From a virus, in IMG/VR virus record IMGVR_UViG_3300048913_000162: 38,179 bases of DNA. One strand, given 5' to 3'. Below, one piece after another: positions 1-38,179 of the stretch; position 1 is the stretch's first letter; each line of letters begins with the position of its first letter. The position numbers and the translations under genes are program-made. The notes beneath the pieces were generated by a model that had not been told where the DNA came from, made no database searches, and worked only from the letters and a program-made list of their open reading frames with translations.

Positions 1-127
1 CGCGGCCTCAATCGCGGATTTGACGTTTTCGGTTTCTTGCATGGTTTTGTCTTTCAAGGATTTCCGCCACCCCCGATACAACCAGAATGGCGAACCAGAT
101 CACTCCGAGCAGGATCAGCATGGCGGT
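1..127. repeat. Terminal direct repeat copy 1, identical to 38053..38179 (circular-closure overlap)
   Basis: Base-by-base comparison: cgcggcctcaatcgcgga...gatcagcatggcggt occurs at both ends of the window. Confidence 0.95.
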
Positions 128-458
128 CGGGATAAATTAGGCGCATCAGTTGCGCGTACGTCAACGCCACCATGTAGACGTTGTAGAAAACAGGTGGCGC
201 GTATGCCATGTACAGCAGCCAGCCGGCGCCATTCCCGACAATTGACGCCAATAGCAACTTCTGAGAATCCACGCACAGCCGCCCACTCAGGACGGCTGGC
301 GCGGCGTATAGCATGAAGAGATCGACGAGCGCTCCGCTGCCGTGGTACAGCAGCATGTCTATCGGTGTATTCGGCAACTGGTGGGTTGCCCATCCATGGC
401 CGTAGATCGCCAGCAGCATCAGGGAAGCAGCCAGGGCACGCGATCTCCACGAGTTCAT
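54..458 (-). CDS. Integral membrane protein, about 4 hydrophobic helices, function unknown (holin/antiholin-like or exclusion-type); first gene of the lysis-proximal cluster
   Basis: 134-aa ORF with an ATG start and high GC3. Hydrophobic stretches: ALAASLMLLAIYGHGWA, GALVDLFMLYAAPAVL, LLLASIVGNGAGWLLYMAY, FYNVYMVALTYAQLM. In the circle its stop lies 12 nt before the ATG of the next membrane-protein gene. Confidence 0.6.
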   Translation of the reverse strand: MNSWRSRALAASLMLLAIYGHGWATHQLPNTPIDMLLYHGSGALVDLFMLYAAPAVLSGRLCVDSQKLLLASIVGNGAGWLLYMAYAPPVFYNVYMVALTYAQLMRLIYPDRHADPARSDLVRHSGCIGGGGNP

Positions 459-559
459 TTCGTCTTCTTCGTCGGCGCAGTTTTCGTCGGCGTGGTCTTT
501 TGCTGCTCGGTCGGACGCTGTTTGCCGTCGCCGCCGGTTGCCATGTTCAGTTGTTTCAT
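455..559 (-). CDS. Hypothetical 34-aa basic Lys/Thr/Gln-rich peptide
   Basis: MKQLNMATGGDGKQRPTEQQKTTPTKTAPTKKTK. AAGGA-type RBS upstream, GC-rich third positions, and an ATGA stop/start overlap with the 54..458 gene. Too short for the ORF track. Confidence 0.35.
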   Translation of the reverse strand: MKQLNMATGGDGKQRPTEQQKTTPTKTAPTKKTK

Positions 560-596
560 GTGTTTCCTTTCAGGGTTGTGCGCGGACGCGCATGGG

Positions 597-875
597 TTAG
601 CAATCAGTTGCACCTTCGAACTCCGGGAGCGCCTTTGCGCCGGCGTAGCCTTGGGCATAGGGATCCGCCCCATTCAGGTCGAGCGGAGCACGGAATACGA
701 TGTCCTGGAATGCCGGCTGATCTGGTGGGAATCCCGGGTCCGACTGGTAGCAGCGCGCGACGCATTCCATATCGCCTTCAAACCGGTTGTGCCGAACCTC
801 CTCGATTCGGACGTATGCGTCCTTCACCACGAAGTTGAGGGGAGCGGCGGCGGTGACGTTCATTTTCAAAGCCAT
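597..875 (-). CDS. Hypothetical protein (92 aa) directly downstream of the tailspike
   Basis: ATG start with AAGGA about 10 nt upstream; operon position. No family recognised. Confidence 0.55.
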   Translation of the reverse strand: MALKMNVTAAAPLNFVVKDAYVRIEEVRHNRFEGDMECVARCYQSDPGFPPDQPAFQDIVFRAPLDLNGADPYAQGYAGAKALPEFEGATDC

Positions 876-892
876 GATGAGTAATCCTTATG

Positions 893-2827
893 TTAGATAT
901 TGGGCATTGCCACCCACGTGCCGGGAGATCCGGCTACGGTGCAGCGCCAACCCTGCGGCTGGCCCACAGTGGCGTTGAGGTTCCAGCAGATATCCGCTTT
1001 TTTCCAGGTGCTGGTAGATGGCGCCGTTGAATCGAAGGTGACTCTCTGGCCGCTCAATGACAGGATCGAGATCGCGTTTGCGCCGACGCCGGGCAGGAAC
1101 CCATGTACGTTGGCCCAAGTGATCACCTCACCGACTGATGTTGCCTGGTAGGAGTCGAACGTCTCATTGTTCTTGCTATACGTGTGACGCCAGCACGCGC
1201 CCGGTGCGATCGCTTTGTAGGTGCCGTCGTCCGCGTCAAAGCGTGCGTTGCCCATCACGTACAGCTGGCCGTTCGTGCTGTTAATGTGCTCCGTGATCAC
1301 GTAGCCACCGTTACGCACCGCGCGAATCAGGCTCGGGCGGTTGTGGTCTGACCAGACAGTCAGCGAGTGGTAATAGCTGAGGGTGCTGGTCAGGAAGTCG
1401 CCCCCCACGGAAAGTGCCAGTGCATTGTTTTCCGTGCGCGCCATGCGGATCAGGCCGCCGTACTGCGTCACCATGTTGCCTGTGAAGCCGGCGCCAGAGC
1501 GAACAAAGCGCGTTCCCAGGTCAACCACCGATGCTTGATTGCCCGAAGTGATGCTTACATTCCCGTAAAGCTGGCAGCTCGCCAATTCGAGCGGCTGCGG
1601 ACCGTTGTACTCGATACTATTCGGCGTGCTGGCCAAGGTCATGCTGGCGTCGTAGTGGCGCACGCCGTGGAAATAGACCGGGCCGTCCGCGAAGCCGGAA
1701 TAGAAAGGCTTGGTCGGGTCGTCGCACCACATGCCATTGATGCGCAAGGATCCGCTGGCCTGCACGATCGCGGCACCTGCGAGGTTGTGAGAGGTGTCCG
1801 AGTCGGTCGTGAGATCCGTGATACCGACGACGCCAGCAACAATGTTGACGTGTGCGCCGCGGTTGTTGCCGTCGCTGATGAAGCTATTGCCAGTCGTAGG
1901 CGAGTTCCCGTTGTTGATCAGGAAGCCGCCATAGATGTTCACGGCCGCATTGCCAGAGTTGATCAGGATGCCAGCCGACGTGCAGCCCGAGATGTGCGGC
2001 CGCATGATGTTCACCGGCGCGTTGTCGGTCTGTGCGCTCAGATCTCCGACGCGGATACCGAAATCGCAGTATTTGACGTCGGCGCCACACAGGTTCACTT
2101 CGCGAGTGACCGACGCAGTGGACGTGGCCGGCGCGATGTCGATGCCGATCTTTGCGAGGTTCCGGCCATTGAGCGAAATCTTGTCGAGGTCGATACCGAA
2201 CGAATTATGCAGCCGTATCATCGTGCCGCCGCTCGCGCCATACCAGTGCAGCAGCGCGTTATCCGTTGTCGGGTCGACTACGCCGCTATAGCGCTGGAAG
2301 TTAAATGCATTCCCCGTGGTCAGCGTGACGTTCCATACTTCCGTCAAGTCGATGGTCTGGTTCAGTCGGTACGGCTGTGAGGGCGTCGGGAAGAATAGCT
2401 CTGCGCTCCCTTTCGCATAGAAGGCCTGCTGTACAGCTGCGACAGCAGCAAGAATCGCAGTCGTGTCAGCCGTCGCATTACCGACGCCAACAGCTCCCGC
2501 CGTCGCATAATCAGCGATGCTGATCCGCTCGCGCAGCTTGTCCTGTATGGTCCGGGTAACAGTTCCGGTTCCGGCCTGAATGAAACCGACCTGATCAAGA
2601 CGGACGGCATCACTGGGCTGTGTGCCTGCGGCTAGGTTCGTGATTTTGTTGCCCCCCATCGGCAAATCTGCCGCCATGGGTGTTTGCCCATCCGTGCTGA
2701 CCGATCGCGTTATCTCGGTGCCGACGTCGGCAACTAGGGCATTGAAAACCGTAGAACTGATAGTGGTGCCAGAAACCACCGGTTGACCTGCTGGCGGGGC
2801 ATATGTGCCTGAACCGTTTCGGGGCAT
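893..2827 (-). CDS. Tailspike / tail fibre with a right-handed beta-helix (pectate-lyase-like) depolymerase domain
   Basis: The N-terminus (GSGTYAPPAGQPVVSGTTISSTVFNALVADVGTEITRSVSTDGQTPMAADLPMGGNKITNL..DAVRLDQV) is the conserved phage fibre anchor motif. It is followed by a Gly/Asn/Ile-rich repetitive beta-helix-like sequence and a C-terminal GWRCTVAGSPGTW motif. Confidence 0.85.
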   Translation of the reverse strand: MPRNGSGTYAPPAGQPVVSGTTISSTVFNALVADVGTEITRSVSTDGQTPMAADLPMGGNKITNLAAGTQPSDAVRLDQVGFIQAGTGTVTRTIQDKLRERISIADYATAGAVGVGNATADTTAILAAVAAVQQAFYAKGSAELFFPTPSQPYRLNQTIDLTEVWNVTLTTGNAFNFQRYSGVVDPTTDNALLHWYGASGGTMIRLHNSFGIDLDKISLNGRNLAKIGIDIAPATSTASVTREVNLCGADVKYCDFGIRVGDLSAQTDNAPVNIMRPHISGCTSAGILINSGNAAVNIYGGFLINNGNSPTTGNSFISDGNNRGAHVNIVAGVVGITDLTTDSDTSHNLAGAAIVQASGSLRINGMWCDDPTKPFYSGFADGPVYFHGVRHYDASMTLASTPNSIEYNGPQPLELASCQLYGNVSITSGNQASVVDLGTRFVRSGAGFTGNMVTQYGGLIRMARTENNALALSVGGDFLTSTLSYYHSLTVWSDHNRPSLIRAVRNGGYVITEHINSTNGQLYVMGNARFDADDGTYKAIAPGACWRHTYSKNNETFDSYQATSVGEVITWANVHGFLPGVGANAISILSLSGQRVTFDSTAPSTSTWKKADICWNLNATVGQPQGWRCTVAGSPGTWVAMPNI

Positions 2828-2970
2828 AATGAACTCTCGTCTGTACTACACAGGTCCCTTCACAGGGATAAAAATGAACATCTTCCAAACAACAACCGTA
2901 GATCTAGGCCATGGATAAAAATCAGATGTACCGTATTGCTGCGCAAGGTCTTTTCATCGGTATTTGGCCC

Positions 2971-4809
2971 TCATTGCTGCCACTGCTCAAGAAGCTGAAG
3001 GAGCGTTGGCGAGGCCGCCGCAGTAGCAGCAGGCGCACCGGCCCTTAAGGCATTTGCTAATGGAAGTGCTGCATCTGGACGTTTAACAACCGACGCAACA
3101 GCCGCACGTTGGCCCAACTTCGTGTACGGCAATGATGCGAGGCCGCCCAAGCCGATACCGCCTGCGACCTGTAATGGGCTGACGTGCCCCGTTGCCATTG
3201 CCGCGCCAGCTCCGCCAAGTAGGCCAAGCATGCTTCGGCCTGCCGTGCCCGAATCAGGGTACTTAGAGCCAAGCACGCTCTTTCCTGCCTCTGAGAGATC
3301 TTGCATCAGAGCGTTGCCTGTGGCGAAATTTCCTTTACCTACGCTCTTGTCGCTCGCTTTTACAGCGTTTTGCAATTGCGCTGGCGTGAAGACACCCGAG
3401 TCTGCGCCAAGCGCAGAGGCCGCGCTTCGAATGCGCGCATAGTTCGCGTAGCCTTGGTTTATCGCACTGAGCTCTTGTGCGTGCTGCGGATTGGACCGCG
3501 CGAGTCCTTGTCGGGCCGAATCAAGAACTTCTCTTAAACCGTTGGCAATTGCTTGATTGCTTGGATCCGGGTTTGCGCCAAACTGCTTGATTTTCTGCCC
3601 AAGCGCCTGCTCCATTTCCTTGAATGATTGGCCGCTCATCAGGCCTTGCGGCGTCATTCGGCTTGCAACCTCGTTTTTCAGGATTGCATGAAATTGGTCG
3701 GAAACGGCAGGCGGAACATTGCCGTTTTGAATGGCCGCCGAAACCTTGTTGAGACCGCTGATGAACTGCGGATCGGCAGAGAACGACAGCTTTGGAAGAA
3801 GTGTGTTATAAGCTGCGCCAAGCTTGTCTTTAACTTCCGCCACACCCTCTCGCCCAACTGGCGCAGTCGACTTCTCACCAATGGGGCTGAGCGCCCTGGC
3901 GTACGCGGCCCGGTTGAGGTCATCGAGACCACGGCGTTGCGCCGATTTAATCATGTCGCCAACGAACGGGACACTCGTCAACTTGTCCTCCGTCCTCGCC
4001 CAAGCACCGCCGAGCATTTGACCTAGCGTCGGGGTCACTCCCTCGTTCAGAAGGGTTTTAACACCTTGCGAGACTTCAGGGCTAACGATCCTTGCGAGAG
4101 CCCGACCGATCGGCGCTCCCATCGCGCCGAATCCTCCGCCAAGCGCGGTCTGCAGGCCTTTCTGAGCTAAGAAATCATTCCCGCCATCAGATGTTTTCGA
4201 GACATCGTGCACAGGTTGAATTGCAGATAGCCCTGCGCCTTGCGCGCCAGCTTTCAGCATCGCCCCAAGAAGAGGCGCCTTGGTGGCAACGGCAGGAGCG
4301 CCTGAAACCCCCGAACTAGCAATAAAAGGTGCGGCTCCAGACGCAAAACGCCCTAGGCCCGCGGCCCAAGAACCCTTCGTGTCTGCTTGGTACTGGTCTT
4401 CCTGCTTTTTAAGGCTGGCATCGAAGTTGTCCGATACTTTCTGGCCAAGCTTCTGCGCCGGGCCCATTGGTCGGTTGGGATCATCCGGGAACACACTTTG
4501 CAGCCAATTTGATCCGTGTAAAACGAGTTGTGCGGGGCCCTGCACCCAATCAGCTGCGCCTTTCGCGAGACCGTAGGCGGCGTGTCCCAATCCATCGAAA
4601 AGCGACGTTGGCTCGGCTGAGCTAGAGGAAGCGGGCACTGCTGGCCCCGGCTGTTTCGCCTGTGCCTGTGCCTGTGGCTGCTGAGTCACGCCAACAATCG
4701 ATAGCAATGGGTCGCTAGAATTACTGCGCGACAGCGTTTGCGCTGGCTGCGGAGACTGCGGCGCGGGGACCGCCGCGCCCTGGATGATGTCCAGCAGCGG
4801 ATCGCTCAT
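2971..4809 (-). CDS. Large internal virion / DNA-ejection-type protein (positional analogue of P22 gp16)
   Basis: 612 aa, Ala/Gly/Gln-rich with low-complexity regions. ATGA coupling to the upstream gene; sits between the tail-hub genes and the tailspike. Assigned by synteny only. Confidence 0.5.
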   Translation of the reverse strand: MSDPLLDIIQGAAVPAPQSPQPAQTLSRSNSSDPLLSIVGVTQQPQAQAQAKQPGPAVPASSSSAEPTSLFDGLGHAAYGLAKGAADWVQGPAQLVLHGSNWLQSVFPDDPNRPMGPAQKLGQKVSDNFDASLKKQEDQYQADTKGSWAAGLGRFASGAAPFIASSGVSGAPAVATKAPLLGAMLKAGAQGAGLSAIQPVHDVSKTSDGGNDFLAQKGLQTALGGGFGAMGAPIGRALARIVSPEVSQGVKTLLNEGVTPTLGQMLGGAWARTEDKLTSVPFVGDMIKSAQRRGLDDLNRAAYARALSPIGEKSTAPVGREGVAEVKDKLGAAYNTLLPKLSFSADPQFISGLNKVSAAIQNGNVPPAVSDQFHAILKNEVASRMTPQGLMSGQSFKEMEQALGQKIKQFGANPDPSNQAIANGLREVLDSARQGLARSNPQHAQELSAINQGYANYARIRSAASALGADSGVFTPAQLQNAVKASDKSVGKGNFATGNALMQDLSEAGKSVLGSKYPDSGTAGRSMLGLLGGAGAAMATGHVSPLQVAGGIGLGGLASLPYTKLGQRAAVASVVKRPDAALPLANALRAGAPAATAAASPTLLQLLEQWQQ

Positions 4810-6617
4810 AGCCCACCCATTTGCTTGAGAGTTTGCGCTTTCTTCATCAGGGACTGATAGTCAGCAGGACTCGTTTTCTTCAAATTGGCGACAAAACCTT
4901 GTGCCTCTGCGGGGTCCATGACCTTCAGTTGATAAATACGCGGGTCCATGTTTTGACGCCACGTCGCCTCGAACTGCTGCTGAGATTTATGGTCCGTTAT
5001 GTTCGCGGCCTGCATTGCGTTCGTCATCCCTTGCAATGCAAGTTCGCCTGCTTTTGCGTACCTAGCCATGCCCTGAACGGCCTGCGGGAACATCTTCCCA
5101 TTCACATTCCCTTGTACCTGCTGATTCAGCTGCGCATCGGTGCCAGTGCCACCCGCAGCCTGCCAGGCGCGGCTTGCATTTTGCGACATGAATTTCATCA
5201 GTTCTTGATAACTGGATGCGTCGCCTTTCCACGATTTGATACCAAACGTGTCTGCAGCAATGCCCTTGATTTTGTTGTTCCAGTCAGCGGTCGGGCCTGT
5301 GGCAACGCCAGACTTCGAAAGGTCAAGGATGTTATCGAGCACGTTCACGCGCGAGGGAGATTCCTGCGCCTGCTTGATTAGGGAACTGAAGCGGTCACTT
5401 GCTGCTTTCGCGATGCCCTGCTGATAATCGTTGAAGCCTGGGGCATTTCCCGGTCGGATTACAGCAGCGCTCTCCGTGGGTGCAGGATTCGGGCTCGCAG
5501 AGGTGCCCGAGCCCTCGATACTGGTCCCAGGTTTGCTCCCCGGACGAAGATATCCAATCCTCCGCGCCTCCGACATGACCTGTTCTTTCTCTTGCTGGGT
5601 CATGTTGGTCAGATCGATTTTCGGCCCCGGCGCAGCCTGCCTTGACGGAGCTGATGTGGGAACTGAAGCAGTGGGATTTTGTCCGGTTGATGGAGCGCCA
5701 GATGCCCCCTGAGGAATGCCGACGAAGTATGTAGGCTTGCCTTCATTATCGACCCCTTGACCGAGAGTCCCAAGCGTCTGGCCGAGCTTTTTCGCTTTCT
5801 CTGACTCCTGAATGGCGCCGACTCCACCACTTACCGGCGCAGTCGTCCATTGTCCGTCCGCGCCACGAACGTTGATGTACCCTGGGGGTGCTGCTGTCGG
5901 CAGCCCCTGCACATTGCCGTTGCTATCCGCGTAAGCTCCTTCACCAAGACGTGTCGGGGCAATGTAGCCTTCCTTTACGCGCTTGCCCATCTCGAAAGTG
6001 CGCGCCTGCTCTGGCGAGATGCCAAGATAGCGGTCGGTCTTCATACCTTCGGTGGGTTTGAACTGGTCCCAGTATGCTGAACCGGCAGCTTGGCCCCCGA
6101 GATCCTGAATTATCTGCCCTTTGACCAGATTACCCATGGTGAAGTTGTTCTGCGCAGGCTGCGGAATAGCATCCATCCGGGCCGCGTTCTGCACAGTCGG
6201 CCCGACGCCGCCCTGGTTGACCATTGCGCCAGTGTCGTCTTGAGCACTCGGTTGCGAGGTTGCGCCTTGCGAAAGTGCGACGCTAGCAGGAGCAGGAGCA
6301 CTATCATTGCCACGCAAGATATCTCCCATGCGGCCCTGCATCGCCTTGGCAAGGGCGAGTTGCTTTGTATCCGCAGCATTCTGCGCGTAGCCGCCCATGA
6401 GCGCCTGCGCCATCTTCGCCACCGCTTCAAGCGGACTGTGCTTCACGGCCCAGCCGTTGACAACCTGAGTGTCACCAAGCGGCTGCATGGCCTGTTGCCG
6501 AAGGATGTCCGCATACTGCTGCTGTCGCGCGATCTGTGTCTGTTGTGCGGCGAGGTCTGGTGCGATCATCTGGATCGCGGCCGGTGCCTGCGCGCTGGTG
6601 AAAGGATTCCCGGCCAT
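4806..6617 (-). CDS. Large internal virion / DNA-ejection-type protein (positional analogue of P22 gp20)
   Basis: 603 aa, Gln/Ala/Gly-rich. ATGA overlaps at both ends. Assigned by synteny only. Confidence 0.5.
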   Translation of the reverse strand: MAGNPFTSAQAPAAIQMIAPDLAAQQTQIARQQQYADILRQQAMQPLGDTQVVNGWAVKHSPLEAVAKMAQALMGGYAQNAADTKQLALAKAMQGRMGDILRGNDSAPAPASVALSQGATSQPSAQDDTGAMVNQGGVGPTVQNAARMDAIPQPAQNNFTMGNLVKGQIIQDLGGQAAGSAYWDQFKPTEGMKTDRYLGISPEQARTFEMGKRVKEGYIAPTRLGEGAYADSNGNVQGLPTAAPPGYINVRGADGQWTTAPVSGGVGAIQESEKAKKLGQTLGTLGQGVDNEGKPTYFVGIPQGASGAPSTGQNPTASVPTSAPSRQAAPGPKIDLTNMTQQEKEQVMSEARRIGYLRPGSKPGTSIEGSGTSASPNPAPTESAAVIRPGNAPGFNDYQQGIAKAASDRFSSLIKQAQESPSRVNVLDNILDLSKSGVATGPTADWNNKIKGIAADTFGIKSWKGDASSYQELMKFMSQNASRAWQAAGGTGTDAQLNQQVQGNVNGKMFPQAVQGMARYAKAGELALQGMTNAMQAANITDHKSQQQFEATWRQNMDPRIYQLKVMDPAEAQGFVANLKKTSPADYQSLMKKAQTLKQMGGL

Positions 6618-7603
6618 CAGAGTGCCCCCACGTCGATGACCTTGTAGCCACTTTCATGCGTCGACACAGCATCAGGATTGACCGCTTCCAGTTCATGCGC
6701 CAGTACGCCGATTTCCGGCCGGCCGAATTTTATGTAGCTGTATATGCCGATGCCCAACTTGTCGTGCGTGCCGATGCGCTTGATATTGGTTTTGAGGCGC
6801 GCATCGGAGAAGTACATCAGGGCGGCCGCGCCGCCGAGCTGGCCTGCCGTGCCGAGCAGGGCGTTTTGCTGCCCCACCTTCGAGTTGTAGAGGCCGAGGT
6901 TGTACTGATTCATACCATTCGCAGCACCCATCATGTCGGGCCCGCTCGTAGTCACCTGCTGCGGCGACTGCTGGAACGTCGGATTCGTGACCTGCGCACC
7001 GGTCCGGATCGCATTCAGTTCATTCATGGGCATATTGCGGTTCGCCACCTCTTGGGCGTACTGCTGGCCCTGTTGACTCTGGCCTAGCGTAATGCCCTGA
7101 AGTTGCGCTTGCTGTCGTGCGTCGTTCTGGTCGCGGCCAATCTGGTCCATCGCCCGGGTGTACGCCTCCGATCCAGGCATGATGCCTTGGTTGGCAAGCT
7201 GCGTTTCGAGGTCGGCCCGGTCGCGCTGCTGCTGCGGAAGAAGGCGAGCACTAATGAGGTCCGCTGCGTTGTTCGTTGCCTTTGTCGGGTCATAAGCGCT
7301 TGGCATGGGCGAGCCGAGCGTAGCCCCGACGCGCGCCGTTGCTGCGTCCTGCAGATTTCCCAGCCCGAGACTCGTCTTGTTCTGCTGATCCAATAGCGCC
7401 TGACCCGTAGGCGACAGGGAAACTGTCGATGTCCACTTATCCGGGTCATTCGGATCTTGTGCGTACGTCAGGTTGCCATACGGGGTGTACGTGTTGACGC
7501 GGTTCGCCTTGGTGGCCTGTTGTGCCGCCTCCAGATTTCCAGCTGCGGTTTCCTTTGCCGCGCCTGCATAGTCCGGTGGCGGCGGGGCGTCTGCTTTACC
7601 CAT
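6617..7603 (-). CDS. Gln/Asn-rich fibrous protein with a C-terminal S74 intramolecular-chaperone autoprocessing domain; candidate tail needle/plug or fibre
   Basis: The C-terminus FSDARLKTNIKRIGTHDKLGIGIYSYIKF..GVLAHELEAVNPDAVS..GYKVIDVGAL matches the SDxRLKxNI signature of the endosialidase-chaperone (peptidase S74) domain. ATG 7603 sits just after the upstream stop, behind a GGGGAA RBS. The longer GTG start at 7627 is less likely. Confidence 0.65.
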   Translation of the reverse strand: MGKADAPPPPDYAGAAKETAAGNLEAAQQATKANRVNTYTPYGNLTYAQDPNDPDKWTSTVSLSPTGQALLDQQNKTSLGLGNLQDAATARVGATLGSPMPSAYDPTKATNNAADLISARLLPQQQRDRADLETQLANQGIMPGSEAYTRAMDQIGRDQNDARQQAQLQGITLGQSQQGQQYAQEVANRNMPMNELNAIRTGAQVTNPTFQQSPQQVTTSGPDMMGAANGMNQYNLGLYNSKVGQQNALLGTAGQLGGAAALMYFSDARLKTNIKRIGTHDKLGIGIYSYIKFGRPEIGVLAHELEAVNPDAVSTHESGYKVIDVGAL

Positions 7604-7605
7604 CT

Positions 7606-8007
7606 CTATTCCCCTAGAAATCGACACTGATCGCGTGTCATTGTCAAAACGATGATGTCGCCCGATTTGCCGGCGTCCTTGATAACGGCCTCCTGATGAA
7701 AGCCAAGGTGTAGGTCGAATCTCAAGGCGTCAGCGTTGGTCGAGTCCACCAGACCAATCACTTTGCGCACTTTCATTTGGTCGAACGGATAGCGGAAGCA
7801 AAACCGTAAGTATTCGCGCACGAGCCAGTTTTTCCCGACCGCGGCCACGTGCATCTGTACAGATTTGCCTGTGAAGTTGTCGAACAGGACCCCGGCTACA
7901 ATCTCGCCGTTCTTGAGCCAGCCTATACCTTGGCCCGAGCCATCGAAGTACATGCCGCCCGTACGTTCTGCCACCCAGCGCGCGATGTCGTCGCCGAACA
8001 CGATCAA
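7606..8007 (-). CDS. Small GNAT-fold-like (acetyltransferase-like) protein inside the tail module
   Basis: The pattern GIGWLKNGEIVAGVLFDNF..SVQMHVAA....REYLRFCFRYPFDQMKVRKVIGLVDSTNADALRFDLHLGFHQEAV resembles GNAT-type proteins. The probable start is TTG 8007, with GGAGG 6 nt upstream and an overlap with the upstream TGA. The ORF-track start at 8049 overlaps the upstream gene by 46 nt. Confidence 0.45.
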   Translation of the reverse strand: MIVFGDDIARWVAERTGGMYFDGSGQGIGWLKNGEIVAGVLFDNFTGKSVQMHVAAVGKNWLVREYLRFCFRYPFDQMKVRKVIGLVDSTNADALRFDLHLGFHQEAVIKDAGKSGDIIVLTMTRDQCRFLGE

Positions 8008-9800
8008 AGGACACCTCCACCATGGACAAGGTAGTCCGTCGATGCCCACCGAAGATTGGCGTTCATCACATAGCCCTTCATGTGGCCCGAGAGGCAGTAG
8101 CCAATCGCAAAGGCGGTTTGCCAGTCACGCTTGATAGCCAGGTCGCCGCCCCACACGCCAGTACCGTCCCATGTTGAGGAGTCCCAGATAGCCGGCGCCG
8201 GGCTCGTTGGTGAAAACGAAGGATTACCGAGCGGATCTGATGTATCGAAATCGGCGTTCACGCCAAAAAGAATCGTCGGAAACCCATCGGTTGAAATGAT
8301 CGGCCGCACCATGTTTACCTTCTTCTGCTGAGCATTCCGGCCGAAGTAATTAAATGATTGCTGCCCATTGAAATTGATGTTCGTGCCCGCGTCAGCGTTC
8401 GTGTCCCATGCCTTGCACACGCCGCCCGCAGTACCGAAGTACAGAAGATCCCCATGCAGTTCAAAGCACGTGGCGTTCCAGCCTGAAAACCTCGACCACG
8501 CCCCGGTGATTGTGTTCATCGCTGCCTGTACCGATATCGTCGCAGTGACCGGGATATTCAGCAGTAGCATGTTTTCCTTCGGGAGGAGGGCAACCTCCCA
8601 TCCGAAATTGGAGCCATATGCGGTGATGTAGTTGCTGATTGCGTGCTGGATTTTGTCGGTCAACATCTCCTGCGAATTCACGCGGGACGACATCAAAGCC
8701 TTGGAAAGCGGTGCCAGACCGTCACGGGAAATCAACGTCAGATCCCCTGCGTATTTCATGAGGCAGCGCCGACCAACCGGTGAGCCAACGTCGAAGACCC
8801 CGATCAGAGCCCAAGTTGATGCGCTGGCTGGATCGGTGCCCTTGTACACAGCCACTTGGCCTTGGGACGATACGAACACCGCGTAATCGTCCATGCCATA
8901 GCCGGCGTCCAGGGACCAATCGCCCATCGCCATAAGATAGCCGCCCGCGCTGAAGATGCTTCCGAAGTCAAGCTGCTGCGCAGCGCCGCCAATCGAGAGC
9001 GTGGGCAAATACCAGACGCGGCAGCTGTTCTTCTCAATGAACCAGAGCCGATTTTTGAACGCGTTGACGGTAATGAGTGTGGTCGGGGCGACACCAGTAA
9101 TGGCGAAGTTCGCGGCCGGCGTCACTGTTCCGGTCACTGTCGTCACCCCCAAAGCTCCAGCGAGGACATAGGTGAACGTCGAGGCGCCAGTTACGGTGAT
9201 CGTGTACGTACCGTTGTAGCCTGCCGGGGTGAAGCCAGCAACCACAACCTGCATCCCCGTCTTGAGGTTGTGCGGGTTCGCCATCGTGACTGTAGCCAGG
9301 GTGCCCACGCTGGTGATACTAGTGACGGTCGTATTGAATGCGGCGCCGAAGATGTTGCCCCATGACGTGCCATTGAACACTAGCGGCAAATCAGATCCAT
9401 TTGCCATCACAAGAAAATTACCGCCTGCCGTACCGAAGTTTGCATGCTGCCATTTGTCGCCGAGATTTCCAGATACCACGGGTGCGCCCACAGCGCCCGC
9501 GGAACTAGAATCGTAGACGTTGGCCCCAGCAGCAGCGAACAACTTGATTGACCCCGATGGCGGCGCGTAGGAGCACAGCGAGTTGACGGTGCCGGTAATG
9601 CCCGTCGAGTAGTTGCTATACCCATAGCGCACCATTACGTCATACGGCGTGCAGAAGAAGTTCTCGAGCATCACAGCATCGGCCGGCTTCATTTCTGCAA
9701 GTGGATCACGCGCGTTCCACCCCCCTACAGGAGCCGGCACGGAGAGCGTGCTTCCCACCTGCGTACGCGTGAGCCTTTTTTGCGGGGCGCGCATGATCAC
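8004..9800 (-). CDS. Tail hub / gatekeeper-type virion structural protein (positional analogue of P22 gp10)
   Basis: 598-aa ORF coupled to its neighbours (GTGA overlap at 9800; alternative ATG at 9794). Function assigned by synteny only. Confidence 0.5.
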   Translation of the reverse strand: MIMRAPQKRLTRTQVGSTLSVPAPVGGWNARDPLAEMKPADAVMLENFFCTPYDVMVRYGYSNYSTGITGTVNSLCSYAPPSGSIKLFAAAGANVYDSSSAGAVGAPVVSGNLGDKWQHANFGTAGGNFLVMANGSDLPLVFNGTSWGNIFGAAFNTTVTSITSVGTLATVTMANPHNLKTGMQVVVAGFTPAGYNGTYTITVTGASTFTYVLAGALGVTTVTGTVTPAANFAITGVAPTTLITVNAFKNRLWFIEKNSCRVWYLPTLSIGGAAQQLDFGSIFSAGGYLMAMGDWSLDAGYGMDDYAVFVSSQGQVAVYKGTDPASASTWALIGVFDVGSPVGRRCLMKYAGDLTLISRDGLAPLSKALMSSRVNSQEMLTDKIQHAISNYITAYGSNFGWEVALLPKENMLLLNIPVTATISVQAAMNTITGAWSRFSGWNATCFELHGDLLYFGTAGGVCKAWDTNADAGTNINFNGQQSFNYFGRNAQQKKVNMVRPIISTDGFPTILFGVNADFDTSDPLGNPSFSPTSPAPAIWDSSTWDGTGVWGGDLAIKRDWQTAFAIGYCLSGHMKGYVMNANLRWASTDYLVHGGGVL

Positions 9801-10504
9801 TGCCCAAAAGATCCGCGAGGGACCAAGACAACGGGCTGGATTTCGACGACGCCGCCGCTCATGTCCAACTTCGGCTTGCTGCCATCGCGCGCCATCGCAT
9901 CCGCCACGCGCCGTTCATACTTCGCGTAGTCCTCCGCATAATCCAGCCCCTTGGCAGCTTTCCAGCGCCAGATGACGCCCAGCACAATCAGTTGGCCGTC
10001 GATCTTAGGTGTGTCAGTATCCGCCGTCCAGGTATCAGACGTTCCGCCAGTCGTCGAGACCCATGAGCGCGATTGATACTCGAATGCGCACGTTTGGCCG
10101 GCTTCCGGATTGGGATAAAAGTTGATCGCGTCCGCGATGATGCGGAACGAGTTGAACGGCCCATTGATCTGGTTGGCCTTCGCCTCCTGCCAATCTTGCT
10201 GGGATTTCGGCCCATATACCGGACGTCGCAGCGTACGGTTCCAGATTGTGTCGTTGACGACATAATCGAAGCCACTCGTGATAGCCGCGAGAGTGGTTTG
10301 TACTTGGGCTGCCACCGTCGTGAATGTGGCCTCCACCTGCAACGCCTCCCATGGATACCGCGTGGCGAGCTCCTGACCTTCCTCCTCGGCCAGCGACACG
10401 AGCTGGATGATTTGCTGGTCCGTCGCCGTGACGGCGGCATTAGGCGACAGAATGCCGATGCGCTTACATGCGGTCTGGATGATCTGGAGGCACGTAAGCG
10501 CCAT
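9797..10504 (-). CDS. Head-to-tail adaptor-type structural protein (positional assignment)
   Basis: 235 aa with an ATG start, lying between the head and tail-hub genes. The N-terminus MALTCLQIIQTACKRIGILSPN..TATDQQIIQLVSLAEEEGQEL is typical of podovirus adaptor-region proteins, as far as I can recall. Confidence 0.45.
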   Translation of the reverse strand: MALTCLQIIQTACKRIGILSPNAAVTATDQQIIQLVSLAEEEGQELATRYPWEALQVEATFTTVAAQVQTTLAAITSGFDYVVNDTIWNRTLRRPVYGPKSQQDWQEAKANQINGPFNSFRIIADAINFYPNPEAGQTCAFEYQSRSWVSTTGGTSDTWTADTDTPKIDGQLIVLGVIWRWKAAKGLDYAEDYAKYERRVADAMARDGSKPKLDMSGGVVEIQPVVLVPRGSFGQ

Positions 10505-10507
10505 GTT

Positions 10508-11122
10508 TTACTCCACGGTTTCAGCGCGCGGCCGGCCGCGCTTGGGTTTCTCTTCTTCGATCGAATCGAGGCGCGCAGCAAGTGCGGCGATCTGCTCCTG
10601 CAGGCGCCGGTTTTCTTCCTTGGTGTCGGCAAGTTCCTTCACGACTGGGGACAGGTCTTTCTTGGCCTGAATGTCAGCCTTGGCCATGTCGCGCAGCACG
10701 CGGCCATCAAGGCCAATTTCGCCAAGCGACGAATCGGGCACCGCGGCCAGATCTTCCACGGTAGGGAAGCGGCGCGCCAGTTGTTCGCGGCGCGACTTGA
10801 GGATGCGTTCCCATGTGATGATCGGCGTACCATTACGAGGGATCTCCTTGCCGTCGCGGTGCATCTCCAGACCGGACTGGAATTCCTTGACCCATGCCAT
10901 GTCATAGCGACCTTCACGCGCCTCCTTGGCCTTGCGCTCGATGAACTCCTCGGCGAAGAATTCGAGCGGATCGCCCTTGTGCCCATGCGGCGAAATCAGG
11001 ATGAACGTAACGATGCGTGGGACTTCGTAACCAAGCTCCGAGGAAGCGGCGGCATCGACGCCGTGCTCACGGTCTTGGAACATGAAAAACGGTACTCTGG
11101 ACATCGGGTCGGCGTAGGCCAT
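10508..11122 (-). CDS. Virion-module protein with a C-terminal coiled coil and an AT-hook-like KRGRPR tail
   Basis: 204 aa with AAGGAG 7 nt before the ATG. C-terminus: ENRRLQEQIAALAARLDSIEEEKPKRGRPRAETVE. Confidence 0.5.
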   Translation of the reverse strand: MAYADPMSRVPFFMFQDREHGVDAAASSELGYEVPRIVTFILISPHGHKGDPLEFFAEEFIERKAKEAREGRYDMAWVKEFQSGLEMHRDGKEIPRNGTPIITWERILKSRREQLARRFPTVEDLAAVPDSSLGEIGLDGRVLRDMAKADIQAKKDLSPVVKELADTKEENRRLQEQIAALAARLDSIEEEKPKRGRPRAETVE

Positions 11123-11203
11123 TGAATTCTCCTTTTGTAAGCGGTAGCGCTTATCGATGCCCGGTCAGCATTGATAAGCGCCCTCGTAAGAGGACGCCTG
11201 CGG

Positions 11204-11920
11204 TCAGGTGATCGCGCCTTGGGCATACGGGTAGTTGATAACGCCCGAGCCGTAGCCGGTGTAGGTGCCGGTCAGGGTGATGCTGCCGGTAGCCGTCGAG
11301 TTCTTGTCGCCGAACGTGCCGATAGCCGAGCCGGTGTAGATGCGCTTGCCGTCCGGGTCCAGGCCAGCGACCACGGTCGACGCCGGGATGCCGGTGCCGG
11401 ACAACGCCATGCCGAGGAAGAAGCCGTCGTAACCCTTCGCGCAGAACAGAACGTTGGTGCCGTTCTGGGTCTGCGCAGTGACGGTCGTTGTGCCGGTGGC
11501 AGCCACACGATTGCGCACGCCGACCATCTGCTTGCCAGCAGCCAGCGTCCCGGCGATGCCGGCAGCCGTGATGCCGATACCGGCATCCGCAGCAACCGTC
11601 GCATTGGTCTTGTAGACGGCGCGGCCTTCGACTTGCACCCACCCGTACACGCCGGATGCCATCGGGGCCATTGCAACACCGAACGGGAAGCCCTGATTGG
11701 CCGTGTTCGGCAGCAGGGCGCCGCTGAACGTCTCGTCCCACATCACCAGCGAGCCCTTGAGGATCGCGTCGGCGCTCTTGATGTACATGAACGTGCCCAG
11801 ACCCCAATACGGGTCCACGGCAACGACTTTTGTGCCCAGCACATGACGCTGGGTAGTATCCGGCGTGAACCAGTCGTTGAACGGCTGGGTCCCGGCAAAT
11901 CCATTAATTGCAGCAAACAT
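11204..11920 (-). CDS. Putative head decoration / cement protein
   Basis: 238 aa immediately downstream of the coat gene. The N-terminal half has a DUF2190-like pattern (GSLVMWDE...GFPFGVAMAPMASGVYGWVQVEG) and the C-terminal half is Gly/Thr-rich. Confidence 0.45.
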   Translation of the reverse strand: MFAAINGFAGTQPFNDWFTPDTTQRHVLGTKVVAVDPYWGLGTFMYIKSADAILKGSLVMWDETFSGALLPNTANQGFPFGVAMAPMASGVYGWVQVEGRAVYKTNATVAADAGIGITAAGIAGTLAAGKQMVGVRNRVAATGTTTVTAQTQNGTNVLFCAKGYDGFFLGMALSGTGIPASTVVAGLDPDGKRIYTGSAIGTFGDKNSTATGSITLTGTYTGYGSGVINYPYAQGAIT

Positions 11921-11963
11921 TCTTGTTCCTTTCGCGCCGCGGAGGCGCCAAAATTGGAATCGA

Positions 11964-11981
11964 GGCGCACCGAAGCGCGCC
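11964..11981 (-). promoter_or_regulatory. Stable stem-loop with a UUCG tetraloop just after the coat gene stop (possible attenuator or mRNA stabiliser)
   Basis: The mRNA strand reads GGCGCGC-UUCG-GUGCGCC: 7 bp including one G-U pair. Confidence 0.45.
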
Positions 11982-11987
11982 GCCGAA

Positions 11988-12986
11988 TTACGCTTTCATG
12001 ACGCCTTGCAGCGAGCGGTTGGACACGGCCAGGTTGCCCTGCCAGATGATCGTCTTGACCAGCGCGTCCTGATTGATCGACTCCACGTCGTCCAGCATGG
12101 TGATGTTCGCGTCCTTGTGGACGACGAGATCCATGTAGTTCGTATTCAGGAAATACGCGTGCGCAGACGGGATGCCGCCCGACGAATCGAAGAAGACATC
12201 GGCGGTCTTGTACTTCATGCCGATCATGCCGCCCTTGCCGGTTTCGTCGCCGGAGGTGTAGCGCTTCAGCGAGGTCTGCGACTGCTCGTAGAACGTGAAG
12301 TAGTCGTCGGACATCACGATCAGGTTCGGCATGTCCATGCCGCGCGTCAGCTTGATCCACAGCGGCAGCATCAGCGACTCGATCGTCGTTGCGCTCGGGG
12401 TGATGGCGGAGCCGCCTTGCAGTGGAGCGGCGGCCGACTGGACGACGTTCTGCCAGAAGGCATACGTGCTGCTGTTGATGCCGCCCACCGTGCCGGTGCC
12501 GGCGTCGGCGATCAGAGCTTGCAGGCCATTGATTTGGTTCGCCGCGGTGCCGTCGCTGTACATGTCAGTGGACAGGCCATTGGCGAACGAGTGCTGGGCG
12601 TTGCGCACCTTCGCCTTGACGAAGTTGATGATGCGGTTCTCGCCCGAGTTGGTGCGCATTTCGAGGCCGGAGACAGCCAGATTGACGGCCACTTGACGCC
12701 ACGGGAATTCAGCGGCGGTCAGCACGTCGACGGCCGAGATGTTCAGCACGTCGTAACCGCTGTAACGCTGGTACGTCGAGTTGTTGGCGTATTCGAGCGG
12801 CTGCACGATCGACAGGCCGCCGTCTTCCAGACGAACCTTGCCGCCGTCCGTCAACTTGCGATACAGCGCGTTGTGCTTCGAGATGTTGTCAGCGATGTCC
12901 TTGCTGTGATTGCGGAAGGTCGTCGTGACCAGTTCGGAGAAGACGGCGAAGTTGCCGGCTGCGTAACCTTGTCCTGGGGAGGCCAT
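11988..12986 (-). CDS. Major capsid protein
   Basis: 332 aa directly after the scaffold gene, with a TAGGAG RBS. Size and position fit an HK97-fold coat protein. Confidence 0.8.
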   Translation of the reverse strand: MASPGQGYAAGNFAVFSELVTTTFRNHSKDIADNISKHNALYRKLTDGGKVRLEDGGLSIVQPLEYANNSTYQRYSGYDVLNISAVDVLTAAEFPWRQVAVNLAVSGLEMRTNSGENRIINFVKAKVRNAQHSFANGLSTDMYSDGTAANQINGLQALIADAGTGTVGGINSSTYAFWQNVVQSAAAPLQGGSAITPSATTIESLMLPLWIKLTRGMDMPNLIVMSDDYFTFYEQSQTSLKRYTSGDETGKGGMIGMKYKTADVFFDSSGGIPSAHAYFLNTNYMDLVVHKDANITMLDDVESINQDALVKTIIWQGNLAVSNRSLQGVMKA

Positions 12987-13001
12987 GTAATGCTCCTATG
13001 T

Positions 13002-14066
13002 TTATGCGCCCTGCAAACGACGCAGGGTTTCGCGGATGGTGTCGTCCATAGAACCTATGGGCTGGGCTGTTGGCATGGCCGGGCGGCGCGGTACGTTGAC
13101 GCTTGCCGCAGCCTTTGCCGCTTGCGCCTTCTTCGCCGCTTCCTCGCGCTGCGCGGCGGCCTGCTGCTGTAGAACAGCGGCGCGCGTGACGGGGTTGGCG
13201 TAGACGGCTTGCTCATAGGCATCCGCGAGGTCTTTGGCCTGTCCCGCTTGCAGTAGCGCGGACATGTGGCCTCGGACAGCCTCGAAATGACTATGTGACG
13301 GGTCAGCAGCGAATGCGGCAATCTCGCTGTTGAGCGCGGCTTCCGCCTGCTGCTGAGCCGTCTGTTGATACGTTTGAAGCTGCGTTTGCAGCTGCTGATT
13401 CTGGTTCTGCAGCGCGAACACATTCGGGTCGACCTGGGCCATGTGCTGTGCTGCACCGGCCAAGTCGATACCGTAGTTGTGCGCGAGCTGCGCGAAATAC
13501 GCGGTTTTCTCTTCCGGCGATCCGTGGCGCAGCTTGTGGTCTGCTGCCATCAGTTCGCCAATGGCGCGATCAGGCGAGATGCCCAGCTGTTGCAGGGTCT
13601 GCTGATAGGGCGCCATGGCGCGTTCGATCGTTTGAGCGAACGCGGCTTGGGTCTTGTACTGCTCGATGCCGCGATGCATGTCCTGCTCGCGGCGCTCGAC
13701 TTCGGCGCGGACTTCCGGCGGAAGCGTGGCCCACTTGGCGGCCACTTCCTTTTTCCACGTGTTCGGAGGAGGGCTGACGGCATCGGCTGGCGCGGCGTCA
13801 GCAGGTGCTGTGGCTTCGTCGGCCGGGGCAGTATTTGGGCCCGGCTTGGCGGCGAACTTGCCTTGAGCGTCCCGGATGCGCGCGGCAGCGGCTTCCGGCT
13901 CCTCAACGGCACCAGCGGCCACGCCATTTTCAGGCGCGGCCATGGTGCTTTCCTCGGGAGATTGCAGGTTGCGCAAAGTCTCCCGGATGGTGTCATCCAT
14001 GGACTTCGGCGCGTCTTCATGCTGAGCTTCAACTTCGGGGGTAGCCCCTTGGTCTTCGATAGCCAT
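13002..14066 (-). CDS. Scaffolding protein
   Basis: 354 aa, strongly Ala/Gln/Glu-rich and helical, located between the portal region and the coat gene. Confidence 0.7.
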   Translation of the reverse strand: MAIEDQGATPEVEAQHEDAPKSMDDTIRETLRNLQSPEESTMAAPENGVAAGAVEEPEAAAARIRDAQGKFAAKPGPNTAPADEATAPADAAPADAVSPPPNTWKKEVAAKWATLPPEVRAEVERREQDMHRGIEQYKTQAAFAQTIERAMAPYQQTLQQLGISPDRAIGELMAADHKLRHGSPEEKTAYFAQLAHNYGIDLAGAAQHMAQVDPNVFALQNQNQQLQTQLQTYQQTAQQQAEAALNSEIAAFAADPSHSHFEAVRGHMSALLQAGQAKDLADAYEQAVYANPVTRAAVLQQQAAAQREEAAKKAQAAKAAASVNVPRRPAMPTAQPIGSMDDTIRETLRRLQGA

Positions 14067-14099
14067 CTTTACTCCTGTCGTTGACCGGTATCCGGTCCT

Positions 14100-14117
14100 G
14101 GCGCCATCACGGCGTTT
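14100..14117 (-). repeat. Late-operon stem-loop motif, copy upstream of the scaffold gene
   Basis: The mRNA strand reads AAACGCCGTGATGGCGCC: a CGCC/GGCG stem with a GUGA-type loop. Confidence 0.6.
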
Positions 14118-14198
14118 AGTCCTACATGCTCAATTATATGCCTATTCGCAAGAATTTCACTCAGGAATTGGCAATTCTTGGCATTTTATTGCCAAGTG

Positions 14199-14414
14199 CT
14201 ACGAGAGTGCTGTTTGAATCTGCGATGCTGCCTGTGCGGCGGTATTGGATGACGTGACCTGAACCCATCGGCTTCGGCCGGCGTAGGGCGCAGTGACGCC
14301 AACCGCGTACACGTCCGTGATGGTAGGGCCGGGGATCAGCGTCTCAATGTTGATGGTGCGGCCGGTCGACGCGGAATCGAGTTGGGCGACAAGCTGAGCT
14401 TCTGTGAATGCCAT
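14199..14414 (-). CDS. Hypothetical protein (71 aa)
   Basis: ATG preceded by a GGAGAAATC RBS; operon position. Confidence 0.55.
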   Translation of the reverse strand: MAFTEAQLVAQLDSASTGRTINIETLIPGPTITDVYAVGVTAPYAGRSRWVQVTSSNTAAQAASQIQTALS

Positions 14415-14422
14415 GATTTCTC

Positions 14423-14815
14423 CTATGTGCCAGCCAACAGGGCGGCTTTCTTACTCGGGGGCAGGGCTGCCCATGTCTGACGCACAGTGGCGTCAAGCTT
14501 TTCTTCCAGCTTCGCCTCATCTGCGGCCCTGCGCTTGGCCGCTTCGCGCCGCTCGACGTCCTGACCTTCCCAATCGCGGCAGCCGGCACGCTTCATGTCT
14601 TCGCGTCGCTCGGCGTAGCTGGTGATTAGCTTGCCCGTGGCAGGCGATTCGTAGGCATCCCATGGGGCGATGTCAGGGCGAGCCATGGGGGCCGAGAGGA
14701 TGCGTTTGCTCGTGGGTGTGCCGCAGCATTCTGGCGTGTCCATACAGGCAGAGACAGGGCGCACATACTCGTGGTATTTGCCGCACTTAAGACAAACGGC
14801 TTCATAGACCGGCAT
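14423..14815 (-). CDS. Zinc-ribbon protein (FmdB-like CxxC...CC arrangement) downstream of the portal
   Basis: N-terminus MPVYEAVCLKCGKYHEYVRPVSACMDTPECCGTP. TAATG overlap with the portal stop. Confidence 0.6.
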   Translation of the reverse strand: MPVYEAVCLKCGKYHEYVRPVSACMDTPECCGTPTSKRILSAPMARPDIAPWDAYESPATGKLITSYAERREDMKRAGCRDWEGQDVERREAAKRRAADEAKLEEKLDATVRQTWAALPPSKKAALLAGT

Positions 14816-17049
14816 TATTCGCCCTCCGATTGCGTGGCCGCGCTGATCTGCGCCGCTTGCAGCGTGCTGCCGGCGGCAATTTCGGCTACTTCGATCTTTG
14901 CCGCGTTATTGATGTGCGCGAGGATCACGGAGAGTTGCTGCTCGGCGGCTTTCATGCGCTCGTCAGACGCGATGCGCATTTGCTCGAGCGCAGCTTCGTT
15001 CTGCATTTGCAGGTGCGCACGCTGCGCTTCCAGTTGGTTCTGCTGCTCCACTTGTGCGGCCTGCATCTGCTGCTTGTGCTCCTCGGCCTGCATGGAGATT
15101 TGCGCTTCCATCTGCGCACGCTGCTGGTCGAACTGCAGTTGCCGCTGGTTCTGCTGGTCGGCCAGTTGAGCCTTCATCTGCTCAAGCTGAGCCGTCATCT
15201 GGAGCTTCTGCTGTTCGATCTGCGCCTGGCCGGCATGAGGATCTGGAGGCGGGGGCGGCTGCTGAATCTTGCTGATGACATCCTCGATTGCTGTGCCCAT
15301 CTTCGCCCGGCGTGTCACTACCAGCATCAGTTCCTTGAGCACTTCGACCGACATAGCGCCCTGCTGTACGGCCGGACCGAAGCCTTGGATAAGCTGCGTG
15401 AGGCCAGTCAGAACCTCTTTCAGGCCTTGCATGTCGCTGTCTTGCGTGGCCGACAAGGTGCTGTCCGTTTCGATGTCGACGCGATAGGTGCGCGTTGCGT
15501 CGCTGCGCATCGCCTGAACGACGGCCTCCCATGTGATCGGGTCGGGCGGAAGTTGTGGCGGCGGTGGAGGCTGCTGGCCCGTCTGCATGGCATTTTGGGC
15601 GACCTGCTGGTACTGCAGCATTGCCATCTGCTTCTTTTGGTCGACTTCCGCTTGGTGCGGCAATTGAACCAGCGTCATTTGTTCAAGCGTCTCGGGCTGG
15701 AACTTCTCGCTGATGACCTCGGCTTTCAAGCGGATGAGGTCGCGGATATAGCGCTGCGTCTCCTTCTGAAGGCGTTGCAGCCGCTGCGTGCCCCATTGCG
15801 TCTTGATCTTCTGCGCGCCGAACGTCTCATTCGGGTCGCTGGCACTCCGCATGATGTCGCTGATGCCGGTGATCTCGTAGATGACTTGTTTGGTCGCGTC
15901 GCGCTGGAGATACAACTCCTTGAGGACTGCTGCCGCCACGTCGATCGGCATCATCCAGATAGCTTTGTCCAGGCCGCCGCGGTCGATCAGGGCCGCTGCG
16001 TTCGCGCTGGCGACGAGCTCGTTATCGCCCGACTTCATCAACTGCGAAAGCTCGCCCAAGGTCGAATCGTAGATGCCGCGCACGCGTAACGCGTCGATCA
16101 GCTTGTTGATCCGCATGCTGATGCGGTTCAGCTCCCTCGCCTGCTGCTCGTATTGCGTGAACAGGCAGGTAGGGACTAGCGTCTGGTCGTTCTGGATGGC
16201 GTACAGCGGGCGCGGAGCAGGGAAGAAGCCCGAAAGCTCAAGCGGATCGTCCTGCTCCTTGCATGGCCGCGCGTAGCTCGTGCTGATCCAGATGACTTTC
16301 TTCTCTGTCTTGTCCCAGATTTCCCAAACCTCGGCCGTCTTGAACAGGTCCGCCTCGCTCTCCCGGGCGTTCTTGATATCGTCATCAGCCGCGGCGTCCA
16401 GCTGGATTGCGTTGCCGATTTCGTCACCAAATTTGGCGATACAGTCGGCGCGCGTGAGACGATGTCTGAAGCCGATCGCCGTCACGTCTTCCCAGCACTT
16501 GGCCGCACAAAGGATACGGAAGTCGTCATATTGAACGCGCTCGCAGATGACTTGTTCCCACGCGATTTCCTCGTAGGGTTCGGCCGAAGAGTCAGCGTCT
16601 TCGTCCTCGGCCGGCGTGGCACGGATATCGGGCACATAGCGCACGCGGGAAACGGCGCGGCCTGCAAGCAGCATTGCAAGCACGTCGTCCTGTAGTAACC
16701 CGTCGAAGTCGTAGGTGTCTTGGCAGAATTCGAGCGCCCGCGTCAGCACCTCGCCAACAGCCTGCCCGAGCGGGTCGGCGTCCTGATATCGGCGGCGCAC
16801 ATCGGGCTGTGGCAACGAGTTGTACACCGCCTGGCGGAGCGTCTCGGTGTTCGTCCACAGGATATTGAAGGAATTCGCCTCGGGGGATTCGGGCGTGTAC
16901 CGCTTGTAGACGTCGGCGGCCTTCTTGCGCCACTCTTTCTCACGCTTGTCCGCAAGCTTGAGTTCAAGCTTCCAGCGACGCGCCACGGCTTCGGGGGATT
17001 GCCCCAAGTCCTGCGGTCGCTCAAGGCTATTCGCGTTTGAGTCGTTCAT
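14815..17049 (-). CDS. Portal protein with a long Gln-rich C-terminal helical extension (P22-like barrel)
   Basis: 744 aa downstream of TerL. The C-terminal ~150 aa are a Q/E/A-rich heptad-like sequence (QQKLQMTAQLEQMKAQLADQQNQRQLQFDQQRAQMEAQ...). Confidence 0.85.
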   Translation of the reverse strand: MNDSNANSLERPQDLGQSPEAVARRWKLELKLADKREKEWRKKAADVYKRYTPESPEANSFNILWTNTETLRQAVYNSLPQPDVRRRYQDADPLGQAVGEVLTRALEFCQDTYDFDGLLQDDVLAMLLAGRAVSRVRYVPDIRATPAEDEDADSSAEPYEEIAWEQVICERVQYDDFRILCAAKCWEDVTAIGFRHRLTRADCIAKFGDEIGNAIQLDAAADDDIKNARESEADLFKTAEVWEIWDKTEKKVIWISTSYARPCKEQDDPLELSGFFPAPRPLYAIQNDQTLVPTCLFTQYEQQARELNRISMRINKLIDALRVRGIYDSTLGELSQLMKSGDNELVASANAAALIDRGGLDKAIWMMPIDVAAAVLKELYLQRDATKQVIYEITGISDIMRSASDPNETFGAQKIKTQWGTQRLQRLQKETQRYIRDLIRLKAEVISEKFQPETLEQMTLVQLPHQAEVDQKKQMAMLQYQQVAQNAMQTGQQPPPPPQLPPDPITWEAVVQAMRSDATRTYRVDIETDSTLSATQDSDMQGLKEVLTGLTQLIQGFGPAVQQGAMSVEVLKELMLVVTRRAKMGTAIEDVISKIQQPPPPPDPHAGQAQIEQQKLQMTAQLEQMKAQLADQQNQRQLQFDQQRAQMEAQISMQAEEHKQQMQAAQVEQQNQLEAQRAHLQMQNEAALEQMRIASDERMKAAEQQLSVILAHINNAAKIEVAEIAAGSTLQAAQISAATQSEGE

Positions 17050-17055
17050 ATTTCC

Positions 17056-17071
17056 AGCGCCTCACGGCGTT
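17056..17071 (-). repeat. Late-operon stem-loop motif, copy upstream of the portal gene
   Basis: The mRNA strand reads AACGCCGTGAGGCGCTGGAAATATG. Confidence 0.6.
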
Positions 17072-17089
17072 AAGGATGCGATTTGGGGT

Positions 17090-17329
17090 CTATGCCAAGG
17101 CTACGATGCCTGTAGCCGTCGTACCGGTGCTCATGATCCGGCCTTGGTCGAGCATGACAGGTAGGATTTGCCCGGCAGTCACGGCGAACAGTACGCCGGT
17201 GCTTGAGCCATCCTTGCTGATAGTGACGTTGCCGGCGCCGCCGATGAAAATGGCGCGGCAATTAATGAGCGTGGTATCGCTGGGGGTGACAGTTTGGAAA
17301 CTGCCAAATGTCATGACGGTCTGTTGCAT
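17090..17329 (-). CDS. Hypothetical protein (79 aa) between TerL and the portal
   Basis: The internal ATG at 17329 has GGAG 7 nt upstream. The longer ORF-track start would overlap TerL. Confidence 0.55.
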   Translation of the reverse strand: MQQTVMTFGSFQTVTPSDTTLINCRAIFIGGAGNVTISKDGSSTGVLFAVTAGQILPVMLDQGRIMSTGTTATGIVALA

Positions 17330-17339
17330 GGTCTGCTCC

Positions 17340-17355
17340 TGCGCCTCACGGCGTT
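17340..17355 (-). repeat. Late-operon stem-loop motif, copy overlapping the TerL stop
   Basis: The mRNA strand reads AAACGCCGTGAGGCGCAGGAGCAGACCATG. Confidence 0.6.
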
Positions 17356-18659
17356 TAATCCTGTTCGCGCAAGCGTGTCTGCCGCGCAATGATTTCGTTT
17401 ATCGTGCGTTGCATCGGCCAGCGCGGAGGCGCTTCTTCCTTTGGCCTGTACTCCTCGCGCCATACCAAACATGCATAACGGAAGGCGTCCGCGTAGTGGC
17501 TGGTCCAGTCATGGCGCGGCTTGTCACGGAAACATTTCTTATCCTCATCATACTCTCTTTGGTATTGTTTGAGAGCATCTATACCTTCAGCGCATGCTGA
17601 ATCGATGAATATATCGGCAAGCGTCAGACGCGCAGCCTGGATGCCGTCGACCAATCCAAGCTCAGGCACGATACGAGGTTTCCATCCCAACGAGGTGAAT
17701 TGCTGCTCAATGCTACGGCCGGTTTGAAGGCTCTTAGCGCGTGCGTCGTGTGGCAGCCACAGCCACTGTCCATAGCGGTATGGCTTCGAGCGCAGCACGT
17801 CGTTGTAATGCGAGATTGGCATGCCATTTGTTGCATAGCAGTCAATGAGGCGAAGCTCTTTGCCGACTTGGAACCAGAAGATTGCCGTGTCGTCACTAAA
17901 ACCCAAGTCCATTACTGCATGAACTGGCAGGTTCGGATCGTACAGGCCGGGCTTGATGCGGCCCTGCTGTTCGGCCAACCATAGCTCTTTGCCGTAAATC
18001 GCGCCCGGCAATGCGGCGTCGAAGTCGCATTCCATCTCCTGCCGCCATGCGTCTTCGGTCAACTCCTTCTGCAACTCGGCAAGCTCAGCGGCTGGCAATA
18101 AGCCCGACTCGCTCGCGCGGATCGTCAGGCAAAGCCAGTTGTTGGCGGTCTTGGCGTGCTCGTAGACTTCCCAGAACTGATTTCGCCCCTTTGGCGTGCC
18201 GATGATGATCGCCCAGCCGCCACGGTCAGCCAGAGCCGGTCGAATGACATAGCTCCAGACACTCGGCTTCCAATCGCCATATTCGTCAGCCACAATGCCA
18301 TCGAAGAACAGCCCTCGCAGTGCATTAGCGTTATCCGCGCCGAATAGACGGATGCGGCTGCCGTTCGGGTAATCGATGCGCAACTCGCTTTCGTTGATCT
18401 CAATGCCCGGGATCGCCCCGCTGAAGTGCTTGAGGTAGTCCCATGCCACCGCCTTTGCCTGCGAATAGAACGGCGCGACGTAGGCAAAGCGCCCATCGTC
18501 GCGATGGAACGTCAGTGCGGCCCGAATCAGATCATTGATGCATGCCACCGTCTTGCCGGCGCGCCTGTGAGCGACGACGACAGCCCAACGCTGCTTCCGT
18601 CGATGCAGATCGAGGAAAGCGCCTCGCGGCTTGTACTGGATGCGGATTACTCCAGCCAT
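17355..18659 (-). CDS. terL: Terminase large subunit
   Basis: Walker A-like VVVAHRRAGKTVA, Walker B-like FFDGIVADEYG, and a C-terminal nuclease-like region with conserved acidic residues. 434 aa, overlapping TerS. Confidence 0.9.
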   Translation of the reverse strand: MAGVIRIQYKPRGAFLDLHRRKQRWAVVVAHRRAGKTVACINDLIRAALTFHRDDGRFAYVAPFYSQAKAVAWDYLKHFSGAIPGIEINESELRIDYPNGSRIRLFGADNANALRGLFFDGIVADEYGDWKPSVWSYVIRPALADRGGWAIIIGTPKGRNQFWEVYEHAKTANNWLCLTIRASESGLLPAAELAELQKELTEDAWRQEMECDFDAALPGAIYGKELWLAEQQGRIKPGLYDPNLPVHAVMDLGFSDDTAIFWFQVGKELRLIDCYATNGMPISHYNDVLRSKPYRYGQWLWLPHDARAKSLQTGRSIEQQFTSLGWKPRIVPELGLVDGIQAARLTLADIFIDSACAEGIDALKQYQREYDEDKKCFRDKPRHDWTSHYADAFRYACLVWREEYRPKEEAPPRWPMQRTINEIIARQTRLREQD

Positions 18660-18955
18660 CCGAATTTCACCGTGCCGCGATGCTCGTTGTCGGTTGGCTG
18701 CACAGGCTTGCCGTACCCGCGCTCAATAATCGCGAGTGCCGCCGTCAGCTGGTCACGCTCCTTCTCGCCACGCTCCATGATCCGAACGAGCGTATCGAGC
18801 GCCTGAGGCGTTTTGTCCTTGCATGCCTGGATGAGATCGATCTCTTCCTGCGTGCGGGCTGGGCGGCCGCCAGGGTTGCCTGACTGGCCCTTCTGGAATG
18901 CCCGCCCGCGTGGCTTTGCTTTTGCTGCTTTGCCGCTGTTTTCTGCTGTTCCCAT
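18647..18955 (-). CDS. terS: Terminase small subunit (DUF5681-like)
   Basis: The motif FQKGQSGNPGGRPA is typical of this small-terminase family. 102 aa immediately upstream of, and overlapping, TerL. Confidence 0.7.
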   Translation of the reverse strand: MGTAENSGKAAKAKPRGRAFQKGQSGNPGGRPARTQEEIDLIQACKDKTPQALDTLVRIMERGEKERDQLTAALAIIERGYGKPVQPTDNEHRGTVKFGWLE

Positions 18956-18965
18956 TTACTTCTCC

Positions 18966-18981
18966 GGCGCCTCTCGGCGTT
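18966..18981 (-). repeat. Late-operon stem-loop motif, copy upstream of terS
   Basis: The mRNA strand reads AAAACGCCGAGAGGCGCCGGAGAAGTAAATG. Confidence 0.6.
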
Positions 18982-18996
18982 TTGTTACGTGCTCAG

Positions 18997-19026
18997 ATAT
19001 TACCGTACGTAATCAACCGTGCTCAA
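18997..19026 (-). promoter_or_regulatory. Candidate sigma70-type promoter in front of the packaging/late genes
   Basis: The minus strand reads TTGAGC-N18-TAATAT, the same -10 hexamer as the PR-like and PL-like promoters. It is flanked by the direct repeat TGAGCACG (plus-strand cgtgctca at 18988 and 19018). Confidence 0.35.
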
Positions 19027-19036
19027 TCGGGTTGGG

Positions 19037-19168
19037 CTAGTCATCCGTTCTGTCGGCGATCTCCCTCGCGCCACGGTCAAATGCGATAGCGAGCCAGATA
19101 GCAGCCGCAAAGCCAGCGATGAAGCTCAGGATGATGAGTGCGGCGAAGGGGAAATCTGGGTTAGTCAT
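19037..19168 (-). CDS. Hypothetical 43-aa single-pass membrane peptide
   Basis: MTNPDFPFAALIILSFIAGFAAAIWLAIAFDRGAREIADRTDD. GGAG RBS and ATGA coupling to the upstream mini-ORF. Below the ORF-track size cutoff. Confidence 0.4.
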   Translation of the reverse strand: MTNPDFPFAALIILSFIAGFAAAIWLAIAFDRGAREIADRTDD

Positions 19169-19344
19169 TCTTTCCACTCCAAGTCAAGGATAAGGATCAC
19201 GCCGAGGAACAAGACCATCGCAATGTCAAACGCGATACAGCCCCATTCATGAGGAGCGCGCACAAAATCGATCCCGAGACTGGCACTCCAAAAGATCAGA
19301 AGGCACGGGCCAATCAATGGCCAATATCGTTTCAGGGTTGGCAT
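19165..19344 (-). CDS. Hypothetical 59-aa two-helix membrane peptide
   Basis: MPTLKRYWPLIGPCLLIFWSASLGIDFVRAPHEWGCIAFDIAMVLFLGVILILDLEWKE. The start overlaps the ninG end by 13 nt. Confidence 0.4.
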   Translation of the reverse strand: MPTLKRYWPLIGPCLLIFWSASLGIDFVRAPHEWGCIAFDIAMVLFLGVILILDLEWKE

Positions 19345-19979
19345 GCTGTCTCCTTCAGTGCGCGCAGCTTGGCGCGGTATTCTGTCTTGATGGCGATGAG
19401 TTCTTCGATGGTCCAGCGCTTTTCAGTTGGCGCGTACTCTAGGGCTTCGAGCTCCTGTACCGCAGCCTCCCCAATACGGGCAACCAGACCAATTCGATAC
19501 TTCGCCCGAGTTGTACCGCCAGAGCGATTGCATCCCTTTCGCTGCTTGTGAACGTTGTTCTCGTTGAACCTGAGATGAGACGCATGGCCCCGACTGATCC
19601 AGTGACCGGCATCCCAACCACCTCCCAAGCCGCCTGCGCCTGAGGCATCAAATGATCCACAACATATGCACGGCAAGTCCCGGTCCCGATAACGTATAAA
19701 TGCATTAAAAGCGGCTTGAGCTTCATTGAGGTGGTCTCCTTTCTTCTTGTTGGCGGCGCGGTATTCTCGGAGTTCCTTGCGGTCGGCCTTCTCGCGTTCT
19801 CGGCGCACATGGGTGGCGGCGCAGGCCGGGCCACACACCCGCTGTCCCATGCGCTGCGGCCTGAACGTCTCGGCGCAGATGGTGCACTTGCGCTGCCGGA
19901 ACGTAGACGTCGACTTGAGTATCGGCCCGCGCTGTCCGAGCGGAGCCTTGCGCTTGAGAGGCGAGCGGGAGAGGGTCAT
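19332..19979 (-). CDS. ninG: NinG/Rap-family recombination endonuclease
   Basis: Clear similarity to lambda NinG: N-terminal CxxC..C zinc motif, AFNAFIRYRDRDLPCICCG, WDAGHW, LRFNENNVHKQ..GCN, RIGEAAVQELE, RWTIEELIAIKTEYRAKL. Confidence 0.85.
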   Translation of the reverse strand: MTLSRSPLKRKAPLGQRGPILKSTSTFRQRKCTICAETFRPQRMGQRVCGPACAATHVRREREKADRKELREYRAANKKKGDHLNEAQAAFNAFIRYRDRDLPCICCGSFDASGAGGLGGGWDAGHWISRGHASHLRFNENNVHKQRKGCNRSGGTTRAKYRIGLVARIGEAAVQELEALEYAPTEKRWTIEELIAIKTEYRAKLRALKETACQP

Positions 19980-20287
19980 GGCTGCACCGCCTTCATCTTC
20001 AGCAGCTTCTGCGTCATCTCAGTGGCCATCGCTTTGCCGTCATGCTTGTCCGGATGGCACAGCAAGATAAGGCGCTGCAGATCGTCTGCAGTGAACTGTG
20101 TAGGTACGTTACTCGGGATGCGCGCCTTCTTCAAAAATGTTTCGCCACCGAGTTCGTTGATTCGGTCAACCAACGCATCCCATTTCGCCCTGAGGCGCTT
20201 GCATTCTTTGGAGTAGTGGTATGCCTGCGCCTCGAATAACTCGGCGCGCCGCTCAACTTCCGCGAATCTCGATTTCGTCACGAACAT
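19976..20287 (-). CDS. Small coiled-coil protein with a C-terminal J-domain-like segment (HPD motif)
   Basis: FTADDLQRLILLCHPDKHDGKAMATEMTQKLLKMK reads as helix II, the HPD loop and helix III of a DnaJ J-domain. ATGA coupling to ninG. Confidence 0.55.
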   Translation of the reverse strand: MFVTKSRFAEVERRAELFEAQAYHYSKECKRLRAKWDALVDRINELGGETFLKKARIPSNVPTQFTADDLQRLILLCHPDKHDGKAMATEMTQKLLKMKAVQP

Positions 20288-20349
20288 CGTTCAGGTTCTC
20301 CCTTATCGTTTTTGATGCCGCCCGGAGGACGTGCGGGGTGGTGGTGCGA

Positions 20350-20745
20350 TCAGGCGCCGCCGATGCCTTCGGATGGGTCCTCGTACCATGCGCGGCGGCG
20401 GCGCTGGGCCTTGTCGAATGCGGTCAGGCAGTCGGCCAAGAACTCCGCGAGGATGAAGTCTGGCGTGTTCGAGCCGTTTTCCTTACTGGCCCGGTTGATG
20501 GCCGAGGCGAGATCGCTCGCGAACGGCGACATATCCGGCAGCGGCGCCGGGCCGGTAGTCCTAGTGCCGTCGGCGTAAGTCTTCGTTTCGATTGCGGAGG
20601 CCCTGATCGAGTGAGCCCAGACGCCCGGCGTCCCGCCGTCCACGCAACGCCAGCTTTTCATTGATTCGGCTTTCTGGTCCAACTGGTCTGCCTGCGCCGC
20701 CTGGTACGTCGCCTCAATCACGACCGGCTTTTTTCGGGATTTCAT
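20350..20745 (-). CDS. Hypothetical protein (131 aa)
   Basis: ATG start and GC3-rich. No family recognised. Confidence 0.6.
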   Translation of the reverse strand: MKSRKKPVVIEATYQAAQADQLDQKAESMKSWRCVDGGTPGVWAHSIRASAIETKTYADGTRTTGPAPLPDMSPFASDLASAINRASKENGSNTPDFILAEFLADCLTAFDKAQRRRRAWYEDPSEGIGGA

Positions 20746-20800
20746 GTCTGCCTTTCAGGTTGGTGCTTCGGTTGGTGCGCCTTCGCGCGAAATAGTCTCG

Positions 20801-20905
20801 TCAGGCCCTCATGCGCACGCCCAGCCTGAGCATGAGCAGGGCGAATTGCAGGCCGGCGAAGTTCTCAAGGTGGCCTGTCATGCGCAGGCGTTGCTGTTTT
20901 GTCAT
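20801..20905 (-). CDS. Hypothetical 34-aa hydrophobic peptide
   Basis: MTKQQRLRMTGHLENFAGLQFALLMLRLGVRMRA. GGAG 6 nt upstream, directly after the PAPS-reductase-like gene stop. Weak call. Confidence 0.25.
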   Translation of the reverse strand: MTKQQRLRMTGHLENFAGLQFALLMLRLGVRMRA

Positions 20906-20916
20906 GATGTCTCCAG

Positions 20917-21879
20917 TCATTCGCAAAGCCCGTAGGCGGATGCGCAAGCGGTAGAATCCTCCAGTGCGGTCAGCAAAGAGAACTGGCGCCCACCACGGCT
21001 GGTTTTGCTCCATTCGACGACGGCATAGATGTCGTTGGCTCGGGCATGCTCCACTTGGTTCTGAACTTTGCGGCCATTCGTCGGTGCCGGGATGAAGCTG
21101 GATGAGGCCCGTTTGCTGGCTTGGCCCACAAGCCGCTCCCAAGCCGCAATCCGCTCGACATGCTCAGGAAAGCGGCGTGAGATGGCATGGATTTCATCTT
21201 TCGACGCGTTGATGCATGGCATGCAGCCGACCCTGCTCATCCCCATCGTGTAGAGCGGATTGTTCTGGATGCCTTGGGCAGCGCAATATGCAAATACATC
21301 CGACGCGCTCCACTCAACCAGCGGGCGGAATACGTACATATGCTTGTCCAGTCGCTCAAATTTGATGGCATCCTTACGAGCGGCCGACTCATCTCGACGC
21401 ACACCTTGCCAGCTAACTACGGTATGCCCCTGTTCGATCAAGGCCAACTGATACTCAACGGCTAGGTTGCGCTTGAGCTGCTCGGTGCAGAACTGACCCT
21501 TCCTACTTGGGAAACGCCCCTTCCATAAGCAGAGGTCGAGGAACGGATTGCCCGTTGGCTGAAGCACTGCGAGCGCGCGACGCTTTGCCTTGTTGCTCCA
21601 GCGCAGACGACGCCCATTCTTACGGCCAGTACGCTGGTCACGGGCAATGAACATCCGCTTCCGGGCGATCTCGTCCCTGAAGTCGGCACGTAGGCGATCA
21701 ATATGGATCTCAAGGGCCAGTTCAAGGTACGCTAGGTATTCATAGACCGCTTCGTGCTCGTTGCCTGTGTCACAGAAGATGGCGCGCACGCGATGTCTTC
21801 CGAATCGCTCGATAGCCATCAGAAGCGTTGCTGCGCTGTCTTTGCCACCTGATACCGATACGACGTGGATGATGCTCAT
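20917..21879 (-). CDS. PAPS-reductase / PP-loop ATP-pyrophosphatase family protein (DndC/IbrA-like class)
   Basis: PP-loop SVSGGKDSAA near the N-terminus, WQGVRRDESAARK, and GCMPC near the C-terminus. ATG 21879 has ATGA coupling to the upstream gene and an AGGGA RBS. Confidence 0.8.
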   Translation of the reverse strand: MSIIHVVSVSGGKDSAATLLMAIERFGRHRVRAIFCDTGNEHEAVYEYLAYLELALEIHIDRLRADFRDEIARKRMFIARDQRTGRKNGRRLRWSNKAKRRALAVLQPTGNPFLDLCLWKGRFPSRKGQFCTEQLKRNLAVEYQLALIEQGHTVVSWQGVRRDESAARKDAIKFERLDKHMYVFRPLVEWSASDVFAYCAAQGIQNNPLYTMGMSRVGCMPCINASKDEIHAISRRFPEHVERIAAWERLVGQASKRASSSFIPAPTNGRKVQNQVEHARANDIYAVVEWSKTSRGGRQFSLLTALEDSTACASAYGLCE

Positions 21880-22079
21880 TGTTGTCCCTTCAGTTGTCGT
21901 TCTGCCCACTTCCTACGCTGAGCCTTGTCCGTCGCTTCCTGCCACAGCACGCAAGCCTCGTTCGTGTCGTCGTGCCGCCGCATCCTCTCGTAGCCGTCGC
22001 AGTAGCCGTGGCCGGGTGGGGCGTCGGCTTGGCGGTGGAAGCGCTGGCACAGGACGCATGGGGAGGGTGGGCGGTTCAT
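21876..22079 (-). CDS. Hypothetical Cys-rich small protein (67 aa)
   Basis: MNRPPSPCVLCQRFH...GYCDGY...ACVLW. ATGA coupling on both sides. Confidence 0.5.
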   Translation of the reverse strand: MNRPPSPCVLCQRFHRQADAPPGHGYCDGYERMRRHDDTNEACVLWQEATDKAQRRKWAERQLKGQQ

Positions 22080-22255
22080 GGCTCGGCACTCCGTTCCATA
22101 GCTTCGGCGGCGAATTTGGTCTGGATCATCAACAGGTCTTTGTCGCCTTGCTCTTGGCGCCAAAGGATCCGCTTGGCCCATGCTTTGAAGTCGCGGCCGG
22201 CTTCGGTGACTATCGGGAAGCGCGCCGCGGCTTCGAGTTCAAGTTGCAGGCTCAT
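22076..22255 (-). CDS. Hypothetical protein (59 aa)
   Basis: ATG 2 nt after the DnaC-like stop. The ORF-track start at 22261 is TTG. Confidence 0.5.
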   Translation of the reverse strand: MSLQLELEAAARFPIVTEAGRDFKAWAKRILWRQEQGDKDLLMIQTKFAAEAMERSAEP

Positions 22256-22257
22256 GG

Positions 22258-23007
22258 TCAACGCCTACGGAAGCTTGGCCAGTCGAACGAGCACACGTAT
22301 GCGTTCTCATGCAGGCGATCGTCGACGCGGTCGCCAACGAACTTGGCGAGGTTGTCGAACGGCTGGTTCGTGATCACCACGACCGGTTTCTCCTCGTTGT
22401 AGCGACGGTTGATAATTTCGGTCAGCAGGATGTTCGCGTTCTCGCGGTCCGGCTTGGCGTCGATCTCGTCGATGATGAGCACGTTGTATTGCAGGAAACG
22501 GAGCACTTCGCCTTCTTCACTCTTGGTCTCGTCGCTGTACGAGGCCTGTATCTCCGCGATCATCTGCTTGGCAGTGCAGTAGCGGACCGACATGTTCAGG
22601 TTGTCGATCAGTGCTTCGGCCAGTTCGGACGCCAGCAACGTCTTGCCGGTGCCAACGCCGCCAAAGAGCACGAGGACAGCCCATTGCTGTTTGGCTGCGA
22701 TGGCGTCACGGAAGGCCTTGACGGTGCTGCGGACGATTTTCTGTTCTGGCGTCGTGGCTTCAAACTTCGCGCCCTGGTACTTGGTCGGTACGCCAGCAAT
22801 CCGATGCAGCGTGGACCGGCGTTGCTCAAGCCACTTGCGCTCCGATTCCTCCTTCGCCTTGATCTGCTCGCAGGTCGGGCAAGACCACGGGCGATCCGCG
22901 AAGCGCTTCGGAAGATAGTTGATCGCTTTGCCGTGCTCAGCGCACTCGCCCTCGATCTCAATGAGGCCCTTCATGAAGCCGCCGGTGATATTTGCGATGT
23001 TTTCCAT
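22258..23007 (-). CDS. DnaC/IstB-like AAA+ helicase loader with an N-terminal zinc-finger-like segment
   Basis: Walker A LFGGVGTGKTLLA and Walker B VLIIDEID. N-terminal CAEHG...CPTC. ATG 23007 has GAGG 6 nt upstream. Confidence 0.8.
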   Translation of the reverse strand: MENIANITGGFMKGLIEIEGECAEHGKAINYLPKRFADRPWSCPTCEQIKAKEESERKWLEQRRSTLHRIAGVPTKYQGAKFEATTPEQKIVRSTVKAFRDAIAAKQQWAVLVLFGGVGTGKTLLASELAEALIDNLNMSVRYCTAKQMIAEIQASYSDETKSEEGEVLRFLQYNVLIIDEIDAKPDRENANILLTEIINRRYNEEKPVVVITNQPFDNLAKFVGDRVDDRLHENAYVCSFDWPSFRRR

Positions 23008-23015
23008 GTCTGGCC

Positions 23016-23807
23016 TCAAAATTCGATCTCGCCCTCAGGGACGGTGATTCCATGTTTCCGGATGCTTGCTTCCATCGCGGCTCGGGAACTGGAGTGGTCC
23101 AAGTTCGCCACTCGGAATTTGTCGCTGCCAGCAGAACCGGATGCGCCGATCTGCCTACGTTCGTTTCTGACCCAGTTCCGCCACGTCGCGGACCAGTCAA
23201 CCTTCGTGGCGTCCTTGCCTGACTTCGAGGTCCAGTAATCGCGGAAGCGGGCAGCAACGTCATCGATTCGCAAATCAGGACGCTCGGTTTCGCAGAAGCG
23301 AGCATCGGCGAGCGATGGAATCCAATCGGCCGTCAGCCTGGTCCCGGTGGTGCGGCGCACCTCTGATGGTTCCTTGATGGTTCCTTGATGGTTCCTGATG
23401 GTTCCGTGTCCCGTTTTTGGGACTGTTTCCACGGAATTTTGGGACTGTTTGATGGGAAAAACGGTACTGTTATCAGGGAATTTCGGGACTGTTCCGTTTT
23501 CGGAATCGTCCCGTTTTTGGGACTGTTCGACGGGCTTCGGATCGCGGTTCAAGCGGTAGACAGGAACCTGTTTCGTTACACCTTTGCGCGTACCGGTGTC
23601 GCTGATATAGCCCATGGCGGTCAATCTTTTGAGGTTTTCGAGTACGGTTTTGCGATCCTGCCCAGTCGCCTCGGTCAAGCTGACGACGCTCGGCCATGCG
23701 AGCCAGTCGCCGTCGCTGGCGTGGTTAGCCAGTGCGACCAGGACGAACTTCGCGGTCGAGTGCTTGACGGGCTGGGCAAAGGCCCAGTTGATTGCCTCAT
23801 TGCTCAT
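23016..23807 (-). CDS. Replication initiator (lambda O-like role): N-terminal winged-helix domain, iteron-encoding central region, DnaT/DnaD-like C-terminus
   Basis: MSNEAINWAFAQPVKHSTAKFVLVALANHASDGDWLAWPSVVSLTEATGQDRKTVLENLKRLTAMGYI is the helix-turn-helix_36 type. Iterons lie inside the gene, and a helicase loader follows. Confidence 0.7.
   Translation of the reverse strand: MSNEAINWAFAQPVKHSTAKFVLVALANHASDGDWLAWPSVVSLTEATGQDRKTVLENLKRLTAMGYISDTGTRKGVTKQVPVYRLNRDPKPVEQSQKRDDSENGTVPKFPDNSTVFPIKQSQNSVETVPKTGHGTIRNHQGTIKEPSEVRRTTGTRLTADWIPSLADARFCETERPDLRIDDVAARFRDYWTSKSGKDATKVDWSATWRNWVRNERRQIGASGSAGSDKFRVANLDHSSSRAAMEASIRKHGITVPEGEIEF
23364..23528. repeat. Origin-of-replication iteron array inside the initiator gene
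   Basis: Four copies of TGATGGTTCC at 23364, 23375, 23386 and 23396 (10-11 bp phasing). GGGACTGTT-type repeats at 23419, 23441, 23485 and 23519, plus a degenerate copy CGGTACTGTT at 23462. The first four of these five are phased at 22 bp. Confidence 0.7.
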
Positions 23808-24300
23808 GCAATGCCGCGTCCTGATACACGTTGCCGTCCTTGAGACGCTTGTAGATCGTCTGCATGGCTGCCGTGACTTCCCAGCGCTTGGCGATCGCCA
23901 TTTGTTCGTCATGAACGTGCAGGGCGGTTTCGATGTCGCGCAGGGCTTCGCCATCAAGGCGGAAGTTGCCGGTCTTGGCGCTGCGGATCTTGGCGCGGAA
24001 GCAGCCATCGAGGGCCGTTACCAGCTGCTGTTCGTACTCGGCGCCGATGCCTTTCTCGCACAAGACGAGAGCGACATTCAGCGCGCAGGCGACGCAGGAC
24101 CACGATTCCTCGTTGGCGTCACCAGTGCGCAGGTTCTCGAAAGAGAGCCAGTAGGCGACGCCAAGATCGGTCGTTTGGTCAGAGGTGAGGGTAGAGGCGT
24201 TCTCGCCGCGTGCGTGGCACATAGCGATGGCGACGAGGCCGCCGTGCTGTGATACCGCTCGCGGGCGGTATTGTTTACGGGGTTTCTTGGACTTGCTCAT
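23797..24300 (-). CDS. Hypothetical protein (167 aa)
   Basis: ATG with ATGA coupling to the upstream gene. No family recognised. Confidence 0.6.
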   Translation of the reverse strand: MSKSKKPRKQYRPRAVSQHGGLVAIAMCHARGENASTLTSDQTTDLGVAYWLSFENLRTGDANEESWSCVACALNVALVLCEKGIGAEYEQQLVTALDGCFRAKIRSAKTGNFRLDGEALRDIETALHVHDEQMAIAKRWEVTAAMQTIYKRLKDGNVYQDAALHEQ

Positions 24301-24668
24301 TTGGATTCCCCTGCGTTGCCGAACAGGGCCGCGACAAGGTAATCGCGACGGTTGATCGATTCGTATTGGCGAACGGTTTTTTGCTTAGGGGTGGCGCCTG
24401 GGATTGAACTTTGACGGGGGCTGGACGCGGTCGCGACGCAGTTTTGAGCCGGCCCGAGATGCCACACGTACTGAAAGCCGGCAGCACGATCAATTTCGAC
24501 ACGCTCACGGTGGGCGATGCCGGCGAGCTCCATTCGGTCGAGTTGGCTGGACACTCCCGAGCGGGAGTATCCGGTAAGCTTCCTCAGTTCTTCGTTCGAA
24601 CGCGGGGCAACTTTGAGCAGGGCCTCGATGGATTGAACCGAGAGGGAATGGCGATGGATCTTAGTCAT
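24297..24668 (-). CDS. Winged-helix (MarR-like) DNA-binding protein
   Basis: SNEELRKLTGYSRSGVSSQLDRMELAGIAHRERV is a wHTH pattern. ATG 24668 has ATGA coupling; the ORF-track start at 24677 is GTG. Confidence 0.55.
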   Translation of the reverse strand: MTKIHRHSLSVQSIEALLKVAPRSNEELRKLTGYSRSGVSSQLDRMELAGIAHRERVEIDRAAGFQYVWHLGPAQNCVATASSPRQSSIPGATPKQKTVRQYESINRRDYLVAALFGNAGESK

Positions 24669-24865
24669 GGCGGGCACTCCGAAAGTTGACGGCCATTGGC
24701 TTTCGTGACCTCGTAATGGCGAGCGAGCCAGCCGGTCTTCCAGTCAGCGATTGCGGCTGCTGATGGATTCATGCCGTGGTCGTCCAAGGTCAAGCCACGG
24801 TCGAACGCATCGGCGCCGCGTTGGCGCATCAGTGCGGGGGTGATTTCTCGAATTGCTTCGTCCAC
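24665..24865 (-). CDS. Hypothetical protein (66 aa)
   Basis: GTG start with GAGG 6 nt upstream. Confidence 0.5.
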   Translation of the reverse strand: MDEAIREITPALMRQRGADAFDRGLTLDDHGMNPSAAAIADWKTGWLARHYEVTKANGRQLSECPP

Positions 24866-24867
24866 GA

Positions 24868-25062
24868 TTACCTCTTCTTGTCTGTTGCTCTGCGGTAGTG
24901 CTCGACGGCTTCGGCCAGCTCTACACCGCTTTTCTCGTACCGGCCAGCTGCGCGCTTCTTCTCGTCAGGCGGAGCGACTTGCACAGCCTTCCGACGATCT
25001 GCCCATGTACAGGCCTTTGCTATCACTTTTTTTGCCTCATAACTTTCATGTGATTCACTCAT
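24868..25062 (-). CDS. Hypothetical basic protein (64 aa)
   Basis: ATG with an AGGGA RBS. Confidence 0.5.
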   Translation of the reverse strand: MSESHESYEAKKVIAKACTWADRRKAVQVAPPDEKKRAAGRYEKSGVELAEAVEHYRRATDKKR

Positions 25063-25079
25063 TCAGTTATCCCTTTTAT

Positions 25080-25102
25080 GGCCCGTTTCCCGGGCTGTTT
25101 TT
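25080..25102 (+). terminator. Plus-strand intrinsic-terminator-like hairpin inside the minus-strand early operon
   Basis: GCCCG-TTTCC-CGGGC followed by TGTTTTTG on the plus strand. No U-tract follows on the minus strand. Confidence 0.35.
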
Positions 25103-25129
25103 GCCGTCTCCTAGCGCAGCCGAAACCCA

Positions 25130-25381
25130 TTAAAGATGCCTCCTGCCGTTGCTCACGCCGCGCGCTCGACCAGCCACACGACCCGGGCCCGGACATCCTC
25201 GGGATTCCTTGAGCGTGGGCGGCGCAATACCATGGGTCTGCACCGCGTTGTTGATAAGGCAGCGGTTGAGCGCGCTTTTCGAGATACCGAGCAGCTTGCT
25301 CAACGCTGTGAAATTACCCATCTCTTTCGGGTTCAACAGGGTTTCTAAAACTTCGGTACGAACGTCAGGGTTAAGGCTCAT
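25130..25381 (-). CDS. Small HTH protein in the cII position (possible CII-like regulator)
   Basis: GNFTALSKLLGISKSALNRCLINN is an HTH-like segment. The internal ATG at 25381 has AAGGAG 7 nt upstream. Functional assignment is positional only. Confidence 0.45.
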   Translation of the reverse strand: MSLNPDVRTEVLETLLNPKEMGNFTALSKLLGISKSALNRCLINNAVQTHGIAPPTLKESRGCPGPGRVAGRARGVSNGRRHL

Positions 25382-25449
25382 GGTTTGCTCCTTGGTGTTG
25401 CGGGTTACGAGGACGGCTGTTAGGCCGGGGTGCTGCTGATGCTTAAGGG

Positions 25450-25719
25450 TTACTGCGGCTGGGGTTCTGTAGCTGGTGGGCTGACAGTCTTGCGACGGCG
25501 ACGAGCAAGTTCCGGCCAGATGCTTTCCCATTCGTCTGGGAATAGCTCTTGACGGGTTACTTGGCCGGACGTGTGTCGCTCGATCTGAGCGCCATATTTG
25601 CTGGGGATAGGGCGCTTGCCCTTGGCCCAGTCCGTGACGTTGGGAGCATGTGTGCCAAGAGCCTTTGCCATTGCGGCAGCTCGGCCACGTCCTTGCGAAA
25701 GGTAGTCAGAGAGTTTCAT
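25450..25719 (-). CDS. cro: Cro-like regulator (YdaS/Cro HTH family)
   Basis: MKLSDYLSQ..AAAMAKALGTHAPNVTDWAKGKRPIPSKYGAQIERHTSGQVTRQELFPDEW is the YdaS-type pattern. The gene is divergent from the repressor gene across the operators. ATG 25719 lies 8 nt after the TAATAT -10 and has no SD, so the mRNA is possibly leaderless. The ORF track extends the ORF to 25728. Confidence 0.7.
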   Translation of the reverse strand: MKLSDYLSQGRGRAAAMAKALGTHAPNVTDWAKGKRPIPSKYGAQIERHTSGQVTRQELFPDEWESIWPELARRRRKTVSPPATEPQPQ

Positions 25720-25726
25720 AACCATC

Positions 25727-25755
25727 ATATTAGCCCACGGCTAATACGAACGCAA
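25727..25755 (-). promoter_or_regulatory. PR-like early promoter
   Basis: The minus strand reads TTGCGT-TCGTATTAGCCGTGGGC-TAATAT (17-nt spacer), with the operator embedded in the spacer and -10. Confidence 0.6.
25729..25745. promoter_or_regulatory. Operator OR1 (perfect 7-3-7 palindrome)
   Basis: ATTAGCCcacGGCTAAT. Its reverse complement is identical to the site at 27509..27525. Confidence 0.75.
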
Positions 25756-25762
25756 GCACGTT

Positions 25763-25779
25763 ATTAGCCTGTGGCGAAT
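25763..25779. promoter_or_regulatory. Operator OR2 (imperfect palindrome)
   Basis: ATTAGCCtgtGGCGAAT, 34 bp centre-to-centre from OR1. Confidence 0.65.
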
Positions 25780-25795
25780 TCAACCTTTAGCCAAT

Positions 25796-26236
25796 ATGAC
25801 GTTTAATACAACGATGAAGAAAATCGAGGACGTGCGCCGCGACAACTTACGTCGCCTGCGTGACGAATTAGGTGGGGTTCAGGAGCTAGCGGATCGACTT
25901 GGGAAAAGTCAATCGCAGATCAGTCAATGGTTGAACGCATCTACGCATTCGGCGACTGGGAAGCCTCGGACCATAAGTAGCGGCTCATGTCGAGAGCTTG
26001 AGCGGACACTCAAAAAGCCGGAGGGCTGGATGGACGTCGAGCACGGGCCCCTGACCATAGTTCATTCCAATGAGGCGACCGCGTTACGGAAGATTCTGGC
26101 TGACGCATCAGCCGAGGTCCGATTGTTGTCCGTTTACAACCTTGCGAACGCTGACCAGCGGGAACTCATAGATAGCGCAGTGCGCCTGGTCATCGAGAAG
26201 CTGGACATCGTCACGGCTCTCCAAGGTCGTAAGTGA
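25796..26236 (+). CDS. cI: CI-like immunity repressor: XRE-type HTH N-terminus and a short helical C-terminus, with no S24 peptidase domain
   Basis: LRRLRDELGGVQELADRLGKSQSQISQWLN is an HTH. Divergent from the cro-like gene across the operators. 146 aa, with no Ser-Lys autocleavage module visible. No SD before the ATG. Confidence 0.75.
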   Translation: MTFNTTMKKIEDVRRDNLRRLRDELGGVQELADRLGKSQSQISQWLNASTHSATGKPRTISSGSCRELERTLKKPEGWMDVEHGPLTIVHSNEATALRKILADASAEVRLLSVYNLANADQRELIDSAVRLVIEKLDIVTALQGRK

Positions 26237-26566
26237 AGCGGGAATTGCCTGCTTCGCGTATGCACGCAAGAGCTGCCGGGCCATGCCGACAAGATGCTCC
26301 CGCCCCATGTCATTCATCAATGAATACATTGCCGCAAGCTCAGGCATATGGTTCATACACACCTCAAAAGAAGGGACGTGTCAACGAGCCCATTCAGTAA
26401 TTGATAGTTACCGGTACTGCAGATACGAAGCGAGGTCGTGTTCAATATCCTAAGGATTTTCTTAGTGTTTCCCTAGGGATTGCCTTAAAACATAGCACGA
26501 TTTTTGTCTTGACGTGAAGCAATTTTAAACACTGTTACGTTTGGATTGCAGTTGTTCGGTAGCATG

Positions 26567-26595
26567 TTTCCAGATAAATACTGTACACCTATACA
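26567..26595 (+). promoter_or_regulatory. Candidate sigma70 promoter overlapped by the LexA box
   Basis: TTTCCA-N17-TATACA. Both hexamers match consensus at 4 of 6 positions. Confidence 0.35.
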
Positions 26596-26598
26596 GTA
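26579..26598. promoter_or_regulatory. LexA (SOS) box
   Basis: TACTGTACACCTATACAGTA has perfect CTGT-N8-ACAG cores and perfect TACTGT/ACAGTA arms. It matches the TACTGTATATATATACAGTA consensus at 17 of 20 positions. Confidence 0.75.
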
Positions 26599-26690
26599 GT
26601 TTGCGCTAGATCATTATGGTGTCACAAGGCGAGCATGATTTTAACAATCGGGTGGGCGCGAAGGCGCGCCTAATGTCGGATGGAGGGAGC

Positions 26691-26945
26691 ATGGGTTGGG
26701 GGATAGCAATAGGCATTCTGCTATTAGGCGGAATCTATAACGCGGTAAAAGAATGCTTACTTGAGTTGAGAAAAATCTCAATGCATTCGCGAGCTATGGA
26801 GGAAGTAATCTCTTCTATTAACTCAAATATTGTTGTTATAACTATTAGTCTGGATCGAGTTGATTCCAGACTGGCCAACGTGGAAGCGACCGCAAACCTC
26901 GCATATGATCGTCTGGCGGAGTCAAGGTATTCAAACAACAAATAA
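26691..26945 (+). CDS. AT-rich orphan small membrane protein (N-terminal TM helix plus a helical/coiled-coil tail); accessory gene in the rexAB-equivalent slot
   Basis: ATG 26691 is preceded by GGAGGGAG. MGWGIAIGILLLGGIYNAVKECLLELRKISMHSRAMEEVISSINSNIVVITISLDRVDSRLANVEATANLAYDRL... The ORF is visibly far more AT-rich than the rest of the genome. The ORF track extends it to ATG 26616, which has no SD. Confidence 0.55.
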   Translation: MGWGIAIGILLLGGIYNAVKECLLELRKISMHSRAMEEVISSINSNIVVITISLDRVDSRLANVEATANLAYDRLAESRYSNNK

Positions 26946-26989
26946 TCCCCGCTTGGGGCAGGGATTCGTAATGCGGGGTTGACAGCCCC

Positions 26990-27011
26990 AAAACGGCAGT
27001 TGTCGCTGCCG
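26990..27011 (-). terminator. Minus-strand intrinsic terminator (convergent on the AT-rich ORF)
   Basis: The minus strand reads CGGCAG-CGACAA-CTGCCG followed by TTTTGGGG. Confidence 0.5.
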
Positions 27012-27234
27012 AAGGTGAGGATACTGCGAAGACGGTCCCCCGCGAACCGCAATCGCTGAGGCAGGCAATAGTCTCTTCGCGTGTCCAAGCCGACCAGTGG
27101 AGCGGGGCTACCCCCACTCCACTGGCTGCCAAGAAGCTGCTGCAGCAGCTGACCGGCACGTGCCATGGAAGGGCACGTTAAATATACCTACGGGCTAAAA
27201 CGCTCGTGCGCACGAGCTTTCACCGAGAACATCC

Positions 27235-27345
27235 ATGAAAGCGAATGCTAAAGCAATACAGGTGGGCTGGCTTCTTGCCGTGGCCAAAGTAATCGATTCG
27301 ATCACATCGTTACTGAGGACGCTCCACGACATTGGCAAGCTGTGA
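27235..27345 (+). CDS. Candidate 36-aa amphipathic/hydrophobic peptide ORF
   Basis: MKANAKAIQVGWLLAVAKVIDSITSLLRTLHDIGKL. Only a weak GAGAA upstream. Flanked by hairpins. Coding status uncertain. Confidence 0.25.
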   Translation: MKANAKAIQVGWLLAVAKVIDSITSLLRTLHDIGKL

Positions 27346-27418
27346 CCTGAGCCAGGCGGCCCGGTGAAAGCTGGGCCGCCAGTGCTGAACTCTACACCTC
27401 ATCCCATCGGTTTACAAC

Positions 27419-27445
27419 AGCCCGCCATGAGCGGGCTAATTTTTT
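27419..27445 (+). terminator. Plus-strand rho-independent terminator closing the repressor/accessory transcription unit before OL
   Basis: AGCCCGC-CATGA-GCGGGCT followed by AATTTTTTG. Confidence 0.7.
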
Positions 27446-27474
27446 GTCCATTTTATCCGACTTCATGGATCGCC

Positions 27475-27491
27475 ATTAGCCTTTGGCGAAA
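27475..27491. promoter_or_regulatory. Operator OL2 (imperfect palindrome)
   Basis: ATTAGCCtttGGCGAAA, 34 bp centre-to-centre from OL1, the same spacing as OR1-OR2. Confidence 0.65.
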
Positions 27492-27498
27492 ATAATTG

Positions 27499-27527
27499 TT
27501 GCACTCAGATTAGCCGTGGGCTAATAT
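27499..27527 (+). promoter_or_regulatory. PL-like early promoter
   Basis: TTGCAC-TCAGATTAGCCGTGGGC-TAATAT, identical to the PR-like promoter at 26 of 29 positions. Confidence 0.6.
27509..27525. promoter_or_regulatory. Operator OL1 (perfect 7-3-7 palindrome)
   Basis: ATTAGCCgtgGGCTAAT. Confidence 0.75.
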
Positions 27528-27573
27528 AACTCCATCGCAACGAGCCCAGCAGGGCGAACCGAGGGAGACCGAC

Positions 27574-27756
27574 ATGTACACCTACACCGTAGTTTGCTTT
27601 GGAGCCGAGATTGGCTTTGGCGAGAGCGAAACCTTCCTGGACGCCAAGCGCGAGGCCGAAGCGCAAGCATCGGAAAACGGCAGCTGGTATCCGCGCAGCG
27701 ATTGGGGCTACATCACCCGCAATCCGGCCGGGATGACGGTCGAGTTTAACGTCTGA
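27574..27756 (+). CDS. Hypothetical early protein (60 aa)
   Basis: ATG with a GAGGGAG RBS; first gene after the PL-like promoter. Confidence 0.55.
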   Translation: MYTYTVVCFGAEIGFGESETFLDAKREAEAQASENGSWYPRSDWGYITRNPAGMTVEFNV

Positions 27757-27767
27757 TCGGAGGCCGC

Positions 27768-28115
27768 ATGAACGCCCGCATGTCCCCCGAAGAGGCCCGC
27801 GACGCGAAGATCCGCGAGCTCACCGCCAAGAACGCCGAGTACACGAAGGCTCTGATCGCGAAAGGTGACGTCAAGACGATCCACGATGTTGGCAACGACG
27901 TCACCAACTACCTCGCGTTTGCCCAAGAGGATCTGAACAAGCTTGTTACCGGCGCACTCACTTTCGAGCAGGTGCGCGACAAGGTGATCGAGGACGACGC
28001 CGAGGTTCAGGCTATCTCGCAGGTCGAGAAGATGGAATCGGAACGAGAAGAAGAGGCGCGCTGGGCACGTATCGAGCGCATGGCTTGGAATCGTGAGATT
28101 GGGTGGTTGATATGA
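27768..28115 (+). CDS. Hypothetical early protein (115 aa, acidic)
   Basis: ATG with GGAGG 5 nt upstream. Confidence 0.6.
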   Translation: MNARMSPEEARDAKIRELTAKNAEYTKALIAKGDVKTIHDVGNDVTNYLAFAQEDLNKLVTGALTFEQVRDKVIEDDAEVQAISQVEKMESEREEEARWARIERMAWNREIGWLI

Positions 28116-28324
28116 GCACGCAGACCACGACCGGGCGTCTCGAAGCCCTCAAGCGCTCGCTGGAAGCCGCACGCGACACGGATCAATCGCCAATCCCGGC
28201 CAGCATCCGCCAGCAGCACGACCTGTACATGCAGGGCCTGAATGACGGCGTGCAGCTAGCCATCGATGCGATCAACTACGAACTGCAGACTGTCAATGCC
28301 GGGCTGCTGGCAGTACACCAATAA
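28112..28324 (+). CDS. Hypothetical early protein (70 aa)
   Basis: ATGA overlap with the upstream stop. The ORF-track start at 28103 is GTG. Confidence 0.55.
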   Translation: MSTQTTTGRLEALKRSLEAARDTDQSPIPASIRQQHDLYMQGLNDGVQLAIDAINYELQTVNAGLLAVHQ

Positions 28325-28362
28325 ACCAGCCGCCGGCGGCGCCGGCCAGATAGGAGCAGCAG

Positions 28363-28665
28363 ATGGGCATCGTGAAGTTCAAAACTGGTTTTACGCGTGA
28401 GCCGATCGAACGAGTCGAGGTTCTGCGCGAGACCAAGGCTTCCGTCTACGTCCCTACGAATGGCTTCCAGCCAAAGGGCGAGAAAGAGCGGCGCGAAGCA
28501 AAGATGGGCGAGTGCGCGCAATACCACGACACGTGGGAAGCCGCGCACGAATTCTTGATGGTTAAGGCGCAGGCTGAAGTTGCCAAGGCTCGCCGTAGCC
28601 TGGAATTGGCAAATTCAAAGCTGGGCAACATCAAAGGCATGAAGCAGCCGAAGGGTGCCCAATGA
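28363..28665 (+). CDS. Hypothetical early protein (100 aa, basic)
   Basis: ATG with a TAGGAG RBS. Confidence 0.6.
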   Translation: MGIVKFKTGFTREPIERVEVLRETKASVYVPTNGFQPKGEKERREAKMGECAQYHDTWEAAHEFLMVKAQAEVAKARRSLELANSKLGNIKGMKQPKGAQ

Positions 28666-28838
28666 CCACCGCCCGCATCGCCCGCCACCAGGAGCAGGCC
28701 GAGCCAGCACCGCGCCGCGACGTCATCGGATCGCTGCTGTTCTGGAAGCTGGACTTTTTTGAGGCGCATCCCTTGGTCTGCTTTGCGGGCTTGGTGATGA
28801 CGATTGTGCTGAATGGGATTTTGGAGCGCTTGCCTTAG
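28662..28838 (+). CDS. Hypothetical 58-aa protein with a C-terminal hydrophobic helix
   Basis: MTTARIARHQEQAEPAPRRDVIGSLLFWKLDFFEAHPLVCFAGLVMTIVLNGILERLP. ATGA coupling and GC3-rich. Below the ORF-track cutoff. Confidence 0.45.
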   Translation: MTTARIARHQEQAEPAPRRDVIGSLLFWKLDFFEAHPLVCFAGLVMTIVLNGILERLP

Positions 28839-28847
28839 GGATTCGAT

Positions 28848-29345
28848 ATGTATCTAGCTGAGCATTTCACTGTAGAGGAACTCTCAAAGGTTTTTTCATA
28901 CGATAAGGATACGGGGATTATTTCATGGGCAATAAAGCGTAAAAAAAAGGTAGGCACCCGTTGTGGGTCTATGACACGAAATGGGTATAGGAGAGTGTCG
29001 CTCTATGGAATAAGTATGGCGGAACATCGTGTCGCTTGGGCGCTGCACTATGGGGAGTGGCCGCAAGGACAGATCGATCACATTAACCGCAATCGAACGG
29101 ATAACCGCATCAACAATTTGCGATTGGCTACTCAAGCAGAAAACTGCACAAACCGGCTTAGCAAAAATCGCCACGGACTTTCTGGAGTTGCACTTCTTCC
29201 GCATGGTCGGTGGCAGGCGCAGACACAGATCAACGGAGTCCCTAAGTATCTAGGAACTTTCGATACGAAAGAGCTTGCTCATCAGGCATATGTGGACTAC
29301 GTGAGCCGTACCCGCGCAGATTACCTGCCGAAGGAATCCACATGA
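28848..29345 (+). CDS. HNH homing endonuclease with a C-terminal AP2 DNA-binding domain
   Basis: NGYRRVSLYGISMAEHRVAWALHYGEWPQGQIDHINRNRTDNRINNLRLATQAEN is the HNH_3 type. GVALLPHGRWQAQTQINGVPKYLGTFDTKELAHQAY is the AP2 type. The gene is visibly AT-richer than its neighbours. Confidence 0.85.
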   Translation: MYLAEHFTVEELSKVFSYDKDTGIISWAIKRKKKVGTRCGSMTRNGYRRVSLYGISMAEHRVAWALHYGEWPQGQIDHINRNRTDNRINNLRLATQAENCTNRLSKNRHGLSGVALLPHGRWQAQTQINGVPKYLGTFDTKELAHQAYVDYVSRTRADYLPKEST

Positions 29346-29455
29346 TCCGCCACGCCGCCGCAGCCCTCGTGTTCCTGCTGGCCTTCCTGTTCATCGTAGC
29401 GGAAGTGCAGCAGTTGGACGAGTTGAACGAGATACCGATCTGGAGACCGACGTGA
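29342..29455 (+). CDS. Hypothetical 37-aa membrane peptide
   Basis: MIRHAAAALVFLLAFLFIVAEVQQLDELNEIPIWRPT. ATGA coupling upstream and GTGA coupling downstream. Confidence 0.35.
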   Translation: MIRHAAAALVFLLAFLFIVAEVQQLDELNEIPIWRPT

Positions 29456-29667
29456 AACGCAAGTACCGAGAAGCGATGCGTGCGGCAGCACGGGAGCGCG
29501 ATGCGATTGAGGCTCGCGACTGGCACGAAGAGGCGGCACAGCGCCGAACCCTGTGGCCGCCGATGCCCGTCAAGCCGGCAGGTGGCGAACCCTGGCGACC
29601 GGTGATGACCGAGCAGGAGCGCAGGGATCACGAGCAGTACGTACGAGAGAACAATTTGCCCTTCTAG
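29452..29667 (+). CDS. Hypothetical protein (71 aa)
   Basis: GTG start overlapping the upstream stop. Confidence 0.5.
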   Translation: MKRKYREAMRAAARERDAIEARDWHEEAAQRRTLWPPMPVKPAGGEPWRPVMTEQERRDHEQYVRENNLPF

Positions 29668-29676
29668 AGGAAGACC

Positions 29677-30294
29677 ATGAAAGTTTACCAAGCAATCGCC
29701 GAAGTCGCTGCCGAACTGGCCGCGCGCGGCATCTCCAAGGACAGCCGCAACCAGGCGCAAGGCTTCAACTTCCGTGGCATCGACGCTGTGTATAACGCGC
29801 TGGCGCCGCTGCTGGCAAAGCACAAGCTCTGCATCCTGCCGCGCTGCATCAGCCGCGAATGCGTCGAGCGCACGAACGCCAAGGGCAACGCACTGTTCTA
29901 CGTGACCGTGCAAGCCGAGTTTGACCTCGTGAGCGCCGAAGACGGCAGCAAACACACTGTGTCCACGTTCGGCGAGGCGATGGACAGCGGCGACAAGGCC
30001 ACGAACAAGGCTATGAGCGCCGCCTACAAGTATGCCGCGTTCCAAGCTTTCTGCATCCCCACTGAAGAAACAAGTGTGGACAGCGACGCCGAGACACACG
30101 AGGTTCGTGCGCAGCCTGACAGCGTGGGCCTTGCGAATGCCGTCAACGCCATCAAGGGCGCGGGCACCGTGAAGGAAATTGGTGAGCACCTGAAGGCAGC
30201 CGTGGCCCTGTACCCGAACAGCAAAGAAGCGCTCCAGAAGCACGCCAGCGAGCGCAAAGCACAACTCACCCAACAACTCGCGGAGCAAGCATGA
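29677..30294 (+). CDS. erf: ERF-family single-strand annealing recombinase
   Basis: FNFRGIDAVYNALAPLLAKHKL and GEAMDSGDKATNKAMSAAYKYAAFQAFCIPTEE match the P22 Erf family pattern. Confidence 0.85.
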   Translation: MKVYQAIAEVAAELAARGISKDSRNQAQGFNFRGIDAVYNALAPLLAKHKLCILPRCISRECVERTNAKGNALFYVTVQAEFDLVSAEDGSKHTVSTFGEAMDSGDKATNKAMSAAYKYAAFQAFCIPTEETSVDSDAETHEVRAQPDSVGLANAVNAIKGAGTVKEIGEHLKAAVALYPNSKEALQKHASERKAQLTQQLAEQA

Positions 30295-30803
30295 GCAACC
30301 TCACACTCTTTCAGATCGCCGCGGAGTACCGCCACATCACCGATGTCTTGATGGACTCGGGAGCCGACGAACAGACGCTCAAGGACACGCTGGAAGGCGA
30401 ATCCTGGCCACTGGAACTGAAGGCGCAGAATTATGGTTTCGTGATCCGCAACCTGCAGGCGACCGCAGCCAGCATCAAGGAAGCCGAGGAGCAGATGAAG
30501 GCCCGGCGCCAAGCCATCGAGAAGCGCGCGGCCGCGTTGGTCGAACGCCTCAAGACCGGGCTGGAGATCGCAGGCGTGTCGAAGCTGGAGACGCCGCACT
30601 TCGCGCTGACGATCAAGAAGAATCCGCCGAGCGTCGACATCTGGGATGAGCGTCAAATCCCGGCCGAGTTCATGCGCACGCCGGAGCCGCCGCCCCCGCC
30701 GGCGCCTGTTCCCGACAAGGCAGCCATCAAAGAAGCGATCAAGGCCGGCCGTGACGTGCCCGGCGCGATGCTGGCACAAGGAACCCGGCTGGAGATTCGT
30801 TAG
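30291..30803 (+). CDS. Siphovirus Gp157-family protein
   Basis: LFQIAAEYRHITDVLMDSGADEQTLKDTLEG...KAQNYGFVIRNLQA...TPHFALTIKKNPPSVDIWDERQIPAEF is the characteristic Gp157 pattern. ATGA coupling to erf. Confidence 0.75.
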   Translation: MSNLTLFQIAAEYRHITDVLMDSGADEQTLKDTLEGESWPLELKAQNYGFVIRNLQATAASIKEAEEQMKARRQAIEKRAAALVERLKTGLEIAGVSKLETPHFALTIKKNPPSVDIWDERQIPAEFMRTPEPPPPPAPVPDKAAIKEAIKAGRDVPGAMLAQGTRLEIR

Positions 30804-31148
30804 ATGACGACCGAAAGCGAAATCGACATCTTCCGCGTCCTGGACTTCATCCGCGACCACGCATCGAAATACGCGAAGGCCAAGGCGGATCGGGTCCATC
30901 TGGAAGAGTTTCGCAAGTCGAAAAAAGCGCTGCTTATGCGCGATGCCGAGCTCGCCGGACACAAGTCGGCCGTAGCACAGGAGCGCGAAGCCTACGCTCA
31001 TCCGGACTATATCGCCTTGCTGGACGGTCTCAAGGCAGCGGTCGAGCAAGAAGAGTCGCTTCGCTGGCTGATCGTCGCGGCGCAAGCGAAGTTTGAGGCA
31101 TGGCGGACCATCGAAGCCAACCGCCGTATCGAAGCCAAGATCGTATAA
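30804..31148 (+). CDS. Hypothetical protein (114 aa, helical)
   Basis: ATG immediately after the upstream stop. Confidence 0.6.
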   Translation: MTTESEIDIFRVLDFIRDHASKYAKAKADRVHLEEFRKSKKALLMRDAELAGHKSAVAQEREAYAHPDYIALLDGLKAAVEQEESLRWLIVAAQAKFEAWRTIEANRRIEAKIV

Positions 31149-31163
31149 CGAAAGAGAGACAGC

Positions 31164-32171
31164 ATGGACTTTGAATTCGAAATCACGCGCACTGGCCTGT
31201 TGAACGACTTTGTAGCGGCCGGCGCGAAGCTGCTGGGCTATCAGCCCCTCGTCAGCACCGCTGTAGCAATGATCCCGGGCGCGTCTCCGCAGAAATACGC
31301 CATCGCCGGTACGCTCCCAGGCATCCTGCAGATGGCCGGCAAGATGATGGGAGAGGAAGGCAATACGGGCCTCGAAGGGCTGACGCGGTACTACCCGGAA
31401 TGCAGGGGGCAGATGCGGGTATCGTTCACCGGAGACTACGTCAAATTCTCCGACGTCGAGCGTCTTCTCGCCGCTCGTGCTGTAGGAGATGCGGCACAAC
31501 TGGTTGCAGAGGCACGTGCCGTGTTTGATCTGATGCTGGAAGGCTGCAGCCTGCAATGCTTTGGGGACTACCAAAACGGGCTAGGTGAAGAAATCGGCCC
31601 TCGCATGGATGCACTGCACGAAAAGCTTCGCGCATTCGCCTCGTCCGCCACTTGTGCCGCAGCAGAGAAGCCGACCGGCGATCTGACGTATGAGCAGATC
31701 ATGGAGAATTACCGGGAACTCGGCGGGGATACGTGGGGCCAGTCACAGCAAGCAGTAGCGGACGCCTTTCGCAATCACGTTGGCGCAATCGCAACCGACG
31801 ACGCCGCTGGGCCGTACGTCAAATTCCGCTTCCGATCGATGGCTGATGCCGATGCGGCTCTTGAATCGATCATAGCCAGCTTTTCGCTCCCCGCATCGCA
31901 GGAAGGCGCCCATGCAGCGCAGTGGATCAGCGTCGACGAGCGCCTGCCAGAACCGGAAACGGATGTGCTGATCATTCGTATGGGTCAAATCCGCGTCGGC
32001 GCGATCTTCATCGAACATGAGTCGTGGGAAGAAGGCGGCCGTGAAATCCACTACTGGGACGACTCCAACGACGACGGGCAAGGCTGGGACTGGTGCGAGG
32101 TGACGCACTGGATGCCTTTACCGCCAGCGCCGACCCCGGCCTGCGCAGAGAGGAGCGGCGATCATGAGTAA
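31164..32171 (+). CDS. Protein with a C-terminal DUF551 domain
   Basis: WISVDERLPEPETDVLII....WDWCEVTHWMPLPPAP is the DUF551 signature. The N-terminal 250 aa are unknown. Confidence 0.65.
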   Translation: MDFEFEITRTGLLNDFVAAGAKLLGYQPLVSTAVAMIPGASPQKYAIAGTLPGILQMAGKMMGEEGNTGLEGLTRYYPECRGQMRVSFTGDYVKFSDVERLLAARAVGDAAQLVAEARAVFDLMLEGCSLQCFGDYQNGLGEEIGPRMDALHEKLRAFASSATCAAAEKPTGDLTYEQIMENYRELGGDTWGQSQQAVADAFRNHVGAIATDDAAGPYVKFRFRSMADADAALESIIASFSLPASQEGAHAAQWISVDERLPEPETDVLIIRMGQIRVGAIFIEHESWEEGGREIHYWDDSNDDGQGWDWCEVTHWMPLPPAPTPACAERSGDHE

Positions 32172-32517
32172 CGAACTAATTCAGCCGGCGGAAGTGCAGC
32201 GCGATGAAGATGGGCACTGGTGGCATCCGGGCCTGCCGGACTTCGACGAAGGGCAAGACGCCGAGTGGAAGGCATGGTTGCAATCTCAAGGTCTGGAACT
32301 GAGCCAGGACTATCTGGAGTGGGAAGACATCTCCAATCCGGCCTACATCGCGTATTTCGTGGAAGAGTCGTGCAGCTGCGCGCTCTGGAGTCCGGCGCCA
32401 CCAAAGGGTGACGGATGGTTCACGTTGTTGATCACCGATACCGAAGACGGCCCGTGCTGGGTATGGGCGCGACGTACTGAAACCGCAGTCGCAGGAGACG
32501 CGACATGGGCAGGATGA
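32164..32517 (+). CDS. Hypothetical acidic, Trp-rich protein (117 aa)
   Basis: ATG overlapping the upstream gene by 8 nt. Confidence 0.55.
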   Translation: MSNELIQPAEVQRDEDGHWWHPGLPDFDEGQDAEWKAWLQSQGLELSQDYLEWEDISNPAYIAYFVEESCSCALWSPAPPKGDGWFTLLITDTEDGPCWVWARRTETAVAGDATWAG

Positions 32518-32771
32518 TGATCGACAGCTTCTCGTCTGGTTTGGACGACATGAAGCGCAAGGACCAGCGCGATGTGGTTGCCGTGATGCGCAAGCTCGCA
32601 ACCATGAAACGCTTCAGCATCTTCGAAGTCACGGACAACGACACGATTGCGCTGACGATGACCAACATCGTGAAGCGCGGACTGATCGAAACCACTGGCG
32701 GCCAGTATCCGTGGGCCACCTTCAAAATTACCGAGGCCGGACAGCGCCTCATTGACGAGGCAAGCAAATGA
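32505..32771 (+). CDS. Hypothetical protein (88 aa)
   Basis: ATG with AGGAG 8 nt upstream. Confidence 0.55.
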   Translation: MGRMMIDSFSSGLDDMKRKDQRDVVAVMRKLATMKRFSIFEVTDNDTIALTMTNIVKRGLIETTGGQYPWATFKITEAGQRLIDEASK

Positions 32772-33208
32772 ACCAGACCACGAACGCAGGACTCGACATG
32801 GAAAAGCTTCCGCGCTGGATCGACGACCAGAAGGGCAAAGACCCGCTGATGGACGACATGATTGCCTATATTGAAGTCCTGCGCGCTCAGCTTTCCCGCA
32901 GCGCCCAGCAGCCGGCGCAGAGCATCGGCGACGATCCGGAGTTCCGCGAGTTGGTCGAGTTCTGGTCTGGTAAATATCACAGCGCGCTTGCACCTGTCCG
33001 CGCCGGCTACAAAGAAGCCTGGGCCGCCCTCGTGGCCTACATCGACGGTCGCACCGATGGGGCAGCGCCGGAGTCGGCGTCGCCGTCGTGCCGCAACTGT
33101 CTGGACTTCGGCTGGGAGCCGAGTGTCAACGGCGAGCGTCGGCCCTGCGCATTCTGTCAGGGTGCCGCCCCTTCCCCTCGACAAGGAAAGGAGGGAGGCA
33201 ATGACTGA
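32768..33208 (+). CDS. Hypothetical protein (146 aa) with a C-terminal CxxC...CxxC
   Basis: ATGA coupling. SCRNCLDFGW...RRPCAFCQG. Confidence 0.55.
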   Translation: MNQTTNAGLDMEKLPRWIDDQKGKDPLMDDMIAYIEVLRAQLSRSAQQPAQSIGDDPEFRELVEFWSGKYHSALAPVRAGYKEAWAALVAYIDGRTDGAAPESASPSCRNCLDFGWEPSVNGERRPCAFCQGAAPSPRQGKEGGND

Positions 33209-33548
33209 TCGCGAGCTTTTACAGTTGGCGGCGAAAGCGGCGGGGATGATCCCGCGCGACGAATGGGCCTACGACGAGGAATGGGGGCTCAAAGTGTCGG
33301 ACGGGCTACCACCGTACGAGTGGTGGAATCCATTGGCCGATCACGGCGACGCTTTCCGCCTCGCATGCAAGCTTGAGTTGGACGTCATACACCGCGTCGT
33401 CGGCGGCAAGCGCGTCGAGGTGTTGGCTGCTGGCGGGCCGCTGATTCAGGAATTCTACGAGGGCGAGCCGTACGTTGCCGCCCGTCGAGCGATCGTACGT
33501 GCAGCAGCGGAAATTGGCCGCAAGCGCGCTATCAAGGAGGGGGAGTGA
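33201..33548 (+). CDS. Hypothetical protein (115 aa)
   Basis: ATG 33201 is preceded by GGAGGGAGG. The ORF-track start at 32862 overlaps the previous gene. Confidence 0.55.
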   Translation: MTDRELLQLAAKAAGMIPRDEWAYDEEWGLKVSDGLPPYEWWNPLADHGDAFRLACKLELDVIHRVVGGKRVEVLAAGGPLIQEFYEGEPYVAARRAIVRAAAEIGRKRAIKEGE

Positions 33549-33916
33549 TGCGCACGATAGCAATTTACCCGGCAGCCTGGGCCGAGTCCTGCAAGCCGCT
33601 CGCTGGCCAGAAGTACCGCCCGAGCAACGGTGATGAGGGCGAAGTGTTTTTCGACGCGTGGTGCCGCCGTTGTGGCCGCGACAAAGCGATGCGCGAGGAT
33701 GCGCCACTGGAAGACTGCGACGATAACGAACGCTGCGACATTATCGCCGACACCTACGCCTATGCCGTCGATCATCCGAAGTACCCGGGCGCGTGGCAGT
33801 ACGGGCCCGATGGGCAACCGCGCTGCACCGCGTTCGCCGAACCCGACAACCTGACTTACCGGGACGAGCACACGCTCGACCTGTTCGCCACCAAGGAGAC
33901 AGCAAATGGCAACTAG
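33548..33916 (+). CDS. Hypothetical Cys-rich protein (122 aa)
   Basis: ATG after GGAGGGGGAG. WCRRCGRD...CDDNERC...PRC. Confidence 0.55.
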   Translation: MRTIAIYPAAWAESCKPLAGQKYRPSNGDEGEVFFDAWCRRCGRDKAMREDAPLEDCDDNERCDIIADTYAYAVDHPKYPGAWQYGPDGQPRCTAFAEPDNLTYRDEHTLDLFATKETANGN

Positions 33917-34118
33917 AGTCATCGCAATCGAATTCGCGTGGGTTGATCCATGGACCAATGAATGGTGCTGCGGCTGGCGTATGCGATGGGACAAGCGCAA
34001 GGCCGCACGATCGCACTACAGCCGGCAGATCAAGAACATGAAGCGCTGGGCCAAGGAGTTTTGCACAGGCCCGCGCACACCAAAACTGCAACTGAAAATC
34101 ATCCGGAGCGCAGCATGA
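33906..34118 (+). CDS. Hypothetical basic, Trp-rich protein (70 aa)
   Basis: ATG with an AAGGAG RBS. Confidence 0.45.
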   Translation: MATRVIAIEFAWVDPWTNEWCCGWRMRWDKRKAARSHYSRQIKNMKRWAKEFCTGPRTPKLQLKIIRSAA

Positions 34119-34561
34119 CCGTAGACACCGACAATCTGAAGGCGCTGGCACTGGCGGCGACACCGGGCAAATGGCGCAGGGAAGACCGAACCATCTACGT
34201 GCTCGAGCACGACGTATGGCGCAAAGGCGTTGAACAGTTCAGCAACCGCTTCTCGTGCTCAGTAAGCCGGGACGGCTCGCAAATACCGCCAGAGGAGTTG
34301 CTGGCAAACGCGGAATGGATCGCCGCCGCCAACCCCGCTACTGTGCTTGAACTGATCGCAGAGGTCGAGCGGCTGCGGGCGGATGCGGGGCGATATCAAT
34401 GGCTGCGCGACAAGGCGAACGACGAACGGAGCCGGGCACCGATGGTTTTCAACTGCCATCCGGAAGATGTGATCTCGTGGACCGACAGCCTGCATGGCGC
34501 CAAGCTTGACGCAGTGCTGGACGTGTTTATCGACGCAGCTATCGAGAAGGAGAAAGCATGA
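34115..34561 (+). CDS. Ead/Ea22-like protein
   Basis: LKALALAATPGKWRRE and NAEWIAAANPATVLELIAEVERLRAD are the typical Ea22-family pattern. ATGA coupling. Confidence 0.7.
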   Translation: MTVDTDNLKALALAATPGKWRREDRTIYVLEHDVWRKGVEQFSNRFSCSVSRDGSQIPPEELLANAEWIAAANPATVLELIAEVERLRADAGRYQWLRDKANDERSRAPMVFNCHPEDVISWTDSLHGAKLDAVLDVFIDAAIEKEKA

Positions 34562-34929
34562 GCGAGCTACTGGATTGCCCATTTTGCGGCTGCAAAGCGA
34601 CGTTCGTTAAACACTCCGCTGGGGTTCCTGGCACTCAAGGGTTTGATAAGTGGGATGCCGTTGCATGCAAACATTGTCGAGCTACGGTCGGCGCATGTGA
34701 CCGTCGGTTTCGATGCCGCGAGGATGCCGCCGCTGCCTGGAACCGTCGCATGCCTAATTCTAATTCCGCAGAATTCGACGGAATTAGGAGCGCGGCTCCC
34801 GCAGCTGGAACGGAGAAGGATGCGGCCTATGACGTTCTGAAGTCGATTATCCAAGATGGCTATCTGTCAGACACGAATACTGCACGCGGTCACGCAGCCA
34901 TCGCAGCCAAGGAGCCGCCATGTTCTTAA
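34558..34929 (+). CDS. lar: Lar-family restriction-alleviation protein
   Basis: LLDCPFCGCKA......VACKHCRATV...EDAAAAWNRR is the Lar_restr_allev pattern. ATGA coupling. Confidence 0.75.
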   Translation: MSELLDCPFCGCKATFVKHSAGVPGTQGFDKWDAVACKHCRATVGACDRRFRCREDAAAAWNRRMPNSNSAEFDGIRSAAPAAGTEKDAAYDVLKSIIQDGYLSDTNTARGHAAIAAKEPPCS

Positions 34930-35090
34930 TGACCATCTGGCGGCTGATGTGGGAGATGTGGACCGCTGAGTGCACGAGGTGCGGCGGCTATGGCCATACG
35001 TTAAGCCAGTGCCGCTGGCCGGCAGTTACGCAGGGCTGCGGTGGGGATTGCAACCAGGGGCGCAAAGCTTGCACATGCCGGAAGCAATGA
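34920..35090 (+). CDS. Hypothetical 56-aa Cys-rich peptide with a CX2CX4HX4C zinc-knuckle-like motif
   Basis: MFLMTIWRLMWEMWTAECTRCGGYGHTLSQCRWPAVTQGCGGDCNQGRKACTCRKQ. Overlaps the lar end by 10 nt. Below the ORF-track cutoff. Confidence 0.4.
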   Translation: MFLMTIWRLMWEMWTAECTRCGGYGHTLSQCRWPAVTQGCGGDCNQGRKACTCRKQ

Positions 35091-35145
35091 AGCGCCGCGG
35101 CGATAAGCGTGGGTTCTAGAAATCGGAAACGGAATAGGAGGGCGT

Positions 35146-35328
35146 ATGCAAGAGCAGAAAATTCAATCTCGGTACATCACACTGCAGGAGTGGGCCGAAC
35201 TGATGTTCTCGAAGATCCCGCACAGGAATACGCTGCAAAAATGGGTCAACGAAGGGCACATCCAGCCGCAACCAAAGAAGATCGGGCGCGCCTATCAGGT
35301 GAAGCGAGACGCACGGTACGTGGACTAA
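35146..35328 (+). CDS. xis: Excisionase (lambda Xis-like)
   Basis: YITLQEWAELMFSKIPHRNTLQKWVNEGHIQPQPKKIGRAYQVKRDA parallels lambda Xis (LTLQEW...VRRWVRE..I.PPP.K.GREY). Lies directly upstream of int. Confidence 0.8.
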   Translation: MQEQKIQSRYITLQEWAELMFSKIPHRNTLQKWVNEGHIQPQPKKIGRAYQVKRDARYVD

Positions 35329-35329
35329 T

Positions 35330-36430
35330 ATGGGCAGGCAGAGATTAGCGAAAAACCGGGCATTCCCGCCGAATCTGTACCAGAACACGGCGGGATATTT
35401 CTACTATCGCAACCCGCAGACCAAAGAGCAGAAGGGGCTAGGCCGTGAGAAAGCTTTCGCCTTTCAGGAAGCACGGAAGGCAAACGCCGCCCTTGCGACG
35501 AGAGAGCGATCGTCACTCGTCGATTGGGTTCTCGGGCGCAAGGACTACACGTTGGCCGAATGGCTGCCGATATACCGAGAGCTTTGGGAGGCAAAGGAAC
35601 AGAGAGCAGCAAGTACACGATATAACGTGACGAGCCTGTTTAAGAAGCTTGCCGAGTCAGATCTTGCGAAGATGCGCATGCGCCATATTGAGACAATGCA
35701 CGTTTCCAACTATCTGGAATCGTTCGAGAAATCGAGTGGATCTGGCAACGCGCGCAACATGCGGTCGAGGCTGCGCGACGTCTTCCGATGGGCCGAGACG
35801 CAAGGCGTGATCGACGTTGCCAAGAACCCGGTGCCTGCGACGTTCAATGCATCCTACAAGGTGAAGCGCGAACGGCTGAGCCTGGAGCAGTTCTGGGCGA
35901 TCCACGCGCAGGCATCTACGTGGGGGAAGAATGCAATGCTGCTTGCCCTCGTCACCGGCCAGAGGCGTGACGATATCGCCAACATGAAGTTTGCCGATTA
36001 CAGGGATGGCTTCCTTTACGTAGCCCAGGGCAAGTCAGCAGGGAAAACGCGGCTGCAGCTTGATGGGTCGATCATGCTAGCGAAAGTAGGCGTGTCCATT
36101 GGAGACGTAATTGCGGGGTGTCGCGACCTGATCATCAGTCGGTATCTGGTACATCATACCGAGCGCGTGTCGTCGATCAAGCCCGGCGATAAGGTGAGGG
36201 CAAACGGCTTGTCTGATGCGTTCAAGCAGGCGCGCGAGTTGGCGAAAATTGGTGCATCAGAGGGGCGCACGCCACCGTCTTTCCATGAGATCCGAAGCCT
36301 TTCGGAACGGCTCTACCGGGAGGAGTTTGGGGCAGAGTTTGCACAGGCAATTCTCGGACACAAGAGTGCGCAGACGACGGCCAAATATGACGATCTACGT
36401 GGTGAATGGAAGACCGTCAAGGCAAAGTGA
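35330..36430 (+). CDS. int: Tyrosine integrase (lambda Int family, with an N-terminal arm-binding domain)
   Basis: N-terminal NLYQNTAGYFYYRNPQTKEQKGLG. Catalytic region GQRRDDI, SFHEIRSL, ILGHKSAQTTAKYDD (R..HxxR..H..Y). Confidence 0.95.
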   Translation: MGRQRLAKNRAFPPNLYQNTAGYFYYRNPQTKEQKGLGREKAFAFQEARKANAALATRERSSLVDWVLGRKDYTLAEWLPIYRELWEAKEQRAASTRYNVTSLFKKLAESDLAKMRMRHIETMHVSNYLESFEKSSGSGNARNMRSRLRDVFRWAETQGVIDVAKNPVPATFNASYKVKRERLSLEQFWAIHAQASTWGKNAMLLALVTGQRRDDIANMKFADYRDGFLYVAQGKSAGKTRLQLDGSIMLAKVGVSIGDVIAGCRDLIISRYLVHHTERVSSIKPGDKVRANGLSDAFKQARELAKIGASEGRTPPSFHEIRSLSERLYREEFGAEFAQAILGHKSAQTTAKYDDLRGEWKTVKAK

Positions 36431-36657
36431 TTCTGTAATTTTTTAGACGGATTTCTGTAAAAATCACAGATCGCCTTTATATGCGGGCGCTATTCATGGT
36501 GCCGATATTTACACTTGAAACCTAGTTTTAAAGCAAGGTTCCCATAGGAGAATCAACAACTTGGATGATCTATTCCGGTAAGAAAAACGCACAAAAATGC
36601 AGGAAGAGGCCCCTAAGTAAACAACGACTTAGGAGCGTATTTCTGTAATTTTTTGCG
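36431..36657. other. attP region with repeated arm-type sites
   Basis: An AT-rich 227-bp gap between int and the convergent Rz gene. The exact 14-mer TTCTGTAATTTTTT occurs at 36431 and 36641, and TTCTGTAA occurs again at 36453. The core site is not identifiable without the host sequence. Confidence 0.6.
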
Positions 36658-37170
36658 TCACTTCGCGTTCACTGCCCGGCACTCGTCGAAGCGCTCGACG
36701 ACCTCGGCGTATCGTGACACGAGGCTTGCAATTGCTGCTCCGTAGCCGAGAACGTCAGCAGCAGCCTCCGGCACAAGGTCCGGTCCTGCTCCGTCAGTTG
36801 AAGGCGCGCTGGCAGCGGGTCGATTACCGGGCGTGGCGGCGGGTTGTATGGGACTGGCTGGGCAGCGCAGCCGGTCAGTGCCAGCACGCACACGGCGCTG
36901 AGCATCAGCGAGAGCTTGGGCATGTTCTTGGTCCTTTCGTGTGGCTTCGAGGTCGCGTGCGGCATCCTTGGTGCGCTGGTCCGATTCCAGTTTTCGGTAT
37001 GCCGCGGCGTCGCGGTCATGTTGAGCTTTTCCAGCTTCGACGGCAGCGTTGTAGCCAGCCCGATACCGCTCGTTGCCGTAGTGGTGCAGGCCGAACCAGC
37101 CGGCCACAGCCAGGGCCGCAGCGATCACCAGCCCGGTCAGGAAGCGGTCAAGCGTGTCGATGCCTATCAC
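36658..37170 (-). CDS. Rz: Rz-like inner-membrane spanin
   Basis: N-terminal TM (FLTGLVIAAALAVAGWFGL), then a charged coiled-coil periplasmic domain. GTGA coupling to the endolysin. Confidence 0.8.
   Translation of the reverse strand: MIGIDTLDRFLTGLVIAAALAVAGWFGLHHYGNERYRAGYNAAVEAGKAQHDRDAAAYRKLESDQRTKDAARDLEATRKDQEHAQALADAQRRVRAGTDRLRCPASPIQPAATPGNRPAASAPSTDGAGPDLVPEAAADVLGYGAAIASLVSRYAEVVERFDECRAVNAK
36669..36923 (-). CDS. Rz1: Rz1-like outer-membrane lipoprotein spanin, fully embedded in Rz in the +1 frame
   Basis: MPKLSLMLSAVCVLALTGC has a lipobox (LTGC), followed by the Pro-rich AAQPVPYNPPPRPVIDPLP. Confidence 0.8.
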   Translation of the reverse strand: MPKLSLMLSAVCVLALTGCAAQPVPYNPPPRPVIDPLPARLQLTEQDRTLCRRLLLTFSATEQQLQASCHDTPRSSSASTSAGQ

Positions 37171-37622
37171 GATGTCACCTCGGCTGGCATGAACAGCTTG
37201 GCTTCAGCCGCTCGACGACGTACAAGGCCGTCCAGAACCTGGCCGTCAGCACGCACCCAGAGTGCGAACTGTGCGGCGGCGCCGTGGTAGTCGCGCTTGT
37301 TCAGCAGGATCAGCAATGTCGATTCGGCCAACCGGCGCATGCCCAGGTTGTACGTAAAACTTGTCAGCGCGTCGAACTGACCTTGGGTGAGCGGAACCTT
37401 GACCAGCGAAGCCACCGCAGCCCCGGCATCCTCGAGATCCTGCGTGAGCCATATGTCGGCCTGCTCCTGCGAGCATCGGTCCCCTAGCTTGACGTTGCGC
37501 GTGTGGCCTACGCCGATCGTGGGGACGCCTGCCGAATCTAGGTAGGCCTGCAGCCGGCAGCCCTCGAACTGCCGCACGAGTGCCCGGCAGGCTCCGGACG
37601 GCTTCATGTCGGCCGTGTTCAT
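37167..37622 (-). CDS. Endolysin, GH24 (T4/P22-type) lysozyme, soluble (no SAR or signal sequence)
   Basis: VRQFEGCRLQAYLDSAGVPTIGVGHT contains the catalytic E-D-T triad spacing. QFDALTSFTYNLG is also present. Confidence 0.9.
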   Translation of the reverse strand: MNTADMKPSGACRALVRQFEGCRLQAYLDSAGVPTIGVGHTRNVKLGDRCSQEQADIWLTQDLEDAGAAVASLVKVPLTQGQFDALTSFTYNLGMRRLAESTLLILLNKRDYHGAAAQFALWVRADGQVLDGLVRRRAAEAKLFMPAEVTS

Positions 37623-37849
37623 TGAGCCGCCTTCGCAGCCACGCGCGCGCCGTGCACGATGTTGTAGACGACCAGTGCGAGGCCGACAGCGCGGAACACG
37701 TTCGCCGGCAGGTACGGCGCCAGATCGGGCAAGTGATCATGTACGCCAAGGATGATCTGGTCAGCGAACGGGTACAGGGCAAGCAGCGTTGCGTTCAGCC
37801 AGACGGTGAACGATTTGCGCGCGGCGCGGATGTGATCGAGGATGCTCAT
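37619..37849 (-). CDS. Two-TM lysis-cassette membrane protein (holin or antiholin)
   Basis: 76 aa: FTVWLNATLLALYPFADQIIL and FRAVGLALVVYNIV. ATGA coupling on both sides. Confidence 0.6.
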   Translation of the reverse strand: MSILDHIRAARKSFTVWLNATLLALYPFADQIILGVHDHLPDLAPYLPANVFRAVGLALVVYNIVHGARVAAKAAQ

Positions 37850-38094
37850 ACGGTCTCCTTGCTTTCCTGCGAACGTTCACGCCACGCTTTTTCGAGTCGG
37901 ATCAGCTGGATGCCAAAGATAACGAGGCCCGTGACGATACCAATGCCAAGTGAGATTAGCGATAGCAGCCCATGAACGATGTCGAGCCACACGAGCGATC
38001 CCATCGAGATGTTTCCTGCAGCGACCGCAGCCGCGACTGTGGGATTACTCGCCGCGGCCTCAATCGCGGATTTGACGTTTTCGGTTTCTTGCAT
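37846..38094 (-). CDS. Holin-like membrane protein with a charged C-terminal tail
   Basis: 82 aa from ATG 38094 with a GAAAG RBS. LLSLISLGIGIVTGLVIFGIQLI is followed by RLEKAWRERSQESKETV. The ORF-track start at 38133 would overlap the upstream gene. Confidence 0.6.
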   Translation of the reverse strand: MQETENVKSAIEAAASNPTVAAAVAAGNISMGSLVWLDIVHGLLSLISLGIGIVTGLVIFGIQLIRLEKAWRERSQESKETV

Positions 38095-38179
38095 GGTTTT
38101 GTCTTTCAAGGATTTCCGCCACCCCCGATACAACCAGAATGGCGAACCAGATCACTCCGAGCAGGATCAGCATGGCGGT
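38053..38179. repeat. Terminal direct repeat copy 2, identical to 1..127
   Basis: Direct comparison of the two ends. Confidence 0.95.

Follow-up and report, generated by a model that had tools for sequence, protein, structure and literature searches.

A conserved putative LexA box and a small convergent gene, a candidate SOS-induced antirepressor, in the immunity region of a lambdoid phage

The lambdoid temperate phage described here has a single near-consensus LexA (SOS) box in its immunity region. The explanation that we favour, and to which we give a probability somewhat above even, is that a leftward promoter, with this box as its operator, would drive an 82-aa gene (26356..26108), whose product would be a small antirepressor of a new family encoded inside the immunity region. 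The window, which is the whole stretch of DNA analysed (38,179 nucleotides, IMG/VR virus record IMGVR_UViG_3300048913_000162), corresponds in its entirety to this phage and has a G+C content of about 58%.

In the lysogen, the LexA protein of the host would hold the small gene off. DNA damage would remove LexA and allow the production of a protein whose structured part is a helical hairpin of about 40 residues, and this protein would inactivate the CI-like repressor without cleavage, most likely via the short C-terminal oligomerisation domain of the latter. Antisense transcription into cI may contribute to the effect. SOS induction without cleavage of the repressor is thus the probable behaviour of this phage. 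A preliminary description of the same DNA, made from the letters and the translated reading frames, had also proposed that induction runs through a LexA-controlled small protein: its logic fits the lack of an autocleavage domain and the single conserved box, but the gene that it chose, an 84-aa membrane-protein gene to the right of the box, does not appear to be the correct one. The leftward 82-aa gene is absent from that description, and it exists as a JGI gene call (P0003). The features of the region are collected in Table 1.

Table 1. Features in and around the immunity region, with their positions in the window.
Feature	Position	Strand	Basis or remark
Cro-like regulator (YdaS/P22_Cro type)	25450..25728	-	Pfam YdaS_toxin, E = 6e-15
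OR, two operators TTAGCC-N3-GGC(T/G)AA	25730..25778	unstranded	pattern scan of window
CI-like repressor, 146 aa, N-terminal HTH and short helical C-terminal domain	25796..26236	+	Pfam HTH_3; phrog_12107 'transcriptional repressor'
Small gene, 82 aa, candidate SOS-induced antirepressor	26108..26356	-	SD GAGGTG just before ATG 26356; convergent with cI
Spacer between box and small gene, presumed long 5' UTR	26357..26578	-	95-100% identical to L037
Putative LexA (SOS) box TACTGTACACCTATACAGTA	26579..26598; core CTGT-N8-ACAG 26581-26596	unstranded	unique in window; kept in 16 distinct related loci
Flank TAGTTTGCGCTAG, 13 nt, right of box	26597-26609		anchored alignment
Conserved region upstream of leftward gene	26597..26651	-	anchored alignment shows flank conserved
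Candidate -10 CAAACT	26603..26598	-	by eye
Candidate -35 GTGACA	26625..26620	-	by eye
A/T-rich UP-like element ATTGTTAAAAT	26648..26638	-	by eye
Divergent low-GC cassette holding the 84-aa gene	26600..26966	+	GC hairpin 26655-26670; hairpin 26944-26966
84-aa gene, probable moron, N-terminal membrane anchor and helical tail	26691..26945	+	SD GGAGGGAG 26682-26689; GC 42-45%
Intrinsic terminator closing the immunity/moron region, just before OL	27419..27437	+	terminator scan
OL, two operators TTAGCC-N3-GGC(T/G)AA	27476..27524	unstranded	pattern scan of window

Leftward from 25728, the Cro-like gene is followed by an HTH_36 initiator and a DnaC/IstB-like loader, which are involved in replication, then by NinG and the structural genes. 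Rightward from 25796, the CI-like gene is followed by a low-GC stretch and by an early operon which includes ERF, Gp157, Lar and the integrase. The operator pattern TTAGCC-N3-GGC(T/G)AA has four sites in the window, all of them in OR and OL, for 0.22 expected by chance. Because the operators are found only at these two places, the LexA box and the 84-aa ORF lie inside the slot between cI and OL, and the earlier placement of the gene between the repressor gene and OL is confirmed. The G+C content decreases to 42–46% over 26250–27000, compared to about 55–62% in the flanks, in agreement with the earlier remark that the ORF region is richer in A+T than the rest of the genome. An Rfam scan of 25000–28500 returned nothing.

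The box matches the E. coli-type LexA consensus at 17 of 20 positions and has both arms, TACTGT and ACAGTA. The CTGT-N8-ACAG core alone is not significant: it occurs once in the window for 0.46 expected, and at least once in 36 of 100 shuffled sequences. When up to three mismatches to the 20-mer consensus are allowed, the window has one site, and none of the 100 shuffles gives such a match. The box was therefore correctly described as near-consensus and as the sole site of this kind in the window. It is present in 16 distinct related immunity regions, upstream of the small leftward gene, and these include every locus for which protein homology was the only means of detection; ten of the supporting loci were obtained with a DNA pattern that includes the box, and its conservation there is by construction. 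A scan of genome contigs with the box pattern gave chance matches only, in Chitinophagaceae and Myxococcota. We take this putative operator, which LexA would bind, to be genuine and conserved.

It is very improbable that the box is not a LexA site but a palindrome that arose by chance or an operator bound by a phage protein. The frequency expected for the 16-nt core would allow a chance origin, and the centre of the box, ACACC(C/T)AT, shows stronger conservation and a higher G+C content than LexA needs in its site. However, no shuffled sequence equals the match to the 20-mer consensus, and the box is kept although the flanks, the DNA-binding domains of the repressors and the subtypes of the small protein differ between loci. 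The CI operators of this phage, moreover, have a different sequence, which argues against the binding of a phage repressor to the box.

The CI-like repressor is, as judged from its sequence, unable to cleave itself: it is a protein of 146 aa in which Pfam and PHROG scans detect the HTH domain and no S24 autocleavage domain. The preliminary description had noticed this, and the domain scans bear it out. The repressors of all the related loci likewise lack S24. Three unrelated types of N-terminal HTH occur across these loci, all with a common C-terminal motif, (E)VRLLxVYRLAxxxxRxxIDxAVxxVI, which spans about 40 residues. AlphaFold2 run on the CI sequence alone gives an uninformative model (pLDDT of 42), and a search of the phage isolate collection with the CI protein gave nothing useful. 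A repressor without S24 needs some route of induction, and the small gene is the only candidate in the 28 ORFs that were scanned (8 around the immunity region and 20 further ORFs of the early region), none of which encodes a protein of the ANT, Bro or Tum type. This speaks for a role of its product as antirepressor.

The comparison of related loci (designated by L numbers) links the box, the small gene and one type of repressor. When viral contigs were searched with CI as the query, 35 loci were obtained. The four closest ones (65–90% CI identity) all carry CTGTACACCCATACAG downstream of cI. Four of the 35 loci share the C-terminal domain of the window's repressor, and all four have both the box and the small gene, whereas the small gene is found in none of the remaining 31, whose repressors have other C-termini. 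The 82-aa gene accompanies the window's type of repressor in every locus. Indeed, a profile scan of all the fetched loci shows that the small gene is always accompanied by the box and by that one C-terminal domain. The small protein thus appears to track the C-terminal domain of the repressor, not its DNA-binding domain. The small gene and the region that encodes this domain physically overlap, so part of the co-occurrence is due to linkage.

The loci found by protein alone were examined as a control for the ascertainment of loci by the box itself. Six loci were found via the small protein alone (L037, L039, L062, L063, L066 and L068), and all of them have CTGT-N8-ACAG upstream of the small gene. 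In four of them, L062 (located on a 6.9-Mb chromosome), L063 (Massilia sp. PDC64), L066 and L068, the box lies 31–52 nt upstream of the gene. The DNA scan with the box and a short flank gave ten further viral loci, which with one exception have the box upstream of a leftward gene of 67–83 aa; in most of them the ATG is 27–30 nt from the box, with GGAGGG in between.

The small gene itself is real by several kinds of evidence: it has a Shine-Dalgarno (SD) sequence, it is under purifying selection, its product has a predicted fold, and the protein family comprises 38 clusters, all annotated as hypothetical. The window's product has three close homologues. The gene overlaps the last 129 nt of cI, at its 3' end, and the ratio pN/pS calculated against six relatives differs between its two halves: it is 0.21–0.49 for codons 2–40, which lie outside cI, and 0.6–1.1 for codons 41–82, which are antisense to cI. 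The AlphaFold2 model, obtained from an alignment of 38 sequences, consists of a helix-turn-helix hairpin (residues 4–37), with a pLDDT above 90 over residues 1–38 and a disordered tail. Since selection is confined to codons 2–40 and the hairpin is modelled with confidence, the functional unit would be the hairpin formed by roughly the first 40 residues. The tail has the look of translation that simply continues into cI as far as the next stop codon. The part of cI across which the small gene lies antisense is the one that encodes the C-terminal domain.

The small proteins of the related loci fall into three sequence subtypes which have a common N-terminal pattern. No match to the small protein was found in Pfam, PHROG, NCBIfam or the sequences of the PDB, a Foldseek search of the PDB with the model gave no match, and two subtypes used as queries against the phage isolate collection returned nothing useful; no sequenced phage isolate has a member of the family.

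It is quite unlikely, in our opinion, that the box controls the leftward gene but that the product is something other than an antirepressor, for example an inhibitor of cell division or a protein that modulates RecA or LexA, or that the effector is not the protein but an antisense RNA or convergent transcription into cI. Three points speak for such a reading: known antirepressors show no homology to the small protein, its transcript must cross the last 129 nt of cI in antisense orientation, and its C-terminal half is unconstrained and predicted to be disordered. However, purifying selection and the confident fold of the N-terminal 40 residues argue that the protein is used. The confinement of the gene to one type of repressor C-terminal domain also speaks against this reading, and the S24-less repressor would be left with no induction route among the candidates found. 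We therefore keep the antirepressor as the preferred product.

How the small protein could act on the repressor is suggested by a resemblance between the two. Its hairpin, ELxxMYxxMxDxGRxxLxxMARQLL, aligns with the C-terminal motif of the repressors (hhalign P = 0.012; one of 300 column shuffles reaches the score), a similarity which is weak and suggestive only, since two amphipathic helical hairpins may align trivially. It is possible, although we regard it as doubtful, that the small protein mimics the C-terminal hairpin of the repressor and traps it in dead-end hetero-oligomers, that one LexA-gated promoter provides both the antirepressor and interference with cI, and that the pair formed by the domain and its mimic is portable among HTH types, of which three are seen. 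A search for an inverted DNA duplication joining the small gene to the 3' end of cI found none.

The direction of the promoter at the box is deduced from the conservation of its surroundings, since a consensus scan flags no sigma-70-like promoter on either strand. In ten loci the ATG of the small gene is only 27–57 nt from the box, with a strong SD in between, and for this reason the transcription start is expected in the box or beside it. The hexamers of Table 1, on the leftward strand, would set the start inside the box. Four other loci (L065, L066, L068 and L070) have a similar arrangement: along the strand of the small gene, the A/T-rich ATTGTTAAAAT is followed by (G/A)TGACA, 16 nt, nAAAnT and, one base on, the box. 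In L002 and L055, among others, the candidate hexamers are weak. A leftward promoter would account for the conservation of about 55 nt to the right of the box among loci which have unrelated cargo.

The window differs from these ten loci in the distance between the box and the ATG, which is 224 nt. No terminator was found by a scan of this spacer, and its predicted fold is not unusual (z = −0.65). A second promoter, nearer to the small gene and within the 224-nt spacer, is conceivable. The spacer is conserved within the subgroup to which the window belongs.

The box had been assigned to a rightward promoter, TTTCCA-N17-TATACA. The hexamers are indeed present (26567–26595) and overlap the box, but as a promoter they are weak: TATACA lacks the key final T, the scan finds nothing, and the −35 is not conserved in the relatives, many of which have the ribosome binding site and the start codon of the leftward gene at this position. 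That the box controls the rightward 84-aa gene, alone or bidirectionally, and that this gene encodes a membrane effector made only upon damage (for abortive infection, exclusion or the timing of lysis) is, in our view, rather unlikely. The existence of these hexamers speaks for it, as does the palindromic nature of the box, which presents TACAGT-like −10 hexamers on both strands, and the conserved 13-nt flank to its right could be the beginning of a rightward transcript. There is also a precedent in a different lineage: in L024 and L032 an S24-type cI is followed by two LexA boxes, and a rightward gene of 96 aa comes immediately after them. The defects of the hexamers argue against this assignment, and so does the fate of the gene in the related phages, to which we now turn.

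The 84-aa gene has the strong SD and the N-terminal hydrophobic segment that had been described, the first 19 residues reaching a Kyte-Doolittle mean of 1.65. It is translated and under purifying selection, as deduced from its comparison with L037 (pN = 0.33, pS = 0.81). A 109-aa version starting at 26616 was rejected, since its first 25 codons are not kept as a reading frame in the relatives. The protein could be assigned to no family of Pfam, PHROG, NCBIfam, PADLOC or the PDB, and a word-indexed search of 5.8 billion proteins returned only the protein itself. An exhaustive HMMER scan of 1.8 billion representatives gave one relative (P0002, 91 aa, 51% identity), which occupies the same slot in related phages. 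The gene had been called an orphan; it belongs to no recognised family, but it is not a complete orphan.

The locus L037 has the window's layout and carries this 91-aa homologue. Its identity with the window is 90–100% over 25680–26599, 40–70% from exactly 26600 to about 27000, and 95–100% beyond. The break coincides with the right edge of the box, so homology is lost exactly between the box and the cassette which would be its target if it acted rightward. The cassette, moreover, has a candidate promoter of its own, identified by eye (GTGTCA-N18-AACAAT, 26619–26648), which is clear of the box and has behind it a GC hairpin, where the transcript is predicted to begin; this too argues against rightward control by the box. 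The hairpin at the other end of the cassette (26944–26966) scores as a terminator on the minus strand only.

The cargo found in this slot varies across loci: it consists of lipoproteins, secreted or membrane proteins, Arc-like regulators, or nothing. One of the lipoproteins has a weak Cor-like match (E = 0.004). The locus L002, whose CI is 90% identical to that of the window, has an unrelated lipoprotein to the right of the box; L003–L005 have an Arc-like regulator and a lipoprotein; L039 and L060 have no cargo, and in these two the terminator equivalent to that at 27419..27437, which lies before OL, comes as early as 100–150 nt after the box. The cargo of L056 consists of a membrane anchor and a coiled coil, and BLASTP detects no similarity between it and the 84-aa protein. 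Thus, the box is kept while the cargo is unrelated or missing, and only the leftward gene and its upstream region are conserved with the box, which argues against an SOS-triggered membrane effector.

The 84-aa gene has the marks of a moron: it is located between cI and OL, its composition is atypical, and it is swapped or missing in similar phages. Most likely it is an exchangeable passenger, not the trigger of induction. The earlier suggestion that it encodes the antirepressor fails on co-occurrence, given the unrelated lipoprotein of L002 and the empty slot of L039, whose repressor is closely related to that of the window and has a C-terminal domain of the same family. Toxins of the TisB/DinQ type are hydrophobic peptides of about 30 aa or fewer, with an antisense RNA in cis or in trans and a LexA box at their own promoter. 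The idea that the 84-aa protein is such a toxin was not borne out either: the protein has a long, helical, soluble tail and no homology to them, Rfam gives no antitoxin RNA, and the box is assigned to the opposite strand. We therefore return to the leftward 82-aa gene as the probable target of the box.

Antirepressors under LexA control that act on non-cleavable repressors are established for Gifsy, Fels-1, 186 and N15 (PMC3121763). Among the systems nearest to the present one are those of Gifsy-1, -2 and -3 and Fels-1 of Salmonella (GfoA, GftA, GfhA and FsoA; Lemire et al. 2011, PMC3121763). These phages are also lambdoid, with a short repressor that is not cleaved and a small gene behind a LexA box. 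However, the window's gene is inside the immunity region, where it is convergent with the repressor gene and overlaps it, and the two sets of proteins have no sequence family in common. Tum of coliphage 186 and AntC of N15 are similarly LexA-repressed antirepressors of repressors that have no autocleavage domain (according to PMC3121763), but they are other proteins, encoded away from the repressor gene, and Pfam and PHROG scans detect no homology to them.

In the Salmonella phage SPC32H (KC911856; PDB 5d50), a LexA box is located about 20 nt upstream of the 86-aa ant, and the geometry of box, SD and ATG is the same as in most relatives of the window. The HTH of the window's repressor has a weak match to Rep of SPC32H (PDB 5d50; E = 0.009). 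On the other hand, ant is 14 kb from rep, beside the tailspike gene, Rep is a protein of 199 aa, and hhalign detects no similarity between the small protein and Ant (P = 0.39). The control of ant by LexA has reportedly been proven.

Two other types of phage module bear a partial likeness to the locus. The genes found between cI and OL in lambda, including rexAB, resemble the 84-aa gene, which has the same position and an atypical composition, and which is replaced by other envelope proteins in the relatives. However, rexAB is co-oriented with cI and lies directly behind it, whereas in the window a convergent gene and a LexA box come in between, and the 84-aa protein is unrelated to RexA or RexB. 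The TF-smORF modules of linear plasmid-like phages (Silpe et al. 2023, PMC10432266) encode small proteins with no recognisable domain which inactivate the phage's own cI without proteolysis; this switch is operated by a phage transcription factor and is independent of SOS, whereas the window has a LexA box and no partner transcription factor.

The window's locus shares with the known LexA-antirepressor systems an S24-less repressor and a small gene that immediately follows a LexA box; its product has no homologue among the characterised antirepressors in the scans described above. On the available evidence, the module would be like these systems in its working, outside their protein families, and different from them in its overlapping arrangement. 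The LexA-controlled antirepressors that are known come from a handful of enterobacterial phages, in which the gene is far from the repressor gene. The present locus suggests a compact version, in which the repressor, the antirepressor and the LexA operator form one overlapping unit. If confirmed, it would define a new family of antirepressors tied to a defined repressor domain, and it would provide a rule for annotation, according to which a LexA box accompanied by an S24-less repressor and a small convergent ORF denotes an induction switch. It also illustrates that an operator need not act on the gene that lies nearest to it on the expected strand.

Neither the locus nor 25 kb of the window gave a nucleotide match in the phage isolate collection. 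The search for tRNA genes as a clue to the att site returned none, and searches with the portal and integrase gave distant matches only, which do not indicate a host. One member of the small-protein family is located in Massilia sp. PDC64, and on this basis the host of the phage is probably a member of the Oxalobacteraceae, an assignment made through this relative and not from the window itself. The hosts of this group of phages appear to be soil Betaproteobacteria (Massilia).

Between the 84-aa gene, a membrane-anchor moron, and the 36-aa ORF that precedes the operator OL lies a stretch of about 295 nt which folds into about eight strong hairpins in succession (fold z-score of −4.2 for the plus strand and −4.8 for the minus strand). 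It contains no plausible ORF and has no match in an Rfam scan. Its identity to the corresponding region of the related immunity locus L037 is 95–100%, whereas that of the adjoining low-GC cassette is only 40–70%. A structured RNA is one possible identity for this stretch; an insulator or terminator array is another.

The 84-aa gene has its stop codon overlapped by a hairpin (AATCCCCGCTTGGGGCAGGGATT). This hairpin scores as an intrinsic terminator on the minus strand only, which hints that transcripts running leftward out of the hairpin-rich region on its right reach it.

The 36-aa ORF is hydrophobic, and the gene calls of L037 and of a second related locus, L038, include it as well. It is followed by a hairpin and then by the terminator located just before OL. 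Scans of Pfam, PHROG, NCBIfam and PADLOC gave no family match; the ORF might encode a small membrane peptide whose role is toxin-like or exclusion-like.

Features of the immunity region, its relatives and the integrase end
Feature	Locus	Position	Strand or direction	Sequence or setting
Spacer	window	26357-26578		LexA box to small gene
TTGACG-N18-TGTTAC	window	26509-26538		within spacer
Terminal hairpin	window	26944-26966		end of 84-aa gene
Hairpin-rich stretch	window	26940-27234		
36-aa ORF	window	27235-27345	+	MKANAKAIQVGWLLAVAKVIDSITSLLRTLHDIGKL
Terminator	window	27419-27437		before OL
Tandem LexA boxes	L024, L025, L032	~4815-4865		
96-aa gene	L024, L025, L032	4880-5170	rightward	MNAVIEVRLEDCP...; post-cI slot, immediately 3' of tandem boxes
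Protein with LexA_DNA_bind match	L037	7373-7591		replication-side early operon
Positional counterpart	window	24297-24677		
Probable integrase-site repeats	window	36430-36660		3' of integrase gene

On the other side of the LexA box, the spacer which separates it from the small leftward gene, the candidate antirepressor, is kept in the window, L002, L037 and L039. It holds the palindromes CTAAGGATTTTCTTAG and TCCCTAGGGA, and the TTGACG-N18-TGTTAC motif is conserved. The relatives in which the box lies 27–57 nt from the ATG have no equivalent of this spacer.

The first cargo gene of L003, L004, L005 and L047 lies about 175–250 nt to the right of the box. It encodes an Arc/MetJ-type ribbon-helix-helix protein of 80–94 aa (phrog_3178, E = 8e-6), is preceded by a conserved AT-rich aaataACTATA and is followed by a lipoprotein gene.

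The CI of L024, L025 and L032 is of the classical S24 type (232 aa), and these loci carry two LexA boxes in tandem, 35 bp apart. The adjacent 96-aa gene, which has no family in a PHROG search, is a distinct, predicted SOS-controlled gene in a lineage with a cleavable repressor. L037 encodes a 72-aa protein matching LexA_DNA_bind (PF01726); the window's counterpart by position has only a weak MarR_2 winged-helix match.

A tRNA search found no tRNA gene in the window. At the integrase end, the repeated (G/T)ATTTCTGTAATTTTTT motifs probably serve as arm-type sites at which the integrase binds attP.
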